A stretch of 59,649 nucleotides of DNA, filler included, from Platydemus manokwari (taxonomy: Eukaryota): the NCBI GenBank assembly GCA_037951405.1. It is 5 parts of 5 records of this genome, joined end to end, with 100 filler letters (N's around TTAATTAATTAA, not from the genome) between each part and the next. Parts side by side here need not be neighbours in the genome. Positions count along the whole stretch, not along the records: positions 10,496 to 23,317 come from JBBMOY011955825.1; 4 more parts are not named here. The stretch is one strand, 5' to 3'. Within the stretch, counting starts at the first letter, position 1. Every line of letters begins with the position of its first letter. The translations under genes were made by a program, and so were the position numbers. Under the pieces are notes generated by a model. It was given only the letters and a program-made list of their open reading frames with translations. It was not told the origin of the DNA and searched no databases. Of this stretch, positions 1 through 59,649 are shown one piece after another.

Positions 1-875
1 TACCGGCGCTAATTAATTGTCAAAATATTTCATTCCATAATACACAAATATTTTTTAATTATTTAACATGCAAATCCTTTAATATCTCCAAACAAGAAAT
101 ATATGACTTATACCACTGTCATAATCAAGGGCACATATGTATTTACATCTTTTATTAGATAAGTATCATTAAAGGAATAAAGACGTTTATAGTTATAAAT
201 TTACAAAACTACTCTACCATTTAGGAGATGTCGTATATCGAAACATTTATTAGTATCTTATATTTTTATTTGATGAGTATTTATTAAAATAATGCATCAC
301 AATTCATAATTTATAATCACACAAATAAACGATTTGCATATTTATTCGAAAAGTGATATGATTGGAAAATTTAATAAATTACTTGTTCGGATCGGATGCA
401 GAATCGAGAAACACAATAGTGCAATCAAGCTGTTGACATTTCGATGAATTTTCTTTCTTTGAACGAATCATTTTAGATTAGTATGTCATAAATAGAATAT
501 TTCCAATTATGAGTGCATCGATTCAAGCATTATTCGCGAACAATATTTGGAATATTCATTTAAAATTAGATCCAGAATTTAAAAATTGTTTTGCTCAATC
601 TCGCAATTCGATAAAAAAATATTTCCAAATAATAATATTATCATTTAATCTAATATTCTTATTAATATATATTATTGATTATTTGTCGATCGATTTTTTT
701 AAAAAATCTTTTATGTTGATTTTAATTAGGATAAATTTTTTTAAAAAAAGATATTGGAATAAATCGAATAATAATAAAATTCTTAATTAAATTAATTATT
801 TAATTACAAACGTAAAAAGGTTTTTGTTTAAATTTTAGAAGATGATGAATAATTTTTATTATCTAATCAATAAAA

Positions 876-1754
876 ATGTTTATGACAAATTCCGAATACG
901 ATGGTGGAGTGAACACATTCAGTCCTGAAGGTCGTCTTTTTCAAGTCGAATATGCCATCGAGGCAACAAAAGTAGAATATTTATAAAATCTTTTCGTCAA
1001 TCTTTATTTCTTGTACAGCTCGGATCAACATCGATTGGTATGAAAACCAAACACGGAGTCGTATTAGTAGTCGAAAAACGTATTAATAGTCCCTTATTGG
1101 TACCGAGTAGTGTGGAGAAAATTTTCAAAATTGATGAATATACATGTATGTTGATTAGGGAATTTTGATTTAGGATTTTATTATTTTCCTTTTAATAGCA
1201 ATTGCCGTTAGTGGCTTGGTTGCTGATGCGAGAATTCTCGTTGAAAGAGCACGAACAGAATCAGCCAATCATTGGTTCAACTTTAATAGTCGCATGTCGG
1301 TGGAAAACATTGCACAAAGTGTTAGTAAAATGGCTTTGTCATTTTCTGATAACGATTGTGATAGACCAGCTATGGTAAAAGATTTAATAACTCTTCGCTT
1401 AATGAATCTGAATTGTAGAGTCGACCATTTGGAGTAGCTCTTTTGTTTGCCGGAGTAGATGCCAATGGGCCCCAATTGATACACATGGACCCAAGTGGTA
1501 CATTCATTAATTATCACGCAAAAGCAATTGGATCCGGATGTGAAGGAGCTCAACAAGCGTTGGTGGAAGTCTATAATCAAAATATGACAATCGAAGAAGC
1601 TGGAATGGAACTTTTGGCTGTTTTGAAAAATGCAATGGAAGAAAAACTAACAAGTGGGAACATCGAGATGTGCAATATCACAGAAAGTGGAAAATTCCAT
1701 CTTTACACTAAAGAGGAAATTGAAGAATTGATTGTGAAAAAATTCGGAAATTAA
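876..1754 (+). CDS. PSMA5: 20S proteasome subunit alpha type-5; exons 876-971, 1019-1145, 1199-1374, 1419-1754 (244 aa)
   Basis: Spliced translation [32 protein letters not shown]|LGSTSIG...[10 protein letters not shown]...[14 protein letters not shown]...[15 protein letters not shown] matches the alpha-5 signature. Three GT-AG introns of 47, 53 and 44 nt keep the frame. Confidence 0.97.
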
Positions 1755-3351
1755 ATTATTTTGAAATAATAAATTGTTTTGAGTTTTAGTTGTGTTGATC
1801 ATCTGAACTGATGTTATCGGAAAATATTCTAATTTCGTGTGTAAGTTGTCAGCCACAAAACATAGGTGAAATGCAAATTATCTGAATGAAATGAAAATAT
1901 TCATCTATTGGAAGTTAAAATCCTTGACTGTCATCTTCTACAACCACATGGGTATAAGATGAACGAAATGTTTAAACTTAAGATGAAAAACTTTTTTCTT
2001 TTGCCTTGGTTACAAGAAATTTAAAAGCAACATCAATTCAGAGGCTTATTGTATCTCTCGGATTAAAGATTTATAGTTTTTTGCGAAATAAACGCTGCCA
2101 TAAAACGATATGGAGGAATTATTATTTGCGTTACGTCTACAACAATGATAATTATCTCATTTCAGACCACATTTGTTGATGTCAGTTGTATGAAATAACT
2201 AAATGCATTCTGTTAATGTAATTTATTAATTCTGTTGGTAAATATATTACTATTTTATTGACTACTTGCAAACACTGACTTGACACTTATGGATGAAAAG
2301 CCCTCTTCAACACATGCGTTTGTTTTCTTTTTATTGTGATGACGCCATTAATAGTTCTTAATAGAAGATTGTGTACTTATTAACCAAGGCTCTATTTTTC
2401 ATCAATTAACTATCTCATTTATTTTCTCGCGTGGATTTCATAAAAATAAACTAACAGTGCAATTGACCATTGTACAATGTTCTAATTTCAGAGGTTTTAT
2501 AATCGTTACTTTTGTTGAATTTATTAAAATAAAATAATTGCTGTAATTTGGAATTTAAGAAAACCTGGTGCTACTCATCACTCCATTCGAATAAAATAAA
2601 CAACCATTTTTTTACCGGCTTCAACCAGTAATAGGCCATTCCTACATGCCTATTTATACTTGAAGCTAGGGTGTATCTTTATGCGCTACATTTTAATTTA
2701 ATATTTTGTTTCTCCAATTCCAATTAGATCTATTGATTTTCTATAATAGGATTGGTCTGTCCATATATGTGTTTTGTTAAATAGTTGACCATCTTCAAAA
2801 TGAAATCTTCAGTTTATGTCGTCTATTATTGGCTCACTACCATGCTTCTATGGTTGAATAGGCATGTATATGTGAGAAGAGTGAAGCAATGTTTTCGAGA
2901 TGCCAAAATCGTATGTTTTGTGTGATATTAATTTTTACTCTACACTTTTATAATAACTTCATTCAATCAGAATTCATTTTTCATGTTGTTTCTGATTATT
3001 TTTGTGAGTATTTCAGTATTTGATCCGTATATTTATATGACTGGTTCTTCTCAGGTGCACTTGGGGCTTTAATTTTTCATATTTGGTGAATTTTTTTGAA
3101 ATCGAAGTGAGATTCAGTGTGCATATAATCTTATAAAATACAAAAAATGTTAATAAATTATTTCTAGTTTAGATGGGAAATAATCTAGTTTTGGTTATCA
3201 GAACAAAAGCAAAACTTTAATGTAATACAAAGCATTAATAAAAAACCCATTTATAAGAATAAACTTATATTATTAACCAAGGAAAAATGTTTACATTTCC
3301 ACATGTCCGCAAACATTTTCATTTTGAATCAATTATTTATATTATCATGAA

Positions 3352-3684
3352 TCATATCCATATAACGGAATCGTTGTTCTTTCTATATTCGAGATCTTGA
3401 AAACGATCGAAAATTTGGGTCAAACATTTAAAATTCATGTCACGCCTTATCGATCGAAAACAGAATATTGTTCCCATCAACAGTAACAGAAATATCAAGA
3501 CACAAACAGTAGTGATTATATAAATATCAATGTCGGCTAATGGAAGTACGTTTTCTGAACTTTGGATTTCCGTTGTTGTGATATTTTGATTGGGTTGGGA
3601 AGTGGATATGAAATGGAGTGGAACAGTGAAGCACACAATGACTCTCGAAAATATAGTAAACGAAAATAAAAATGACATTTTCAT
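3352..3684 (-). CDS. Orphan single-pass (type I-like) membrane protein, about 110 aa
   Basis: ATG at 3684; hydrophobic N-terminus, short S/T-rich ectodomain with an NIT sequon, one hydrophobic span (IYIITTVCVLIFLLLLMGTIFCF) followed by basic RSIRR. No recognisable family. Confidence 0.55.
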   Translation of the reverse strand: MKMSFLFSFTIFSRVIVCFTVPLHFISTSQPNQNITTTEIQSSENVLPLADIDIYIITTVCVLIFLLLLMGTIFCFRSIRRDMNFKCLTQIFDRFQDLEYRKNNDSVIWI

Positions 3685-3799
3685 ATTCAAATAATATTTT
3701 AAGTTGTAATTGAGGTTTTTATAATTTTATTTAACAGAAATATTAAGTAATACTTATATAATATTATTAGCGGAATATTATCAAGTTTCCTATAAAATA

Positions 3800-5820
3800 A
3801 GATTGTTAGATACGAGATTCATATCAGTTATTTTATTGCTAGAAATGAATTGTCCATCTTTTGCGAATATCAATATGTATATTTCTTGAGTTCACTTTTC
3901 TGCGAATTCAATCTCAAGTTTTGCCGCCAATATTTCTGGATAATTTTTCTTAATGATTTTTCCGCATTTTACATTTTTTTTCTTTTCTTTTATCTTTCCT
4001 TTCCTTCTACACCAATGAGTGCCGTAGTGAATTCTTCTAATTCCAAATATTGTGTTGCCATCTCTTTTTTCATGCTGGATTTGAGTTCTATGGTGGTTTC
4101 TTTTATCGTTTCTCCTTTGAACGAATCAAATTGAATTATATTGATATATGCTGATTGATACTGCCTATTTACTTCATACACAAGGGTTTCCAGATCCATT
4201 TATCTTATTGTTCAGATATAGTGTATTGTTTCTATGTCGAAAACATCTCTGACTTCATTAAATTTCAATTTCGTAATTGCAAATTGTTATCACATCATTT
4301 TAAAAATATTCTCCTCCATCCACAATTGCTATATTATCAGTCACTATCTAAATATTAACTTCATCTTCCACTACTGTTAGAATTTTCAATTTGTCTATTC
4401 TTAGTTTCTAAGAAGTTGAAACATCATTACAAGCTCTTACTGTAATCTAACATTTCGAATATTAATAAAGTAACTAAAAATGAAGACTAATTTTAAGACT
4501 CTGAACTTAACATTATCTCATTTTATCCTTTCTGCAACTCGTTTTTTGAAAAATACATTATGGTATTTGTCTTTAAAGTTTTATTTATTATCTTTATTGA
4601 TACATTCTTTAAGGCCTATCAATGAACAAATTTTGGTCCTTTGTGGCACTACACGATTGTTAAGTATGTAAAAAAACTAAAGCAAAATATCTTCAAAATC
4701 CCTCAAAAAGTTCGATACATACAGACTCGGTGAACCTCCATTGCAATAGCCAAACAGATACTTCAAAGATACCAATTCATCCATATAATTATCAACAAGT
4801 GGTAAACACAAAGTTAAGCACGAGAGTTAGAAGAAAACATACTAACAAACTAGTACGTAGACTGTTTCAGTTTATAGAAAAGGTTAAGCAAACAAGTAAA
4901 CCGACACAGCATGTTGTTGATTAAAGATGAAACCACATAAAAGAAAAACAATTCTGCATCTTGGAACCTTTGGTTTGACACTTTAAGCAAAATAACATGC
5001 ATGCAAAACCATGCCACAGAAACCAGCCAATCGAAGAGAACTTAAATAAAAGATTCTAATTCGAAAAATAGACAACTGCACATACTGATTGAAAATCGAT
5101 AAATCCCATCGAAACTTGACAATCAAAATATTAAATCAAAACGTGACACAGAAATTACACACAAAGCTCAAATATAAATAATTATCTAAAGATGGTCAAC
5201 TGCCAGTTGAAAACCGAGGAAAACGATGTTCATTTTGTTTGATTTGTCGAGTGTTTTTAATTATCATTGGAGTCGACAATGAAAGTAGTGATTGGCGCGA
5301 TTTGGTGAAAATAAAACGTTTTCAACCTTCAATTCTTCTGACTCAAAAATGTCTGTTATATCGGTGTCGGATCTTTGAAGTAACTACCAGTTCGTCTTAG
5401 TGATTAATCCAATGACCAATCTTTATAGGATTCTATTTCTATTCTATCTTTCGGGTGCTGATTCTGTTGTGAACTGATTATTGAATTTGCTATTGTGGAT
5501 GCGATTTTGGATCGTGATTACTTGATAATTTGATTTAACGTGTGATAATGTGATTGATAATTATAATTCCACCATTCAGCGTTAGTAAATTAGTAATACA
5601 ATCAAAAGCTCTAAAGATTGTCCCTGTTTTGTTTAATAAACTTCATGTTTTAATATTTTCCTTACTATCATATGGATTTGTACTCCTAGTGTTCCAGAAT
5701 TCATTACTTGAAAACGTTTCATTTTTCGTTAATTTTATTTTTACTTTTTCCTTAACTAGTCCTTCACAGCTATAATGATTGTCTATCTATGGTTTGATAT
5801 ATATTCTTCTACCAATACCT
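3800..5820 (-). pseudogene. Decayed coding-like sequence with coiled-coil-like and hydrophobic segments
   Basis: Protein-like runs (MDLETLVYEVNRQ...GKER*, LFDWLVSVAWFCMHVILL..., DITDIFESEELKVENV) and intron-like GT...AG segments, broken by many stops and frameshifts. Family not identified. Confidence 0.3.
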
Positions 5821-5851
5821 GTTTTCAATTATTTAATAAAATAAAAGTTTA

Positions 5852-6349
5852 TTAAATTAAAAACCAAACCAAAATTATTAGCACAATAGACATCGAGTAT
5901 TGAATAGAAAGGATTGTAAACGAAATAATACAGAAAGGTAAAGAATTTGACAGATAATAATTTCCGACAAGTTTCACAAGAATCGTTATTGTAAATTTTG
6001 GATTTAAAAACATAAGCAAAGATATCAAAGTACATAATAATGATATCATTGATAGATAAATGGCGACTATTCGTAAAGCTTTTGATTTGTGTTCAATAAA
6101 GTAAAAAATCGAAATGCAACTTAAAATTGTGGCAATACTGCTCATAGTGATCCAATGAGCAGGAGGTTTGAAGGCGAGACTACAACGTTTGTACAGATGA
6201 ATGAATAAAGATGATAATCCAACAACACCTTGAAACACAGCTGACATTTTCGACAATTCATCCACATTAAATGTCCGATTTTGATTGTCTAATTTGTTGA
6301 TCTTTGTTGGTGGTATTCCATTGATTTCTTGATCGTGAACTGTTGACAT
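5852..6349 (-). CDS. Orphan multi-pass membrane protein (165 aa ORF, possibly the first exon of a longer decayed gene)
   Basis: Long ORF for this AT-rich background; polar N-terminus followed by about four hydrophobic spans. Confidence 0.5.
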   Translation of the reverse strand: MSTVHDQEINGIPPTKINKLDNQNRTFNVDELSKMSAVFQGVVGLSSLFIHLYKRCSLAFKPPAHWITMSSIATILSCISIFYFIEHKSKALRIVAIYLSMISLLCTLISLLMFLNPKFTITILVKLVGNYYLSNSLPFCIISFTILSIQYSMSIVLIILVWFLI

Positions 6350-9300
6350 TTTCTTATGATTTCTTGAAAATATTTGAAAATAATATATTAATTAATTAAT
6401 TAATTATAATCGATTATTATTAATTAATCATTTTGCAAATAAATACAAAATCTGAAGTCGATTTGTCAAATAATTATATTCCTTATATGATAGACAACCA
6501 TAATGTAACACAGTATTTAAGATACATCGTGTGCAATACAAGATAAAGAATAACCAAATGAGTTAAAGATCGATTAATTATTTTTACATTTATTTTAACA
6601 CTTTGTTTTCGATTATTTTTGAAGGGTTTCAACTGGACTAAAGCTGGTCCAAATTCAGTTTATTCCGAAGCACGCATTTTTGTTGATTATATCTATCAAT
6701 TGATGTTTCCTTTCACGGTTTCTTATATATGCTATATTTTGTAGCCATGTTTTTTGATTGATAAAAGTTGTAATTAATTTTATGGATTTTTCGAATTCTT
6801 TTTTCTTGGTTATATATGTTTTTAGATATTGTGATGAGTATCGGAAACATGATTTTAAAGGCTGATTTTTCTTATTGACACTTATACTTCACACGCTATC
6901 GTCTTTAAGCACATCGATCATAAACAGAGCAATGAGATATGTAGGGAATGCTTTATTCTGCCAGGCGATTAATTATTAAGTTGATTGTTTCTGATTCCAT
7001 ATAAATAGAATTCCATTTCTGTCTAAAATCTTTAATTTGATCTAGAGATTGCTATAATAATCTTCCATGATTTGCTTAAAATCACAAAAACACTAATAGA
7101 ACAATATAACATTTGAATTCTGCTGAAATTATTCACGGAGTTGTAAAAATATAAACTATTCGTTGTAATTAATATAATATATTTCTGAACTTAATGTGTA
7201 ATTACAAGTTTTGATTATAATTAGTGAAATATTTAAATAAATATCAAGTTAATTTAAATAAACCATTGAAGAAAGTGCACAGTCAAAATACTAGTAATCT
7301 AGAATACCTTTTTTAAAAATGTTTATTAAGTCTACAAATACAACGACGACATACAAAGTTGTATCCCATAGAAAACTACGGACTTGGATAAATATCAAAT
7401 AATCTAAAATGACAATTAAACGAAGTTAAAACGAACGCTATTTAAAATATTTATTATTATTTAAGGTATAATTTTTATTTTTTGACATAAAACAGAATAA
7501 TTCGTAGTATTTCGATTCATGTAACGATATGCATGGCTACCGACTAATACATGGATATTTAGATATTTTTCATTTGTTTTCCTACCGTAACGATCGAATT
7601 GAATGGAATTTTCATTTGTAAACTAAACAATAAAATTTTTAATGACTGATCAAAATCAATTGTTATTAATAACCTTTTTGTTGCCAGCCAATGTTAGTTT
7701 TTGGAAATTATCAAACTTGTTTTTATTATGCTGAAAAATTAATCATTTGGATCAAAATATAACAACTATTATTGACATCATTCAAATATAGAACAAAATA
7801 AGAACCCTCAGATAACTGAACCAAAATAGTTCCAGCTCCAGTGTAATATTTTTATTATTGCAATTCACTTCTGATTGCATAAATTCCGCGTCAAATTTTA
7901 TTGTATTTTAATAATTACAAAAATCTCGTCAGATTCAAACTCATCAAAACCGGAATGGGATCAGTTTTAGAAAAAAGTTGTACTTTTAAAAGTATCTTAA
8001 AAAGTCCGAAAATTTTAATTCAAGCCCTGAATAACTGGTGTTTTTGAACTAATAAATTTTGATGGAAACAAATAGCATTTTTATTATAATTGTTATGAAG
8101 TCTTGAGTTTATTATCAAAACTTAATTACGATTAATAAATACAAGTGAAATTGAATAATTTATCAAGTAAATTTTATAATACGTGGACTAACCAGCTTAA
8201 GTTATTTTCCAAAATTATCGAAGATAATGTTAAATAAAATACGAAATATTGATAAATATAATTCATTGTCATGTTTGAACTAAATTATATCTATTTCTTG
8301 GAAATCGGTTTTGAAATTCACACTTTATTATAGATCTGAGTCAATAAAATGTAATTTTACATAAAAATTCAACTCATTTAAAAAGCCTTGTGCTCTCAAT
8401 AAAATTTACATATAGTCATTCATAGATTTTTCATTACCAATAGCTATTAGTACTAAAAATTTGATAATAATCGCTTCTTAAATTTTTTCGAACCTCTTTA
8501 ACAAACAAGAGGGTAATTAATTGGTATAATGGTAATTGAGTATTTTTGATTTTTATTTATTTGAGTGATAAATAAAAAAGCTGTATTAAAAAAATATAAA
8601 TTAGTGATAAATTTATATTAAATTAATTGATTTTTAAAAGTATAACTCACTGGAGATTTATTGCTAATTTCAGTTAAAAAATTCATTCTGTCTCGCACGT
8701 CCTTAGAGTTGAAATCGTTAAAGATTTGGACGAAAAATTTTGAAATACTTTTATTGATATTGATAATTTTCAATTTGAAGTTTAAATTTAACTGATCAAT
8801 TTTTAGATTTATTTGAAATTGAAATTTAAAAATAAAATAATTAATTTTTCGAACATTTTTTCTTGCATCTAAAGTTTGTAGATTAACTATTATATTCAAC
8901 CATAGATGATTTGAGCTATTTTGTAATTATAATTAAAGCTGGTTTGTATCAATTTTTTATAATAACAGAAATATTTCACTCTGAATCTCGATTTAGCAGG
9001 TTAAAGATCAATGCTGTTAAGATGCTGTTGATCAAAACCTGCAAAATTATATTATACCACAATGTCACAAGCTTAAGATCCAATAAATACTGATAAACTT
9101 TTATTTAAGTCATTGATAATCTATCACACAAGATAGGATAAGCACCCAATAGTCAATAGAAAACAACCAAAAAGACTGGCAGTTACTCATGGAATTCAAT
9201 ATCTTTTATAGACCTGTTTAGTGTGTTTACTTGATGTCATGGATCTTGGTTTTTCATTTGCTGAATTCGCTCGTACATTGGCCTGCTTGCAATTTTCCTT

Positions 9301-10395
9301 ATATCTTTTATGTCATTGGCAGATTTTTGAATTTTCTGCCATTTGTAGGTATGCGTCTGTCGTTTTTATCTTCTAAATATGGATTAATATTAGAAAGAAT
9401 GTGATTGGCTAACAGACACGTGTGTTTTACGGATTTGTGTGTGTCAATCTTTTCTAAGGTAAACCTTTCGGTTGATTTTGTGATCTACCCAATATATCCA
9501 TGCAAAAATACTTCTCAAATACAAAAACTTCTTCAAATTTAAATTTAATCAAAAATTTTGAAAATGTCAATAAAATATCTCTATAATCACAAATCCCGAT
9601 ATGTTAAAATGATAGAGAAAAAGCAAAGAATCGTTCAAAAACAATTGATAATTAACTAATTTTAAAGGAACATTATTGTGACTAATTCGTTTTACTCTGA
9701 TTCTTTATTTATTATTATTGATTGATAGTCGAATTTTTTTGAAATGAAGAAGTCTTTGGTATTTTAATATAAATATAGACAAAGAGGATAAATAAAAATA
9801 GTAAATTGATTTAAATGAATAACTATTATTCCAAAGGTGTTAATATTTAATAAAATAAAATAAAACAATTGGGTTAAATATTAATTATAAATAGTATATA
9901 TTTAGATGCAAATAGAGAAAAGCTTACGCAATAAATAAAATGACAAACAACTACTTCCGTTCAGGGAAGTAAGCATGGATTTCAAGAAAACAAACCGCCT
10001 CACAACACTTAGAGTTGAATTTCAAATTAAGATTTTAGAAATAAAATTAAATTCTAATTCGTAATTGCGGACAATCAAGTAGAATGAATCTAAGCGTAAG
10101 GATTTATTAATTTAGCGAAAATTTCGTTACTTTTCAAATAAATTTTATTAAGTGCTCATATTTCAGCAGAACATTTCAAATCTGGTAAACAATATTTTTG
10201 TTATAATACTTCATAATCCTTTTTTATATATTCTTGACGAAAGACGAAGATAACTTTACAGAAACTGCGAACCACAATCGAAGAACGGGACGATACTTAT
10301 TCTTCTATTATATATATATATATACCCTAAAATTCCATAGATAAGAGCGGTTCATAGATAAGAGCGCTTTGTCTAGAAAATGAAAATTAACGTTT

Positions 10396-10495
10396 NNNNN
10401 NNNNNNNNNNNNNNNNNNNNNNNNNNNNNNNNNNNNNNNTTAATTAATTAANNNNNNNNNNNNNNNNNNNNNNNNNNNNNNNNNNNNNNNNNNNN
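10396..10495. other. Artificial contig linker (44 N + TTAATTAATTAA + 44 N)
   Basis: Identical 100-nt construct occurs four times; the 12-mer has stops in all six frames. Confidence 0.97.
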
Positions 10496-13400
10496 GAAAT
10501 ATAATATTGTTCCCATTATTATTATTATCGATGATAATTTGGTATCAACTGGTGCTACAGGAATATCTTGTCAATTATCTCAGATTATTAATAGTTTCAA
10601 CTTGTTGAAGTCGTTATTAAGGCACATATATTCCAATATTATCATCGAAACAACTCACTTGACCATTTCACTCTCATTAATTTTTATCTGATCAGACATT
10701 TTACATTAAATAAAAACACTCGTACATAATGGGAAATTGGATGACTTTCACATGATTCAGATTGGTTCAATTTGTGAGTATTACTGTTGCCTTCTGTCCG
10801 TAGTATAAGAATTGACACTTTTTTGATCAAAATTATGGATACTTCATTTGAAGAACATTGTTAATCAATTAGATCTTCAGACATTAATTGAAATAAATCA
10901 TTGAAATTACATTCGAAATCAGTCCTGTAGAAAAGAAATGTTTCAATGAAATGTAAATTTGACATAAATGTTCATGTTCGATAAATTAAAATTAATGTGA
11001 TCAGATTACATGGTTCGATAAAGGGCTTTAGTAGTAAGTATGATGACTAAAGCACTGGAATGATATAATTAATCTAAAGAAAAAACTAAAAAATAACTAT
11101 ATATATTTAATAAACATAGGACTTTTAATAAGTTTGACCAATGCCAAGATTTCAAAAAGTTGAATCTGACACATAAACAACTGAGACTTTCCGAAAATAG
11201 TCTTAGTAATCCCATTTTTCTTATTGATCGTTCTGCTTTTTTTTAAATTTCACTTCATCCATTATAAACTTTCGTCTATGCCCGGTAGGAGACGTCAGAT
11301 GATCATTAATATGTCCAGCATTTTTGCTTACTCACGAATTATTGTTCAACAAGGAACCAATATACTCTTTTTTTATCTCTTCTAAAGGGCATTAGCGATT
11401 CAATTCAAGTGACCATTTGTTTTCTGAGATGAAAATCCGATTGTCAGTAGGCAGCCTTGATGCATTTCGTGGGGATCTTGTTAATTTTAAATTTAAGTTT
11501 CAAATTTAATCTGAGTTTTTATTTCTAGAACCGATTATTGTAAATTAGCATGGTTTTTGGCTAAACCATCGTCTGAACACAATGTCTATTGATTACTGTT
11601 GTTTTAACAAGTGATAATATTGTTACTTTGTAATGACACGATATCGCTTTATAATTATATATTTATTAACTAATAAATTTGCTTTTGCTTAATACTAACT
11701 ATATGTTTATTCAAATAATAAGACCTTTATGATTTAATAAAATTTGTTTAAAAAATATGAATATTAGCAGGCTTTTGAAAACGATAGAAAATAAAAGTGT
11801 AATACCCGGTTCACTAGATTTGTAGGTTTTGGAAAAATTCCACGAGGACGTATAAGAGTAACAAGGGAAAACTGATTTAGTATGATAAAATAATAATTAT
11901 CATAATAATATTTAAATAAACGATTAATTCTTTTAAATTATAAATGAGAAAAATTACGTTAACAGAATTAAACTTTCTCACCTACAGGCTATTTCCCATT
12001 TGTTCTCCGCGTAATTAAAATGAGCTCTCGTTCAATGAATAAAACCTCTTCTTGGAAACGTCAAATTCTTCTTGAAATTAAATCTTAATGAATTGCAAAT
12101 TTAAAAATTTTACATTGTATTCTTGAAGTCAACTCGCTACTTGATGTTTACTGCTTTATAATGATTTTCTTACGTACTTCTTACGATGATATTTTATTGT
12201 TAATATCTTATGGTTAATTGTCATTTGTAACTGAGAATTAGCGTCTTATTTTTTATTATTACTTGTTAAACACTACTTACTTAAATTCTAGTAATTACAA
12301 TTTTTGCACTATAATTTTTTATTGTAATACTATTCGTTTATCATTATTATTATTTATTATAATCTTTTATCGGTTTTTTCTCTTTATTTCTCTTTTACAA
12401 TTAAATCTCTTATTCACAATTACATTAATTAAACATTTGCTATATTTATCATATTAAATAAATTATCATTTGATAAAAATTATGACTATATATAAAGGAC
12501 AGAATATTCATAATTACAGATTTCTACAATGAAATGATATCCATTGTGTTTGTTCAATTTTCAAAATCAAATTATATTCCTGATTAAAATTAAATTAAAT
12601 TATATTGTTCGTTGATTGTTACATCGCAACTGAATGGATTTATTGTTTAGATTTCCAAAAGAATACAAATCAGAAGAAGGATGATTTGGTAAAGAATAAA
12701 GATGGATTAGAGATGGTCTGTGTTATAAGGAAATTATCATACTTCAGTATTTTATATGGTTTCCGTATTTTGTGCATAATATATTATTAGGTAATTTTCT
12801 TAAATAATTCACACACGTCATGATCTTTCAAGCATCATTCGAAATATCACTGAAAATTTGGTTACCGAATATTCGGCAATTCAAACAAATATTACATCGA
12901 TAGACTGGTTTTGTTGTCCTTTCTTAAATAAGACATCGAAACATTACAATTCATTTAGAAGTGCATTATTGTCATTGACTACTTTACACAGTTGTACAAA
13001 TCACTTGACTCTTGAAAGTCAGTATTTGCTGTGATCGTATTCTGTCTCCATATCAGCCTATTCCTCACACATATTTTAATATATAAACTTGTATTACAGA
13101 TTTTGACGAATTCATATTAAATCAAATTTACTGCATTCACTTTTACAATGAGTTAAGAAATGGAAAATCATTGATAATATTATTAAGAGATTTTGTTAAT
13201 ATCTTATTCTGATTTATTCAGTAAATATCAAAAATGCTAGCTTATGAATGTCATTAATGAATGATATCATTGTTAATATTGGCTATTAACGTCGGCGTTA
13301 CATTCATTTATAAAGACCGACAGAGTTAATGTAAAATATTTGAAATAAACATAAAGATTCCGTTGGAATAGTAACGAATTTGTAACAGAATTGTTTATCG

Positions 13401-15565
13401 TGTAACAATTTTTTTTGGAAATATAATTGTCTAAATCAGTCACCGCCAATTCCATCAAATAAAAATTTAAAGATTTCATGATATATCAATGGCTTATTTC
13501 TAAAGACGATTATTCAGTCAAATGAACGAAACTGTAAAATCAATGTTATTATAATTGTAATGAGAGATAAATCATAATTTTTTACAATTTTTATTAAAGA
13601 AATTAACCATAAAATGCATATCTGATATTTTACGTGTTTTCTGTCTATAGTTGGAAATTCGGAACAATTTAATATTTAATGAGAAATATTAGTAAAATAA
13701 TCAAGAATCTCTCAGATCATTTTCTTAAAGATTCGACATCCTTGATTTCATGACATAGCTTTTATGGAAACACTTCAATAAATGTTAAAGGACTTTAAAA
13801 TAGGAATTGTCGGTGAATTGCTTATCAATTACCAAATGAATAACTTTATAGTATCAATTTCGTATGGCAGTGGAGTATAATTTAAATAACAAATTCAAAT
13901 ATTCGAGTATCAGGTCATGTATTTTAATAATATATTCAAATTATATAAGGTCTGTTATTTAATACAATTTCATATTAAAATAATTCAGAAATATATAGAA
14001 ATTATATAGATATTAAAATCTTAAGAATTATTTGAGCTCCATTTATTTGAATTAAAGAATTTCGTTTGTACACCTGACACCAAAAGGCGTATGTAATTGT
14101 GGACAATTTAGAGTTAGATTGTAAAATAATACTAGAATAAATAATGTGATCTAAATAAATTATAATTAGTACTGCAATAAATACAGGTCAATGATTTCAA
14201 TGATGTTTAAATAAAATCGTAAAATAAAATAATATTATTACAATAAGATAGGCTAGAGTTTGAGCAAATACTTTTGTGAAGTACTTTTGAATTTTCAATT
14301 ATACAGCCAGTGTAAGGTTCTATTATGATAAAATTAAACATTTTTGTTGACCTCTTATGGCAGTGCCTGTAAGAGCCCTTAATTGATTTTATCGGTGGTC
14401 AGGTCTGATGACACTTTAACCACTATTATAGATTTGTTGGAATTTAATATTTTATTTTAAATTATAGGTGAACACTGATCAGTCTAGTATGGTATGAGTA
14501 GTATGTAGTATGATAAATTAAATAATTCAATGTATAAAATTAAATTTCAGATATTCAATTATGATAAAATTTGTTTAAGAAATTGACTAGAAAGAATATA
14601 ATACAGCTCAGAAATTAGTAAAAAGATTTCAAATCAATAATTAAAGCTTGTACACGTTACAATTTTTATGGTTTAACAGCTACCCATGAATTCGAATTGG
14701 CAAATATGTTAATAGATCGTAGATTTTTCTTCTCTTCTTCTTTAATAATTCATGGTTTAAATACTATTTTTCTTGTTGTTTTGATCCTATTTGAATTTAA
14801 TTGTTAATCCAATTTTGAAATTATTAATTCCACGTCAAGTAATTAGATCTGGTTAAATCCGAGTTGGGTCTTTAAATAGTTAGTTCTAAATTGAATAATA
14901 AGATTCAGTAATTATGCTATTTTGAATAGTATATTTCAGGCTGGTTTAATGATCGTTTTATCTTGTTTATACTCGTTATTTTTCTTTGTTATTTCTTTAT
15001 AGACATTATTTATACAATGTTTATCCCTTAATTCCTATTGTTACCATTGTTAGATAATAATCCATGTTTTTTCTATTTCTATATTTATTAGTTTCTATTT
15101 TGGTTTCTGTTTTAATATGATTCTATTTTAGGCAAATTAATGTTTGGAGTGATTCATGCAGTTGTTAATTTTTGCAAAAAATTTAAATATGAAATATATT
15201 CATATTATTTATTATAGGGTTTAACCCATATACATGATTTAAAATTTGTAAGCATTTTTACCAATGAAGGTATTGAAAATTTAAAATTACTAAATATAAA
15301 CTAATATGATTAGAGCATTTTTATAGCTTAAATTTCGAAATCTTTTTGATATACTTATGCTTACAACCATAATTTCGAAGTAATGGATTAAATAAAGTTT
15401 GAATAATTCAAAGATGGTTTATTGAAATATAAAAATTAATTAAATTAAAAAAATAATAATTCTGAATTAAAAGAATATAGAAATAAGCTTAAGTAATGAA
15501 ATTAATTTTAATTTTATTAAATTATGATTTCTTTGGTTTTTGACTGTTGTTTTCTGAGGTTTTAA

Positions 15566-17634
15566 TCATATTCTGTTAAGAATGTCTATAATCTTTATAA
15601 CCAAAGGTAGACCATCACTTCGTAACCATAATTTCAAATTAGTAGCAAAGGAGGGTTTTTCAGGTGGTTGTTGTTGAGTAATATTGTTTACATTGGATTG
15701 TAAAACCTCGGTTTCACTTAGGTTAGAGTATACTTCTTGGGGACCAATATCATTCATATCTAAAGATTCTTTTTCGCTATCAATGAAATCTTTCGAATTA
15801 TCAAGATCTTTCGCTACTTCATCGTGAACAGTGCCTTCGTTTTTATTTTCTATTTCAATTATATTTTTATCTTCTATATTAATATCGGGCTCTTCACTGT
15901 TGATATTATTATCTTGATGATTCTCAACTGGGCAATCACGTGTAATTGTTTGAGATATATTTAATTTTTGATTTTCATCCTCCATCGTTTCATTGTCGAT
16001 TTTATCTTTGTTTTGTTCTGGATTATAGTTACGTTGATCATTTCTATGTAATGATAACGATTTGTTGTCAACGATTTCCGATTCAATTATCGAATTCATA
16101 TTGTCCGAAGGTAACGATTGCAAACTATTGATCGATAAATCCAGATTGGATTGATTTTTCCAGTAATTGTTTCTCAAAGACGACCAAGAATGTTCAGAGC
16201 CTGGAAATGATGACAGTTATTTAGTCGTTTATGTTTTTCAATATCTTACTTGGAATTGAATTTATCGATGAAATTTTCGTCTTCCAATTCGATAGTTGAG
16301 GAAAATTCTGATTGAAGTTCTTTAATTCATGAAGACATTGACTAAATTCTAGACAATCACGAATTTCGGAATTCAGCTCGCTCTTCATTATCATACAAAT
16401 CAAAAAATGAGCACTGCAATTTGATTTGAATACTCCACTAAACAGGCGTGACAACTTGGAATTTCTATAAGGTGGGCGAGCCTGAAATACATGATTATAG
16501 AGTGTTTAATGTATTTTAGAATTATATATATTTTATAACATTAAAAGGAAAATTTATCCTTAGCTATATATAATAATAATTTAATAAATATAATTACCTC
16601 TTTATTGGTGATTGATTTAATTAGAGATTTTAACATTGTTAGAGAAACATTTATCGACTTAGTTTCATTGGTCCATGATTTAGAAAAAGATTTATCGAAT
16701 GAATTTTGATAGCTAGCAAGATCGATAAATGAAAATTTTCGAATTTTAACCCGGTTCATTAATTTTTCCTTGATTTGAATGTTGTATACAACATGACTTC
16801 GATTGCAGGTATATTTTCCATTGACCGTCAATTTATGCATTCGCAATTTGGCTTTTTTCATTAGCTTAAACAAATCAACTTTGGTTTTGATATTGATTTC
16901 AGTCAAATTCTTCACATACACAGAACCGTCTTTGGCATCGAAGAAATTCAAGTTCGAAGTGCCACCTGAATGAAAATTTATTTATTAAGTTATTAAAGAT
17001 TCATTAAATTAATTTATGGTATGATTAATATTTAGTTGTTGAGAAGAATCAATTAATTACCTGTCATTAGATCTATTATTTTCTCGTTGTATATTTCGAA
17101 GCACGATGCCTGCACAATCATTAAACATACCAGCACAAAATAAATATAAAATCAAACCATTATTTCATAATTAAAACTCTTGATTTTGTTCTGATTCAGA
17201 AAATATTGAACCACTGTGGGTAAAATGCCGATTTCGTTTCCCGATTCTAAGTTGCCCTATTTTTGATAATCAATAAAATTGAATATTTACAAAGCATTTC
17301 TTTTACCTTTATCGAATATGATTTACCACTTTTAGATTGACCATATGTGATGAAAGCTGTGTTTAAATTCCCATTATCATTACAATTCATCAAATTCTCA
17401 TAGATTTGGCTTGTTAGCTGTTTCTGAACATCGTTGCCATTGAAAATGTAATCAAATGAGAATAATTCGTTCTAAAATAAAGAAAAAAAACAATTAACAA
17501 GGAAAACAAAACCAAGATTAACAAACATCTTTCAAAGCAGAGTAAATCGGATCCGAAAGTACCAAACCGGGATTATTTAAAATTTCTTCTGAATTGATTC
17601 GACAGTACAATTTAACATTCTTAGCGTAATTCAT
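15566..17634 (-). CDS. Divergent kinesin-1-like protein A with degenerate switch motifs; exons 17634-17527, 17471-17307, 17256-17158, 17109-17061, 16965-16598, 16481-16250, 16200-15566 (551 aa)
   Basis: NVKLYCRI, FSFDYIF, P-loop YGQSKSGKS, GILP, FEIYNEKIIDL, VYVKNLTE, NRSH, FSFIDLASYQ, INVSL and PPYRNSKLSRL occur in kinesin order. All introns are GT-AG and frame-consistent. The tail is N/E-rich and low in complexity. Confidence 0.9.
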
Positions 17635-18259
17635 TTTGAAGATAAGTGATAATGATTAAAATTAAGATCATGCAGTTATTTATGTTCACTAATTGCACAA
17701 TATTGTCCTTATTTATTTTCCTTAAAATTTAATTTTATAAGTTTTTTGAATATTTCTTCATATCGACAATACAAACAGCAATTATATATATATATACGAG
17801 AGATTTGTATTCTATAATTAAAATTAAACGCTGCGGTGAGACCGTACACTAATTTTGTTAAAATTCAGCATATAAATGTAAAGAAGTGAATACTAGATAC
17901 TTAAAATAGTGTAGGAAGCACAGGGTTACTTGAAGTTGGAACATCATAAATTACTTTATTACTTTTCGCACAATTTAATTTGGTGGTAGTTCGTGTCAGT
18001 CAGGTATGCGATTGTTATATTTGTAGTGTGTCAGGCAGATATAACAGTTACAATTGTAATAGTTTTGAAAATCAATATTAGAAATGTGTTTCGATAATTT
18101 GTCGCTTTATTAGTGATTTTATGAAGGCCAATAATTTCAGTTATTGAAATTACAAATCAATTTGGTAATTCTAATTTTAAATAGTCTATGAATATAAATA
18201 ATAATTATTATAATTCATTTTATTATTATGTTCAATATCATGTTATGAAATATTTTATA

Positions 18260-18261
<2 letters not shown>

Positions 18262-18299
<38 letters not shown>
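18262..18299. repeat. (TTA)n microsatellite between the two kinesin genes
   Basis: Direct reading. Confidence 0.9.
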
Positions 18300-18412
18300 T
18301 CTGCAAATATTATTATTCAATAAATAATCTATTCTTCCGTGTTTAATATTTCCTTATTTAATTTTATAATATAAGACCTTATTTTATTAAACCCATCTTT
18401 TATAATCCAATC

Positions 18413-20874
18413 ATGTCTGCTAGATTTAATGTTTTATGTCGCATTGCAGCTAATATCACTGAAAATAAATATTGCAACCAAAGAGAAGTAATAAGTAAGA
18501 CAACGGAAAATAAAATCATTTTTGAAGGACATAAGGTACATTGTTCAATTAGATGGATTTATTCTTATATCATATTTCATTTAGATCAAAGATTATCAAT
18601 TCGATCATGTTTTCGATTCTACATCATCACAGACCGATGTTTTCAAATATCTGGAAGGAAACATTATCACTGATCTATTCAATGGAAGAGATTGCAGTGT
18701 CATTGCATACGGTCAAGTCAAAAGTGGTAAATCATTCACCATACATGTTAGATGATTTCATTTTATCGTTTATAATTTTATAAATATTTCTTTCTCAGGG
18801 TGATGTAAAACGACATGAAAATCGTGGATTGGTTCCCCGATTCATCGAGTCGATTTTCGAGAAAAAGTTTCAATTGGGAGTACAGATCGTTGTCACGGTA
18901 ACGATTATACATTATTTCATTGATTTTTACATTTATAATTACAGATTTCGGCTTTAGAAATTCACGGTGAAAAAATTATCGATTTGTTTAATGGTAAAAT
19001 AGAAATTATTTGATTTTGATTTCATTTTAATTCCCTTTTATCAATTTTAGAAAATAATAAAATCAGAATATTTGAAGATGAAAACAAGCACAATCACATT
19101 GAAGTAGTAGTTTTATAATCAATTGATTTCTATCTCATTTAATTGTTGATATTTTCAGAATCTATCAGAAAAAGATATTGGTAATAGTTTTGAAGCAGCT
19201 AAACTATTAAAGAAATGTTATAAAATAATGCATTCAACACGAACACGTAAGATTTGTAATAATGTTTTGATTAAATATTTTATATCATGGGTTTAGATGT
19301 CAACAAGTTTTTTAGTAAAAGTCATACGCTATTCATTGTTAAAATAACTCAATCTCATCCCGATAAACTCGGTCAACTGACGAGTTCTCTATTATTGGTA
19401 GATCTTGCTGCAAATGATCATCTTTCGAAAAGCAAATTTTCAATTTGTTCGGTTTCTGAAAATAAAGATATCCGAAAATCATTATGTAGTCTCGAGAATG
19501 TGATGCATGCTCTAGCAATGAAACAAGTGAGTATTTTCATTAGAAATGTTGATAAGAATTTCTCAATTGATATTTATAGAATCATATTCCTTATCGAGAA
19601 AGTAATCTGACGAGATGTCTTCAAAACGGTCTTCAGAATGATTCGACAACGAATTTTATAATTTGTTTGTCTCCTTTGTTAATCAACAGCAATGAATCGA
19701 AAACATCTTTATCGTTCAGTGAAAAGATTCGTGGAATTAAGCAAGAAACTCCAAAACAAGGACTGTGTTGCATTCCATGGGTATCTCCAAGAAAGAAAGG
19801 TCAATGTGAAAAGATTGATAAGCATTCATTAGGAATTCAAACAAATATTGTATTACCAGAGGTTTTAATAGATTATACATATGAGAATGAAGACAATAAA
19901 GGTTTAATTTTAAAATTTGAAATGAGAAATGTTAATAAATCTTTTCAGGTATTTTCGAAAGCCCTATTATAATAGTAGAGAAGACCATTAGCACTACAGA
20001 TAAATCAACGCAAATAAATATCAATTATCACAAAAATAAAAACTGGAAGATAAAATACGATGCTTTGAAGGTACCGGTTTTGAAATTGTTTTACAATTGA
20101 TTATTTCATTTATAGATTCAAAAATCGAAAATCAAAAAATTATTCCAAAAATTGAACAGCGACAATGCACATCAAGCAAACATCATTGATCATAATAACG
20201 AATTGATTGATGCATACAACGATCGAATTTACTTCCTGAATTCCGAATTGGAATATCGTTCGAAATTCCAACTTCAAGTTCAAGAATTTGAAATTACGGC
20301 TTTACAGTTTCGCAATTCGAGAAACTTCGGCGAATTGATGGAAAAAATTATTTCGATTGGAGAAGAAGTGGATAAAGAAATAACAGTAAGTTTATCAGTA
20401 AAGTATTTTTATTTAATTATCCGTTCCTATTGTAGAAACCGACGAATCTTGGATTGTCCGTTAGTTGTGAGGAAAATTGTACGAATATATTGAACTACAT
20501 GGATAAAGTGATATCTAAAATACAGTATTGGAAAATTTTAAATGACAAATTCATCGAAACAATAATTACCGACGAAGAAGCTCAATATTTGTTGGATTTG
20601 AAGATGGAAATTAACAATTATCGTAGATTGTATTCAGAAAACTTTATCATCAATTGTAAAAATAAGGAACAAATCGACTATTTCCAGAAGGAAAACGATT
20701 ATTTAAAATTGTTATTTCATATTATTTGATAGAAATTGTTTTTTAATATTTTTATTTGTATTCAGGAAGATCGAGAGAATAAATCAGCACAACGATCAAG
20801 TTAAAGAAAGAATAAAAGATGCTTTGGTGTTGAATTGTGAGATCAATCCGGTTGTATCGACAAATGGTGAATAA
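18413..20874 (+). CDS. Divergent kinesin-1 (KHC)-like protein B; exons 18413-18535, 18585-18746, 18799-18897, 18945-18993, 19051-19103, 19159-19246, 19297-19526, 19580-19901, 19949-20070, 20116-20385, 20436-20710, 20766-20874 (about 633 aa)
   Basis: FNVLCRI, YQFDHVF, AYGQVKSGKSFT, GLVPR, LEIHGEKIIDL, FSKSH, LLLVDLAAND, HIPYRESNLTRCLQ, neck-like WKIKY and a coiled-coil tail. Eleven frame-consistent GT-AG introns; the last is least certain (alternative stop at 20729). Confidence 0.9.
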
Positions 20875-22989
20875 AATGATCGACATCGAATCCAATAGAA
20901 TGGACTGAATATGAATATTTTCTAACGGAATTTCATTTCAAAAATTATTTTTAAAATTTTCTTAAATTGTTTTACAAATATATTTTAATGAATCAGCTAG
21001 AGGCTTGAAATTGAAAATAATTCAAGCATAATTATTTAAATAAATGTTTTAAATTGATTTCATTGATTTGCACATCTCGGTGATTACAGTTTATATTTTA
21101 AAAATGATTCGTCCGGCAAATATTTTTGTAATAATTGTTTTATTATAAATTATTATTCAGAGTTATTATTATCGATCAATAGCAAATAATTTTCGTGATG
21201 GATTCTCTATTAAAGTTCATTTTGGTATCGGTATATTTTTGTAAACCCATCATTTATGTGTCAGCAGAATACACACATTTTTATAAATGTCGGTATGCAA
21301 GCCATTGTTGACCGCTTGTAAATCATTTAATTTCATTGAATAAATCAGTCTTAGAAACAATAGTTTTATTCTATTTTTAATTTAATTTTTAGACATATGG
21401 GGTGGCTTCTACTTATCGTTATGATCTTGGCTAGACTTATCACCAAGTCACAAAGTAAATTTTTAGTAAAATTTTAGAAAAAAGACACGAATGCACTTTG
21501 TTCGTTGGAAATTTATGCCCAAATTTTATAGTGAATGAAAAAAATGTGATAAGTTAATTTTTTAGATTATCAGAGACTTTCACGAAGGTTATATTTTTCA
21601 TGGAAATTTTCGAAATTATGAGTTTCAACTTTTATCTGCCATTTTTCTTGTCAAATGGATATTTTATATGAAACTTAAAGAATATAAGGTATGGGAAAGT
21701 CCAGTTTGCATCAACTTCTGGTCGAAGTTAAAGTCCTTCTCGTCCTGCATTAGATCACTGGTTAAGGACATGAAGCAAACAACTACCAAATAAATCATTC
21801 ATTCTCGAAATTGTCGCCATGCAAAATGGAATGTTGAATTACCCTTGTATTTTATTTGGTTAATGTCTTGTTGAAAAAATCGATATTTTTATTTGTTTGT
21901 GGCATTTATTATATCTATAAATTACTAGTCGACAATTAATCCATAAATGATCCAATCTTCTATTATTATAAATATCTTATTGACAAAATAAAGACTTGCA
22001 AATTTTGACTGACTCGTTCGGGAAGGAAATGAAAATGTGATAATATAAAGTCTAATAATAACTTCCAAAACTGAAACACATTGCACGATTATATTGACTT
22101 TCATTTACTTTTAATTGGCTAACGATAATATCGTCATTTAATGAAATTCTGTTGTTTAATTACATCAATAATGGATGCTGCCAATCATAGTGATTTCAAT
22201 TTCATGAGTTAATGGCAATTGAAAACTTGTTTAAGATTCGATTTTAATTTATTTCTTATAGAATACAAGCGATAGTTACTCCTTCTCTGGTAATTTTAAA
22301 ATAATAAAGGTGTCAATCATAGAAAATCGATTAAATTTTTTATTCTTATTGAATTTATTCTTATTAAACAACACGATAATGTATTATTGTTTTATTGTTG
22401 TAATTTTATCGGCTAGATAAACAGATTTGTTTAAAATGCTTTTGTCTCTTAATGTAGCCAATAAAATTTTATAGATAAATCTACAAATTGTTTTTCCTTG
22501 GGGATTAATAATCTATCTCAGATTTTAATAAAATTCAGGAAATTTGAATCCAAGCTTTATATATTATTGATTTTTGGGCATTGTTTTGATATTTTATTGA
22601 CTTATTTGTTATATAGTTTTTTCGTGTTCCTTATACTTAAATTCAGATAAATATTTAATGGCAAAAGATAACAACTTTAACTTTGTAAAAACAATTCTGA
22701 AAGTCATCTTATTGATTAACGATGAAAATTTTATAAAATAACATAAATATTTATCCAAAACCAGACCCAGAAATTTTTTCAGTTTTGGTCTGAGTTTTGA
22801 GTTCCTTGTTAAGTGGTCAAAATATTAAAAAACATAAATGAACTACCTTTTGCTGAAAATTAGTCCTATTTCAGTCCTCTGTAATCCTAATCAATATCTC
22901 TGTTCCGATATATATATACACGAAGATATCTCCGAGCTTTAGAAAAAATAACTTCAACGATGATAGTGGTGTTTTTTGGTGAGGAAAAT

Positions 22990-23047
22990 GTCCTATTTCG
23001 GCCTTTCATGGCCCTCATCAGTCCATTGGACCAGAGACAAATAGGAC
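22990..23047 (-). ncRNA. Hammerhead ribozyme-like motif (core intact, stem I imperfect)
   Basis: Minus strand reads GUCCUAU-U-UGUCUCUGGUCCAAUGGA-CUGAUGA-G-GGCC-AUGAAA-GGCC-GAAAUAGGAC: both core boxes, a 4-bp stem II and a 7-bp stem III. A degenerate copy is offset by 127 nt. Confidence 0.55.
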
Positions 23048-23317
23048 TAAAATAAATCTAGAAAATAGCTATCCATTTATATACTAATTTAGAGATTAAT
23101 TCATCAACAAATCCAAAACCCAGAGTTACTACACATACAAATCCACGCAAACCCCGATAGAATTTTAAAACGCTGACAGACAATAAATTGAACTTGACGA
23201 AATTCAATTCATAATGGATTACAAATTAAGCTACGAACATTGTGAGATATTTGATATTAAATGAATTTCAATTTAACTCGAAACAATTTTAATTTACAAT
23301 TATTCAAATTTTATTCA

Positions 23318-23417
23318 NNNNNNNNNNNNNNNNNNNNNNNNNNNNNNNNNNNNNNNNNNNNTTAATTAATTAANNNNNNNNNNNNNNNNNNNNNNNNNNN
23401 NNNNNNNNNNNNNNNNN
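23318..23417. other. Artificial contig linker
   Basis: 44 N + TTAATTAATTAA + 44 N. Confidence 0.97.

Positions 23418-23508
<91 letters not shown>
23418..23508. repeat. Compound (TA)n(GA)n microsatellite at a contig start
   Basis: Direct reading. Confidence 0.95.
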
Positions 23509-23509
<1 letters not shown>

Positions 23510-26500
23510 TTTTTAGTAATGTGGGTTATTGTGTCCCTTTTCATTGTCGAATTTTTGAAAGAAAGATTTATTTTAATGAATTTTATTTTAGTCGCTCCAT
23601 CTTTTTATAGATTTTTTATCAGAGGAATTTTACCAAATAATTTATAGAATTATTAAATAATAATGATAATAATAATTATTATTATTTCTTTTTTATGACA
23701 AAAATAAAAGTATTAACACATACGGATAATAAAGTGTAAAAAGATATTACATAACTTCAGAAAAATAATATTTTTTTAATAAAAAATAGAGTATAATCTC
23801 AAGATGTATAATACATTGAATTGTTATTTATAATTGCCTTTTGTTATTTCTGATATTGTCAATTTTAATCAGCTTTGTATTACAAAAAACTCATAGGTCC
23901 GTGACAGTCCCATCTCTGACACCTACAAAAGAAAAGACGAGTTGAGGCGTTGACATAATAGTTTCACAAGTGAAAGGGCAGTACAATGTGAAGAAAAGTT
24001 ACAAAAGCGTTAAAACAAAAAATTAAATTACTATATTTTATTTAAGTAACTATTTATGAAAAACCATAAAATCACAACAAACCTTATTGATTGAGTAATA
24101 TTGTTGGGTACAAAAATATTATAAAATAATAACAAAATAATTACATTTAAAAATTTTCAAATTTTTCTAAATGATCCAGGCCCTCCTATAAATAGCAACA
24201 ACAAAATAAATATAAATATAATTAATAAATCCTAAAAATAGAAAAAATAAATCATCAAATATAAAAATAGAACAATAAAATAGGAGTTTCTAAAAATAAG
24301 TTATAAAAAATACCAAAATAAATAAAAAAATAAATGATAGGATAAAACGGATGAAGAAAGTTTGTATACAAAGAATATGTGAATCATGAAAAACGCCCAT
24401 AATTACATCATTAAGCTCATCATTAGTTTTAGCACACTATTGTTTGATCATTCCAAAAATTTAGTTGATTCAAAAAATCAGCCTATTATTTATGTTGGGT
24501 ACACCCCCAGCCTAAAAACATTTTTTTGCACAACATTTTGTACAAATATATACCGAAGAAAAACATTCATAACTAAGTATATAACCCTATCAAATAACTG
24601 CAAATCATCAAGTAAAAAACCTTGATTATGGATTAGTGGATAAAGGAATCGTACCTGAGGATGCCAGATACCCAGTACAGAAGTCGATGCAGTGAACATC
24701 AAACAATCAGCCCTCAGCTCTCCAGTTATGGCATAAACCATTATCTGATAATTGTGTATTCGTCTTGAATGTTAACAATTAACTTTTGCTTCTTATTATT
24801 ATGTATGCTTTAAAAACAATTGTTTTATTTGTGTATTAGGACTGAGCAAGTAGCAGAGTGGGGCATGTGGTCCGACAAAATAACAAAATAAAATATATTA
24901 ATAATTATAGAGTAAGCGCATAAATAAATAGAGCGGAATAAATTAGGCTATCAGAATAAATAAATAAATAACAAAAACAGTTAAATTAAATGAAATTAAT
25001 TAATTAATTAAAATAAATAATGAAAAATATATAAACTACGAAAAGTACAAAATGGAAAAGATAAATCAATTAGATTAGATAAAAATGGATTAATTAAAAA
25101 AAATAAGCGTGTAAATATACCAGATGAAAGCAGTAATTGAGAGATAAGCGGGTAGCGATACGAGAACGGACACCTATAAATAAGGACGTTAGTTATGAGC
25201 ACCACATACCATTTTTAATCACAGTTCGGACGAAGCTAAGGAGGTTAACACTATCGCTATTTTGGAAACAAATTAATTAAAGGATATTATCGCACGCAAT
25301 CTTGGTACTCTATCGGAGAAGCATTTTGTAGTTCGTTTATTTTTGTTTGGATCGTGCTCAATTTGATCTTTCCTTTAAGAAGCATTGGCAATTCGTTTAT
25401 TATTGTTGGAGCAACCATCAAATTCAGGAATTCAAATCTAGTAAGAGTTTTTCAATTGTCATTTATCATTTTCTTAAAACGCTTACTCTTTAAAACTAAC
25501 TTATAATTAATCATTAATTTTATGACATTATTTCATTTTGTTGGTAAATAGCATCTCCCATTTTGCATTTTTATAATTAGCTTCGTCCGTTCCACGGATT
25601 TACCTGTTAATCGCTAAGGCGAGGTACTAGACATTGGATACATTTTTGTGTTCTCTTTTTATACTAATTGTTATATTTCTATTTCTTAATTAATAAATAT
25701 TATGACTTGAAATTCGATATTTTGATTTCAGAACTAGTTAGTATTGCACATAATCGACGCGGTCATCATTCTAACATGAAGCGTTAATTTGTGAATTTAT
25801 TTATATTGTCATAAGTTATTGACTAGGTTTTTGAGACTATTATTGCATTGGTATAATATTGATCACTGAACCACTAATTCGTTTATCTTATTATAAGTTT
25901 ATTAATTAGATCCCGGTTTATAACCTTCTGATTATTTTCAGGCTCAGAGCAACTTCAGTTCCTCTGCGCTCAATTATTAATTTTAAACTTGAATCATTTT
26001 CCAGTAATTCAGGTCATCCAACCAGTTACTGAAGCCCCTAGAACCAGTAAAATATAAAATCAACCACCAAAACAACATTCGTTTAATATTCAAATCAGCA
26101 CAATATTGCTTAATCAGCCAACCATTGATTTTTCACACTAACTTTTGGTTTATACACTATAAACACAATTGACAACTTCAAGAAAATTCTACAATCTACA
26201 TGGAACTATTGATTAAGGACTTATTTTGGAATATATAATCACCTTACAACGAGTTGAAAAAACGAGAGTGACAAGAGGTTAAGATTCCCCACTACGCGAG
26301 TAAATAAAACTAACTTATAATTTTTAAAAATTTTATAACGTTCATTAAAGTCACCATTATTATTAACAGTGTCTCTGAGCCCGCCAAACCAGTATCTAAC
26401 TAACTCCTAATTCCATAAAATTAAACCTTGATATCTTTGTAGTTGCAGGACTATTAGGTCCCAGCTACCTTGCATCCTTCCCCACAAGGATTTTATAATA

Positions 26501-27423
26501 TCACAAAAAAGAAAAAATAGCTAATAATTAATCGAATAATAATTAAAAAATTAAAACTCCTGGTTATTTGTAAAAATTGCTAATTAATTGTTGTATTTTA
26601 TTCATCATTGATTATTTCATTTTAGAGCAATTATATATTATTGTATCTATCATCTTATTTAGTTTATTTATATTTAATATCATCTACATCATTTTAATAC
26701 ACTGCCTTTTGGAGTCAGGCATTACGAGTATATAAATAATTAAATTTAAAAACTCTCTGAAGTTTGGAGTGAGTCAAAACTAAACAAGATTTATATTTAA
26801 GTGGTCCTCATTTATTTGACCCATCTTTCCTTTTTATATATTCTTAAATAAATAATTTTTATAAATTTATTGTTGTTTTATTTTCCACGAAATTTCCAAG
26901 TCTTTCCTTGCCCACTAATATGTCACAGCTTTAATTAGAAATTTTATCTGTTAGGTACCTGCTATCTCTACTCATTATTCATTAAACTGGTCTTTTCTTT
27001 TCAGTCTTCACTAGTCTTGATCATTGTATAAAGGTAACTACAAAACCTTTCACAATTCCACCAACTAGTCCATGGATAGATTGGTTTCATAGTTAATTTT
27101 ACTTGAAACCATCATTTCATAATTTGCTTACGGGTTGATCCGAATTGACGATCAACTTGATTGGATTCCATAATCAATTACCACTTGGGTATAACCAAAT
27201 GCTTTAATTATATTGATCTATGACACCAGTATGTCCTTTGCAGTATTAAAATTTAAATCTTCGAATAATAGCATCATTTTAGATGTCAATCAATATATAC
27301 ATATTAGATCGACAACAACCGTACATTTCCAATAAATTTTAAAAACAAAAATATTTTTTGTTTAAAATTTGTTTTTCGGTTTGATGATTTTATAGCTTTT
27401 TGCTCCAAATTTTTATGACTTTC

Positions 27424-28153
27424 AATTTAAAATGATTTTAATTATCATCACATAACATCTTATTGTATAATGATCGTAAATATTTAGTTGAACAATATCT
27501 TAATGCCGCGCTTTACGAGTTTATAAATAACTCTCACTCGATTTCATACCAAATAACTTTTGAATATTTTATTGTCATTTTAATACGATGTTAAGTGGAA
27601 TAAGAGGATTAGCTTTTAACGTGTCAAAACATGTTGAAGTTGTTTTTCGAAATTTAGTAAAAAATATGAAACAAGTTAAAGGTTTTCATCTAATAATCCG
27701 TTCAAGATTTTATTTTTGTAATGGATTAATTAAAGTAAATTAATTATCACTTATACATCAAATTTGATTTGTTTTTAGAAAATTCAAATTTACATACTAA
27801 TCTAATGCAGTAAAACACTGTTAGCTAATTAAATTTAATAAATTTACAAAACAAATCCATTTAAGGATTGAATAAGAAAATTAATCAAAACAACAGTAGT
27901 AGGTTTTGAAAAATTTAAAATGATTTTAATTATCATCACATAATTTCTTATTGTATAATGATCGTTAATATTTAGTTGAACAATATCTTAATGCCGCGCT
28001 TTACAAGTTTATAAATAACTCTCACTCGATTTCATACCAAATAACTTTTGAATATTTTATTGTCATTTTACTACGATGTCAAGTGGAATAAGAGGATTAG
28101 CCTTTAACGTGTCAAAACATGTTGAAGTTGTTTTTCAAAATTTAGCAAAAAAT
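27424..28153 (+). repeat. Direct duplication of about 240 bp (27424-27664 and 27912-28153)
   Basis: Two nearly identical copies starting aatttaaaatgattttaattatcatcacataa, with scattered substitutions. Confidence 0.9.
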
Positions 28154-29234
28154 GTTCAAATAATATAAGACTTATAATTAACAAAAAGCCCTTTATTAAT
28201 CATGTAATGCAAATGGATTTCATTTATATAAATTCTTTAAAATAGAATTTTCAATGCTTTCATTTAGTTTTCGGTTCATTTATTGAACATCAGGGCACCT
28301 AGTAAAACTAGATATATCAGGTTTGCATAAAAACACTTCTAATTGTAGATGAATAACAAAAATACTTTAATTTTAAAAGTTATTTTATTCGTAATTTCTT
28401 CCGAACTCATTTGTTATTTGAATGACAAAAGTATGCGATGCCGATGTTTTTTCTCATTTTTGAAAAGATGCCAAAGATATTGTTAAACGTGTCTGATATC
28501 AGACGATTCGTAAAAGCATTCCTGGCGCACTTTCATATCATTACAATGGCAGCATTTTGTTTTTGAAACGTTTTGGTGAAACACATAACGAGTTGATTTT
28601 TTTTTTGTTTTTAGGGGCCACAGTAACTTGTCTCAGTTCTGTCCAATCATGCCAATTATCAAATCGGTCTGACAAAACAAAAAACAACGGTTTGTTAACG
28701 CTTTGTAAATTGTTTGTGAGCGTGCATTCGTTTTTCTTTATTTATTCTTGTTACACTGTTCTGTGTTTCACTGCCTGGAATGACGGCACGCACACACAGG
28801 CACATTAATTGATGATAATCAATATTAGATTTTTTTTGGATTTTTTTTTCAGGAAATAATTTTGTCATTGTTTTCAGATTAAATATCAACTTATTTTAAA
28901 ACGAAATGGGAATGTTTTGTTTTTTGCTATGATTTTATAAATAATAATACTAGCATTGATTCGAGATGAACTTCATCAATAATTTATTATGCGTTTGGCA
29001 CTTGCTATTCAGATAGAGAAATGGGGGTTTGTTAAATAGTCCATTAACTTATTAAAAAGGGTTTTGTCACCAGTATTATCAAGTACAAAGACTACTGTAT
29101 CCAATGTAAGCTCATAACAATCGGTTATCTAAAACGTTCTTTAGAAAGTATCCAGTTTATTAAAATCCAGTGGTTGTTGTTAGTGAAACTTCATCACAGC
29201 ACAAAATCAATATCCAACCATATCTCTCTATCTT

Positions 29235-29571
29235 TGTCGATCCACTAGACCAGAACAACTGAATATTATAAGTAGCACTCTCTCTATGCGGACCAGTGTC
29301 TCTAAGTAGAATATATCGCCGACAAAGCGTATATTTATATAGTTGATGAGCAATCTTCTGTGAATGGCGCTAGTCTGAATAATGACGCCAATAAGAACAG
29401 TTAACAATATGTCAGCCAGTGAACCGTAACCTTTAGATACAGCGTAGTCTCTCTCTCTCTTGTTTCTATTTTGTAGCATATTGTCTTGCTTTGTATACTT
29501 TCAACAGTTGCTGATGCCTTGCAGTCCTTTTTATATACATATATATTTTGTAAATGAAGTCAACCGCCACA
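29235..29571 (-). mobile_element. Possible solo LTR (about 337 bp)
   Basis: Locally higher-GC block reading TGTGG...TCGACA on the minus strand with an internal TATA-like run. No clean TSD found. Confidence 0.3.
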
Positions 29572-29767
29572 ACCATAACATCCAAATTGATTCAACAGGT
29601 ACAAATCAAAGGTTATTGACTGTTTAAGAATTGTATGATGCTTTTAAGAGTTCTGATAACAATGAACACAAAGCACCTTTTGCTGAGGGTAATAAATCGA
29701 ACTTTCTACATTTGTTTAAATTTTCTTAACTCTATTATTTTAAACACAAGCTTTTGTCTTTCTAATG

Positions 29768-29832
29768 ATCTGATGGTGATGATGATGATGATGATGTTGA
29801 TGTTGATGTTGATGATGTTGATGATGTTGATT
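29768..29832. repeat. (GAT)n/(GATGTT)n microsatellite
   Basis: Direct reading. Confidence 0.9.
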
Positions 29833-29947
29833 TTATAATTCATTTGGAGATTGTTCAATGCATAATGAACTTTTTATTAACTTGTTTTTGCGTTTTCATT
29901 GATTCTCTAAAAAGAAAATTGAAACTGATCTCATTGTTGAATCAATC

Positions 29948-30112
29948 NNNNNNNNNNNNNNNNNNNNNNNNNNNNNNNNNNNNNNNNNNNNNNNNNNNNN
30001 NNNNNNNNNNNNNNNNNNNNNNNNNNNNNNNNNNNNNNNNNNNNNNNNNNNNNNNNNNNNNNNNNNNNNNNNNNNNNNNNNNNNNNNNNNNNNNNNNNNN
30101 NNNNNNNNNNNN
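29948..30112. other. Scaffold gap (N run without linker)
   Basis: 165 N with no TTAATTAATTAA insert. Confidence 0.95.
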
Positions 30113-30501
30113 TATTTTTACGATTATATTAATAATAAGTCTAATAATCAATACATTATATTAGACCATCGTTGTATTACACAGGCATTGATAAGACAGT
30201 CAAGACTAAATCGTGCCTTTAAGGCTGCCATATAAAATAACAGCTTTGCGAAGTACTTCAAGATGATATATACGCAATTTTGAATGTATTTTAATGAATT
30301 TTATGACCTCAACACGTATCACTTAATTATTAGAGTTCATGAAATCAATCCACCATTATATTAATAGACCAAATAAAAATTTTAATAATATATAATCAAT
30401 AATTATATCAATATATATTAGAAAATATAATTATATTATTAAAACCGAAAAGAAATATGATGAATGAAAATTCTATTTACAAAACTATCGATTAATGAAA
30501 T

Positions 30502-31839
30502 CTATTTGTTCCAAACGTCGGAAATTTCTTCTGAAAACGTACATCGTCGCTCTTCTTTGATTAATTGTTTCATATTCGCTGATTCGGTTTTCTCTTCCAA
30601 AAAATCGAGCTTTTTCTCGACATCTATGCTCAAATCCGATTGGCACAATCCCACACTCCAATGGTGCTTGATTCCACTGATAGTGAGAAATGAATTATTA
30701 CAATACGAACAATGGAATGGAGTTTCTCTTGTATGGAATCGCATGTGCATTTTCAAATAGGTTCCATGGGAAAATTGTAATTTGCAAATCTGACATTCAC
30801 ACAGCCTTTCGTTGTTGTGCAATCTCGAATGGGTTTTCAAATTGCTGGAACTGCTGAATCGTTTCAGACAAACCGAACATTCGTGCGGTCTTTCACCAGT
30901 ATGGACGAGATTGTGTTTCTGTAAATGTGCCAGTTGTGTGAAACCTTTGCCACACAGGTGACACTTAAACGGTCGCTCACCAGTGTGTGTTCGTTGATGG
31001 ACTTTTAAATTGGATAATTGACCGAAATGTTTACAACAAATCTGACATTGATATTTCGATTTGTTGAACCATTTCGGTGAACGGCTATAACTCAACGGTG
31101 GACTGTTGCTCGATGTTGTGCTTTGTTTCATATTGGGACTCATCGGTGGGGATTGGATTGTTTTGGTGATTGGAAATGATAATGGATTTTGGGATTGCGC
31201 ATTCATCCAGAGATAATCGAACATCAATAAAAGCTTTTGATGTTCTGGAGATTTGGAAAAATTTGGTGAACTCGACTCGACAATGCTACAGACATGATAT
31301 CGCCAATTGTTGAAACTCATCGAAGCTAATTTTGGTTCTTTCGACAGGATTAATTTTTCACGCTGTTTGATATTGGATTTTGCAACCAGAAAGAAGTCTT
31401 GTTCTTTGTAAACCAACATAACATTGGCTTCGGTCTTTGGACTAGAATGGTAGAGACATGTCAGCCATTGTTCCAGCTAAATTCGTGTATTGTGGTTATT
31501 TATAATCATTGAACTTCACAGTGCTTACCTTGTCACCAAGAAAGGTGATACACTGATTTTGCTCAAACCTTTTGCTGGCTCTGATACATTTCTAATACAA
31601 ATAAAATGAACAATTAAAAGTCAAATCCACCAATTCCATTTTACTTCGAATTTTTGATCTCGATCGACATACAAACCCAAAGACGGAATCAATTGGGACA
31701 GTTGATCATTATCATCGGATTTATTATTGAATAAATCTATAAAAAAATTGGAAAAAAAAACGTTTATTTTATTGTAAAAAGTCATTAAAAAAAATGTACT
31801 CTGAAAACCGTAATTGGTTTGCATCATAAATCTTCCCAT
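30502..31839 (-). CDS. PRDM1: PRDM1/Blimp-1 zinc-finger repressor with reduced PR domain; exons 31839-31800, 31736-31645, 31591-31529, 31476-30502 (389 aa)
   Basis: Five C2H2 fingers with Blimp-1-diagnostic helices [20 protein letters not shown] and [10 protein letters not shown]. Three upstream exons join in frame through GT-AG introns and give a PR-like segment QWLTCL...[29 protein letters not shown]. Confidence 0.92.
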
Positions 31840-31956
31840 ATTAATTGAAAGTAAAGTACGAGTTAAGTACTTTTTTCACTTAAAAAATGATTTAATTTTA
31901 TTGTCGGAGATGTTATAGATTTTTAGAATACAATCTAGCAATTGTTATCAGCAATC

Positions 31957-32083
31957 ATTTGATTGGCTGCTGCATATCGCGTTCATTAAAACTACCAGTG
32001 AAACATACAAGTAGTCTGAAGAGATGTTTTCATCGTACATGTATATGCCGCTGTTATTCATTAATCTGAAATTTGATTGGCTG
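31957..32083 (-). promoter_or_regulatory. Twin identical CCAAT-box elements upstream of PRDM1
   Basis: The 13-mer ATTTGATTGGCTG (CAGCCAATCAAAT on the gene strand) occurs at 31957-31969 and 32071-32083. Confidence 0.45.
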
Positions 32084-34885
32084 TCAGATTTGCTTGCATG
32101 TGATACAATATTTTTGAATTTCAGTGAGAGTTGATTTTCAGTTGTTTAAGACGTTTTTTTTGTTCGTTTTTCTTCTTTCTATTAATGACGGATAAGTGAC
32201 ACTGATCAAATCAAGATATTTAATTTTTGTGCAATCCAAATTTCGGTTGATTAGTGCTTGGTTTTGGTTGGTATGAATAGAATTTTTCTCTCGTGACGTA
32301 ATCGATATATGGACTTTGAAAAGTATGATTGACATATAGAAAAAGATCAAATTGGGTGTCAATTTATGATTAGTGGTCATTAAGAGAAATTTTTCTGAAA
32401 TGTTGAGAAACAAATGGTTGTGTATATCTTGTTCATTGTCCATAATCAATCTCAACCATTTCTTCTAATTTTCCACCAGCATAAATTGATATCTGATTGA
32501 TTATTACATCATTTGTAATTGATTATTGTTTCTATTATTGAATTTCATAAAACTGGTCAGTACAAATCGATTGCATCATAATTGTTGCTTATTATCGAAG
32601 CAACCGTTTCCAAAACGAACGAATAATTAGTCCACCGCGCACACACGCACACACAGAGACACAGAGACCGAGACTTGATTTGTTATTATTAAGATCGATA
32701 TTGATGTGAGAGAGAGAGGTCGATATCAGAACGGCAATATTGCGACAATGAATTTGATTGAAAGTGTTGAATCATTTTCACTTTTAATTACTAATTTTCG
32801 ATCGATAAGAATGTGATAAATTTATCAGCTTCCGAGATTCCTGCATACAGTGGTTTCTCTTGACTGATAATAGAAGTTTTGGGTATAAACTCAAATCGAT
32901 CGGTGGACTCGTACTGGGTTTATTTGTCTTCAGATAATGTCAGAGAAACTTTTGATATTGGGTTGTGGGGATATATTGGCTCTGTGACTGGCGATTGATA
33001 AGAGATGTATTGTTTATTCATCACTGCTTCGATGATGTGGGCCTTTGTTGTTTGTGGTTTGATATCGGGGAGAAATCGGGCTGAAATGGTCTCATTAAAA
33101 CGAAAATAAATCGTGTTGAGGTTCGAAAATTGTTAAATGCTACATCGTATTATCGATTTTTTTTTATTAATACATTATTATTATTATTATTAATGTCAAT
33201 AATAATAATAATAATAATAATCAATATTATTTATTTGGGAGATAAATTAATTTTTAAAAAGTCGTTACACCGTATGAAGTGTGTTAGTTGAGAGACTTAT
33301 CCTCATGCTGGTTAGAAATGTTGTCAGTGTCATCATTGAATGATATTCCGTGTAATTTTCGAAAGTAACTTCTAAAGAAAGCCAATGTTATGTAACCGAA
33401 ACTGATTAAAGATTAGGATCATTACATCATTTTGACTTGTGGTCATCTTTCGATTAGCTAATGCAAATCTTACCCAGCAACATAAATATCATGCTCATTC
33501 CATTTTTTGTTGGCCATCAACTCATAAAATGACCATTTGAGTAGTCGATATATGAATCGTTTGAAGTCATTATTAAACGGGCACATGTAGGTGATGTCAG
33601 AAAATCAATTGATTTTTTCATCCCTTTTTAATAAAATCATGAAAAATATCACCAAATATCAATGCCAATAACTATAATATGGAAAATGTTGTCAGATCTA
33701 ATTGATCGATAATAGGATTGGATTGATTGTATTCTAATGTTTTGTTACCAATCCATTGAAAATATTCTGATATGAAATAGCCTAGGTCAAATAGTTTCAA
33801 GGTATTTGAGATAATAATTATTAATAATAATTATTATCTCAAATAATATATATATATATATATATACTGTACTCATGTCAAGAGGGGCTCAACCACCCAC
33901 TCCATCAATTATCAATAATAAGTAGTTTTAAATTATCAATAGAGGACTTCAATAAGGTTGTTATTACGGATGAATTAATTCATCCTCTACGATTGCATAA
34001 CCACAATGAACAAGTCTATTCAATGAATTGTTCTCTTTGGTTTTCTATTGAATAAAGATCTTGTTCATTTAGCCAGTGAACATTTCGCATTGACAATGAA
34101 TAATTCAATGCTAAACAATATAGTTGATGATTTTTTTTGGTAAAAGAAAAAGTAACATTTTATATCAACCAAGCAAATTGTTCAAAAGCTTTCATCAATA
34201 AATTTATTAATTGGGATCAATTATTTACCACTCAATGTCTACTGGAATATCGTCGAGATGTTTTCTAATTGATTCCTGAGGGGTTATCAGAAATGTAGCG
34301 AGAATGTAAAATGATAATACAATATTAGATGATTATATATAAGGAAATAAATTTACCAAGAATCGACAATTTTAAGCCAAGGATCAATAATTGTTGACAG
34401 AAATCCGAGCTATGAGAAAAGAAGTTAATAATGACTGATACGACATACCACACGAAATAGACCTTATTGAAACATATTTGATCATTCTTTCCTACCAAAC
34501 ACATTGAAAGCATCAATCAAAAAAGAAACCAAAACAAAATTATAAGTTTCTTCAAAAATAAAATGTTTGGCTAAAGTCAAAAAAAAGGAAATTTTAAATT
34601 TATTAAGTGTATTGAAAAATTCTATATAGTTTATTTAACTATATTCTTTAAAAACATTTTGAATTTTTGTATTGAAGTACTTAAGAAGAATTTTAGTTGT
34701 TTGAAATCAAATATTAAATAGACAAAAGCTTAAAAATCTCCTAAAATTTGATTATTTGAAAAATGAAAAAACCAGGTCGAATTGCAATTTATTGAAAATT
34801 AGCGATGACCCTTTTTTAACATTAAAAGCAAATTGAGAGATATTCTCAATTTTTACAATTATTTTATAAAAATAACCAATGATAT

Positions 34886-34985
34886 NNNNNNNNNNNNNNN
34901 NNNNNNNNNNNNNNNNNNNNNNNNNNNNNTTAATTAATTAANNNNNNNNNNNNNNNNNNNNNNNNNNNNNNNNNNNNNNNNNNNN
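34886..34985. other. Artificial contig linker
   Basis: 44 N + TTAATTAATTAA + 44 N. Confidence 0.97.
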
Positions 34986-37900
34986 ATTGTTGTTTAAAAT
35001 ATTGTGGATAAAAATATTCAAAGTAAAATGGCAACCAATAAGAATATTATTTAAAAATGTATCTCAAATTATAAGAAAATATCTTTTAATTCATCATAAG
35101 AAATAATTTTGAAAAACATTTTATAAAAACTTGAAAATAATATCAATAATTCATACTTTTATTATAGAAAACTGAACACTCCATTTATATGCTATACCAT
35201 CAACAGAGAGCAATCAATTCAATAATTGAACATTAACTAATTAATTGTGCTATTATATCAAATATAAAACAACAACAATCTCGCACAAACAAACATCACT
35301 AACATTGGATTTTGTTTATTGGATGATAAAATAATTATAATCTGCACATTGAAAGTGTGATAGATAGAAATATCAAGCTTTGTTGATCAATGGTAAATAA
35401 TGACATGAATTATCATATCAGAAATAAAATTGGCTACAGTTTCATTAATTTTATACGATTTTCAAATGGTTGATGTTGAATGGAATTAATTGGATTCATT
35501 ATAAATTATTATTTGAAAATCAATATTTTTAAATCAATTTATTAGAAAATTAAATCTAGATCAGAAATTATATTATGACTTGTGTTTGACAACGATAATG
35601 ATGGAGTATCGTGTTAAATTGCCCTGCACTAATCGTGAAAAACAAAGCAGAAATAACTATATTTATGAAAAATAATTAAAATTCATAAAATCATTAAGTA
35701 GTTTATTTTAGAATTTCCAAAGTTTCTTTGGATATAAAACTTTTCGATATGGAATTAGTTCGGCAGTATTTGACGCTGAGCTGTGTGTAATTGAAATGAA
35801 TCTTAACTATGTTAAATGTGAGGTACGTAGTGGTACGAGAGGAAATTATAATCACTTATGGTTATAGTTCAGTAGCAAATAGTAGAAAAATACAGAAAAG
35901 AAGAATGGTGTTCGAACCTAAGAGTTATCGAAATGTGAACATGTCTTCAGGACAGATATTAGTTCAGTCGAAATATTAGTTAACATGTTTGGAATTTGTT
36001 TTGATTATAAGAGATATTGTCTAATTTATTTTGACGTCTTCAACTTATCTGACTCCAAAGTTTGAAAAGGTTATCGACTTGAAATATATTAATAATAATT
36101 AAAATGAAAGTCTAAATAGTGTAATGAAAAAATAATAAACAATGTATTAGGTAATTGAAATCAGTAAAATATAATAGATAACAGCTAAAGGACAATAAGA
36201 TTAAAAAATATTCAAGATTAATTAACGTCATGACCACCTGGAACAACGATTCCATTGCTTTTTACTAAGTTTCAAAAAACTTTGAAGAATAAAATAGTTA
36301 TTATTCAAATAGACTTATTATAGAGAGAGTTAATTTGATTTTATATTATATTAACCTCAATCGAGCTCGTTTGTTAGATAAAGTCTATAAGTCCTAAAAT
36401 CCTACAGTTTTATTTAGGTGAATCATACGTGCGTATTAGTCATTATTTTTGTGGTAGGAATCATTTGTAACTATTTTTAGACCTATTTTTATTTTAAGCA
36501 ACATTTTGTTTTAGAAAGTAATGTATTTTACAATTTATATGTTTAGTTTCCAATAAAAATGGTATGGTTTATATACAGGATTTTGAAGCTTATATACTAT
36601 TCCCAACAAGTTAGTCCGGATAAGGCTAATCGACCGATATAAATATAATTTTAATAGTATAGATTTTAAAATATTATATCAAGTAAATTTCTTGATCCTT
36701 CGCACCTTGTTGTTAACACTTTTTTTATGTAGAACCCAATATTACCAAATGTTCTCAAGTATTTTTCCGATGGAGCTTTCTCAACTTATTGTTTCGTCGT
36801 CTAGGTACAAGTATTGTAATAGGCCGCTTTTGGAAAAGAAATCAATTTTAATTTTGATGTGGAAAAATAAAAATATTTTAAATTTCTTAATTATAATTTC
36901 CACTTCTAAAATAGTATAAATAGGTACCAAAAATCGTCAAATTGCGCTCATTAAAATCTTAACGATAAAAAGATAATTCTGAAATAGAAAAGCTGCCTAC
37001 GATGTTATTCTCAAGAAGAAGTATTCACAAACTCCGAAGAGCACACAAATTACAATTCAGACAAAATACGATAAAAACTTGCGGAGACTAAAGAAATTTG
37101 GTTAATATCATAAAAACTATATATTTCTAAAATCCATATTTACAAGGTCGATTCGTCAAATTCAAACTAACCATTCCCTACCATAATCTGCGAGAGTTAA
37201 AATATGTGTTTGTTGAAAATAAATAAATCGATTGTTATGCCGATCAATTAATTAAAATAAATTTATTGTCTATAATTGTCTTTTGTAATATATAGAGAAA
37301 CAATATGAAATTGATTTAGCTTCAATAGCGGATTATTCTCATCAAATAGTCTTTGTTTTTGATTTGACATTTAATAATTGTTTTGAATTATTATAGTTTA
37401 TATAATGATTAGCTGTTCATCACAAGTTTATATTATATATAGCCATTATTTAAATAGACTGATATTAGAGAGGGTTAATTTGATTTTAAATAAGATTAGC
37501 CTCATCGGACTCACTTGTTGGGAAGACTTATAAGCCCCAAAAACCCAACATAACCAAAATATATACCATATCACTAAATATAATTGATTTTAGTAATTAG
37601 AAGTGCAATCCACCCATGAAAACAATAGAAGACACTGGAAATTCCAAAACCAGTTCTTTGCTCTTAATTAGATAAAATGGCAGAAAAATCAGATCAATTT
37701 AAGAAATTTAAACAGAACGAACATCATTAATCGTGTTAGAACATTTCTAGGATCTGAGGACGGAGTTATAAATGAATGAGTTACAATAAATATGAAAGTA
37801 AAGTTAAATATAAAATTGAACAGATAAAAATAAAATTATTACAAGACCTATGAAATTGGAAAACACAAATTAAACATTATCAAAATTAATTTTAAAAACA

Positions 37901-38281
37901 AAACAAGAACACTATTATCCACAATATTCTTAAGAAACTTAGTTACAATTTCATAATTAAAACAGTCTAACTAAATATTTGTAATGCAATTTCAACAACT
38001 GTCGAACTAAAGAAATTTCTGTAACGGTTAAAATAATTACTGAAATTAATATTCTTAAGAAAATTTTGAAACAAATAATTAAATTCCAGTCGCGAATTAT
38101 TTACAAAATATTAAAAATTTAAATTAGGCATGAAATTTTTTTCAAAATCACTTACAATACCATTTGATCTGATATAAGTACAACACTTAAAATAGTAATT
38201 GATATAAAAATATAAATTTTGTTTAAATACTTTTAGTTAACTTACGTTTTTTAAATATTTAAGATTGTAGTTTTTTTTCAA

Positions 38282-41200
38282 ATGCTAAATGAATATGATT
38301 CTTGGCATGATAGTGATGAAGTAGATTCTGATTTGGAACAAGAGGCATATAGTTTATTATATTATAATAATGACGTAGAAAAAGAATCCGAAGTTATTAA
38401 TAATTCAAGTCTTAATAAAAATCCTAAAGAAAATATTGAAAGTTCGAATTTATCAGCATCAGCTAATTTAGATCAGTCAATTCTATTATCGTCAAGCTCT
38501 AGTCATTCTGTTATCGAAATTGACAGTTCATCAGATTCCGATTCAAATGGTTTTAAGTGCATTCGTAAAATGACATGTTCTAACCCAATTAACGCATTAT
38601 CAGTCGGGATTAGTTCTGATGAGGATGATTTTGATGATATCACAAGAAATACTGACAGATCCTCTTTAATAGAAAATAATGGATTAAGCAAAGATTCAAT
38701 TGGTTATTCTTTAAACACCGATAGTGATTTAGAAAGTTCAATTAATAAGGAAAATTCATCATTATTTATGAATGTCATCTCAGGAACAACTCCGTTAAAA
38801 TTTACAAATAATATTGTAAGTGATTTCAATAATGATTGACCAATTATTTTTTATCATAAGCAAAATACCGATGATTGGTCAATCGATTTTCAACCTTTGA
38901 GAAGTAAATATGGAAATCGTTATTTCGATAGTGGATCAAAATCAGTTTGTATGATATGCTCGAAAAAGGGTCATTCCGAAGAGGAATGCACTAGGGTTTG
39001 AATTCCTTATATATTATAGTAGGGGTCGTTTACAGTTATTGTTGTTGTTAGAGTGGTCCGATTTGTATTCTGTGTGGCGAGGAGGGTCATTTAAGTAAGA
39101 AATGTGATAATGTCGTCTGTTGTATTTGCTTACGTGACGATCATCAGCCAAAGTCTTGTCCATTCACGGCTACATTCATGCGTCAAACCTGTAAGAGGTG
39201 TGGCCAAAGGGGTCATGGTGATGAAGTTCGTAATATTGATTTTGTGATGATGTTTGAATAAATAATCGATGTTTATCTGTGTAGATTTGTCCCGATATTT
39301 GGCGGCAATACAAATTCACAACAAAAACTGGTCGGCCCGTATTGAAAAAGTGTTCCAGCCAAAACAAATCGACGGTTTATTGTGCAAATTGTGCGAAAAT
39401 GGGTCATTTTACCGAGCAATGTCCTCGAAGTCGAATGAATTCACGATTTTTAGGACCTCCTCCCATCATGGAAATTATTAAATTCGAAGATCATGACATC
39501 TATCCGTCGAAAGGATTGTCGTATTGTGTTGAACCCGATATATTGGTGAGCGATGAAGCAGAGTTGAACAAATCTGGTGAGGAGTTACCCTCATTTATTG
39601 AGAATATGGACGTCACAACGATGGTATGCGATGATGTTGCCAATAGCAACCAATCCAACTGTTCCATCGATGATGTCAGTCTCGACTCGTCAAGTGCCGA
39701 AGCGAACAGTTCGCAATTCGGACATCGTTTCATCATGTTGAGCCCGATAAAATCTACGCCATCAGTTGAACTCAACAAATCCAAATCAACTCTTCCAAAG
39801 CAAAAGCGATCAATGATTGAATCGTCAACACCTCGCAATAATCCAGCTGCCACGCGTCATGTGGCCATATTCGATCCTCTCAAACCCAAAGTGCCCACCA
39901 AACTACCGGGAATAACAACGGATTTGTTGAAGAAATTATTTCCAGAAGAAACACAAAATTATGACAAATTGCCGCCCGGTTTACGCAAGAAATTGCGCAA
40001 GCAGTTAAAAAATTTGATGTAAGCTTTTATAGTGTTTTGTTTGCATATTTCTCTATATATGGTTGCATATCACTCCATATTATTGTTGTATATTTCTCTA
40101 TAAATGGTTGCATATCACTCCATATTATTGTTGTATATTTCTCTATATATGCTTGCATATCACTCCATATTATTGTTGTATATTTCTCTATAAATGGTTG
40201 CATATCACTCCATGTAATTGTTGTATATTTTTCTATATATGCTTGCATATCACTCCATATTATTGTTGCATATTTCTCTATATATGCTTGCATATCACTC
40301 CATATCATTGTTGTATATTTCTCTATAAATGGCTGTATATCACAGGGGTGGCCAATCGGTCGATCTTGAAGCCAATTTTAGTCTATCGCGTGAGATGTTA
40401 TTCAAATGAAAAGTAGATCTTACGTACACAATAGTTGACCACCTCTGATATATAACAATAATGTGAAGTGATGTACAAACATTTGTAGAGAAATATAAAA
40501 CAATAATATAGAGTGATATACCAGAGGTGGCCAACTTTTGTGTATGTAAGATCGACTTTTCATTTGAATAACATCTCACGCGATAGACTAAAATTGGCTT
40601 CTAGATCGACCGGTTGACCATCCCTGTTATATATCATTCCATCTCAATGCTGTTTATCTCTTCATACCATAGCTATATATCACTCCCTATGATAGCTGTA
40701 TATCAATCCTTATAATTGTTGTATATCACTGTATAACAAAGTTTTATATCGAATCTGATTGATACATTATGATATTCTTTATTAACTCAATTGTCGTGAA
40801 TTTCTCGGCACTATTAAGTACAAAATAATTGTTGCACAGTCATGATTTCCTTGTCTGGTACAAACACACACACACACACATCGCTACATATGGAATTATT
40901 GATGAATATTCTATAAATTACACACACACACACACACACATTTACAAGTGATTTTTGTCACCAAATAATTGTCTGTGTTCATCTAATCATTTATATAAAA
41001 ATATCATATTTTAGTTATATGGATATCATTTTTATTTTCGAATCTCTCTTTCACTCCAATTTGTTCAAATTGCCATGGCTTGAATATGTCAGATCACTTG
41101 TCATTCCAAACAAATTAATTGATTTAAAAGGACACCTTTAATTAGTGATGATAGTGATGTCATAGCATATAATCATATTGGTGGTGCAACTTTAACCATA

Positions 41201-41807
41201 ATGTTGATCAATAATGGTGTACCTTAGATCGTGTTGATATCAATAATAAATATATTTATTATTCTGATATAATAATGGTGCTATTTATTGATATATATAT
41301 TCTGTAATCCCGATAAATATTCATCAATATTACCCCTGTAGTGATCATGGATATTTACCGGGAGATTCAAATCTCACTCAGGAACGAATGGAATTTTGGT
41401 TACAAGAGATATCAACTGGACGTAATTTAAGCTATCGGGATAAGAAACGATTGTTGGGAAGTGTATCAGCTGCGTTACATAGCATATCTGATCGTGTATC
41501 GATTAATGATGTGATTGATTTGACGAATAAAGATGAAATGGATTTCCAAACACAATCATTATCCGTTCCGGAATCCAGAAAAAAACGAAATAAATTTACT
41601 CGACAGGAAAAGAATTTAAAAAATATTGCAAAAGTGTCGAGAAAAGAGAAGAAGGATGTTCGTAAAATGGAGAAGGCTATCGAAAATTCAATCAAAGATC
41701 GTTTACGCGCTAATCGAAGCGTTGACAACAAAGAAAATCGATCAGCAGCAAAGAAAAATAAATTCAGAAAAAACCAAAGAAAATCAGAAATCATTCAATT
41801 ATTTTGA
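38282..41807 (+). CDS. ZCCHC7: ZCCHC7/Air1-Air2-like zinc-knuckle protein (TRAMP subunit); exons 38282-38815, 38861-38995, 39052-39225, 39285-40018, 41342-41807 (680 aa)
   Basis: Acidic/Ser-rich N-terminus, RYF, five CX2CX4HX4C knuckles (CMICSKKGHSEEEC, CILCGEEGHLSKKC, CCICLRDDHQPKSC, CKRCGQRGHGDEIC, CANCAKMGHFTEQC), the family motif CPDIWRQY and a basic C-terminus. The 1.3-kb last intron joins AT|T in frame. Confidence 0.9.
40041..40342 (+). repeat. 39-bp minisatellite (about 7.7 units) in ZCCHC7 intron 4, with degenerate continuation to about 40735
   Basis: Unit ttgtatatttctctata(a/t)atg(g/c)ttgcatatcactccatattattg repeated in tandem. Confidence 0.95.
40343..40447 (+). mobile_element. 105-bp hAT-type MITE, copy 1
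   Basis: Imperfect 13-bp TIRs CAGGGGTGGCCAA / TTGACCACCTCTG with 8-bp flanks; a second copy lies nearby. Confidence 0.85.
40522..40626 (-). mobile_element. 105-bp hAT-type MITE, copy 2 (inverted)
   Basis: Reverse complement of copy 1 with a few substitutions; ends CAGAGGTGGCCAA / TTGACCATCCCTG. Confidence 0.85.
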
Positions 41808-42783
41808 TATCTTTCTCTTGTAATTCTGTGAATATATCTGAATATAAATAATATATATATCTGTTATTGTTTTGATTTTTGATCTTTTTTATTTTGGATT
41901 TTTCTCTTTTTTGAAATATGTTTTAGAGCACTTTAATCATTGATATTTGGATATTCTTGATGGTAACGATAAACACATAAACTGGAATTGATAAATGTAT
42001 TGATTTGGTTTCCACGTGATCAATCGGGGGAGTGTCGAGGTTGTGACTTGACTTTTTCTGTTTCAATTCAAAACAGATCATGAACAGACAAACAAGCACT
42101 TACAAATAGTTGAAGCAGCCAATAAGATTGTTGAGATATAAGAATGAAAATAACTGTTACGAAACCGATGACAATTATTTAAATTTATGAATTAGACAAG
42201 ATTATTTAATAATGATTCACACTTCAAATGAGCAATGTGCATGTAAGGGTTATTAACAATAATAAAGGGTACCACACAAGTTTCATACAAACATTACTCT
42301 CAACTTATATTAAAGCGACAAATATACGATCCTAATAATATAATACAACTACGCCAAATTCTGAATATCTACAAGAGAGGTAAAATCATTCATTTTAAAA
42401 ATTGGTTCCAAATTAGTAATGAAACAATTTACAAATATACAACAAAATCTAAAATTCGCACACACACACATATATATATATATATGTTATGTTTTGGTTT
42501 GGTTTCCTAATTTGATAAGGCGCTTAACTGATTATAACTTATAAGCTCGTAATGACTGACTCAAGAAGGCAGTGTAATAAAATGAAGTGAGCGATATTAA
42601 TTATAAATAAACTGATTAAAATAATCAGTACGATAATGTACATTTGTTCTAAAATAAAATAATCAATGACGATGCTTCAATACAGATTTCAATAACAAAT
42701 GATAAATATTAATTAATAGATTTTATATAACGAATAACCAGGAATTTTATTAATTAATATTCGATTATTTATTGAAAATTTGT

Positions 42784-43239
42784 ATGATCCTTGAGCGGAA
42801 TGCGGCAAGGTCCTCAAGCTTATTGTAGATATTTGGGACCTAATAGTTCAGCAACTATATGAATGAATAAAGATTGCTTTTGGTTAAGGTTAAATAATTG
42901 TTTAAAGAGTGTTTAGACTGGGCCCAAGAAACAAGTATTAACAATGATGATTTTCAATATCATTTTTAAAGTTTAAAAATTATACAATAACTTTACTTAA
43001 GGGAGGAGAATCAACGAGAATTTGAGGGATTATGGCAAGATTCCGAGGAATTCATTCAGCAAGATATTATCAAAAACTCACAGCTAAATCCATGCGCTAA
43101 TGAATTCATACCAGGACAGCTATGGACAAGCACTAATAATTCAGTCAAAAGAGAAAAGAAGAGGAAAAAATCAGAAAGTCCAAGTGAATCTTTCAAAAAA
43201 CAGAAGCATGAGGGCATGTTTGTTTCAATCTCCCAGTAG
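42784..43239 (+). pseudogene. PAM2-motif (PAIP2-like) pseudogene or isolated terminal exon
   Basis: Stop-free frame 42991-43236 reads ...EENQREFEGLWQDSEEFIQQDIIKNSQLNPCANEFIPGQLW..., where SQLNPCANEFIPG fits the PAM2 consensus. The same frame upstream has ATG 42784 and FSNYM...LFKECLDW but seven TAA/TAG stops. Confidence 0.6.
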
Positions 43240-43802
43240 TGTTGGGAATCTGGGTCATCTGGACAAATTGCTGACAATTATTATGTGATAATTGTCGACA
43301 ATTTTAATATTTATGTTTAAGTATAGTAGTAATTTATTTTGTGTATAAAACTAATAACTTGAATAAATGTATAATGTAGGAAATTTTTATATTTTTATAT
43401 TGTGTCATTTCGCTTAAGATAAGCTGAACAATGTCTTAGTTAATGTAACGTTTTAGTAAATGTAACAATATTTATCGTTTTTACCATTTTTAGTCTGTTT
43501 AATTATTTATGTGAAAGATCAAAAGATAGTTAATTTTAAACAATATATTAATAATTATATAAAATAATATTGATAAAGTATATTAATACTTGGTTTTTGG
43601 CATTAAAGGGAAAACTATATATTAAAAATATTCTTAATATTGAATTTCTAAGTGCTTGTGTAGGTTTTTGTTTTAATGTGCTCGTTTGTGGTGCCAATCA
43701 GACTCCAAATGATTGGCTGCGTTCGTTAGAAGTAGATGAATTTAAATATAAATAATAATAATAAGACAATAAATAACAATAACGCAGTGATACTAAAATA
43801 TA

Positions 43803-43902
43803 NNNNNNNNNNNNNNNNNNNNNNNNNNNNNNNNNNNNNNNNNNNNTTAATTAATTAANNNNNNNNNNNNNNNNNNNNNNNNNNNNNNNNNNNNNNNNNN
43901 NN
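43803..43902. other. Artificial contig linker
   Basis: 44 N + TTAATTAATTAA + 44 N. Confidence 0.97.
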
Positions 43903-43908
43903 TTATTA

Positions 43909-44342
43909 AAAAAAAATAGACCCAGGTTTATAATAATTGGATTTAAAGATTTTATTTTTATCTTTACGAAAAATAATTCAAATTTTATTTAAAATCTTGA
44001 AAATGATAAAATAAAGTCTACAAGAGGAAACTAAAATTAAAATAAAATATAACTTGATATTTCTTCTAATAGTGAAATTGAACCTTATTTCGACTATGTA
44101 AAATTATGTGAAACATTTGGAATTAAACCTCAATTAAATATGTTAGATTTTCAAAGTTTATATTCCATATTTTATTTGGATGTAAGTACCCAGGAAAAAA
44201 ATCAATTATTAATGGATGCATTGCAATTGTTGAAATCGAAAAAGATACAAAATTTAAATGTAAAGCTTATTGTAGTATTTTTGTAGAAAAAGCAGTTGAA
44301 ATTCAAATTAAATGTGAAAAAATGTATACAGTCTACGACTGA
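43909..44342 (+). mobile_element. Maverick/Polinton major capsid protein, decayed C-terminal fragment
   Basis: Frameshifted translation NRPRFIIIGFKD...LDISSNSEIEPYFDYVKLCETFGIKPQLNMLDFQSLYSIFYLDVSTQE...INGCIAIVEIEK...AYCSIFVEK. It resembles recalled Polinton MCP motifs (KPRYxIxGF; FKxLYPIFxFDVSxQ; AYxLI). Confidence 0.65.
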
Positions 44343-45349
44343 TAAGTTGCGGACAGTATACAATCACAGGGTTGATCCACCTAAGACATTTTTCAATCAC
44401 AGATTAATATATTTTCTGTTGTTAAAAAGGAAAATTAATTATTACAAATATTAAGAAAGAAAAAATTAAAGAAAATTATTAAATGTACCAAACCAAAATT
44501 ATTAACTTATTCAAACCGAAAAAATATATTTATCTAAAAAACAGATCTTGAACCACAAAAAGTAAAAGAGAAAGTATGAAGGTAGGACTTTGTATGATTT
44601 CACAAATAATAGATATGAAGAATCACCTATTAATTAAAATGTGGAAAAGAAATTTATTTCAATAAAAATAATGAATTTGTATTAAATTTAATATATTCTT
44701 TCAACCATATTTTCGATAGCATTTTAAAATTTTGTTTATTCGTTTTAATTTTAAACCATTATTTAAATAAAACTGTAAATTTCTATTATGTACAAAATAA
44801 TTAGTTCTATCGTTTTGAATACATATTAATAATTCAGATAAAACAATTTTTTCATCTTTACCTGGTCTTTTTGTTTTTCACTATATAGTTGGAAATTTAC
44901 TTTTTCATATTTTAGAGCTAATGAAAAATCTTTTGTCAACGTCTAAAATGTAACCCTTATTAGGATTTCTTGTTAAAAACATTAATTTTTTGAGTAAGCA
45001 CTTAAATTATTCTAAAGTAAGCATTCGAAATTTTAAAATATTTCTAACTGTTGTTGGCATAACAACTTACGTAATTTCTTTTCTATCTTAACCAAATATT
45101 CTCGAGTGATTTCTAAAACCATTTTCTTTTACAAAATAACTATAACAATGATCATAAAAATTTAATTTTTCATTATTTCTAAATTTGTAATTTATTTCTG
45201 CTTTCATAAAACGCTCACATAAACATATAGAGTTTCATCATTTTCTTCTGTATCTACAATAATGATGAAAACATGATCACAGAAGATCTAGTGAACCAAT
45301 TGGATTAACAACAAAATCCGTAGATTGAACAAGTGCATCGTTGTGAGTC

Positions 45350-45805
45350 ATCAGGGTTACAATATTGTCAAAGCCCTATATCACCACCGAGTAAACTCTA
45401 GGCATTCGCTACTCAGTCATGGCAAAATTAGATCTAATAAAACTTTTTGTGGAGACCAACCCTACTAACGATAACAAAATCTATGAGATCGTCACAATTC
45501 AGGTAACTTATTTAGAAATTGAGATAATGTGAATTGATCCAACGTTAACCGAACTCATACCGGAAAAGTCAAAATGAAGTAATCCACAGTCTGGAGCCGA
45601 ACAGTCAGTCGAACCTATCCAAATCGCCAACTCTTCTAAATATATTGAAATTTCGACAGCGGATGTAGATAAATCACACAATGAAGATGGGCTCACTATC
45701 TTTGCTAAAGACGAAGAAATAGATTTCACCACAGCAAAACAAAGCCAATTAAATCTGTTAAGAAAAACAAAACTAAGCTATTCCTAAAGGCCTAAACGAT
45801 TCTTA
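45350..45805 (+). mobile_element. Possible LTR-retrotransposon pol C-terminal relic
   Basis: GYNIVKAL-like segment, acidic spacer and LRKTK...RPKRF ending resemble Ty3/Gypsy integrase tails; several stops. Confidence 0.25.
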
Positions 45806-47188
45806 GTTTTACATGGAGAATAGGGTTAAATAAACAATAACTAAAAAGTTTGATTTGTACAACATTTTATTATTTTACTTTAATCAATTTTTGCATTCCA
45901 AATACAAATATTATTATTTTATTTATTCTGTTATCTACAAACTTAAATATATTATTGGTATAATCATATAAATTTAATATTCATACAACCAAATCAAATG
46001 TTTAATAATCCCTTCTTTTATAAATTTATATTTAATGATGATTCGATGTATAAAAGTATAATTATTTGATCTCGATAAAATTCTCAAAGATGTAAAAGTA
46101 TTTCATGAATATAATAACACTTAGAAACTGATCGATATTTTTATCTTATATCTACTAGGAATAAAAATAAGATAGGAAACGAACTAACGACCGTTGGAGT
46201 TTTCGGTAAAACAATAAATCATAAATACCAAGACAAACAAATTTTTTTATTTTATTTTTTAAAGCAAAAATTTTTGTTAATTCTTTTATTTGTTTTGTAA
46301 ATATCAATACGACCGACATTTTTAATTACAGATTATAAAAAATATTTGATGGTAATTTAAAATTAAAAGTAAAGTAATATAAAAGTAATAAGCGTAAATA
46401 TATAGTAGAAAATGAGAAAATAAGTGTTAATGATCAGAAAAATAATAGTAAATAAAAGTAGAGAATAAAATTACTAGAAAAATAATTATAGTGAAAGTTA
46501 AAATAAATAATTATATATAATAATTTCAAAAATTATTTAACAATGTTGAACCTAATAATTGAACGATCAAAATAAGAATGGTGAGTTAAAAAAGGAAAAT
46601 CGATGATGTAAATAAAATACAAGAACAAGAGAATGCTCACGTAAGGATGCGTAACGAAAAAAGGACAAAGCGCGAATTAACACTTTCCAGTGACAAGAAA
46701 GCGAAAACAAAATAAGATGTTTATTTTACTTAATGTACCAGATCTTGCAACCAGTATAGTTGTTAGAATGTAAATCATCAAGAAGTTATAAAGGTAATGT
46801 ATTAACGATGCGTTAATTAATAATCTAGTAAAATATTAATTGACGTAGCAGTCAAATAAAATTTTGTATCTGAAATCAAGTCCCTGTTTTGTTTGTTATA
46901 TGCGTATATCCAAACTTACGCCTTGGCACTACTTAAAGTCGGATATTGGTGGAATTCTGTATCATTTGATACAAAATATCATTCATCCCATCATTTAGTT
47001 ATTAGTTCCCTGCTTACACTAATATGAAATTCTCAACGAAATGATAAAAATTATATTTTTTATTTTGTTCGAAATAATTTGATATAGATTTTAATTATTT
47101 CACCTTACGATCCATCTGCTCCCACTTTCTAATAGTACTACATTCGAAGATACATAAGATTTCATTTTTCATTTACAAAGAAAGATAA

Positions 47189-49350
47189 TTGATTCCCACA
47201 CAAACAACTCGCGATCAGATAGAAAGCGGGAAACAAAACAACATACCAAATAATCAACCCACCGACTACAAAAACGAGAGAACCACCAGACTCAAAGACT
47301 CTTCATTGCATAATCAATTGCAAAACCAATCACATAATTCCAGAACCAATCCCAGACCTAATAATACAAATAACTCCAATTTTAATTATACTCATTCTAA
47401 TAATAATTTTTCTTATAGAAACGACAAGCAACCAGTATACAACCAGGCCAATCCGAAACCCTCCACCGACCCACAAAAAAATGCTCCAAGCACCAACAAT
47501 CTAGAACACATTCAAACCGAAACACACCTAACCAACAGGATCGAGCATCTGAATAAACACAACTCCTATGCATCAATAATTAATACTCCTACCAACTCTG
47601 AAAAACACGCAATTACAATACTATTAATAATAAAACCCCTTTTTTAGAGAAAACATACACCGAATCAATCTCGATACCCCCACCACACAAGTCAAACCAC
47701 GAGCTCTCAGCCCGGCGAATATACGAAAACACGTTCATACCATTGGGCCGAGCTCTACTCCCAACTCCAACACTACCAATCCAAGGACATCAACATCAAA
47801 ACTTCCACTCACGAAACAAATACGAGCCCCTGCGAAATTTGGAAGAACAAAACAATATGGAATTCAACCACCACATAAGCCTAATCCTCATAATAATCTT
47901 CGAAATTTTAATCATTCTCTTCCTCCTAGATCACAACCCAAGCAAAACAAGCGTCCGACCTTGAACATGGATAGTCCCGCTACCGCAACCCAGGGCATCC
48001 TGTTTAGGGGTAGACATGCGCATGGCTGTGATCGCGAAAGCGAGCAGCCGGGATCCCAATGCAAAAACGTTTTTATAAATATTGCCCTTTATATATTATC
48101 ATAAATTAATACTTATAATATTGGATACCTTAAAAAATTATTATTAAATCATATTGAATTAATTGATTTTAAAACATTGCCTCTAAATACTAAAATCGTT
48201 TTTGTAAATATTTTCTTAAATATCTACCTAAAAATAAATATAAATAATCTAACTGACTTTATCAACATGCTAAATGACCATAATATTGACTTAATTAACT
48301 TGAAAAAAATAAAATAAATAACTCATAATTACCTAATAATAATGTTAAATCTAATCAATCTATTAACAATAACTTCATTAATCTCCAGCCGACAAATAAC
48401 TTAATACCACATAGTCTAGGAACCAACAATGACTTAAATAACTACGCACCAACTGATAACGTAAACTCATCATCTAACCAACCTACTATCAATGCATATA
48501 TAGGAAGTGGTACACTAGCGCACGAAACTCAGACTTGCCCTGATCGACTCTCAAAAAATATTGACATAGATAGTGAAAATAATACTCACCCTACTTATCA
48601 AAATCTTCAATCCCCATATAGTGTAAGTCGAAACAACTTAATAAACTCTATAACTGACTCCCAAGTAAGCAATGACCATGACGACGTAGTTTTAACTCAA
48701 AATTCCGACGATTTAGATATAGAATTTATAGTACAGATTTAAAATATCGAGAATAATGATGTTTTATGTTATTTCTGTGGATCAAATCGACATAACATAC
48801 AAATATTAATTTATATTATTAAAATTGCTAATTTTTATTATTAAAAAAGGAATGCTGAAGATCACAATTTTGACATGTTTATAAGACAGCAATTGAGTTA
48901 ATTTTTTCAAATTATTGAAAATTTTTTATAGAATCTGGTTTCAATTTGGGGAAGATATATGAAGATCATATTTCGGTAGATTTAATCGACGTAACATACA
49001 AGTTTAAACTTATATTATTAAACATGAAAGAAAATAACTGTTCGATCCAAAATCGATCCAATAACGAAAAGAATTTAATAACAATCAGTAGCTTTTATAA
49101 AAAAAGAGCTATCCGAGTTGTAAAAACATCATTACGAAAACTAAAGAATAATTCACTAACAAATTTCCAAATTTTAAATGGAACGCCCGGATTGATGTTT
49201 GACTATTATCAATTATCTAATGCATATGCAGTATATATAAAAGAAGTTATAAGGAAAAATTCAAGTGCATATTATCAGCACAAAATCAAACAAAAATATG
49301 ACCTCATTTTCAACAACCATTTTAGAACGACATGGATATCAATTTAGACA
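47189..49350 (+). mobile_element. Decayed retroelement-like ORF region (N/P/T-rich, gag/ORF1-like)
   Basis: Strong A/C strand bias, broken ORFs, an NKYEPL motif and a degenerate knuckle CYFCGSNRH near 48767. No RT motif found. Confidence 0.3.
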
Positions 49351-52300
49351 ACAATTCAAAAATCGAAAACAAAGTACGAATGAAAGTAGGTGAGTTTACT
49401 CATAAATTATAGCTATTAGCAGGCCTAGACAAAAAAGTTCATGTATATGAAGAATGACTTTCAGACATTAGTGAAGTGCTAAGTCTAATTATGAGCTATA
49501 GTTATGAGTAGGAAATATAAATCTAAAAAATGGAGAAATTCATTTGAGTTTTCTTCGAAAAGAATGAAAGTAAATTATAGATTCACTAATCTAACAAAAA
49601 TTCAAATAAATGAAATCAAAGTTGGTCCACAAAAAAATAAACTAAGAAAACCAAATGAAAGGAAAACTTGTAAGGTGTGGAAGAAATAGACAATTAGATA
49701 TTTCATTGTAAACAAAAATATGCAAAGAATTTGGTTTATCAAAAGATAAAAACTAACGACTGACAGAGACAATGATAATGTCTAATCAAAAATCAAAGAC
49801 TGACAATGTGAATGACAGAGACAATAATAACGTCCAATAAAAAAATAAAATCTTTCATATGCGAACAATTCGGTGAGGTCAGGATGACATCTAATTAAAA
49901 TATTAAAGAGAATCATAGTTGAAATAACATGAAAAAGCACAAGTATTTTTTAACTAGGTCGATGATTCGTATGGAAATTCAAAAAGTTAACATAAAATAA
50001 CAATTTTAAATTTAGAAAATTAAGTGAGTCTGCTGAGGACACACACGCAAGCGTGGCATAAGATAATATATAAATAATAACAAACATAATTTTGAAAATC
50101 GTAACTAACCAGAAATTTTGAAATGCCAAAAAGGATTTTTGGTTGAATTAGTAGTTAACTAACGATTATTGATGTAAGACAGTATATGTCACGGATGTTA
50201 TTTGTGATTGCAGCAACCGGAGCTAGTCTCTGTGCTGGTATATTCAGAACAAGGTCGAGATTGTATCAACGTTTATCAAACTTTAAGATATTTATTTTTT
50301 AAACCTCATTGTACCATGATTGACGAACTTGCGTAAAGTTATTAAATAAAACATATTAATCAGAAATAGTATAAGAGTCAGATACACAGAAAGCGTAGGT
50401 CAAGTTTGATTCGATCAAAACATGAATAGTAAAAACAATTAGGCATTACTTAAGATAGTATTTAAAAAAGAGACGATTTAAATGACTTATAAATTATGAT
50501 CAAGTCCATTTTAAGAGGGGAGAAAATAAAGTTTATTTACTCCCCCTAAATTGTTCTGTTATCCTTACACATAGATAAAACTTGCTAATGATATTTAATA
50601 ATAAAACTAATTTATTTCTCACGACTCTTAATAATTATACCTTGTTAATCAGAGTCCAAGAAAATTCTACGTATTATTGAATACCACCTTAACAAATAAT
50701 AAAAATCTCGCCATTTAGCAATTAGATCAAACTTAACACTATGAAGATTAAAAACTAGAATATGTCGCATTTAGGATAAACATAATAAGAAATTTGGTTA
50801 AATTACCGAAACAAACCATTAAAAGGTTCAACAAGTGTTCACTAAACACACGTAGTAACAACTAATCAAAGGTTCTTAAATCAAAGATCACTTATTTGAG
50901 GGTCTTTGGGAATCAATACGTATCAACAAAAAGGAACAAACATTCAGATTGGCTGAAGATATCGAAAGAAAATTTCCAATCAAAATCCTTAAGTAAGATC
51001 TAGAAAGTTTAAACAAATAAAAATCTATTCAAAAGAAATTAATTAATATATAAAAATTAGACTATAAAACGAATTGGCTCTTGGTAGAAATCGCTAGTCT
51101 TTTTAATTGATAATCATGGAGTGTTCTTTCTATCTTTTGAGCGCTAATACCCTTTTGATTGTGATATTTCTTTGACTTTTGTGTTTAGAAATGAACTTTG
51201 AGTGCCTTTATATAAACTGATCTATTATCAACATCAATCTGCACCTTATAAAATAATAAATATATCGAGTTATTTGTGTAGTCAACAAAATGGTAATTAG
51301 TGTTCAGTGGATATCTGAAAATCCACTACTCAATATTAATTAGCATTACATTTATGACTTAGAAAGGTGTTATATTTATGCAAAAATAGAAAGCCCACAA
51401 AAAATAACACTAACTCCAGAAGAAATACAACTTTAATAGCTAACACTAAACCACTAAGTACACAGAGCGATATATCATTTAAGAAATTTGTTTATTTGCA
51501 TGAATTGAACTAAATTTAATGGTATTTTAAAGGGAGCATTTTATATTTCGTCTCACCAAAGCTGGGAATTATTTTGAATACAAATTTTATTAAGAAAATA
51601 GCAATTTAGTAAAAAAATAGGATAAAATGACTATTCGTTGTTAGGTAGAATTTTTAATGTTAGCATGTTGATCTATTAGTAAATAACAGGTTATAAGGTA
51701 ATAAGAAATTATCATGAATGTATGAAATAGCATAGATATTTACAATTATGTTATTCGTCCTTTAGTCTTTCTTTCTAATTGAGTTGATAGCTTTGAAGAT
51801 TTTATAATTATGTTTAAAAACAAGATTCCTTCATTTAGAGCTAAAGATTCATTAGATTTGCTTGATTAATAGCATCATATGAATAATAATGCGACTTGAT
51901 GTTTATATTTCAAAACCAAACCACAACGATAAATTATTCCGAAGCCATTAATATCCAATAGACTATGAAGAGTCGAAAAGTGTTTACGAATCGTTGCAAT
52001 ATTGTTACTACGGGTTAAAAAAATATTTCTTTTTTATTCATTTATATTTATTTTTATTCATTAATAAATTAATAAAAATAATTACATAAATTGTCAAGGT
52101 TGAAATTTGTTTAAACAATATTTATTGTAAAGATTTAAAATATCGATAATATGGATATTTTATATGTTATTTCTGTGGATAAAATCGAAGTAACATACAA
52201 ATATTAATTTATATTATTAAAATTGCTAATTTTTATTATTAAAAAAGGAATGCTGAAGATCACAATTTTGACATGTTTATAAGACAGCAATTGAGTTAAT

Positions 52301-52529
52301 TTTTTCAAATTATTGAAAATTTTTTATAGAATCTGGTTTCAATTTGGGGAAGATATATGAAGATCATATTTCGGTAGATTTAATCGACGTAACATACAAG
52401 TTTAAACTTATATTATTAAACATGAAAGAAAATAACTGTTCGATCCAAAATCGATCCAATAACGAAAAGAATTTAATAACAATCAGTAGCTTTTATAAAA
52501 AAGATCTTACGGAGTTATAAAAACATCAT
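48735..52529 (+). repeat. Dispersed direct repeat of about 395 bp (48735-49130 and 52131-52529)
   Basis: Core 48793-49104 appears identical to 52191-52502; the flanks align but are diverged. Confidence 0.92.
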
Positions 52530-53396
52530 CAATAAAATGAATCAAATAAAAGAAAGATAAAATAAAGAGTAAGCAAATAAATGCAAATTTGATAATAAGT
52601 AATATTAACCAAAGATAATTATACAAAATAATATTAAACGAGAATTACACAAAATAGAATTAAATTACCATTAATTAAAACGTGACATTAAAATAAAATA
52701 TTTGAAAGGTTAAATTAAATATTAATTTGTAGGTTTAAAGAAATAGTGCAAATGTGGTAATTTACAAATAACAATCACAATTACCGTCTATTTCCGGTAA
52801 TTAAAATAAATAAATAGAACGTTTATACTGTAGTAAGTATAAACAACATGATGCACACAGAAGGGATGTGCATGGTTAAAATAAGTATATAAAGAGCGAG
52901 CTGTTTATTTTCATTCATTCAACCAAAGACTTCAAAAGGTAAGAGGTTTTTGGTAAAGTAGCTAGCCTTGCAACAAGTGTAGTTGTACCGTATTAAAATA
53001 TTATAGAAGATATTTTGGTATTAACAGTGCATTAATTAGTATAGTAGTTTATTTTAGTGTGATATTAGTCAGAAATAGATTCGGAGCTAAGGTATTCAGA
53101 AGAAGTATCGGGACTTGGTCCTCGTATTATTAACGTAACTTTATACGGATGTGTTCCCTCAATGTTATTTTTTATGTAAACTGTAATATAAATATATCTT
53201 AGTCAGAAAGAATATGACTAGGAATCAGATTATGAGAATAAGACCGAGCTGTTAAGATACAGTAGTTCTAAACTGAACAAATTTATGGTCAAATGTGAAA
53301 ATTACATTAGTGATAATACATAATACATTCAGATATGATATGTACTTAATTAAACATAAATACTATATATTTGTATAACTTTGGAATTAATAAATA

Positions 53397-53618
53397 TTAA
53401 TATTCTAATATTTCTTTACCATAGATAACATCAATAATTATCGCATTCATATATAATTTATCTAAAGTAACGAAATTCCACATTTTAAAAATTAATAATA
53501 TCACCAAAAATGGAAGTTTATCATCATTTAGGTTTCTCAAAGATCTCAGGATTGAAAATTCAAAAACTGGTATGTATACTAAGTACACTGTCATTAAATT
53601 TACAAACCAACGACGCAT
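53397..53618 (-). mobile_element. Possible Maverick/Polinton minor capsid-like fragment (decayed)
   Basis: Mixed-frame reading SILRSL...FGDIINF..FVTLDKLYMNAIIIDV resembles recalled PLLRxV...FGD...YxPL...IEIDI motifs. Confidence 0.3.
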
Positions 53619-56600
53619 TGCATCTGATAACTTATAATCCCAAAAGATTATTTTTATTTTAATTTAGTATGGAGATTGTGTGAAGCTATAAGCAAAATAT
53701 TTAAAACCAAAAATAACTTATTAAAGATTTTTGACAATTCAAAGTGTTCTCTAAATCAAATTATTTAAAGTCGAACAATATAAAAAGTTTACTTGTTCAA
53801 AACTATATTTCAAAATTACTAACGATGTATGGTGCTTCATTTTTTAGGTTTGAGAGTAGACAGTTATTTTAAACTTAACTCTAACCCATGCTTGGTGTAT
53901 TTAGCAAATAGAATAAGTTGCATGTCTTTATTAGTATTTAAATTTCACGCCTGTCTCTTAGCTACTAGTTTTTTCGATATTCACTTATATTTTATGGAGA
54001 TGGTCCTGGTCAATAAAAGTTAATAATTGATTGAATAACAATGTAGCAAACAAATGTTTACAAATAAATAACAAATAAATAATACAATTAAATAATAAGA
54101 ATAATTGTAAATATTGATATAATAGATAATTAATAAATCATTAATAATGTTAAAACTACATAGAGCAATTGAAAAATAAAACTAGTAACTAGGTGATAAT
54201 ATTAGAAACCAATAGTCAAATTATAAAGAAAATATTAATCACACTTATTAGGATTGCTTGTAAAAAATAATATGACAAAAAAGAGTTGCTTGTTATTTAA
54301 GTAAGAAAATAAGAATGCTTATTCATTACAATAATTACAATAGTTATGTACTAGTAAAACCATAGAGCATATGTAGAGCATACTATAGAATCACTATTTC
54401 AAACTATAGTGAATAGTGACCATACCGGTGCATTACCGTAATAACTGGGGGATTATGTGCTGTAATCATAGATTGTAAAACCGAGTCCTCATCTGACAAG
54501 AATTATTTAAATTCTCCGATTTTTTTACATTTACGAAAAATGTTATATTATATATCTAGGCAGACTGGTTAAGTGCTTTCACTGATGAAGTAACTCTGTT
54601 TAGGGGTAGCCACGCATCAGGCCTAACAAAAATATAGTGCCAAAATAAGATATATAAACAATAAACTTGAATAAAATCAGAATAAACCTACAATAAATAA
54701 CAAGTTAAGGATATATAAGAAACCACTATGAAAATCCTGCTGCATTTCAAGAACTGCTATTTAAATCAAGAGAAATTTAGTACTTTAGAAAACAAATAAA
54801 AGAATTCTTATAGGGATAATAGACTAGTAATATCAAAATAACCGAATTTCCATTTTACAGTAGTCATTGTAATAAAAAACTAAATTTGTTCAAATATAAA
54901 CTTTGAAATGTTCAAAACTCTCACATCAATTCGTCTTCATTTATTGGTAAGAAATGATTCACATAACTTATAAATACACCTCGTATTAGAAGTCAGATTC
55001 TTTTATTTGTTAACTTTGATAAATAATAAATTTCATCTTTCGGTGTGCTTATAAATGTGACGAACTGATGCTTATATTTGGAAACTTAGTCAGTATTTAA
55101 GCTATAAACTAAAGGTGTTATTTCTGTAAATAATTTTTACAAACTGTTACATTAATAAAAGCAAAGTACATGCATGAGCTCTTGACTCACCTCATCATAT
55201 ATATAATCACTGCAATATTTATACATATATTTCACGATAGCTAGGAATCGTTGAGTGCTAAGCAGCTAACTCTATTACTTTTCATTCTCATCATATTCTT
55301 TCAACCAATATTCCTCCAGTAAAGGGAGGTATTACACATGAATTTACAAGACATATTGCACTTAACACTGGTCATCTTAGGTAGATATTTAATAATTGAA
55401 AAGACCAATCGAGAAAAAAAATGTAGGAGTTTCCTCGGCAACTGATGTCCAGGCCTGAACATAGACGTGGAATAAATAACTTTAGATCCTAGAGGAAAAA
55501 GTCACGTACTTAAAGGATTCTAATCTCAAGTGATGAATGTACCAAAATAAATAAATAATTTCTAGGATACATACGGAACTTTAAATGTAAAATCAAAGGT
55601 AGTTTAAAATATCACTTACTTAACCTAAGTACATTTCATGTAATTTAACCTTCATTTAGTATTATTAACCATTATGTTTGCATGTGGCGATTAAATGATG
55701 ATCAAATTTCATTTGGTTTAACCTATTCTTTTAAATCATATAAAGTTGTTATGGAAGATTCATAATTATTCAAAATATATTATCGAACAATCAACATAAC
55801 AGAAAATTAAGTACAAAAATTGAGCAATTTAAGATAACCATAACACTCAAAATTTACCAGAAATCATGTACTTAATCAAATGAGCACTTGATTTCAATAA
55901 TCGATTATTCATTGTCTATCATCCAACGAAATCAAAGGAAAATTAATCAAAAAATTTAATCATATTTGTACTCCTACAATGATTTTAGTGGATAATTTCT
56001 CAATTCGCAAGACATTCATATTTGTGTCTATATTCACTCATTCAGTGTCTTGACAAAATTAATTTAATCGTGCAAATTAATTTGCCTTCGCTAAAAGCAA
56101 ACTTTAATGTTCTCAGAAGCAGAAACAATTAACTTACTTCTTTCTAAATTTTAACTTGACGGTTCATTTTTATAAAGTGGAACGAGACAATAAGCTTTTT
56201 AATCTAATTGTACTGGATTATACTTCTATTGATGTTATCTATTGTTAGTCATAATAACGGTTTTATTGATCAAGTGTTTCATATTTATTTGTACACAACC
56301 TAATTTCTGAGAAGTATCAGATTCATATTGAAATTTATTATAAAATCACAACAGAATCTATTTTGATCGTAAACAGAATTTATGTTATTTCAATAATTTA
56401 AATCAATTAAACTGAACTGGAAACAAGACTGATACTGATATATATAGAAATAAAAGTATTGATGCAAAAAGAGTTTAAAACATAATCACCTAATATATTT
56501 TAATCGAATATGCCTCAAAAACACTGTTAATAAATAAATTTATAAGAGCAACAATAAGAATTTGATTCTGAAGATCTTATTTATAGAAGGGTTTTATGTT

Positions 56601-57584
56601 CCTGTTCATATTGTTGCAAAAAATTTTATAGCATGACCACCTTTAAAATTTTAAAAATATAATTGTTCAAATTTTACGGTAAAGTTTTAACAATAATGTT
56701 TAGTTAATTTGTAATATTTAAATTAGATGACCGGACGAATAAATGTACAGACTTATTTGTCATTTAAAATATATTTAGAGATGAACAATCTATCTATACA
56801 AACATTGCCTGCTATTACAATAGATAGATCGCCTGTGCTATAAGACCTGATATTCCTAAATTTCACAAAATTATCATTATATCAATCACCAAATATTATG
56901 CACCAAAATTATTCCATTTCAGTGTTATACAAATAGTAAAATGAGCGATAAATTCAATAAGCGTAGTGGTAGTACAAATTACTTCTGCAAGATGGCGCCG
57001 AATTCGATGACATTATCTCACAGAAATTTAAAATTAAATCTAATTTTATTACAAGCAAGAATATATCTAATACGAAATGAAAATTATTTAGAACTAAAAT
57101 TTTGATTTCGTACCGATTAAGTGGTAAAATGAAGAATGAATTAAATTTGAAAATGAAGGTAGAAATAATCGTACAGCTTCCATGATAAGTACGATTAATG
57201 TATTTAAAGTTAATCTAACCATTCTTGAAATAGCATGTGCAGAATTGATGTCTGATATTTACCAAATTAAAAATAATAGATTATTCCAATGGAAATGCTT
57301 CGAACATTTTAATTTCCTATAAGAATTTAATAAAAGATTTGAAAAATTCTGTGAATTGAAGTCAATCTTACTATTTTTATCAATCCTTTCTACATTACAA
57401 TAAAAATCGATTTGAATAGCAAAATTCCAAAGCATTTCAGTAATTCTAATAAAAAGGATTTACAAAAGGACAAAGTTTGATGAGGATTTTCAGTTTCAAG
57501 TATTACAATTTGGATTTACTATACTCCACTAACTTGTCCTTTAAAATTTCTTGTATTGGAAATGTTTGAATAAACCATTTTCAT

Positions 57585-57990
57585 TTTAAAATGTTAGATT
57601 GTTAAACCCATCTTATGCGTGGAACAATTGATTAATTTATATAACATTTGTTGACATTTGATGGGTATGAGCGCAAGAAAATATTAAAAATTATTTAATA
57701 AATTAATAGTCAAGTATTAGCGCTTACAACTTAACACTATGGGACTCCCCAGCCTAATTGAAGCGTTTCTGAAACATGGCTTTTCCAGAGATTCCTGTTA
57801 AATATGATTTACATTATTATTGGTGGTTGACATATGAAATAGTTCATTGACCTATGCAGATGTATTGTTCATATAGCACGTTCTCAAATTAAATAGAATA
57901 ATTTCTTGGATTGTGGATAATTATAGCAGAAAAATCATAATCTCAGACACTAATAAATCATAATAAATAAACTCTCGTGTACCAGAATAA
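57585..57990 (+). mobile_element. Possible Maverick/Polinton protein-primed DNA polymerase B relic
   Basis: FKMLDC*THLM (57585), GLPSLIEAFLK (57742) and IIGG (57816) occur in the order of recalled pPolB motifs FxDSxxFM, PxLSWDAMLK and IRGG; heavily decayed. Confidence 0.35.
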
Positions 57991-59649
57991 TCTTTAAAAT
58001 GAACCTCATTGAACTACGCACTAAAAATAAATTTCCGTGCTATCAAAACAGACTTATAGTGATTTAATTTATTAGTAATACAGATTCGATGAAGGTGACT
58101 GAGAAAATCTAATATTTTATCGATTTCAATCGTGCATTATTGCAATTTATGGAAATTTAATTTTATGCTTTAGAGGATGTTCCCAATTTTAACACAGTAG
58201 GGACTCAGTAATAAATATCAAAGAGATCAAATAAATTATATTAATTTTAAATATTTTAATCAGACCCAGTTTCTCCTTACAAAACCAGTTCTACTAAAAA
58301 TCGAAAGAATCCATAAGAGTCTATTGAAATTAGTTCTGTTTGAAAGAACAAAAATAGATTAAAGTAGAATAATTCATATGTATGATAAATAAGTACTGAA
58401 CAAAAATCTATAAAATCCTTCAATCAATGAAAAACGATAGGAGTCACCAACCACGGATTTTGCTCAAAAACAATTGTTCAGAAATTTGAGCAAAAAGTGA
58501 AACAATCAATTTCTAAGAACAAGGAAAACATTATTACCCGCCTCGCCTTCAAGAAGTTAAATCAAAACGTTAAGTTAAAATATGTGATAAATATATGTTT
58601 AGTTTGCACATAAAAATTAGATAACACATAGAAAAGTATTCTCTAAATATTCAAGATACTAAAAATATGACAAGATTAAATGAATAATAAAAATTCTATT
58701 TTCATTTTATTATTTTTATTACAAATGGTGACTCTAATTCTAAAAAGTAAAGCTAGTTTAGATTGTGTCAACTAAAACGTGAATCAAGAGTTACATGAAA
58801 AGAACTCTATAAATACACCTAGTAATTTAGGAACACATAAATTTACAGTATCACCTTTTGGTTAAAAAATAATTAAGGGAAATAATTATTGATTAAAGTT
58901 TGAATTTTTAACAAATCATTAACCTTAAATTTAAATCAAAGTGAGAAATATTATATTTCGAAGAATCAAAGTTTTGGAAAATTACACTTAGAATAATTAA
59001 TTTGGTTTAGTTTTTAATTGCGCATAAGGTTTTTAATTTCTAAACCAAAAATATAATTAATTCAGTTTTGAAATTTTTTAAATTCAACAGTTATGCACAA
59101 CGATAATTTTTAAATTGATTGAAGTGGTCTCTTGATTAATAAGGTACATTGTTAATACGAAATATATTGATCACTTTGGACGAAATAAGATATTAATTTA
59201 AGATTGCGCAATAATTTCTTAAATTTAAAATTAATCAACATTCTTTTTAATTTTTTCTAATTGTGATATATCATAATACATTGTGGATAAAATAGATAAA
59301 CTACAAAAATGTAAACATATTTTTTAAAAAAATGAACAAAATAAAAAAAAATAACATTACCAAATCTCAGAGACGCCATTAATTAACAAAGACTAAAAAT
59401 TAAAAAATGAATAGATAATAACCTAAGTTAAACAAATTTAATTTTAAATTTTATATACCAATAAAAAAAATTTCAGATAAATAAAATTTAGATGGTTAAA
59501 GTGAAATAAAAAAAAATTTATGTGATTACAAATGACGTTTATTTTTAGATTTTAAGAATAAAAATAAAAGAAACCAAATCATTGTAAAATCAATTTCAAT
59601 TTTAAAATAGTGACACCTAATGATAATAGTTACCACTCTTCAACGATAA

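What the first reader, a model, noticed from the sequence alone, without database searches (positions are those of the whole stretch)
15566..20874. Head-to-head pair of probable pseudo-kinesins derived from kinesin-1
Two intact, spliceable kinesin genes are transcribed divergently with ATGs 778 bp apart. Both keep a GxxxxGKS P-loop with the same unusual Lys (GQSKSGKS, GQVKSGKS vs GQTxSGKT). Both have altered hydrolysis motifs, in different ways: switch I NxxSSRSH becomes KYTCNRSH / KFFSKSH, and switch II DLAGSE becomes DLASYQ / DLAAND (seen). The switch I Arg, switch II Gly and switch II Glu are needed for ATP hydrolysis (established); A lacks Gly and Glu, B lacks Arg and Gly and has Glu replaced by Asp. 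The microtubule-binding L12/alpha5 motif survives (PPYRNSKLSRL, HIPYRESNLTR). Inference: co-regulated non-motile microtubule binders, tethers or heterodimeric regulators of KHC, analogous to Smy1, Vik1/Cik1 or Costal2.
Basis: partly seen in the sequence, partly recalled or inferred. Interest (0 to 1): 0.75.

Follow-up and report, generated by a model that had tools for sequence, protein, structure and literature searches.

The report
Divergent pair of degenerate kinesin-1-like genes
Two intact neighbouring genes, read in opposite directions, encode fast-evolving relatives of the transport motor kinesin-1 whose ATP-burning residues are altered, so they probably grip microtubules without walking; this is a new example of a known kind of 'dead motor', with no expression or functional data yet.

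Summary
Gene A (minus strand, 7 exons, 551 aa, 15566-17634) and gene B (plus strand, 12 exons, 633 aa, 18413-20874) are complete GT-AG models with no in-frame stop. Their ATGs are separated by 778 bp. Every larger exon hits the Pfam kinesin motor domain. The microtubule-binding L12/alpha5 motif is kept.

The kinesin-1 origin is moderately supported by best matches to solved structures, by maximum-likelihood trees in which A and B were placed separately, and by an AU test that rejects a kinesin-5 placement (p 0.018).

Among 1.84 billion representatives, A's switch exon has one close relative, P0001 (41-44% identical). It shares A's altered switch I and the Tyr-Gln in switch II, so the altered state is old and conserved.

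B has a helical stalk. A has a disordered acidic tail and no stalk, which argues against a Kar3/Vik1-style coiled-coil heterodimer.

Verdict: real genes, probably ATPase-impaired microtubule binders; a new member of the known pseudo-motor kind. Interest is moderate to low.

The parts
15566..17634 (-). Gene A: 7-exon kinesin-like gene, 551 aa (motor about aa 1-330, disordered acidic tail aa 341-551)
   Evidence: Exons 17527-17634, 17307-17471, 17158-17256, 17061-17109, 16598-16965, 16250-16481, 15566-16200; all GT-AG; no in-frame stop. PF00225 on exons 2, 5 and 6.
18413..20874 (+). Gene B: 12-exon kinesin-like gene, 633 aa (motor about aa 1-330, linker, helical stalk)
   Evidence: Exons as listed in the observation check; all GT-AG; no in-frame stop. 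PF00225 on exons 2, 7 and 8.
17635..18412 (.). 778-bp shared upstream region between the two ATGs, 22% GC; a candidate bidirectional promoter (inferred)
   Evidence: Coordinates. GC. It holds a (TTA)n microsatellite at 18262-18299. No RNA family or tRNA was found.
17587..17604 (-). A: place of the N4 RxRP motif; only Cys-Arg-Ile is kept, the second Arg and the Pro are lost
   Evidence: Alignment to kinesin-1 sequences.
17319..17342 (-). A: P-loop (N1), GQSKSGKS
16793..16816 (-). A: switch I (N2), KYTCNRSH. Arg is kept; the first Asn and both Ser are changed.
   Evidence: K-Y and N-R-S-H are invariant between A and P0001.
16706..16723 (-). A: switch II (N3), DLASYQ. Gly is replaced by Ser and Ser-Glu by Tyr-Gln.
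   Evidence: Tyr-Gln is shared with P0001, which keeps the Gly.
16443..16475 (-). A: L12/alpha5 microtubule-binding motif, kept
15569..16198 (-). A: tail exon, 210 aa, net charge about -22. Predicted disordered except a C-terminal helical hairpin (15572-15649).
   Evidence: AlphaFold2 single sequence, mean pLDDT 53, with the last 27 residues at 77-89. No Pfam hit. No heptad signal.
18437..18454 (+). B: place of the N4 RxRP motif; only Cys-Arg-Ile is kept
18711..18734 (+). B: P-loop (N1), GQVKSGKS
19302..19325 (+). B: switch I (N2), NKFFSKSH. Arg is replaced by Lys and the first Ser by Phe.
19401..19418 (+). B: switch II (N3), DLAAND. Gly is replaced by Ala, Ser by Asn and Glu by Asp.
19583..19615 (+). 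B: L12/alpha5 motif, kept except Lys replaced by Asn
20116..20874 (+). B: helical stalk, exons 10-12
   Evidence: Exon 10 folds as one long helix, pLDDT 89. Heptad-like segments lie at aa 457-485 and 583-626; the latter runs across the last splice junction.

Best explanation
A and B are two selection-maintained, lineage-restricted, fast-evolving members of the kinesin-1 family. They probably descend from one old local duplication and now sit head to head. Their motor domains keep the kinesin fold and the main microtubule-binding motif, but all four nucleotide-pocket motifs have changed. The changes include the switch II Gly and Glu, whose mutation in KIF5B gives rigor motors that bind microtubules and neither step nor let go. 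The most likely working mode is therefore a microtubule-binding head with little or no ATP turnover. B would act as a dimer on a coiled-coil stalk, as a static tether or roadblock. A would act as a single head carrying a long acidic disordered tail with a short helical end.

Shown here: the gene structure, the motif states, the family placement, conservation of the altered motifs in one relative, and the tail predictions.

Inferred only: loss of ATPase, microtubule binding, dimerisation, and co-expression from the shared 778 bp.
For: - Complete GT-AG models with no in-frame stop, against 39-66 stops in the other frames; exons 32% GC and introns 20%.
- PF00225 hits exon by exon.
- Motif states read from alignments.
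- P0001 is the only close relative of A's exon 5 among 1.84e9 representatives. It is 41-44% identical to A, shares the loss of RxRP, switch I K-Y..N-R-S-H and Tyr-Gln in switch II, and 52 of 122 exon-5 columns are invariant, including these altered motifs.
- Kinesin-1 placement from solved structures: P0001 against kinesin-1 105 bits, OSM-3 93, KCBP 89. B exons 7 and 8 and A exon 6 match kinesin-1 best.
- Kinesin-1 placement from trees: B alone and A+P0001 alone each fall in the clade holding Drosophila and Pelomyxa KHC (SH-aLRT 99 and 97). The tree with them inside kinesin-1 is best, and a kinesin-5 placement is rejected (delta lnL 24.7, p-AU 0.018). A richer KHC sample gives the same place.
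- Five intron positions and phases are shared by A and B.
- Rigor phenotype of KIF5B G234A and E236A: PMC2172855 and PMC12005725.
- B's stalk is helical and A's tail disordered.
Against: - No transcript, protein or activity data.
- B's changes are chemically mild (Arg to Lys, Glu to Asp, Gly to Ala, Thr to Ser). The altered motifs of A are conserved with P0001, which could mean a working but unusual active site.
- Tree supports come from quick searches with very long branches. Both lineages attach next to the same divergent sequence, P0055, which could be long-branch attraction.
- Kinesin families 3, 4, 6, 7, 10 and 12 were not surely represented among the labelled rows. The groups for the AU test were named after the tree was seen.
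- A exon 5 alone scores slightly better with kinesin-5 (40 against 36 bits), and A exon 2 matches only CENP-E.
- A and B are less alike (23%) than either is to KHC (26% and 31%), so a single duplication is not proven.
Confidence: 0.55

Rival explanations
1. They are still working motors or ATPases with an unorthodox active site: slow, or specialised for something other than processive transport. The substitutions tune the chemistry rather than kill it.
For: - The P-loop Gly-Lys-Ser is intact in both, and GKS also occurs in canonical kinesin-1-like proteins.
- A keeps the switch I Arg. B's replacements are conservative.
- The altered switch I and switch II of A are invariant between A and P0001 at 43% overall identity in that exon, which suggests constraint on the pocket itself.
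Against: - In KIF5B, single changes at the switch II Gly or Glu already give rigor, hydrolysis-deficient motors (PMC2172855, PMC12005725).
- Each protein here carries changes at both positions, plus changes in switch I and loss of RxRP.
Confidence: 0.2
2. They are not derived from kinesin-1. They are an orphan, lineage-specific kinesin group that is pulled towards kinesin-1 because kinesin-1 has the shortest loops and because of long-branch effects.
For: - End branches are 1.5-3 changes per column, and the tree tool warned that long branches meet.
- The free quick tree is not rejected against the kinesin-1 tree (p-AU 0.12).
- A exon 5 scores best with kinesin-5 and A exon 2 with CENP-E.
- Several families were missing among the labelled rows.
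- No kinesin-1 tail features were seen. No Ile-Ala-Lys motif is visible in the translations, and the tails have no Pfam hit.
Against: - A+P0001 and B, placed separately, land in the same starred kinesin-1 clade.
- A kinesin-5 placement is rejected at p 0.018.
- All 24 best solved-structure matches of P0001 are kinesin-1 chains.
- A exon 6 aligns through the neck linker to the neck Trp of kinesin-1.
Confidence: 0.2
3. They are silent relics or gene-model mirages: not transcribed or not spliced as modelled, hence without function.
For: - No RNA evidence could be obtained.
- A's last-exon product (an ATG-start reading) is not on record in the assembly index, and no relative was found in metagenome contigs.
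- B's last donor is weak.
Against: - 19 exons with canonical splice sites and 1184 codons without a stop, in DNA that predicts one stop per 12 codons.
- Exon GC is 12 points above intron GC.
- An annotated relative, P0001, exists elsewhere.
- At 23-26% identity between A and B, any unconstrained copy would long since be broken.
Confidence: 0.05

Closest known systems
Kinesin-1 heavy chain (KIF5 / KHC / UNC-116)
   Same: N-terminal motor with the same loop lengths, aligning without gaps from switch II to L12. It is the best match among solved structures and the clade they join in the trees.
   Different: Identity is only 25-31%. RxRP is lost, and the P-loop Thr, switch I and switch II are altered. 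No neck coiled coil follows the head directly, no light-chain-binding or autoinhibitory tail motif was seen, and the proteins are 551 and 633 aa against about 815-980 aa.
Engineered rigor mutants of KIF5B (T92N, G234A, E236A)
   Same: A and B carry natural substitutions at the positions equivalent to G234 and E236. B has the same Gly-to-Ala change, and the best-scoring solved chain for B exon 7 also reads Ala there. The mutants bind microtubules, do not move and hardly hydrolyse ATP (PMC2172855, PMC12005725).
   Different: Those are single laboratory changes in an otherwise normal motor. Here many pocket residues differ, and nucleotide binding itself is uncertain.
Smy1 of budding yeast
   Same: A divergent kinesin-like protein that one large phylogeny places in kinesin-1 (PMC5076506). 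Its motor is thought not to act as a conventional transport motor (my own knowledge).
   Different: It is fungal. No sequence of it was at hand, so no direct comparison was made. Its partner and tail are unrelated as far as I know.
Vik1 / Cik1, the non-catalytic partners of Kar3 (kinesin-14)
   Same: A motor-like head without catalysis that still binds microtubules (PMC4338441).
   Different: They have a C-terminal motor-homology domain with no P-loop at all and pair with Kar3 through a coiled coil. A and B have N-terminal heads with a P-loop, belong to another family, and A has no coiled coil.
KIF7 / Costal2 and KIF26 / VAB-8 (non-motile kinesins)
   Same: Kinesin-family proteins that act as immotile microtubule-bound scaffolds (KIF7: bioRxiv 10.64898/2026.02.06.704517; the others from my own knowledge).
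   Different: They belong to other families (kinesin-4 and kinesin-11). P0001 scores 74 bits against the KIF4 structure, compared with 105 bits for kinesin-1. Their tails and partners differ.
P0018, Glossina austeni kinesin motor domain-containing protein (UniRef A0A1A9VBE7)
   Same: It is 48% identical to Drosophila KHC, and its P-loop, switch I and switch II are also degenerate, with Ala at the switch II Gly. It is an independent kinesin-1-derived degenerate head.
   Different: It is nested within the bilaterian KHC clade in the tree, in an unresolved position. Its P-loop is destroyed rather than kept. It is not related to A or B beyond the family, and it is unstudied as far as I know.

Membership tests
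Kinesin superfamily | Kinesin motor domain (Pfam PF00225) covering the catalytic core | tested here: met
   Exon-by-exon hits. A exons 2, 5, 6: E 3.7e-07, 1.7e-15, 7e-04. B exons 2, 7, 8: E 3.7e-14, 3.3e-12, 4.8e-11. Together they cover profile positions about 41-327.
Kinesin superfamily | Canonical nucleotide motifs N1-N4 (P-loop GQTxxGKT/S, switch I NxxSSRSH, switch II DxxGxE, RxRP) | tested here: not met
   The P-loop keeps G, GK and S but loses the Thr after Gln. Switch I, switch II and RxRP are altered in both proteins.
Kinesin-1 | Motor domain groups with kinesin heavy chains in a phylogeny | tested here: met
   SH-aLRT 99 (B alone) and 97 (A+P0001 alone) for the clade with Drosophila and Pelomyxa KHC. 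The constrained kinesin-1 tree is best and the kinesin-5 tree is rejected at p-AU 0.018. Same result with 20 labelled KHCs. Caveats: long branches, quick searches, incomplete family sampling.
Kinesin-1 | N-terminal motor followed by neck linker and neck coiled coil | tested here: inconclusive
   The motor is N-terminal in both. A exon 6 and B exon 8 align through the neck linker of kinesin-1. No heptad signal follows directly: B's helices start about 100 residues later, and A has none.
Kinesin-1 | Tail features: light-chain-binding stalk and the autoinhibitory Ile-Ala-Lys motif | tested here: not met
   No Ile-Ala-Lys is visible in either translation. The tail exons have no Pfam family. Only sequence-level checks were made.
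Kar3 partners Vik1/Cik1 (motor-homology domain proteins) | C-terminal motor-like domain without a P-loop, joined to a partner motor by a coiled coil | tested here: not met
   The heads are N-terminal and the P-loop is present. A lacks a coiled coil.
Pseudo-motor (functional class, not a clade) | No ATP hydrolysis, with microtubule binding kept | not testable with these tools
   Only inferred, from substitutions at the positions of rigor mutations and from the kept L12/alpha5 motif.
Kinesin-5 | Groups with Eg5/Klp61F | tested here: not met
   A exon 5 scores best with Klp61F by 4 bits. The tree that holds the trio with the kinesin-5-containing group is 24.7 lnL worse and is rejected.

The most novel reading that the evidence does not exclude
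The two genes form one co-expressed module. B would be a dimeric, naturally rigor kinesin-1 derivative that parks on microtubules. A would be a monomeric dead head with an acidic tail that competes for, or marks, the same lattice sites. Together they would gate traffic of the canonical kinesin-1 in a particular tissue. The degenerate pocket, conserved in its altered form, would serve as a nucleotide sensor rather than an engine.
Probability: 0.08. Interest if true: 0.6.

Novelty: new member of a known kind. Interest (0 to 1): 0.33.

Why it matters
If the heads bind microtubules without turnover, they are natural versions of the rigor mutants that laboratories engineer into kinesin-1. They would show which parts of the motor stay under selection once catalysis is given up. 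Their altered switch motifs are conserved between two species, which makes them a useful test of what a kinesin pocket does besides hydrolysis. Beyond that, the finding is an ordinary case of lineage-specific kinesin duplication and divergence. It does not open a long-standing question.

Tried and rejected
- An exact look-up of A's last-exon product (an ATG-start reading) found no record.
- Two metagenome scans (a profile of A exon 5 plus P0001, and B exon 7) found no relatives.
- The protein atlas gave nothing usable for A's tail and only sub-threshold zipper-like look-alikes for B exon 11.
- A word search with P0001 was biased by its length window towards 500-aa fungal kinesin-14s, and I discarded it as a family indicator.
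- P0005 looked like the best relative of both proteins. It is a fish KIF2C model with two motor domains whose scores add up.
- An alignment of P0055 with B's exons as a search profile was built and dropped. Short exons misaligned, and generic kinesin-1 fragments would have swamped any B orthologue. B's relatives were therefore never searched exhaustively.
- The 'careful' tree run was killed by the sandbox, so all trees come from quick searches.
- No DNA-level inverted repeat links the two genes.
- No phylum signal appears in the scores to animal KHCs.
I worked out motif coordinates by hand.
- Joined spliced proteins were never sent to the search, family, structure or fold tools; those were queried exon by exon by reference. 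The joined models were assembled from the window file only inside local scripts, for frame checks, local alignment against fetched proteins, and trees. A fold of a whole head of A or B was therefore left out.


Full report
**What is there.** The piece (10496-23317) is 26.7% GC. Between 15566 and 20874 it holds two genes on opposite strands.

- I built the models by reading the three-frame translations and fixing each boundary on GT..AG.
- Gene A (minus strand) has 7 exons and 551 codons. Gene B (plus strand) has 12 exons and 633 codons.
- The start codons are at 17634 and 18413, leaving 778 bp between them. The stop codons begin at 15568 (minus strand) and end at 20874.
- Introns are 45-57 bp in B and 48-116 bp in A.
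- Neither coding sequence has an in-frame stop, whereas the other two frames of each carry 39-66 stops. Exons are 32% GC and introns 20%.
- From base composition, a random codon is a stop 8.5% of the time, so A's 211-codon last exon stays open by chance with p about 7e-9.
- These are maintained reading frames, not chance ORFs.
- One weak point is B's last donor, GTTATT. The alternative is a stop at 20729, giving 603 aa. A heptad-like pattern that runs across this junction favours the 12-exon model.

**How the models were searched.** They were not handed to the family, structure-bank, big protein or fold tools. A structure prediction of a whole head is therefore missing.

**Kinesin motor domains with a changed nucleotide pocket.** Pfam's kinesin motor domain matches A exons 2, 5 and 6 and B exons 2, 7 and 8 (E from 1.7e-15 to 7e-4). 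Together these cover the profile from about position 41 to 327. In alignments with kinesin heavy chains the four nucleotide motifs read as follows.

| Motif | Canonical | A | B | P0001 |
|---|---|---|---|---|
| N4 | RxRP | Cys-Arg-Ile only | Cys-Arg-Ile only | Cys-Arg-Ile only |
| P-loop | GQTSSGKT | GQSKSGKS | GQVKSGKS | GQIGSGKS |
| Switch I | NEHSSRSH | KYTCNRSH | NKFFSKSH | K-Y..N-R-S-H, as in A |
| Switch II | DLAGSE | DLASYQ | DLAAND | Gly kept, Tyr-Gln as in A |

One nuance is that B's switch I Arg is replaced by Lys. Another is that Ser for the last P-loop Thr also occurs in canonical kinesin-1-like proteins in my set (P0019, P0027).
- The start of alpha4 and the L12/alpha5 microtubule-binding motif are kept in A. 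In B they are largely kept, with Asn replaced by Arg in alpha4 and Lys by Asn in L12.

**Relatives.**

- An exhaustive phmmer search of 1.84 billion representatives with A's exon 5, which holds both switches, gave 43 hits. Only one was close: P0001, E 4e-17, 44% identity.
- P0001 is a 341-aa UniParc-only entry with no taxon attached. It has no close relative of its own: the next best hit is 28-29% identical.
- Over the whole head, A and P0001 are 41% identical.
- P0001 shares A's loss of RxRP, its switch I (K-Y..N-R-S-H) and the Tyr-Gln in switch II, but it keeps the switch II Gly.
- Thus the loss of the catalytic Glu predates the split of the two species, and the loss of the Gly in A came later.
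- The altered motifs are among the 52 invariant columns of 122 in exon 5. The pocket is not decaying freely; it is conserved in its altered form.
- The window's own products are not in the collections. Two metagenome scans found nothing.

**Which family.**

- *Solved structures.* P0001's 24 best matches are kinesin-1 chains (up to 105 bits), ahead of OSM-3 (93), KCBP (89), KIF3B and KIF18A (85) and KIF4 (74). B exons 7 and 8 and A exon 6 also match kinesin-1 best. The A exon 6 alignment runs through the neck linker to the neck Trp. A exon 5 prefers kinesin-5 by 4 bits. A exon 2 matches only CENP-E weakly. B exon 2 is undecided.
They were labelled by source names or diagnostic signatures. In the full set, A+P0001 (100) join B (84), with a warning that long branches meet.
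- *Separate placement.* With A and P0001 left out, B falls in a clade (99) that holds Drosophila KHC and Pelomyxa KHC. With B left out, A+P0001 fall in the same clade (97). In both cases they attach next to P0055, a plankton-derived protein with canonical motifs whose own relatives are all KIF5/KHC.
- *AU test.* The tree that holds the three sequences with the kinesin-1-like rows is the best found (lnL -28883.4, p-AU 0.92). The free quick tree is 22.8 worse (p-AU 0.12). A tree that holds them with the kinesin-5-containing group is 24.7 worse and is rejected (p-AU 0.018).
- *Richer sampling.* A second tree with 20 labelled KHCs from nematodes, rotifers, a flatworm, an annelid, a mollusc, arthropods, vertebrates, a fungus and Pelomyxa puts {P0055, B, A, P0001} (95) beside the bilaterian KHC clade and inside kinesin-1.
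- *Caveats.* Branches are very long. Searches were quick because the careful one was killed. Groups were named after seeing the tree. Families 3, 4, 6, 7, 10 and 12 were not surely among the labelled rows.
- I take 'kinesin-1-derived' as the best-supported reading, at about 0.75.

**Are A and B a duplicate pair?** Five intron positions with the same phases are shared. These are the first four introns of each gene and the intron just before the L12 motif. Both proteins also share the Cys-Arg-Ile remnant and the P-loop Lys. However, they are only 23% identical, less than either is to KHC (26% and 31%). Their grouping in the tree could be long-branch attraction. No DNA-level repeat links them. 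An old local inverted duplication is the simplest account, given that they are adjacent, but it is not proven.

**Tails.** None of the tail exons has a Pfam family.

- A's 210-aa last exon is rich in Asn, Ser, Asp and Glu, with a net charge of about -22. It is predicted disordered (mean pLDDT 53) except for a confident helical hairpin in the last 27 residues.
- B's exon 10 folds as one long helix (pLDDT 89). Heptad-like segments lie at aa 457-485 and 583-626.
- So B can plausibly dimerise through a stalk and A cannot.

**How it most likely works.**

- In KIF5B the single mutations T92N, G234A and E236A give rigor motors that bind microtubules and neither move nor dissociate (PMC2172855). E236A almost abolishes hydrolysis and traps the head on the microtubule (PMC12005725).
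- A (Gly to Ser, Glu to Gln) and B (Gly to Ala, Glu to Asp) are changed at both positions, and also in switch I and N4.
- My best reading (0.55) is that both are ATPase-impaired microtubule-binding heads. B would be a dimeric static binder. A would be a single head with an acidic tail.
- The shared 778-bp upstream region suggests co-regulation, but nothing tests it.
- Rivals, as scored in the report's rival section: unusual but working ATPases (0.2), silent relics (0.05), and an orphan family rather than kinesin-1 (0.2; that question is independent of the functional readings, so the figures do not sum to one).

**Comparison with the known.** Dead or immotile kinesin heads are a known kind: Vik1/Cik1 (PMC4338441), KIF7 (bioRxiv 10.64898/2026.02.06.704517), and Smy1, which one phylogeny places in kinesin-1 (PMC5076506). 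My searches also turned up an independent example, P0018 from Glossina austeni. It is 48% identical to KHC and has a destroyed P-loop and Ala at the switch II Gly. A and B are therefore a new member of that kind: a kinesin-1-derived, P-loop-keeping pair. They are not a new kind of system.

**What could not be done.** The organism, expression, splice confirmation, selection tests on DNA, synteny in relatives, and any fold of a whole head remain open, as does a search for B's orthologues.

Noticed in passing
window 18262-18299 (within 18198-18300): A perfect (TTA)12.7 microsatellite inside a looser 12-bp AT-rich array. It lies in the region between the two start codons, about 115 bp upstream of B's ATG.
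   Followed up: no
window 10496-15500 and 20900-23317: Both flanks (about 7.5 kb, 25.7% GC) have no open frame that looks coding, no tRNA and no Rfam match. The two kinesin-like genes sit alone in the piece.
   Followed up: partly
window 15076-15129: A 28-bp tandem repeat, 1.9 copies, about 440 bp downstream of gene A's stop.
   Followed up: no
P0018 (Glossina austeni, UniRef A0A1A9VBE7, 686 aa): A tsetse-fly protein 48% identical to Drosophila KHC. Its P-loop, switch I and switch II are all degenerate, so it is an independent kinesin-1-derived dead head.
   Followed up: partly
P0055 (470 aa; JGI/IMG and Tara-type marine samples): A divergent kinesin-1-like protein with canonical motifs and no close relative of its own (best 38-46% to KHCs). 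It is the row next to which A+P0001 and B each attach in the trees. It is either a true canonical cousin or a long-branch partner.
   Followed up: partly
P0005 and cluster (Lepidogalaxias salamandroides, KAM9121738.1 and others): Fish KIF2C gene models with the whole motor region repeated twice in one protein, in a cluster of nine KIF2C-like models. This is either a tandem duplication or an annotation fusion, and it inflated whole-sequence scores.
   Followed up: partly
PDB chain 9l78_A, best match of window 19299-19526: The best-scoring solved kinesin-1 chain for B exon 7 itself reads Ala at the switch II Gly position, the same residue as B (alignment).
   Followed up: no

What the first reader, a model, noticed from the sequence alone, without database searches (positions are those of the whole stretch)
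40335..40634. Swapped 8-bp TSDs record a MITE-mediated micro-inversion inside a minisatellite
Neither inverted MITE has matching flanks as assembled: copy 1 has GTATATCA | ATATATAA and copy 2 has TGATATAC | TTATATAT. Reverse-complementing the 74 bp between them (40448-40521) restores two perfect TSDs, GTATATCA..GTATATCA and TTATATAT..TTATATAT. It also puts the enclosed satellite units back in the orientation and register of the upstream array (seen). So two independent hAT insertions hit the same satellite 74 bp apart, both at a TATAT core (target preference or local hopping), and the spacer was later flipped. It could still be an invertible segment. The pre-mRNA would form a hairpin of about 105 bp in the ZCCHC7 intron, a potential ADAR or siRNA substrate (inference).
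Basis: partly seen in the sequence, partly recalled or inferred. Interest (0 to 1): 0.7.

Follow-up and report, generated by a model that had tools for sequence, protein, structure and literature searches.

The report
Tiny inversion between two inverted MITEs
Two inverted copies of a 105-bp hAT (Buster-type) miniature transposon bracket a 74-bp piece of a tandem repeat that has been flipped, a very small but otherwise textbook transposon-mediated inversion in the likely last intron of an Air2/ZCCHC7-like gene.

Summary
MITE copy 1 (40343-40447, +) and copy 2 (40522-40626, inverted) differ at 8 of 105 positions. Their 8-bp flanks match only crosswise. Reverse-complementing the spacer 40448-40521 restores two perfect target-site duplications. 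It also restores the 45-bp satellite register, and only when exactly 8 nt are trimmed (56/66 against at most 33/64).

The element is a high-copy hAT MITE of the Buster lineage. Its terminus matches the published Buster2 terminus, and both restored duplications fit the Buster target nnnTAnnn.

Exchanged duplications are the classical signature of a transposon-mediated inversion (Galileo in Drosophila, inverted Ds pairs in rice). This is therefore a new, unusually small member of a known kind.

A one-step hybrid-element (sister-chromatid) insertion gives the same structure (about 0.27) and could not be excluded.

The only public run is held as k=31 contigs. These confirm both inner junctions and the right outer junction, but none crosses a whole MITE, so the orientation was not verified independently. 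Mis-assembly remains at about 0.06.

The 105-bp RNA hairpin is predicted (-182 kcal/mol). Transcription, editing and siRNA production are untested.

The parts
40041..40342 (.). 45-bp minisatellite (22 + 23 nt subunits), 6.7 units, upstream of MITE copy 1
   Evidence: TRF gives period 45, 91% matches, score 508. Units are shown in register.
40335..40342 (+). Outer copy of TSD 1 (GTATATCA)
   Evidence: TA at positions 4-5 fits the Buster target nnnTAnnn.
40343..40447 (+). MITE copy 1, 105 bp, hAT-Buster type. Termini are CAGGGGTGGCCAAT and, read inward from the 3' end, CAGAGGTGGTCAAC
   Evidence: Flanks of other family copies diverge exactly at 40343 (loose ends).
40368..40414 (+). 47-bp core identical between the two copies (partner 40555-40601); the likeliest crossover interval
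40448..40521 (-). 74-bp spacer: 1.6 satellite units in inverted orientation. Carries the inner copy of TSD 2 (40448-40455, reverse complement) and of TSD 1 (40514-40521, reverse complement)
   Evidence: (I2-I8). A single-copy contig of 131 bp (depth 13.5) covers 40408-40538 (record 4).
40522..40626 (-). MITE copy 2, 105 bp, inverted relative to copy 1
   Evidence: Flanks of other family copies diverge at 40522.
40627..40634 (+). Outer copy of TSD 2 (TTATATAT)
   Evidence: A contig starting at 40618 confirms this junction (record 8).
40627..40760 (.). Degenerate 23-bp continuation of the satellite, downstream of copy 2
   Evidence: D2; period 23 at 40669-40730.
40019..41341 (+). Proposed intron (GTAAGC ... 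CCCCTGTAG) of the Air2/ZCCHC7-like gene, containing the whole structure
   Evidence: The donor, the acceptor and the kept reading frame into the ORF ending at TGA 41805-41807. This is a model only; there is no RNA evidence.
38948..40018 (+). Upstream exons with CCHC zinc knuckles (38948-38989, 39064-39105, 39118-39159, 39381-39422)
   Evidence: Regex scan. Pfam zf-CCHC scores 21.4 bits on 39052-39258. Yeast AIR2 (2lli_A) matches at E = 6.6e-08.

Best explanation
This is a real micro-inversion. Two copies of a high-copy 105-bp hAT-Buster MITE inserted independently, in opposite orientation and 66 bp apart, into a 45-bp satellite. Each made its own 8-bp duplication (GTATATCA and TTATATAT) at a central-TA target. 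Later, intramolecular homologous recombination, or a replication template switch, between the two inverted copies flipped everything between the crossover points. The crossover most likely lay in the 47-bp identical core. The outcome is two chimeric MITEs, an inverted 74-bp spacer and exchanged TSDs, with no loss or gain of bases. Shown: the structure, the exact 8-bp duplications, the restored register, the family identity and the copy abundance. Inferred: the order of events, the crossover mechanism and its location. As a by-product, transcripts through the proposed intron can fold into a hairpin of about 105 bp. Taking recombination and hybrid-element insertion together, I put a real transposon-mediated inversion at about 0.8; the confidence given here is for the recombination route.
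For: The exchanged TSDs and restored register are exact. No bases are lost or added at any of the four junctions, as expected for homologous exchange and not for end-joining after transposase cuts. The copies differ at 8 of 105 positions while all 16 TSD positions are perfect; this fits two different source copies that inserted recently. Divergence of 5-10% is typical of the family: 208, 537 and 660 laid contigs were at >=99%, 95-99% and 90-95% identity. Undoing a crossover in the core makes the terminal repeats of each parent agree better (12/14 each, against 11/14 now). In particular, the rare T at terminal position 10 then falls at both ends of one parent; this is weak evidence. Precedent within hAT exists: homologous recombination between two inverted Ds elements inverts the segment between them, and accounted for 11% of rearrangements in a rice line (PMC3239180). 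Exchanged TSDs plus chimeric copies proved this mechanism for Galileo (PMC2775673). A family of several thousand copies makes some chance pairs within 100 bp likely; summed depth was 85,000-156,000 against 15-17 for single-copy sequence. That copy estimate is rough and is my own arithmetic.
Against: Chimerism, the one feature that separates this route from hybrid-element insertion, could not be tested, because no family consensus or subfamily tree was obtainable. A 47-bp identical core is a short substrate for homologous recombination. The very short distance between the copies is explained more naturally by a local one-step event. The orientation itself is not confirmed by reads.
Confidence: 0.5

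Rival explanations
1. One-step origin by hybrid-element insertion (sister-chromatid alternative transposition). A single MITE sat at one of the two sites. After replication, the transposase paired the left end of the copy on one sister chromatid with the right end of the copy on the other. It inserted this hybrid element into a target 66 bp away on the same chromatid. That single event creates the second, inverted copy, flips the intervening segment and places the old and new TSDs crosswise.
For: The predicted product is identical to what is seen. [quoted passage not shown] It explains the 66-74 bp proximity without any coincidence. Alternative transposition is documented for hAT elements, namely Ac/Ds (PMC3239180; list). 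The new target also fits nnnTAnnn.
Against: The two copies should be identical at birth, yet they differ at 8 of 105 positions while the TSDs show 0 of 16 differences. If all differences arose after the event, the chance that none fell in the 16 TSD positions is about 0.3 (my arithmetic). This is a mild argument, not a rejection. The mirrored T at terminal position 10 would need two independent hits in two copies.
Confidence: 0.27
2. Assembly artefact: the genome has the non-inverted spacer, and the assembler crossed over within the 47-bp core shared by the two arms.
For: Every 31-mer of the assembled form would also exist in the non-inverted form if the switch lay in the core. The contig data therefore cannot exclude it, and no contig crosses a whole MITE.
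Against: The arms differ at 8 positions and share at most 47 identical bases, so any read of about 130 nt or more resolves the link. The piece runs without a gap through a 300-bp satellite and two copies of a MITE present in thousands of copies. That same region shatters in the k=31 contigs, which suggests a long-read assembly (inference). The assembled form is also the less parsimonious orientation for an assembler to invent by accident while keeping four clean junctions.
Confidence: 0.06
3. Transposase cuts at the two inner MITE ends released the 74-bp spacer, which was re-ligated in reverse by end-joining.
For: The two inner termini face each other as 'reversed ends', a known substrate of hAT transposases (papers listed).
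Against: hAT excision leaves hairpinned flanking ends and footprints (established knowledge, not tested here). Here both inner junctions are exact to the base. The known products of reversed-ends transposition are deletions, duplications or inversions of flanking DNA with a new TSD, not a clean flip of the spacer.
Confidence: 0.03

Closest known systems
Galileo-mediated inversions 2j, 2q7 and 2z3 of Drosophila buzzatii (ectopic recombination; PMC2775673)
   Same: Two copies of one TIR transposon lie in opposite orientation at the two breakpoints. TSDs are exchanged, no bases are lost or gained, and the same rival (hybrid-element insertion) has to be considered.
   Different: Those inversions span megabases, the elements are kilobases long, and chimerism was proven. 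Here the inverted segment is 74 bp, the elements are 105-bp MITEs of another superfamily (hAT-Buster, not P), and chimerism is untested.
Inversion of the inter-transposon segment by homologous recombination between two inverted Ds elements in rice OsRLG5-161 (PMC3239180)
   Same: The superfamily is hAT, the elements are a closely linked inverted pair, and the segment between them is flipped with both elements retained.
   Different: That was an experimental line with active Ac transposase, tissue culture and kilobase-sized Ds elements. This is a natural, old event between 105-bp MITEs in an animal genome.
Hybrid element insertion / sister-chromatid transposition (P element, Ac/Ds)
   Same: It predicts exactly this product: an inversion flanked by two inverted copies, with the old and new TSDs placed crosswise and the insertion very close to the donor.
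   Different: It requires the two copies to be identical at formation, whereas these differ at 8 of 105 positions. To my knowledge it has not been reported for an animal Buster MITE.
Buster2 non-autonomous hAT elements (PMC4298943) and Mar MITEs of Drosophila willistoni (PMC3517528)
   Same: The terminus matches. Buster2 has CAGGGGTGGCCAACCT and Mar has CAG(G/A)GGTAGGC; here the termini are CAG(G/A)GGTGGCCAA(C/T). All share 8-bp TSDs with a central TA, no coding capacity and amplification as short elements.
   Different: Its internal sequence is not alignable beyond the termini and a GTC(G/T)ATCGCG subterminal motif. No autonomous partner was seen.
Inverted TE duplications that yield dsRNA and siRNAs (maize Ac composite insertions, bioRxiv 10.1101/2020.01.07.897926)
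   Same: An inverted pair of hAT sequences inside a transcribed region could make a hairpin RNA homologous to the whole family.
   Different: dsRNA and siRNAs were measured there. Here only the fold is predicted and no RNA data exist.

Membership tests
hAT superfamily, Buster clade, non-autonomous (MITE) | 8-bp target-site duplication | tested here: met
   Both copies have perfect 8-bp duplications once the spacer is flipped, and the register test shows the duplicated length is exactly 8. Two unrelated elements with the same 14-nt termini in low-GC metagenome contigs have 8-bp TSDs: 8/8 in L047/L044 and 7/8 in L065/L009.
hAT superfamily, Buster clade, non-autonomous (MITE) | Short terminal inverted repeats beginning CAG (hAT YARNG type) and matching Buster termini | tested here: met
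   The 14-nt termini agree at 11/14 within each copy. The four termini match the published Buster2 terminus at 12-14 of 16 positions (PMC4298943).
hAT superfamily, Buster clade, non-autonomous (MITE) | Target consensus nnnTAnnn (Buster), as opposed to nTnnnnAn (Ac) | tested here: met
   GTATATCA and TTATATAT both have TA at positions 4-5; the chance of both is 0.025 in this array. The consensus is taken from PMC3517528. The sample is only two sites, plus two related elements.
hAT superfamily, Buster clade, non-autonomous (MITE) | Short, non-coding, high copy number | tested here: met
   The element is 105 bp with no ORF. 1405 contigs were laid on it, and summed word depth was 85,000-156,000 against 15-17 for single-copy flanks. 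The tool warns that depth is not a copy number.
hAT superfamily, Buster clade, non-autonomous (MITE) | A cognate autonomous element encoding a Buster transposase in the same genome | not testable with these tools
   Only this 8.8-kb piece of the genome is available.
TE-mediated inversion by ectopic recombination | Two copies of one family in opposite orientation at the two breakpoints | tested here: met
TE-mediated inversion by ectopic recombination | Exchanged TSDs with no deletion or duplication at the breakpoints | tested here: met
TE-mediated inversion by ectopic recombination | Both copies chimeric | tested here: inconclusive
   The only hint is that terminal position 10 becomes concordant in the de-chimerised parents. 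No family consensus was obtainable, because the reads tool was exhausted and the family is absent from the searchable collections.
TE-mediated inversion by ectopic recombination | A non-inverted arrangement exists, or existed, in other chromosomes | not testable with these tools
   Only one run, held as k=31 contigs, was available.
Hybrid element insertion | The two flanking copies are identical, apart from later mutation | tested here: inconclusive
   There are 8 differences in 105 positions against 0 in 16 TSD positions. This is compatible with an old event at roughly P = 0.3.
Air1/Air2/ZCCHC7 (TRAMP zinc-knuckle protein), host gene | A cluster of CX2CX4HX4C knuckles with similarity to Air2 | tested here: met
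   Four complete knuckles and one split knuckle. Pfam zf-CCHC scores above its cut-off on 39052-39258. AIR2 (2lli_A) matches at E = 6.6e-08. Orthology to ZCCHC7 itself was not tested.

The most novel reading that the evidence does not exclude
The structure was made in one step by hybrid-element (sister-chromatid) insertion of a single Buster MITE 66 bp from its donor site. It would then be a natural footprint of alternative transposition by a MITE in an animal genome. Such close inverted pairs may also still flip and feed hairpin siRNAs against the family.
Probability: 0.25. Interest if true: 0.45.

Novelty: new member of a known kind. Interest (0 to 1): 0.3.

Why it matters
This is an unusually clean, base-exact natural example of a transposon-mediated inversion at the smallest scale: 74 bp between 105-bp arms. 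Both target duplications and a periodic satellite act as internal rulers that prove the rearrangement without an outgroup. It shows that exchanged TSDs around close inverted MITE pairs can be read straight from an assembly. A genome-wide count of normal versus exchanged TSDs as a function of spacer length and arm identity would measure how often short inverted repeats recombine, or arise by alternative transposition, in an animal germ line. The locus itself has no evident functional consequence beyond a possible intronic dsRNA.

Tried and rejected
1. Reads test. One run was found, held only as Logan k=31 contigs. When laid on the region, the contigs confirm the inner junctions and the right outer junction. 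None spans a MITE, so the orientation and any polymorphism remain open.

3. Other family copies were sought for a consensus, TSD logo and chimerism test. A 24-nt core pattern gave no hit in metagenome, genome or viral contigs. A 19-nt terminal pattern gave 72 metagenome hits. Of these, 68 are chance matches in GC-rich bacterial contigs and 4 are related but different Buster-type elements. The four are useful for TSD and terminus checks but not for chimerism.

4. Rfam gave only sub-threshold matches to plant MITE-hairpin miRNA models (best: MIR6217 at 65 bits against a gathering score of 110). These reflect the long hairpin and not membership.

5. A single foldback element spanning 40343-40626 was rejected: its outer flanks GTATATCA and TTATATAT do not match.

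6. An inverted duplication by fold-back replication was rejected: the spacer is not palindromic, and TSD 2 would not be duplicated.

7. A composite element that transposes as a unit was rejected: the spacer with its junctions is single-copy (depth 13.5).

8. The ORFs running through the satellite (40027-40416) are artefacts of a 45-nt period, not genes.

9. Each MITE folded on its own is no more stable than shuffled sequence (z = 0.1 and 0.6).

10. The large protein searches were not used, because gene identity is peripheral here. The spliced model was not searched as a joined sequence. Exons were searched separately by reference, and joined them only inside a script to check the reading frame.

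Full report
**Observation.** The piece contains a 45-bp minisatellite at 40041-40343, made of 22-nt and 23-nt subunits, with 6.7 units and 91% matches. It begins 22 bp after a coding exon.

Two 105-bp elements lie in it in opposite orientation: copy 1 at 40343-40447 and copy 2 at 40522-40626. They differ at 8 of 105 positions. In element coordinates these are 6, 10, 14, 25, 73, 82, 90 and 96. The longest identical run is 47 bp, at 40368-40414 in copy 1 and 40555-40601 in copy 2.

- Copy 1: GTATATCA | ATATATAA.
- Copy 2: TGATATAC | TTATATAT.

The reverse complement of the 74-bp spacer (40448-40521) begins with GTATATCA and ends with TTATATAT. Flipping it therefore gives each element a perfect 8-bp direct duplication.

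**Is it more than chance?** The spacer is inverted satellite, 81-88% complementary to the upstream units (I2-I8). I rebuilt the MITE-free, flipped sequence from the window file and laid it on the 45-bp consensus.

- The array runs on in phase through both insertion sites (41/45 and 37/45 for the two units concerned) and then decays into 23-bp units.
- The flipped spacer continues the phase only when exactly 8 nt are trimmed: 56/66 matches, against at most 33/64 for every other trim from 0 to 22.
- In the assembled orientation nothing exceeds 35/74. The 8-mers are therefore true duplications and not the next satellite unit.
- The two 8-mers occur 3 and 1 times among 487 array 8-mers. None of 200,000 random pairs of cut points in the array produced both duplications.

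**What the element is.** In the one public run that holds the locus, 1405 contigs fall on the two arms. Summed word depth is 85,000-156,000, against 15-17 for the flanks. The flanks of the other copies diverge exactly at 40343 and 40522. This is a high-copy family with these boundaries.

The terminus CAG(G/A)GGTGGCCAA(C/T) matches the published terminus of the non-autonomous hAT family Buster2, CAGGGGTGGCCAACCT, at 12-14 of 16 positions (PMC4298943). It also resembles the Mar MITE of Drosophila willistoni (PMC3517528).

The Buster clade has the target consensus nnnTAnnn. Both restored duplications have TA at positions 4-5, which has a joint chance of 0.025 in this array.

A scan of metagenome contigs with a 19-nt terminal pattern found four low-GC contigs, representing two distinct insertions. 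They carry 219-bp and 433-bp elements with the same 14-nt termini and 8-bp duplications: CATTACAG/CAGTACAG and ATATAGAA/ATATAGAA, again with a central TA. These elements share with the window's MITE only the termini and a subterminal GTC(G/T)ATCGCG motif. The shared 'TATAT core' is simply the Buster target preference.

**How it arose.** Exchanged duplications around two inverted copies are the classical signature of a transposon-mediated inversion. For Galileo in Drosophila buzzatii they were used, together with chimerism of both copies, to prove ectopic recombination (PMC2775673). The same paper states that hybrid-element insertion gives a 'strikingly similar' product. In that process the two ends of one element on sister chromatids are inserted nearby. 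The only difference is that the two copies are then identical rather than chimeric. I derived the same result from the cut-and-paste geometry.

Within hAT, both routes are documented. Homologous recombination between inverted Ds elements inverts the inter-transposon segment in rice, where it accounted for 11% of rearrangements, and alternative transposition also occurs there (PMC3239180).

The evidence here is as follows.
- All four junctions are exact, which argues against end-joining.
- The copies differ at 8 of 105 positions while the 16 duplicated positions are perfect. This mildly favours two independent source copies. If all differences arose after the event, the chance of none falling in the duplications is about 0.3 (my arithmetic).
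- Undoing a crossover in the core makes the termini of each inferred parent agree better (12/14 each, against 11/14). It also places the rare T at terminal position 10 at both ends of one parent. This is weak evidence.
- Against the two-step route, the 66-bp distance between the two target sites is explained more naturally by a local one-step event. However, a family of several thousand copies in a genome of a few hundred megabases should contain some chance pairs within 100 bp. This is a rough estimate of mine.

I put recombination or template switching between two independent insertions at about 0.5 and hybrid-element insertion at about 0.27.

**Assembly artefact.** Only one run was found, and it is held as k=31 contigs.

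- A 131-bp single-copy contig (depth 13.5) covers 40408-40538: the spacer, both inner junctions and the distinguishing letters of the inner MITE parts.
- Another contig starts at 40618 and confirms the right outer junction.
- No contig crosses the 47-bp shared core. If an assembler had switched arms there, all 31-mers would be the same. The data are therefore silent on this point.
- Against an artefact, the arms differ at 8 positions, so any read of about 130 nt or more resolves the link.
- The piece also runs without a gap through a satellite and two copies of a very abundant MITE. That same region shatters in the k=31 contigs, which points to a long-read assembly (inference).

I leave about 0.06 for mis-assembly.

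**Gene context and the hairpin.** Upstream on the + strand lie four complete CX2CX4HX4C knuckles and one split knuckle.

- The exon 39052-39258 passes the Pfam zf-CCHC cut-off.
- The same exon matches yeast AIR2 (2lli_A, E = 6.6e-08).
- 'ZCCHC7-like' is therefore reasonable, although orthology was not tested.
- The frame ending at 40018 meets a GTAAGC donor.
- An acceptor (CCCCTGTAG) at 41341 keeps the frame into a lysine-rich ORF that ends at TGA 41805-41807.

The structure therefore lies in a plausible 1323-bp last intron. Otherwise it lies just past a TAA at 40020. No RNA evidence exists.

The exons were searched separately by reference. The joined model was not sent to any search; it was joined only inside the script to check the frame.

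The RNA of 40335-40634 is predicted to fold into a near-perfect hairpin of about 105 bp (-182 kcal/mol, z = -25). Rfam gives only sub-threshold matches to plant MITE-hairpin miRNA models. ADAR editing and siRNA production remain inference. A maize precedent shows that inverted hAT duplications can yield silencing siRNAs (bioRxiv 10.1101/2020.01.07.897926).

**Verdict.** The specific two-step history is likely but is not separated from a one-step alternative. The orientation has not been verified independently. This is a new, very small member of a well-known kind of rearrangement. Its interest is modest, mainly as a clean exemplar and as a template for a genome-wide count.

Noticed in passing
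window 40859-40881 and 40919-40941: Two (AC)10 microsatellites, each preceded by TACA and followed by CAT, lie 60 bp apart. They look like a short local duplication that carries the microsatellite (D6).
   Followed up: no
window 40245 joined to 40522 (table 5): One contig (depth 9.6) joins 23 nt of satellite-like sequence ending at 40245 directly to a MITE start. It could be another MITE insertion in a related satellite unit elsewhere, a second allele of this locus, or a chance flank match. Its 8 flanking bases lack the central TA.
   Followed up: no
window 40384 / 40585 and 40415: The family is polymorphic T/G at element position 42 (37% G; with G the subterminal motif reads GTCGATCGCG, as in the metagenome relatives). 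The A at 40415 is private to copy 1: the family has C in 99% of depth. That makes it a usable locus-specific marker.
   Followed up: partly
L065:6370-6588, L009:3277-3495, L047:976-1408, L044:2279-2711: Low-GC (0.37-0.41) contigs in JGI metagenomes carry 219-bp and 433-bp non-autonomous elements with Buster2-type termini and 8-bp central-TA duplications. They are presumably eukaryotic DNA in environmental samples. The other 68 hits of the same 19-mer are chance matches in GC-rich bacterial contigs.
   Followed up: partly
window 40027-40416, both strands: ORFs of 93-117 codons run through the satellite only because its 45-nt period is a multiple of three. They are not genes.
   Followed up: yes
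window 41255: A 1-base deletion in an A/T-rich stretch appears in part of the contigs (depth 12.7 of 46.6). It is probably a heterozygous or population indel in the intron (table 4).
   Followed up: no
window 38282-38839: An acidic, serine-rich 185-codon ORF with no Pfam match lies upstream of the zinc knuckles on the same strand. It is probably the N-terminal exon of the same Air2/ZCCHC7-like gene.
   Followed up: no
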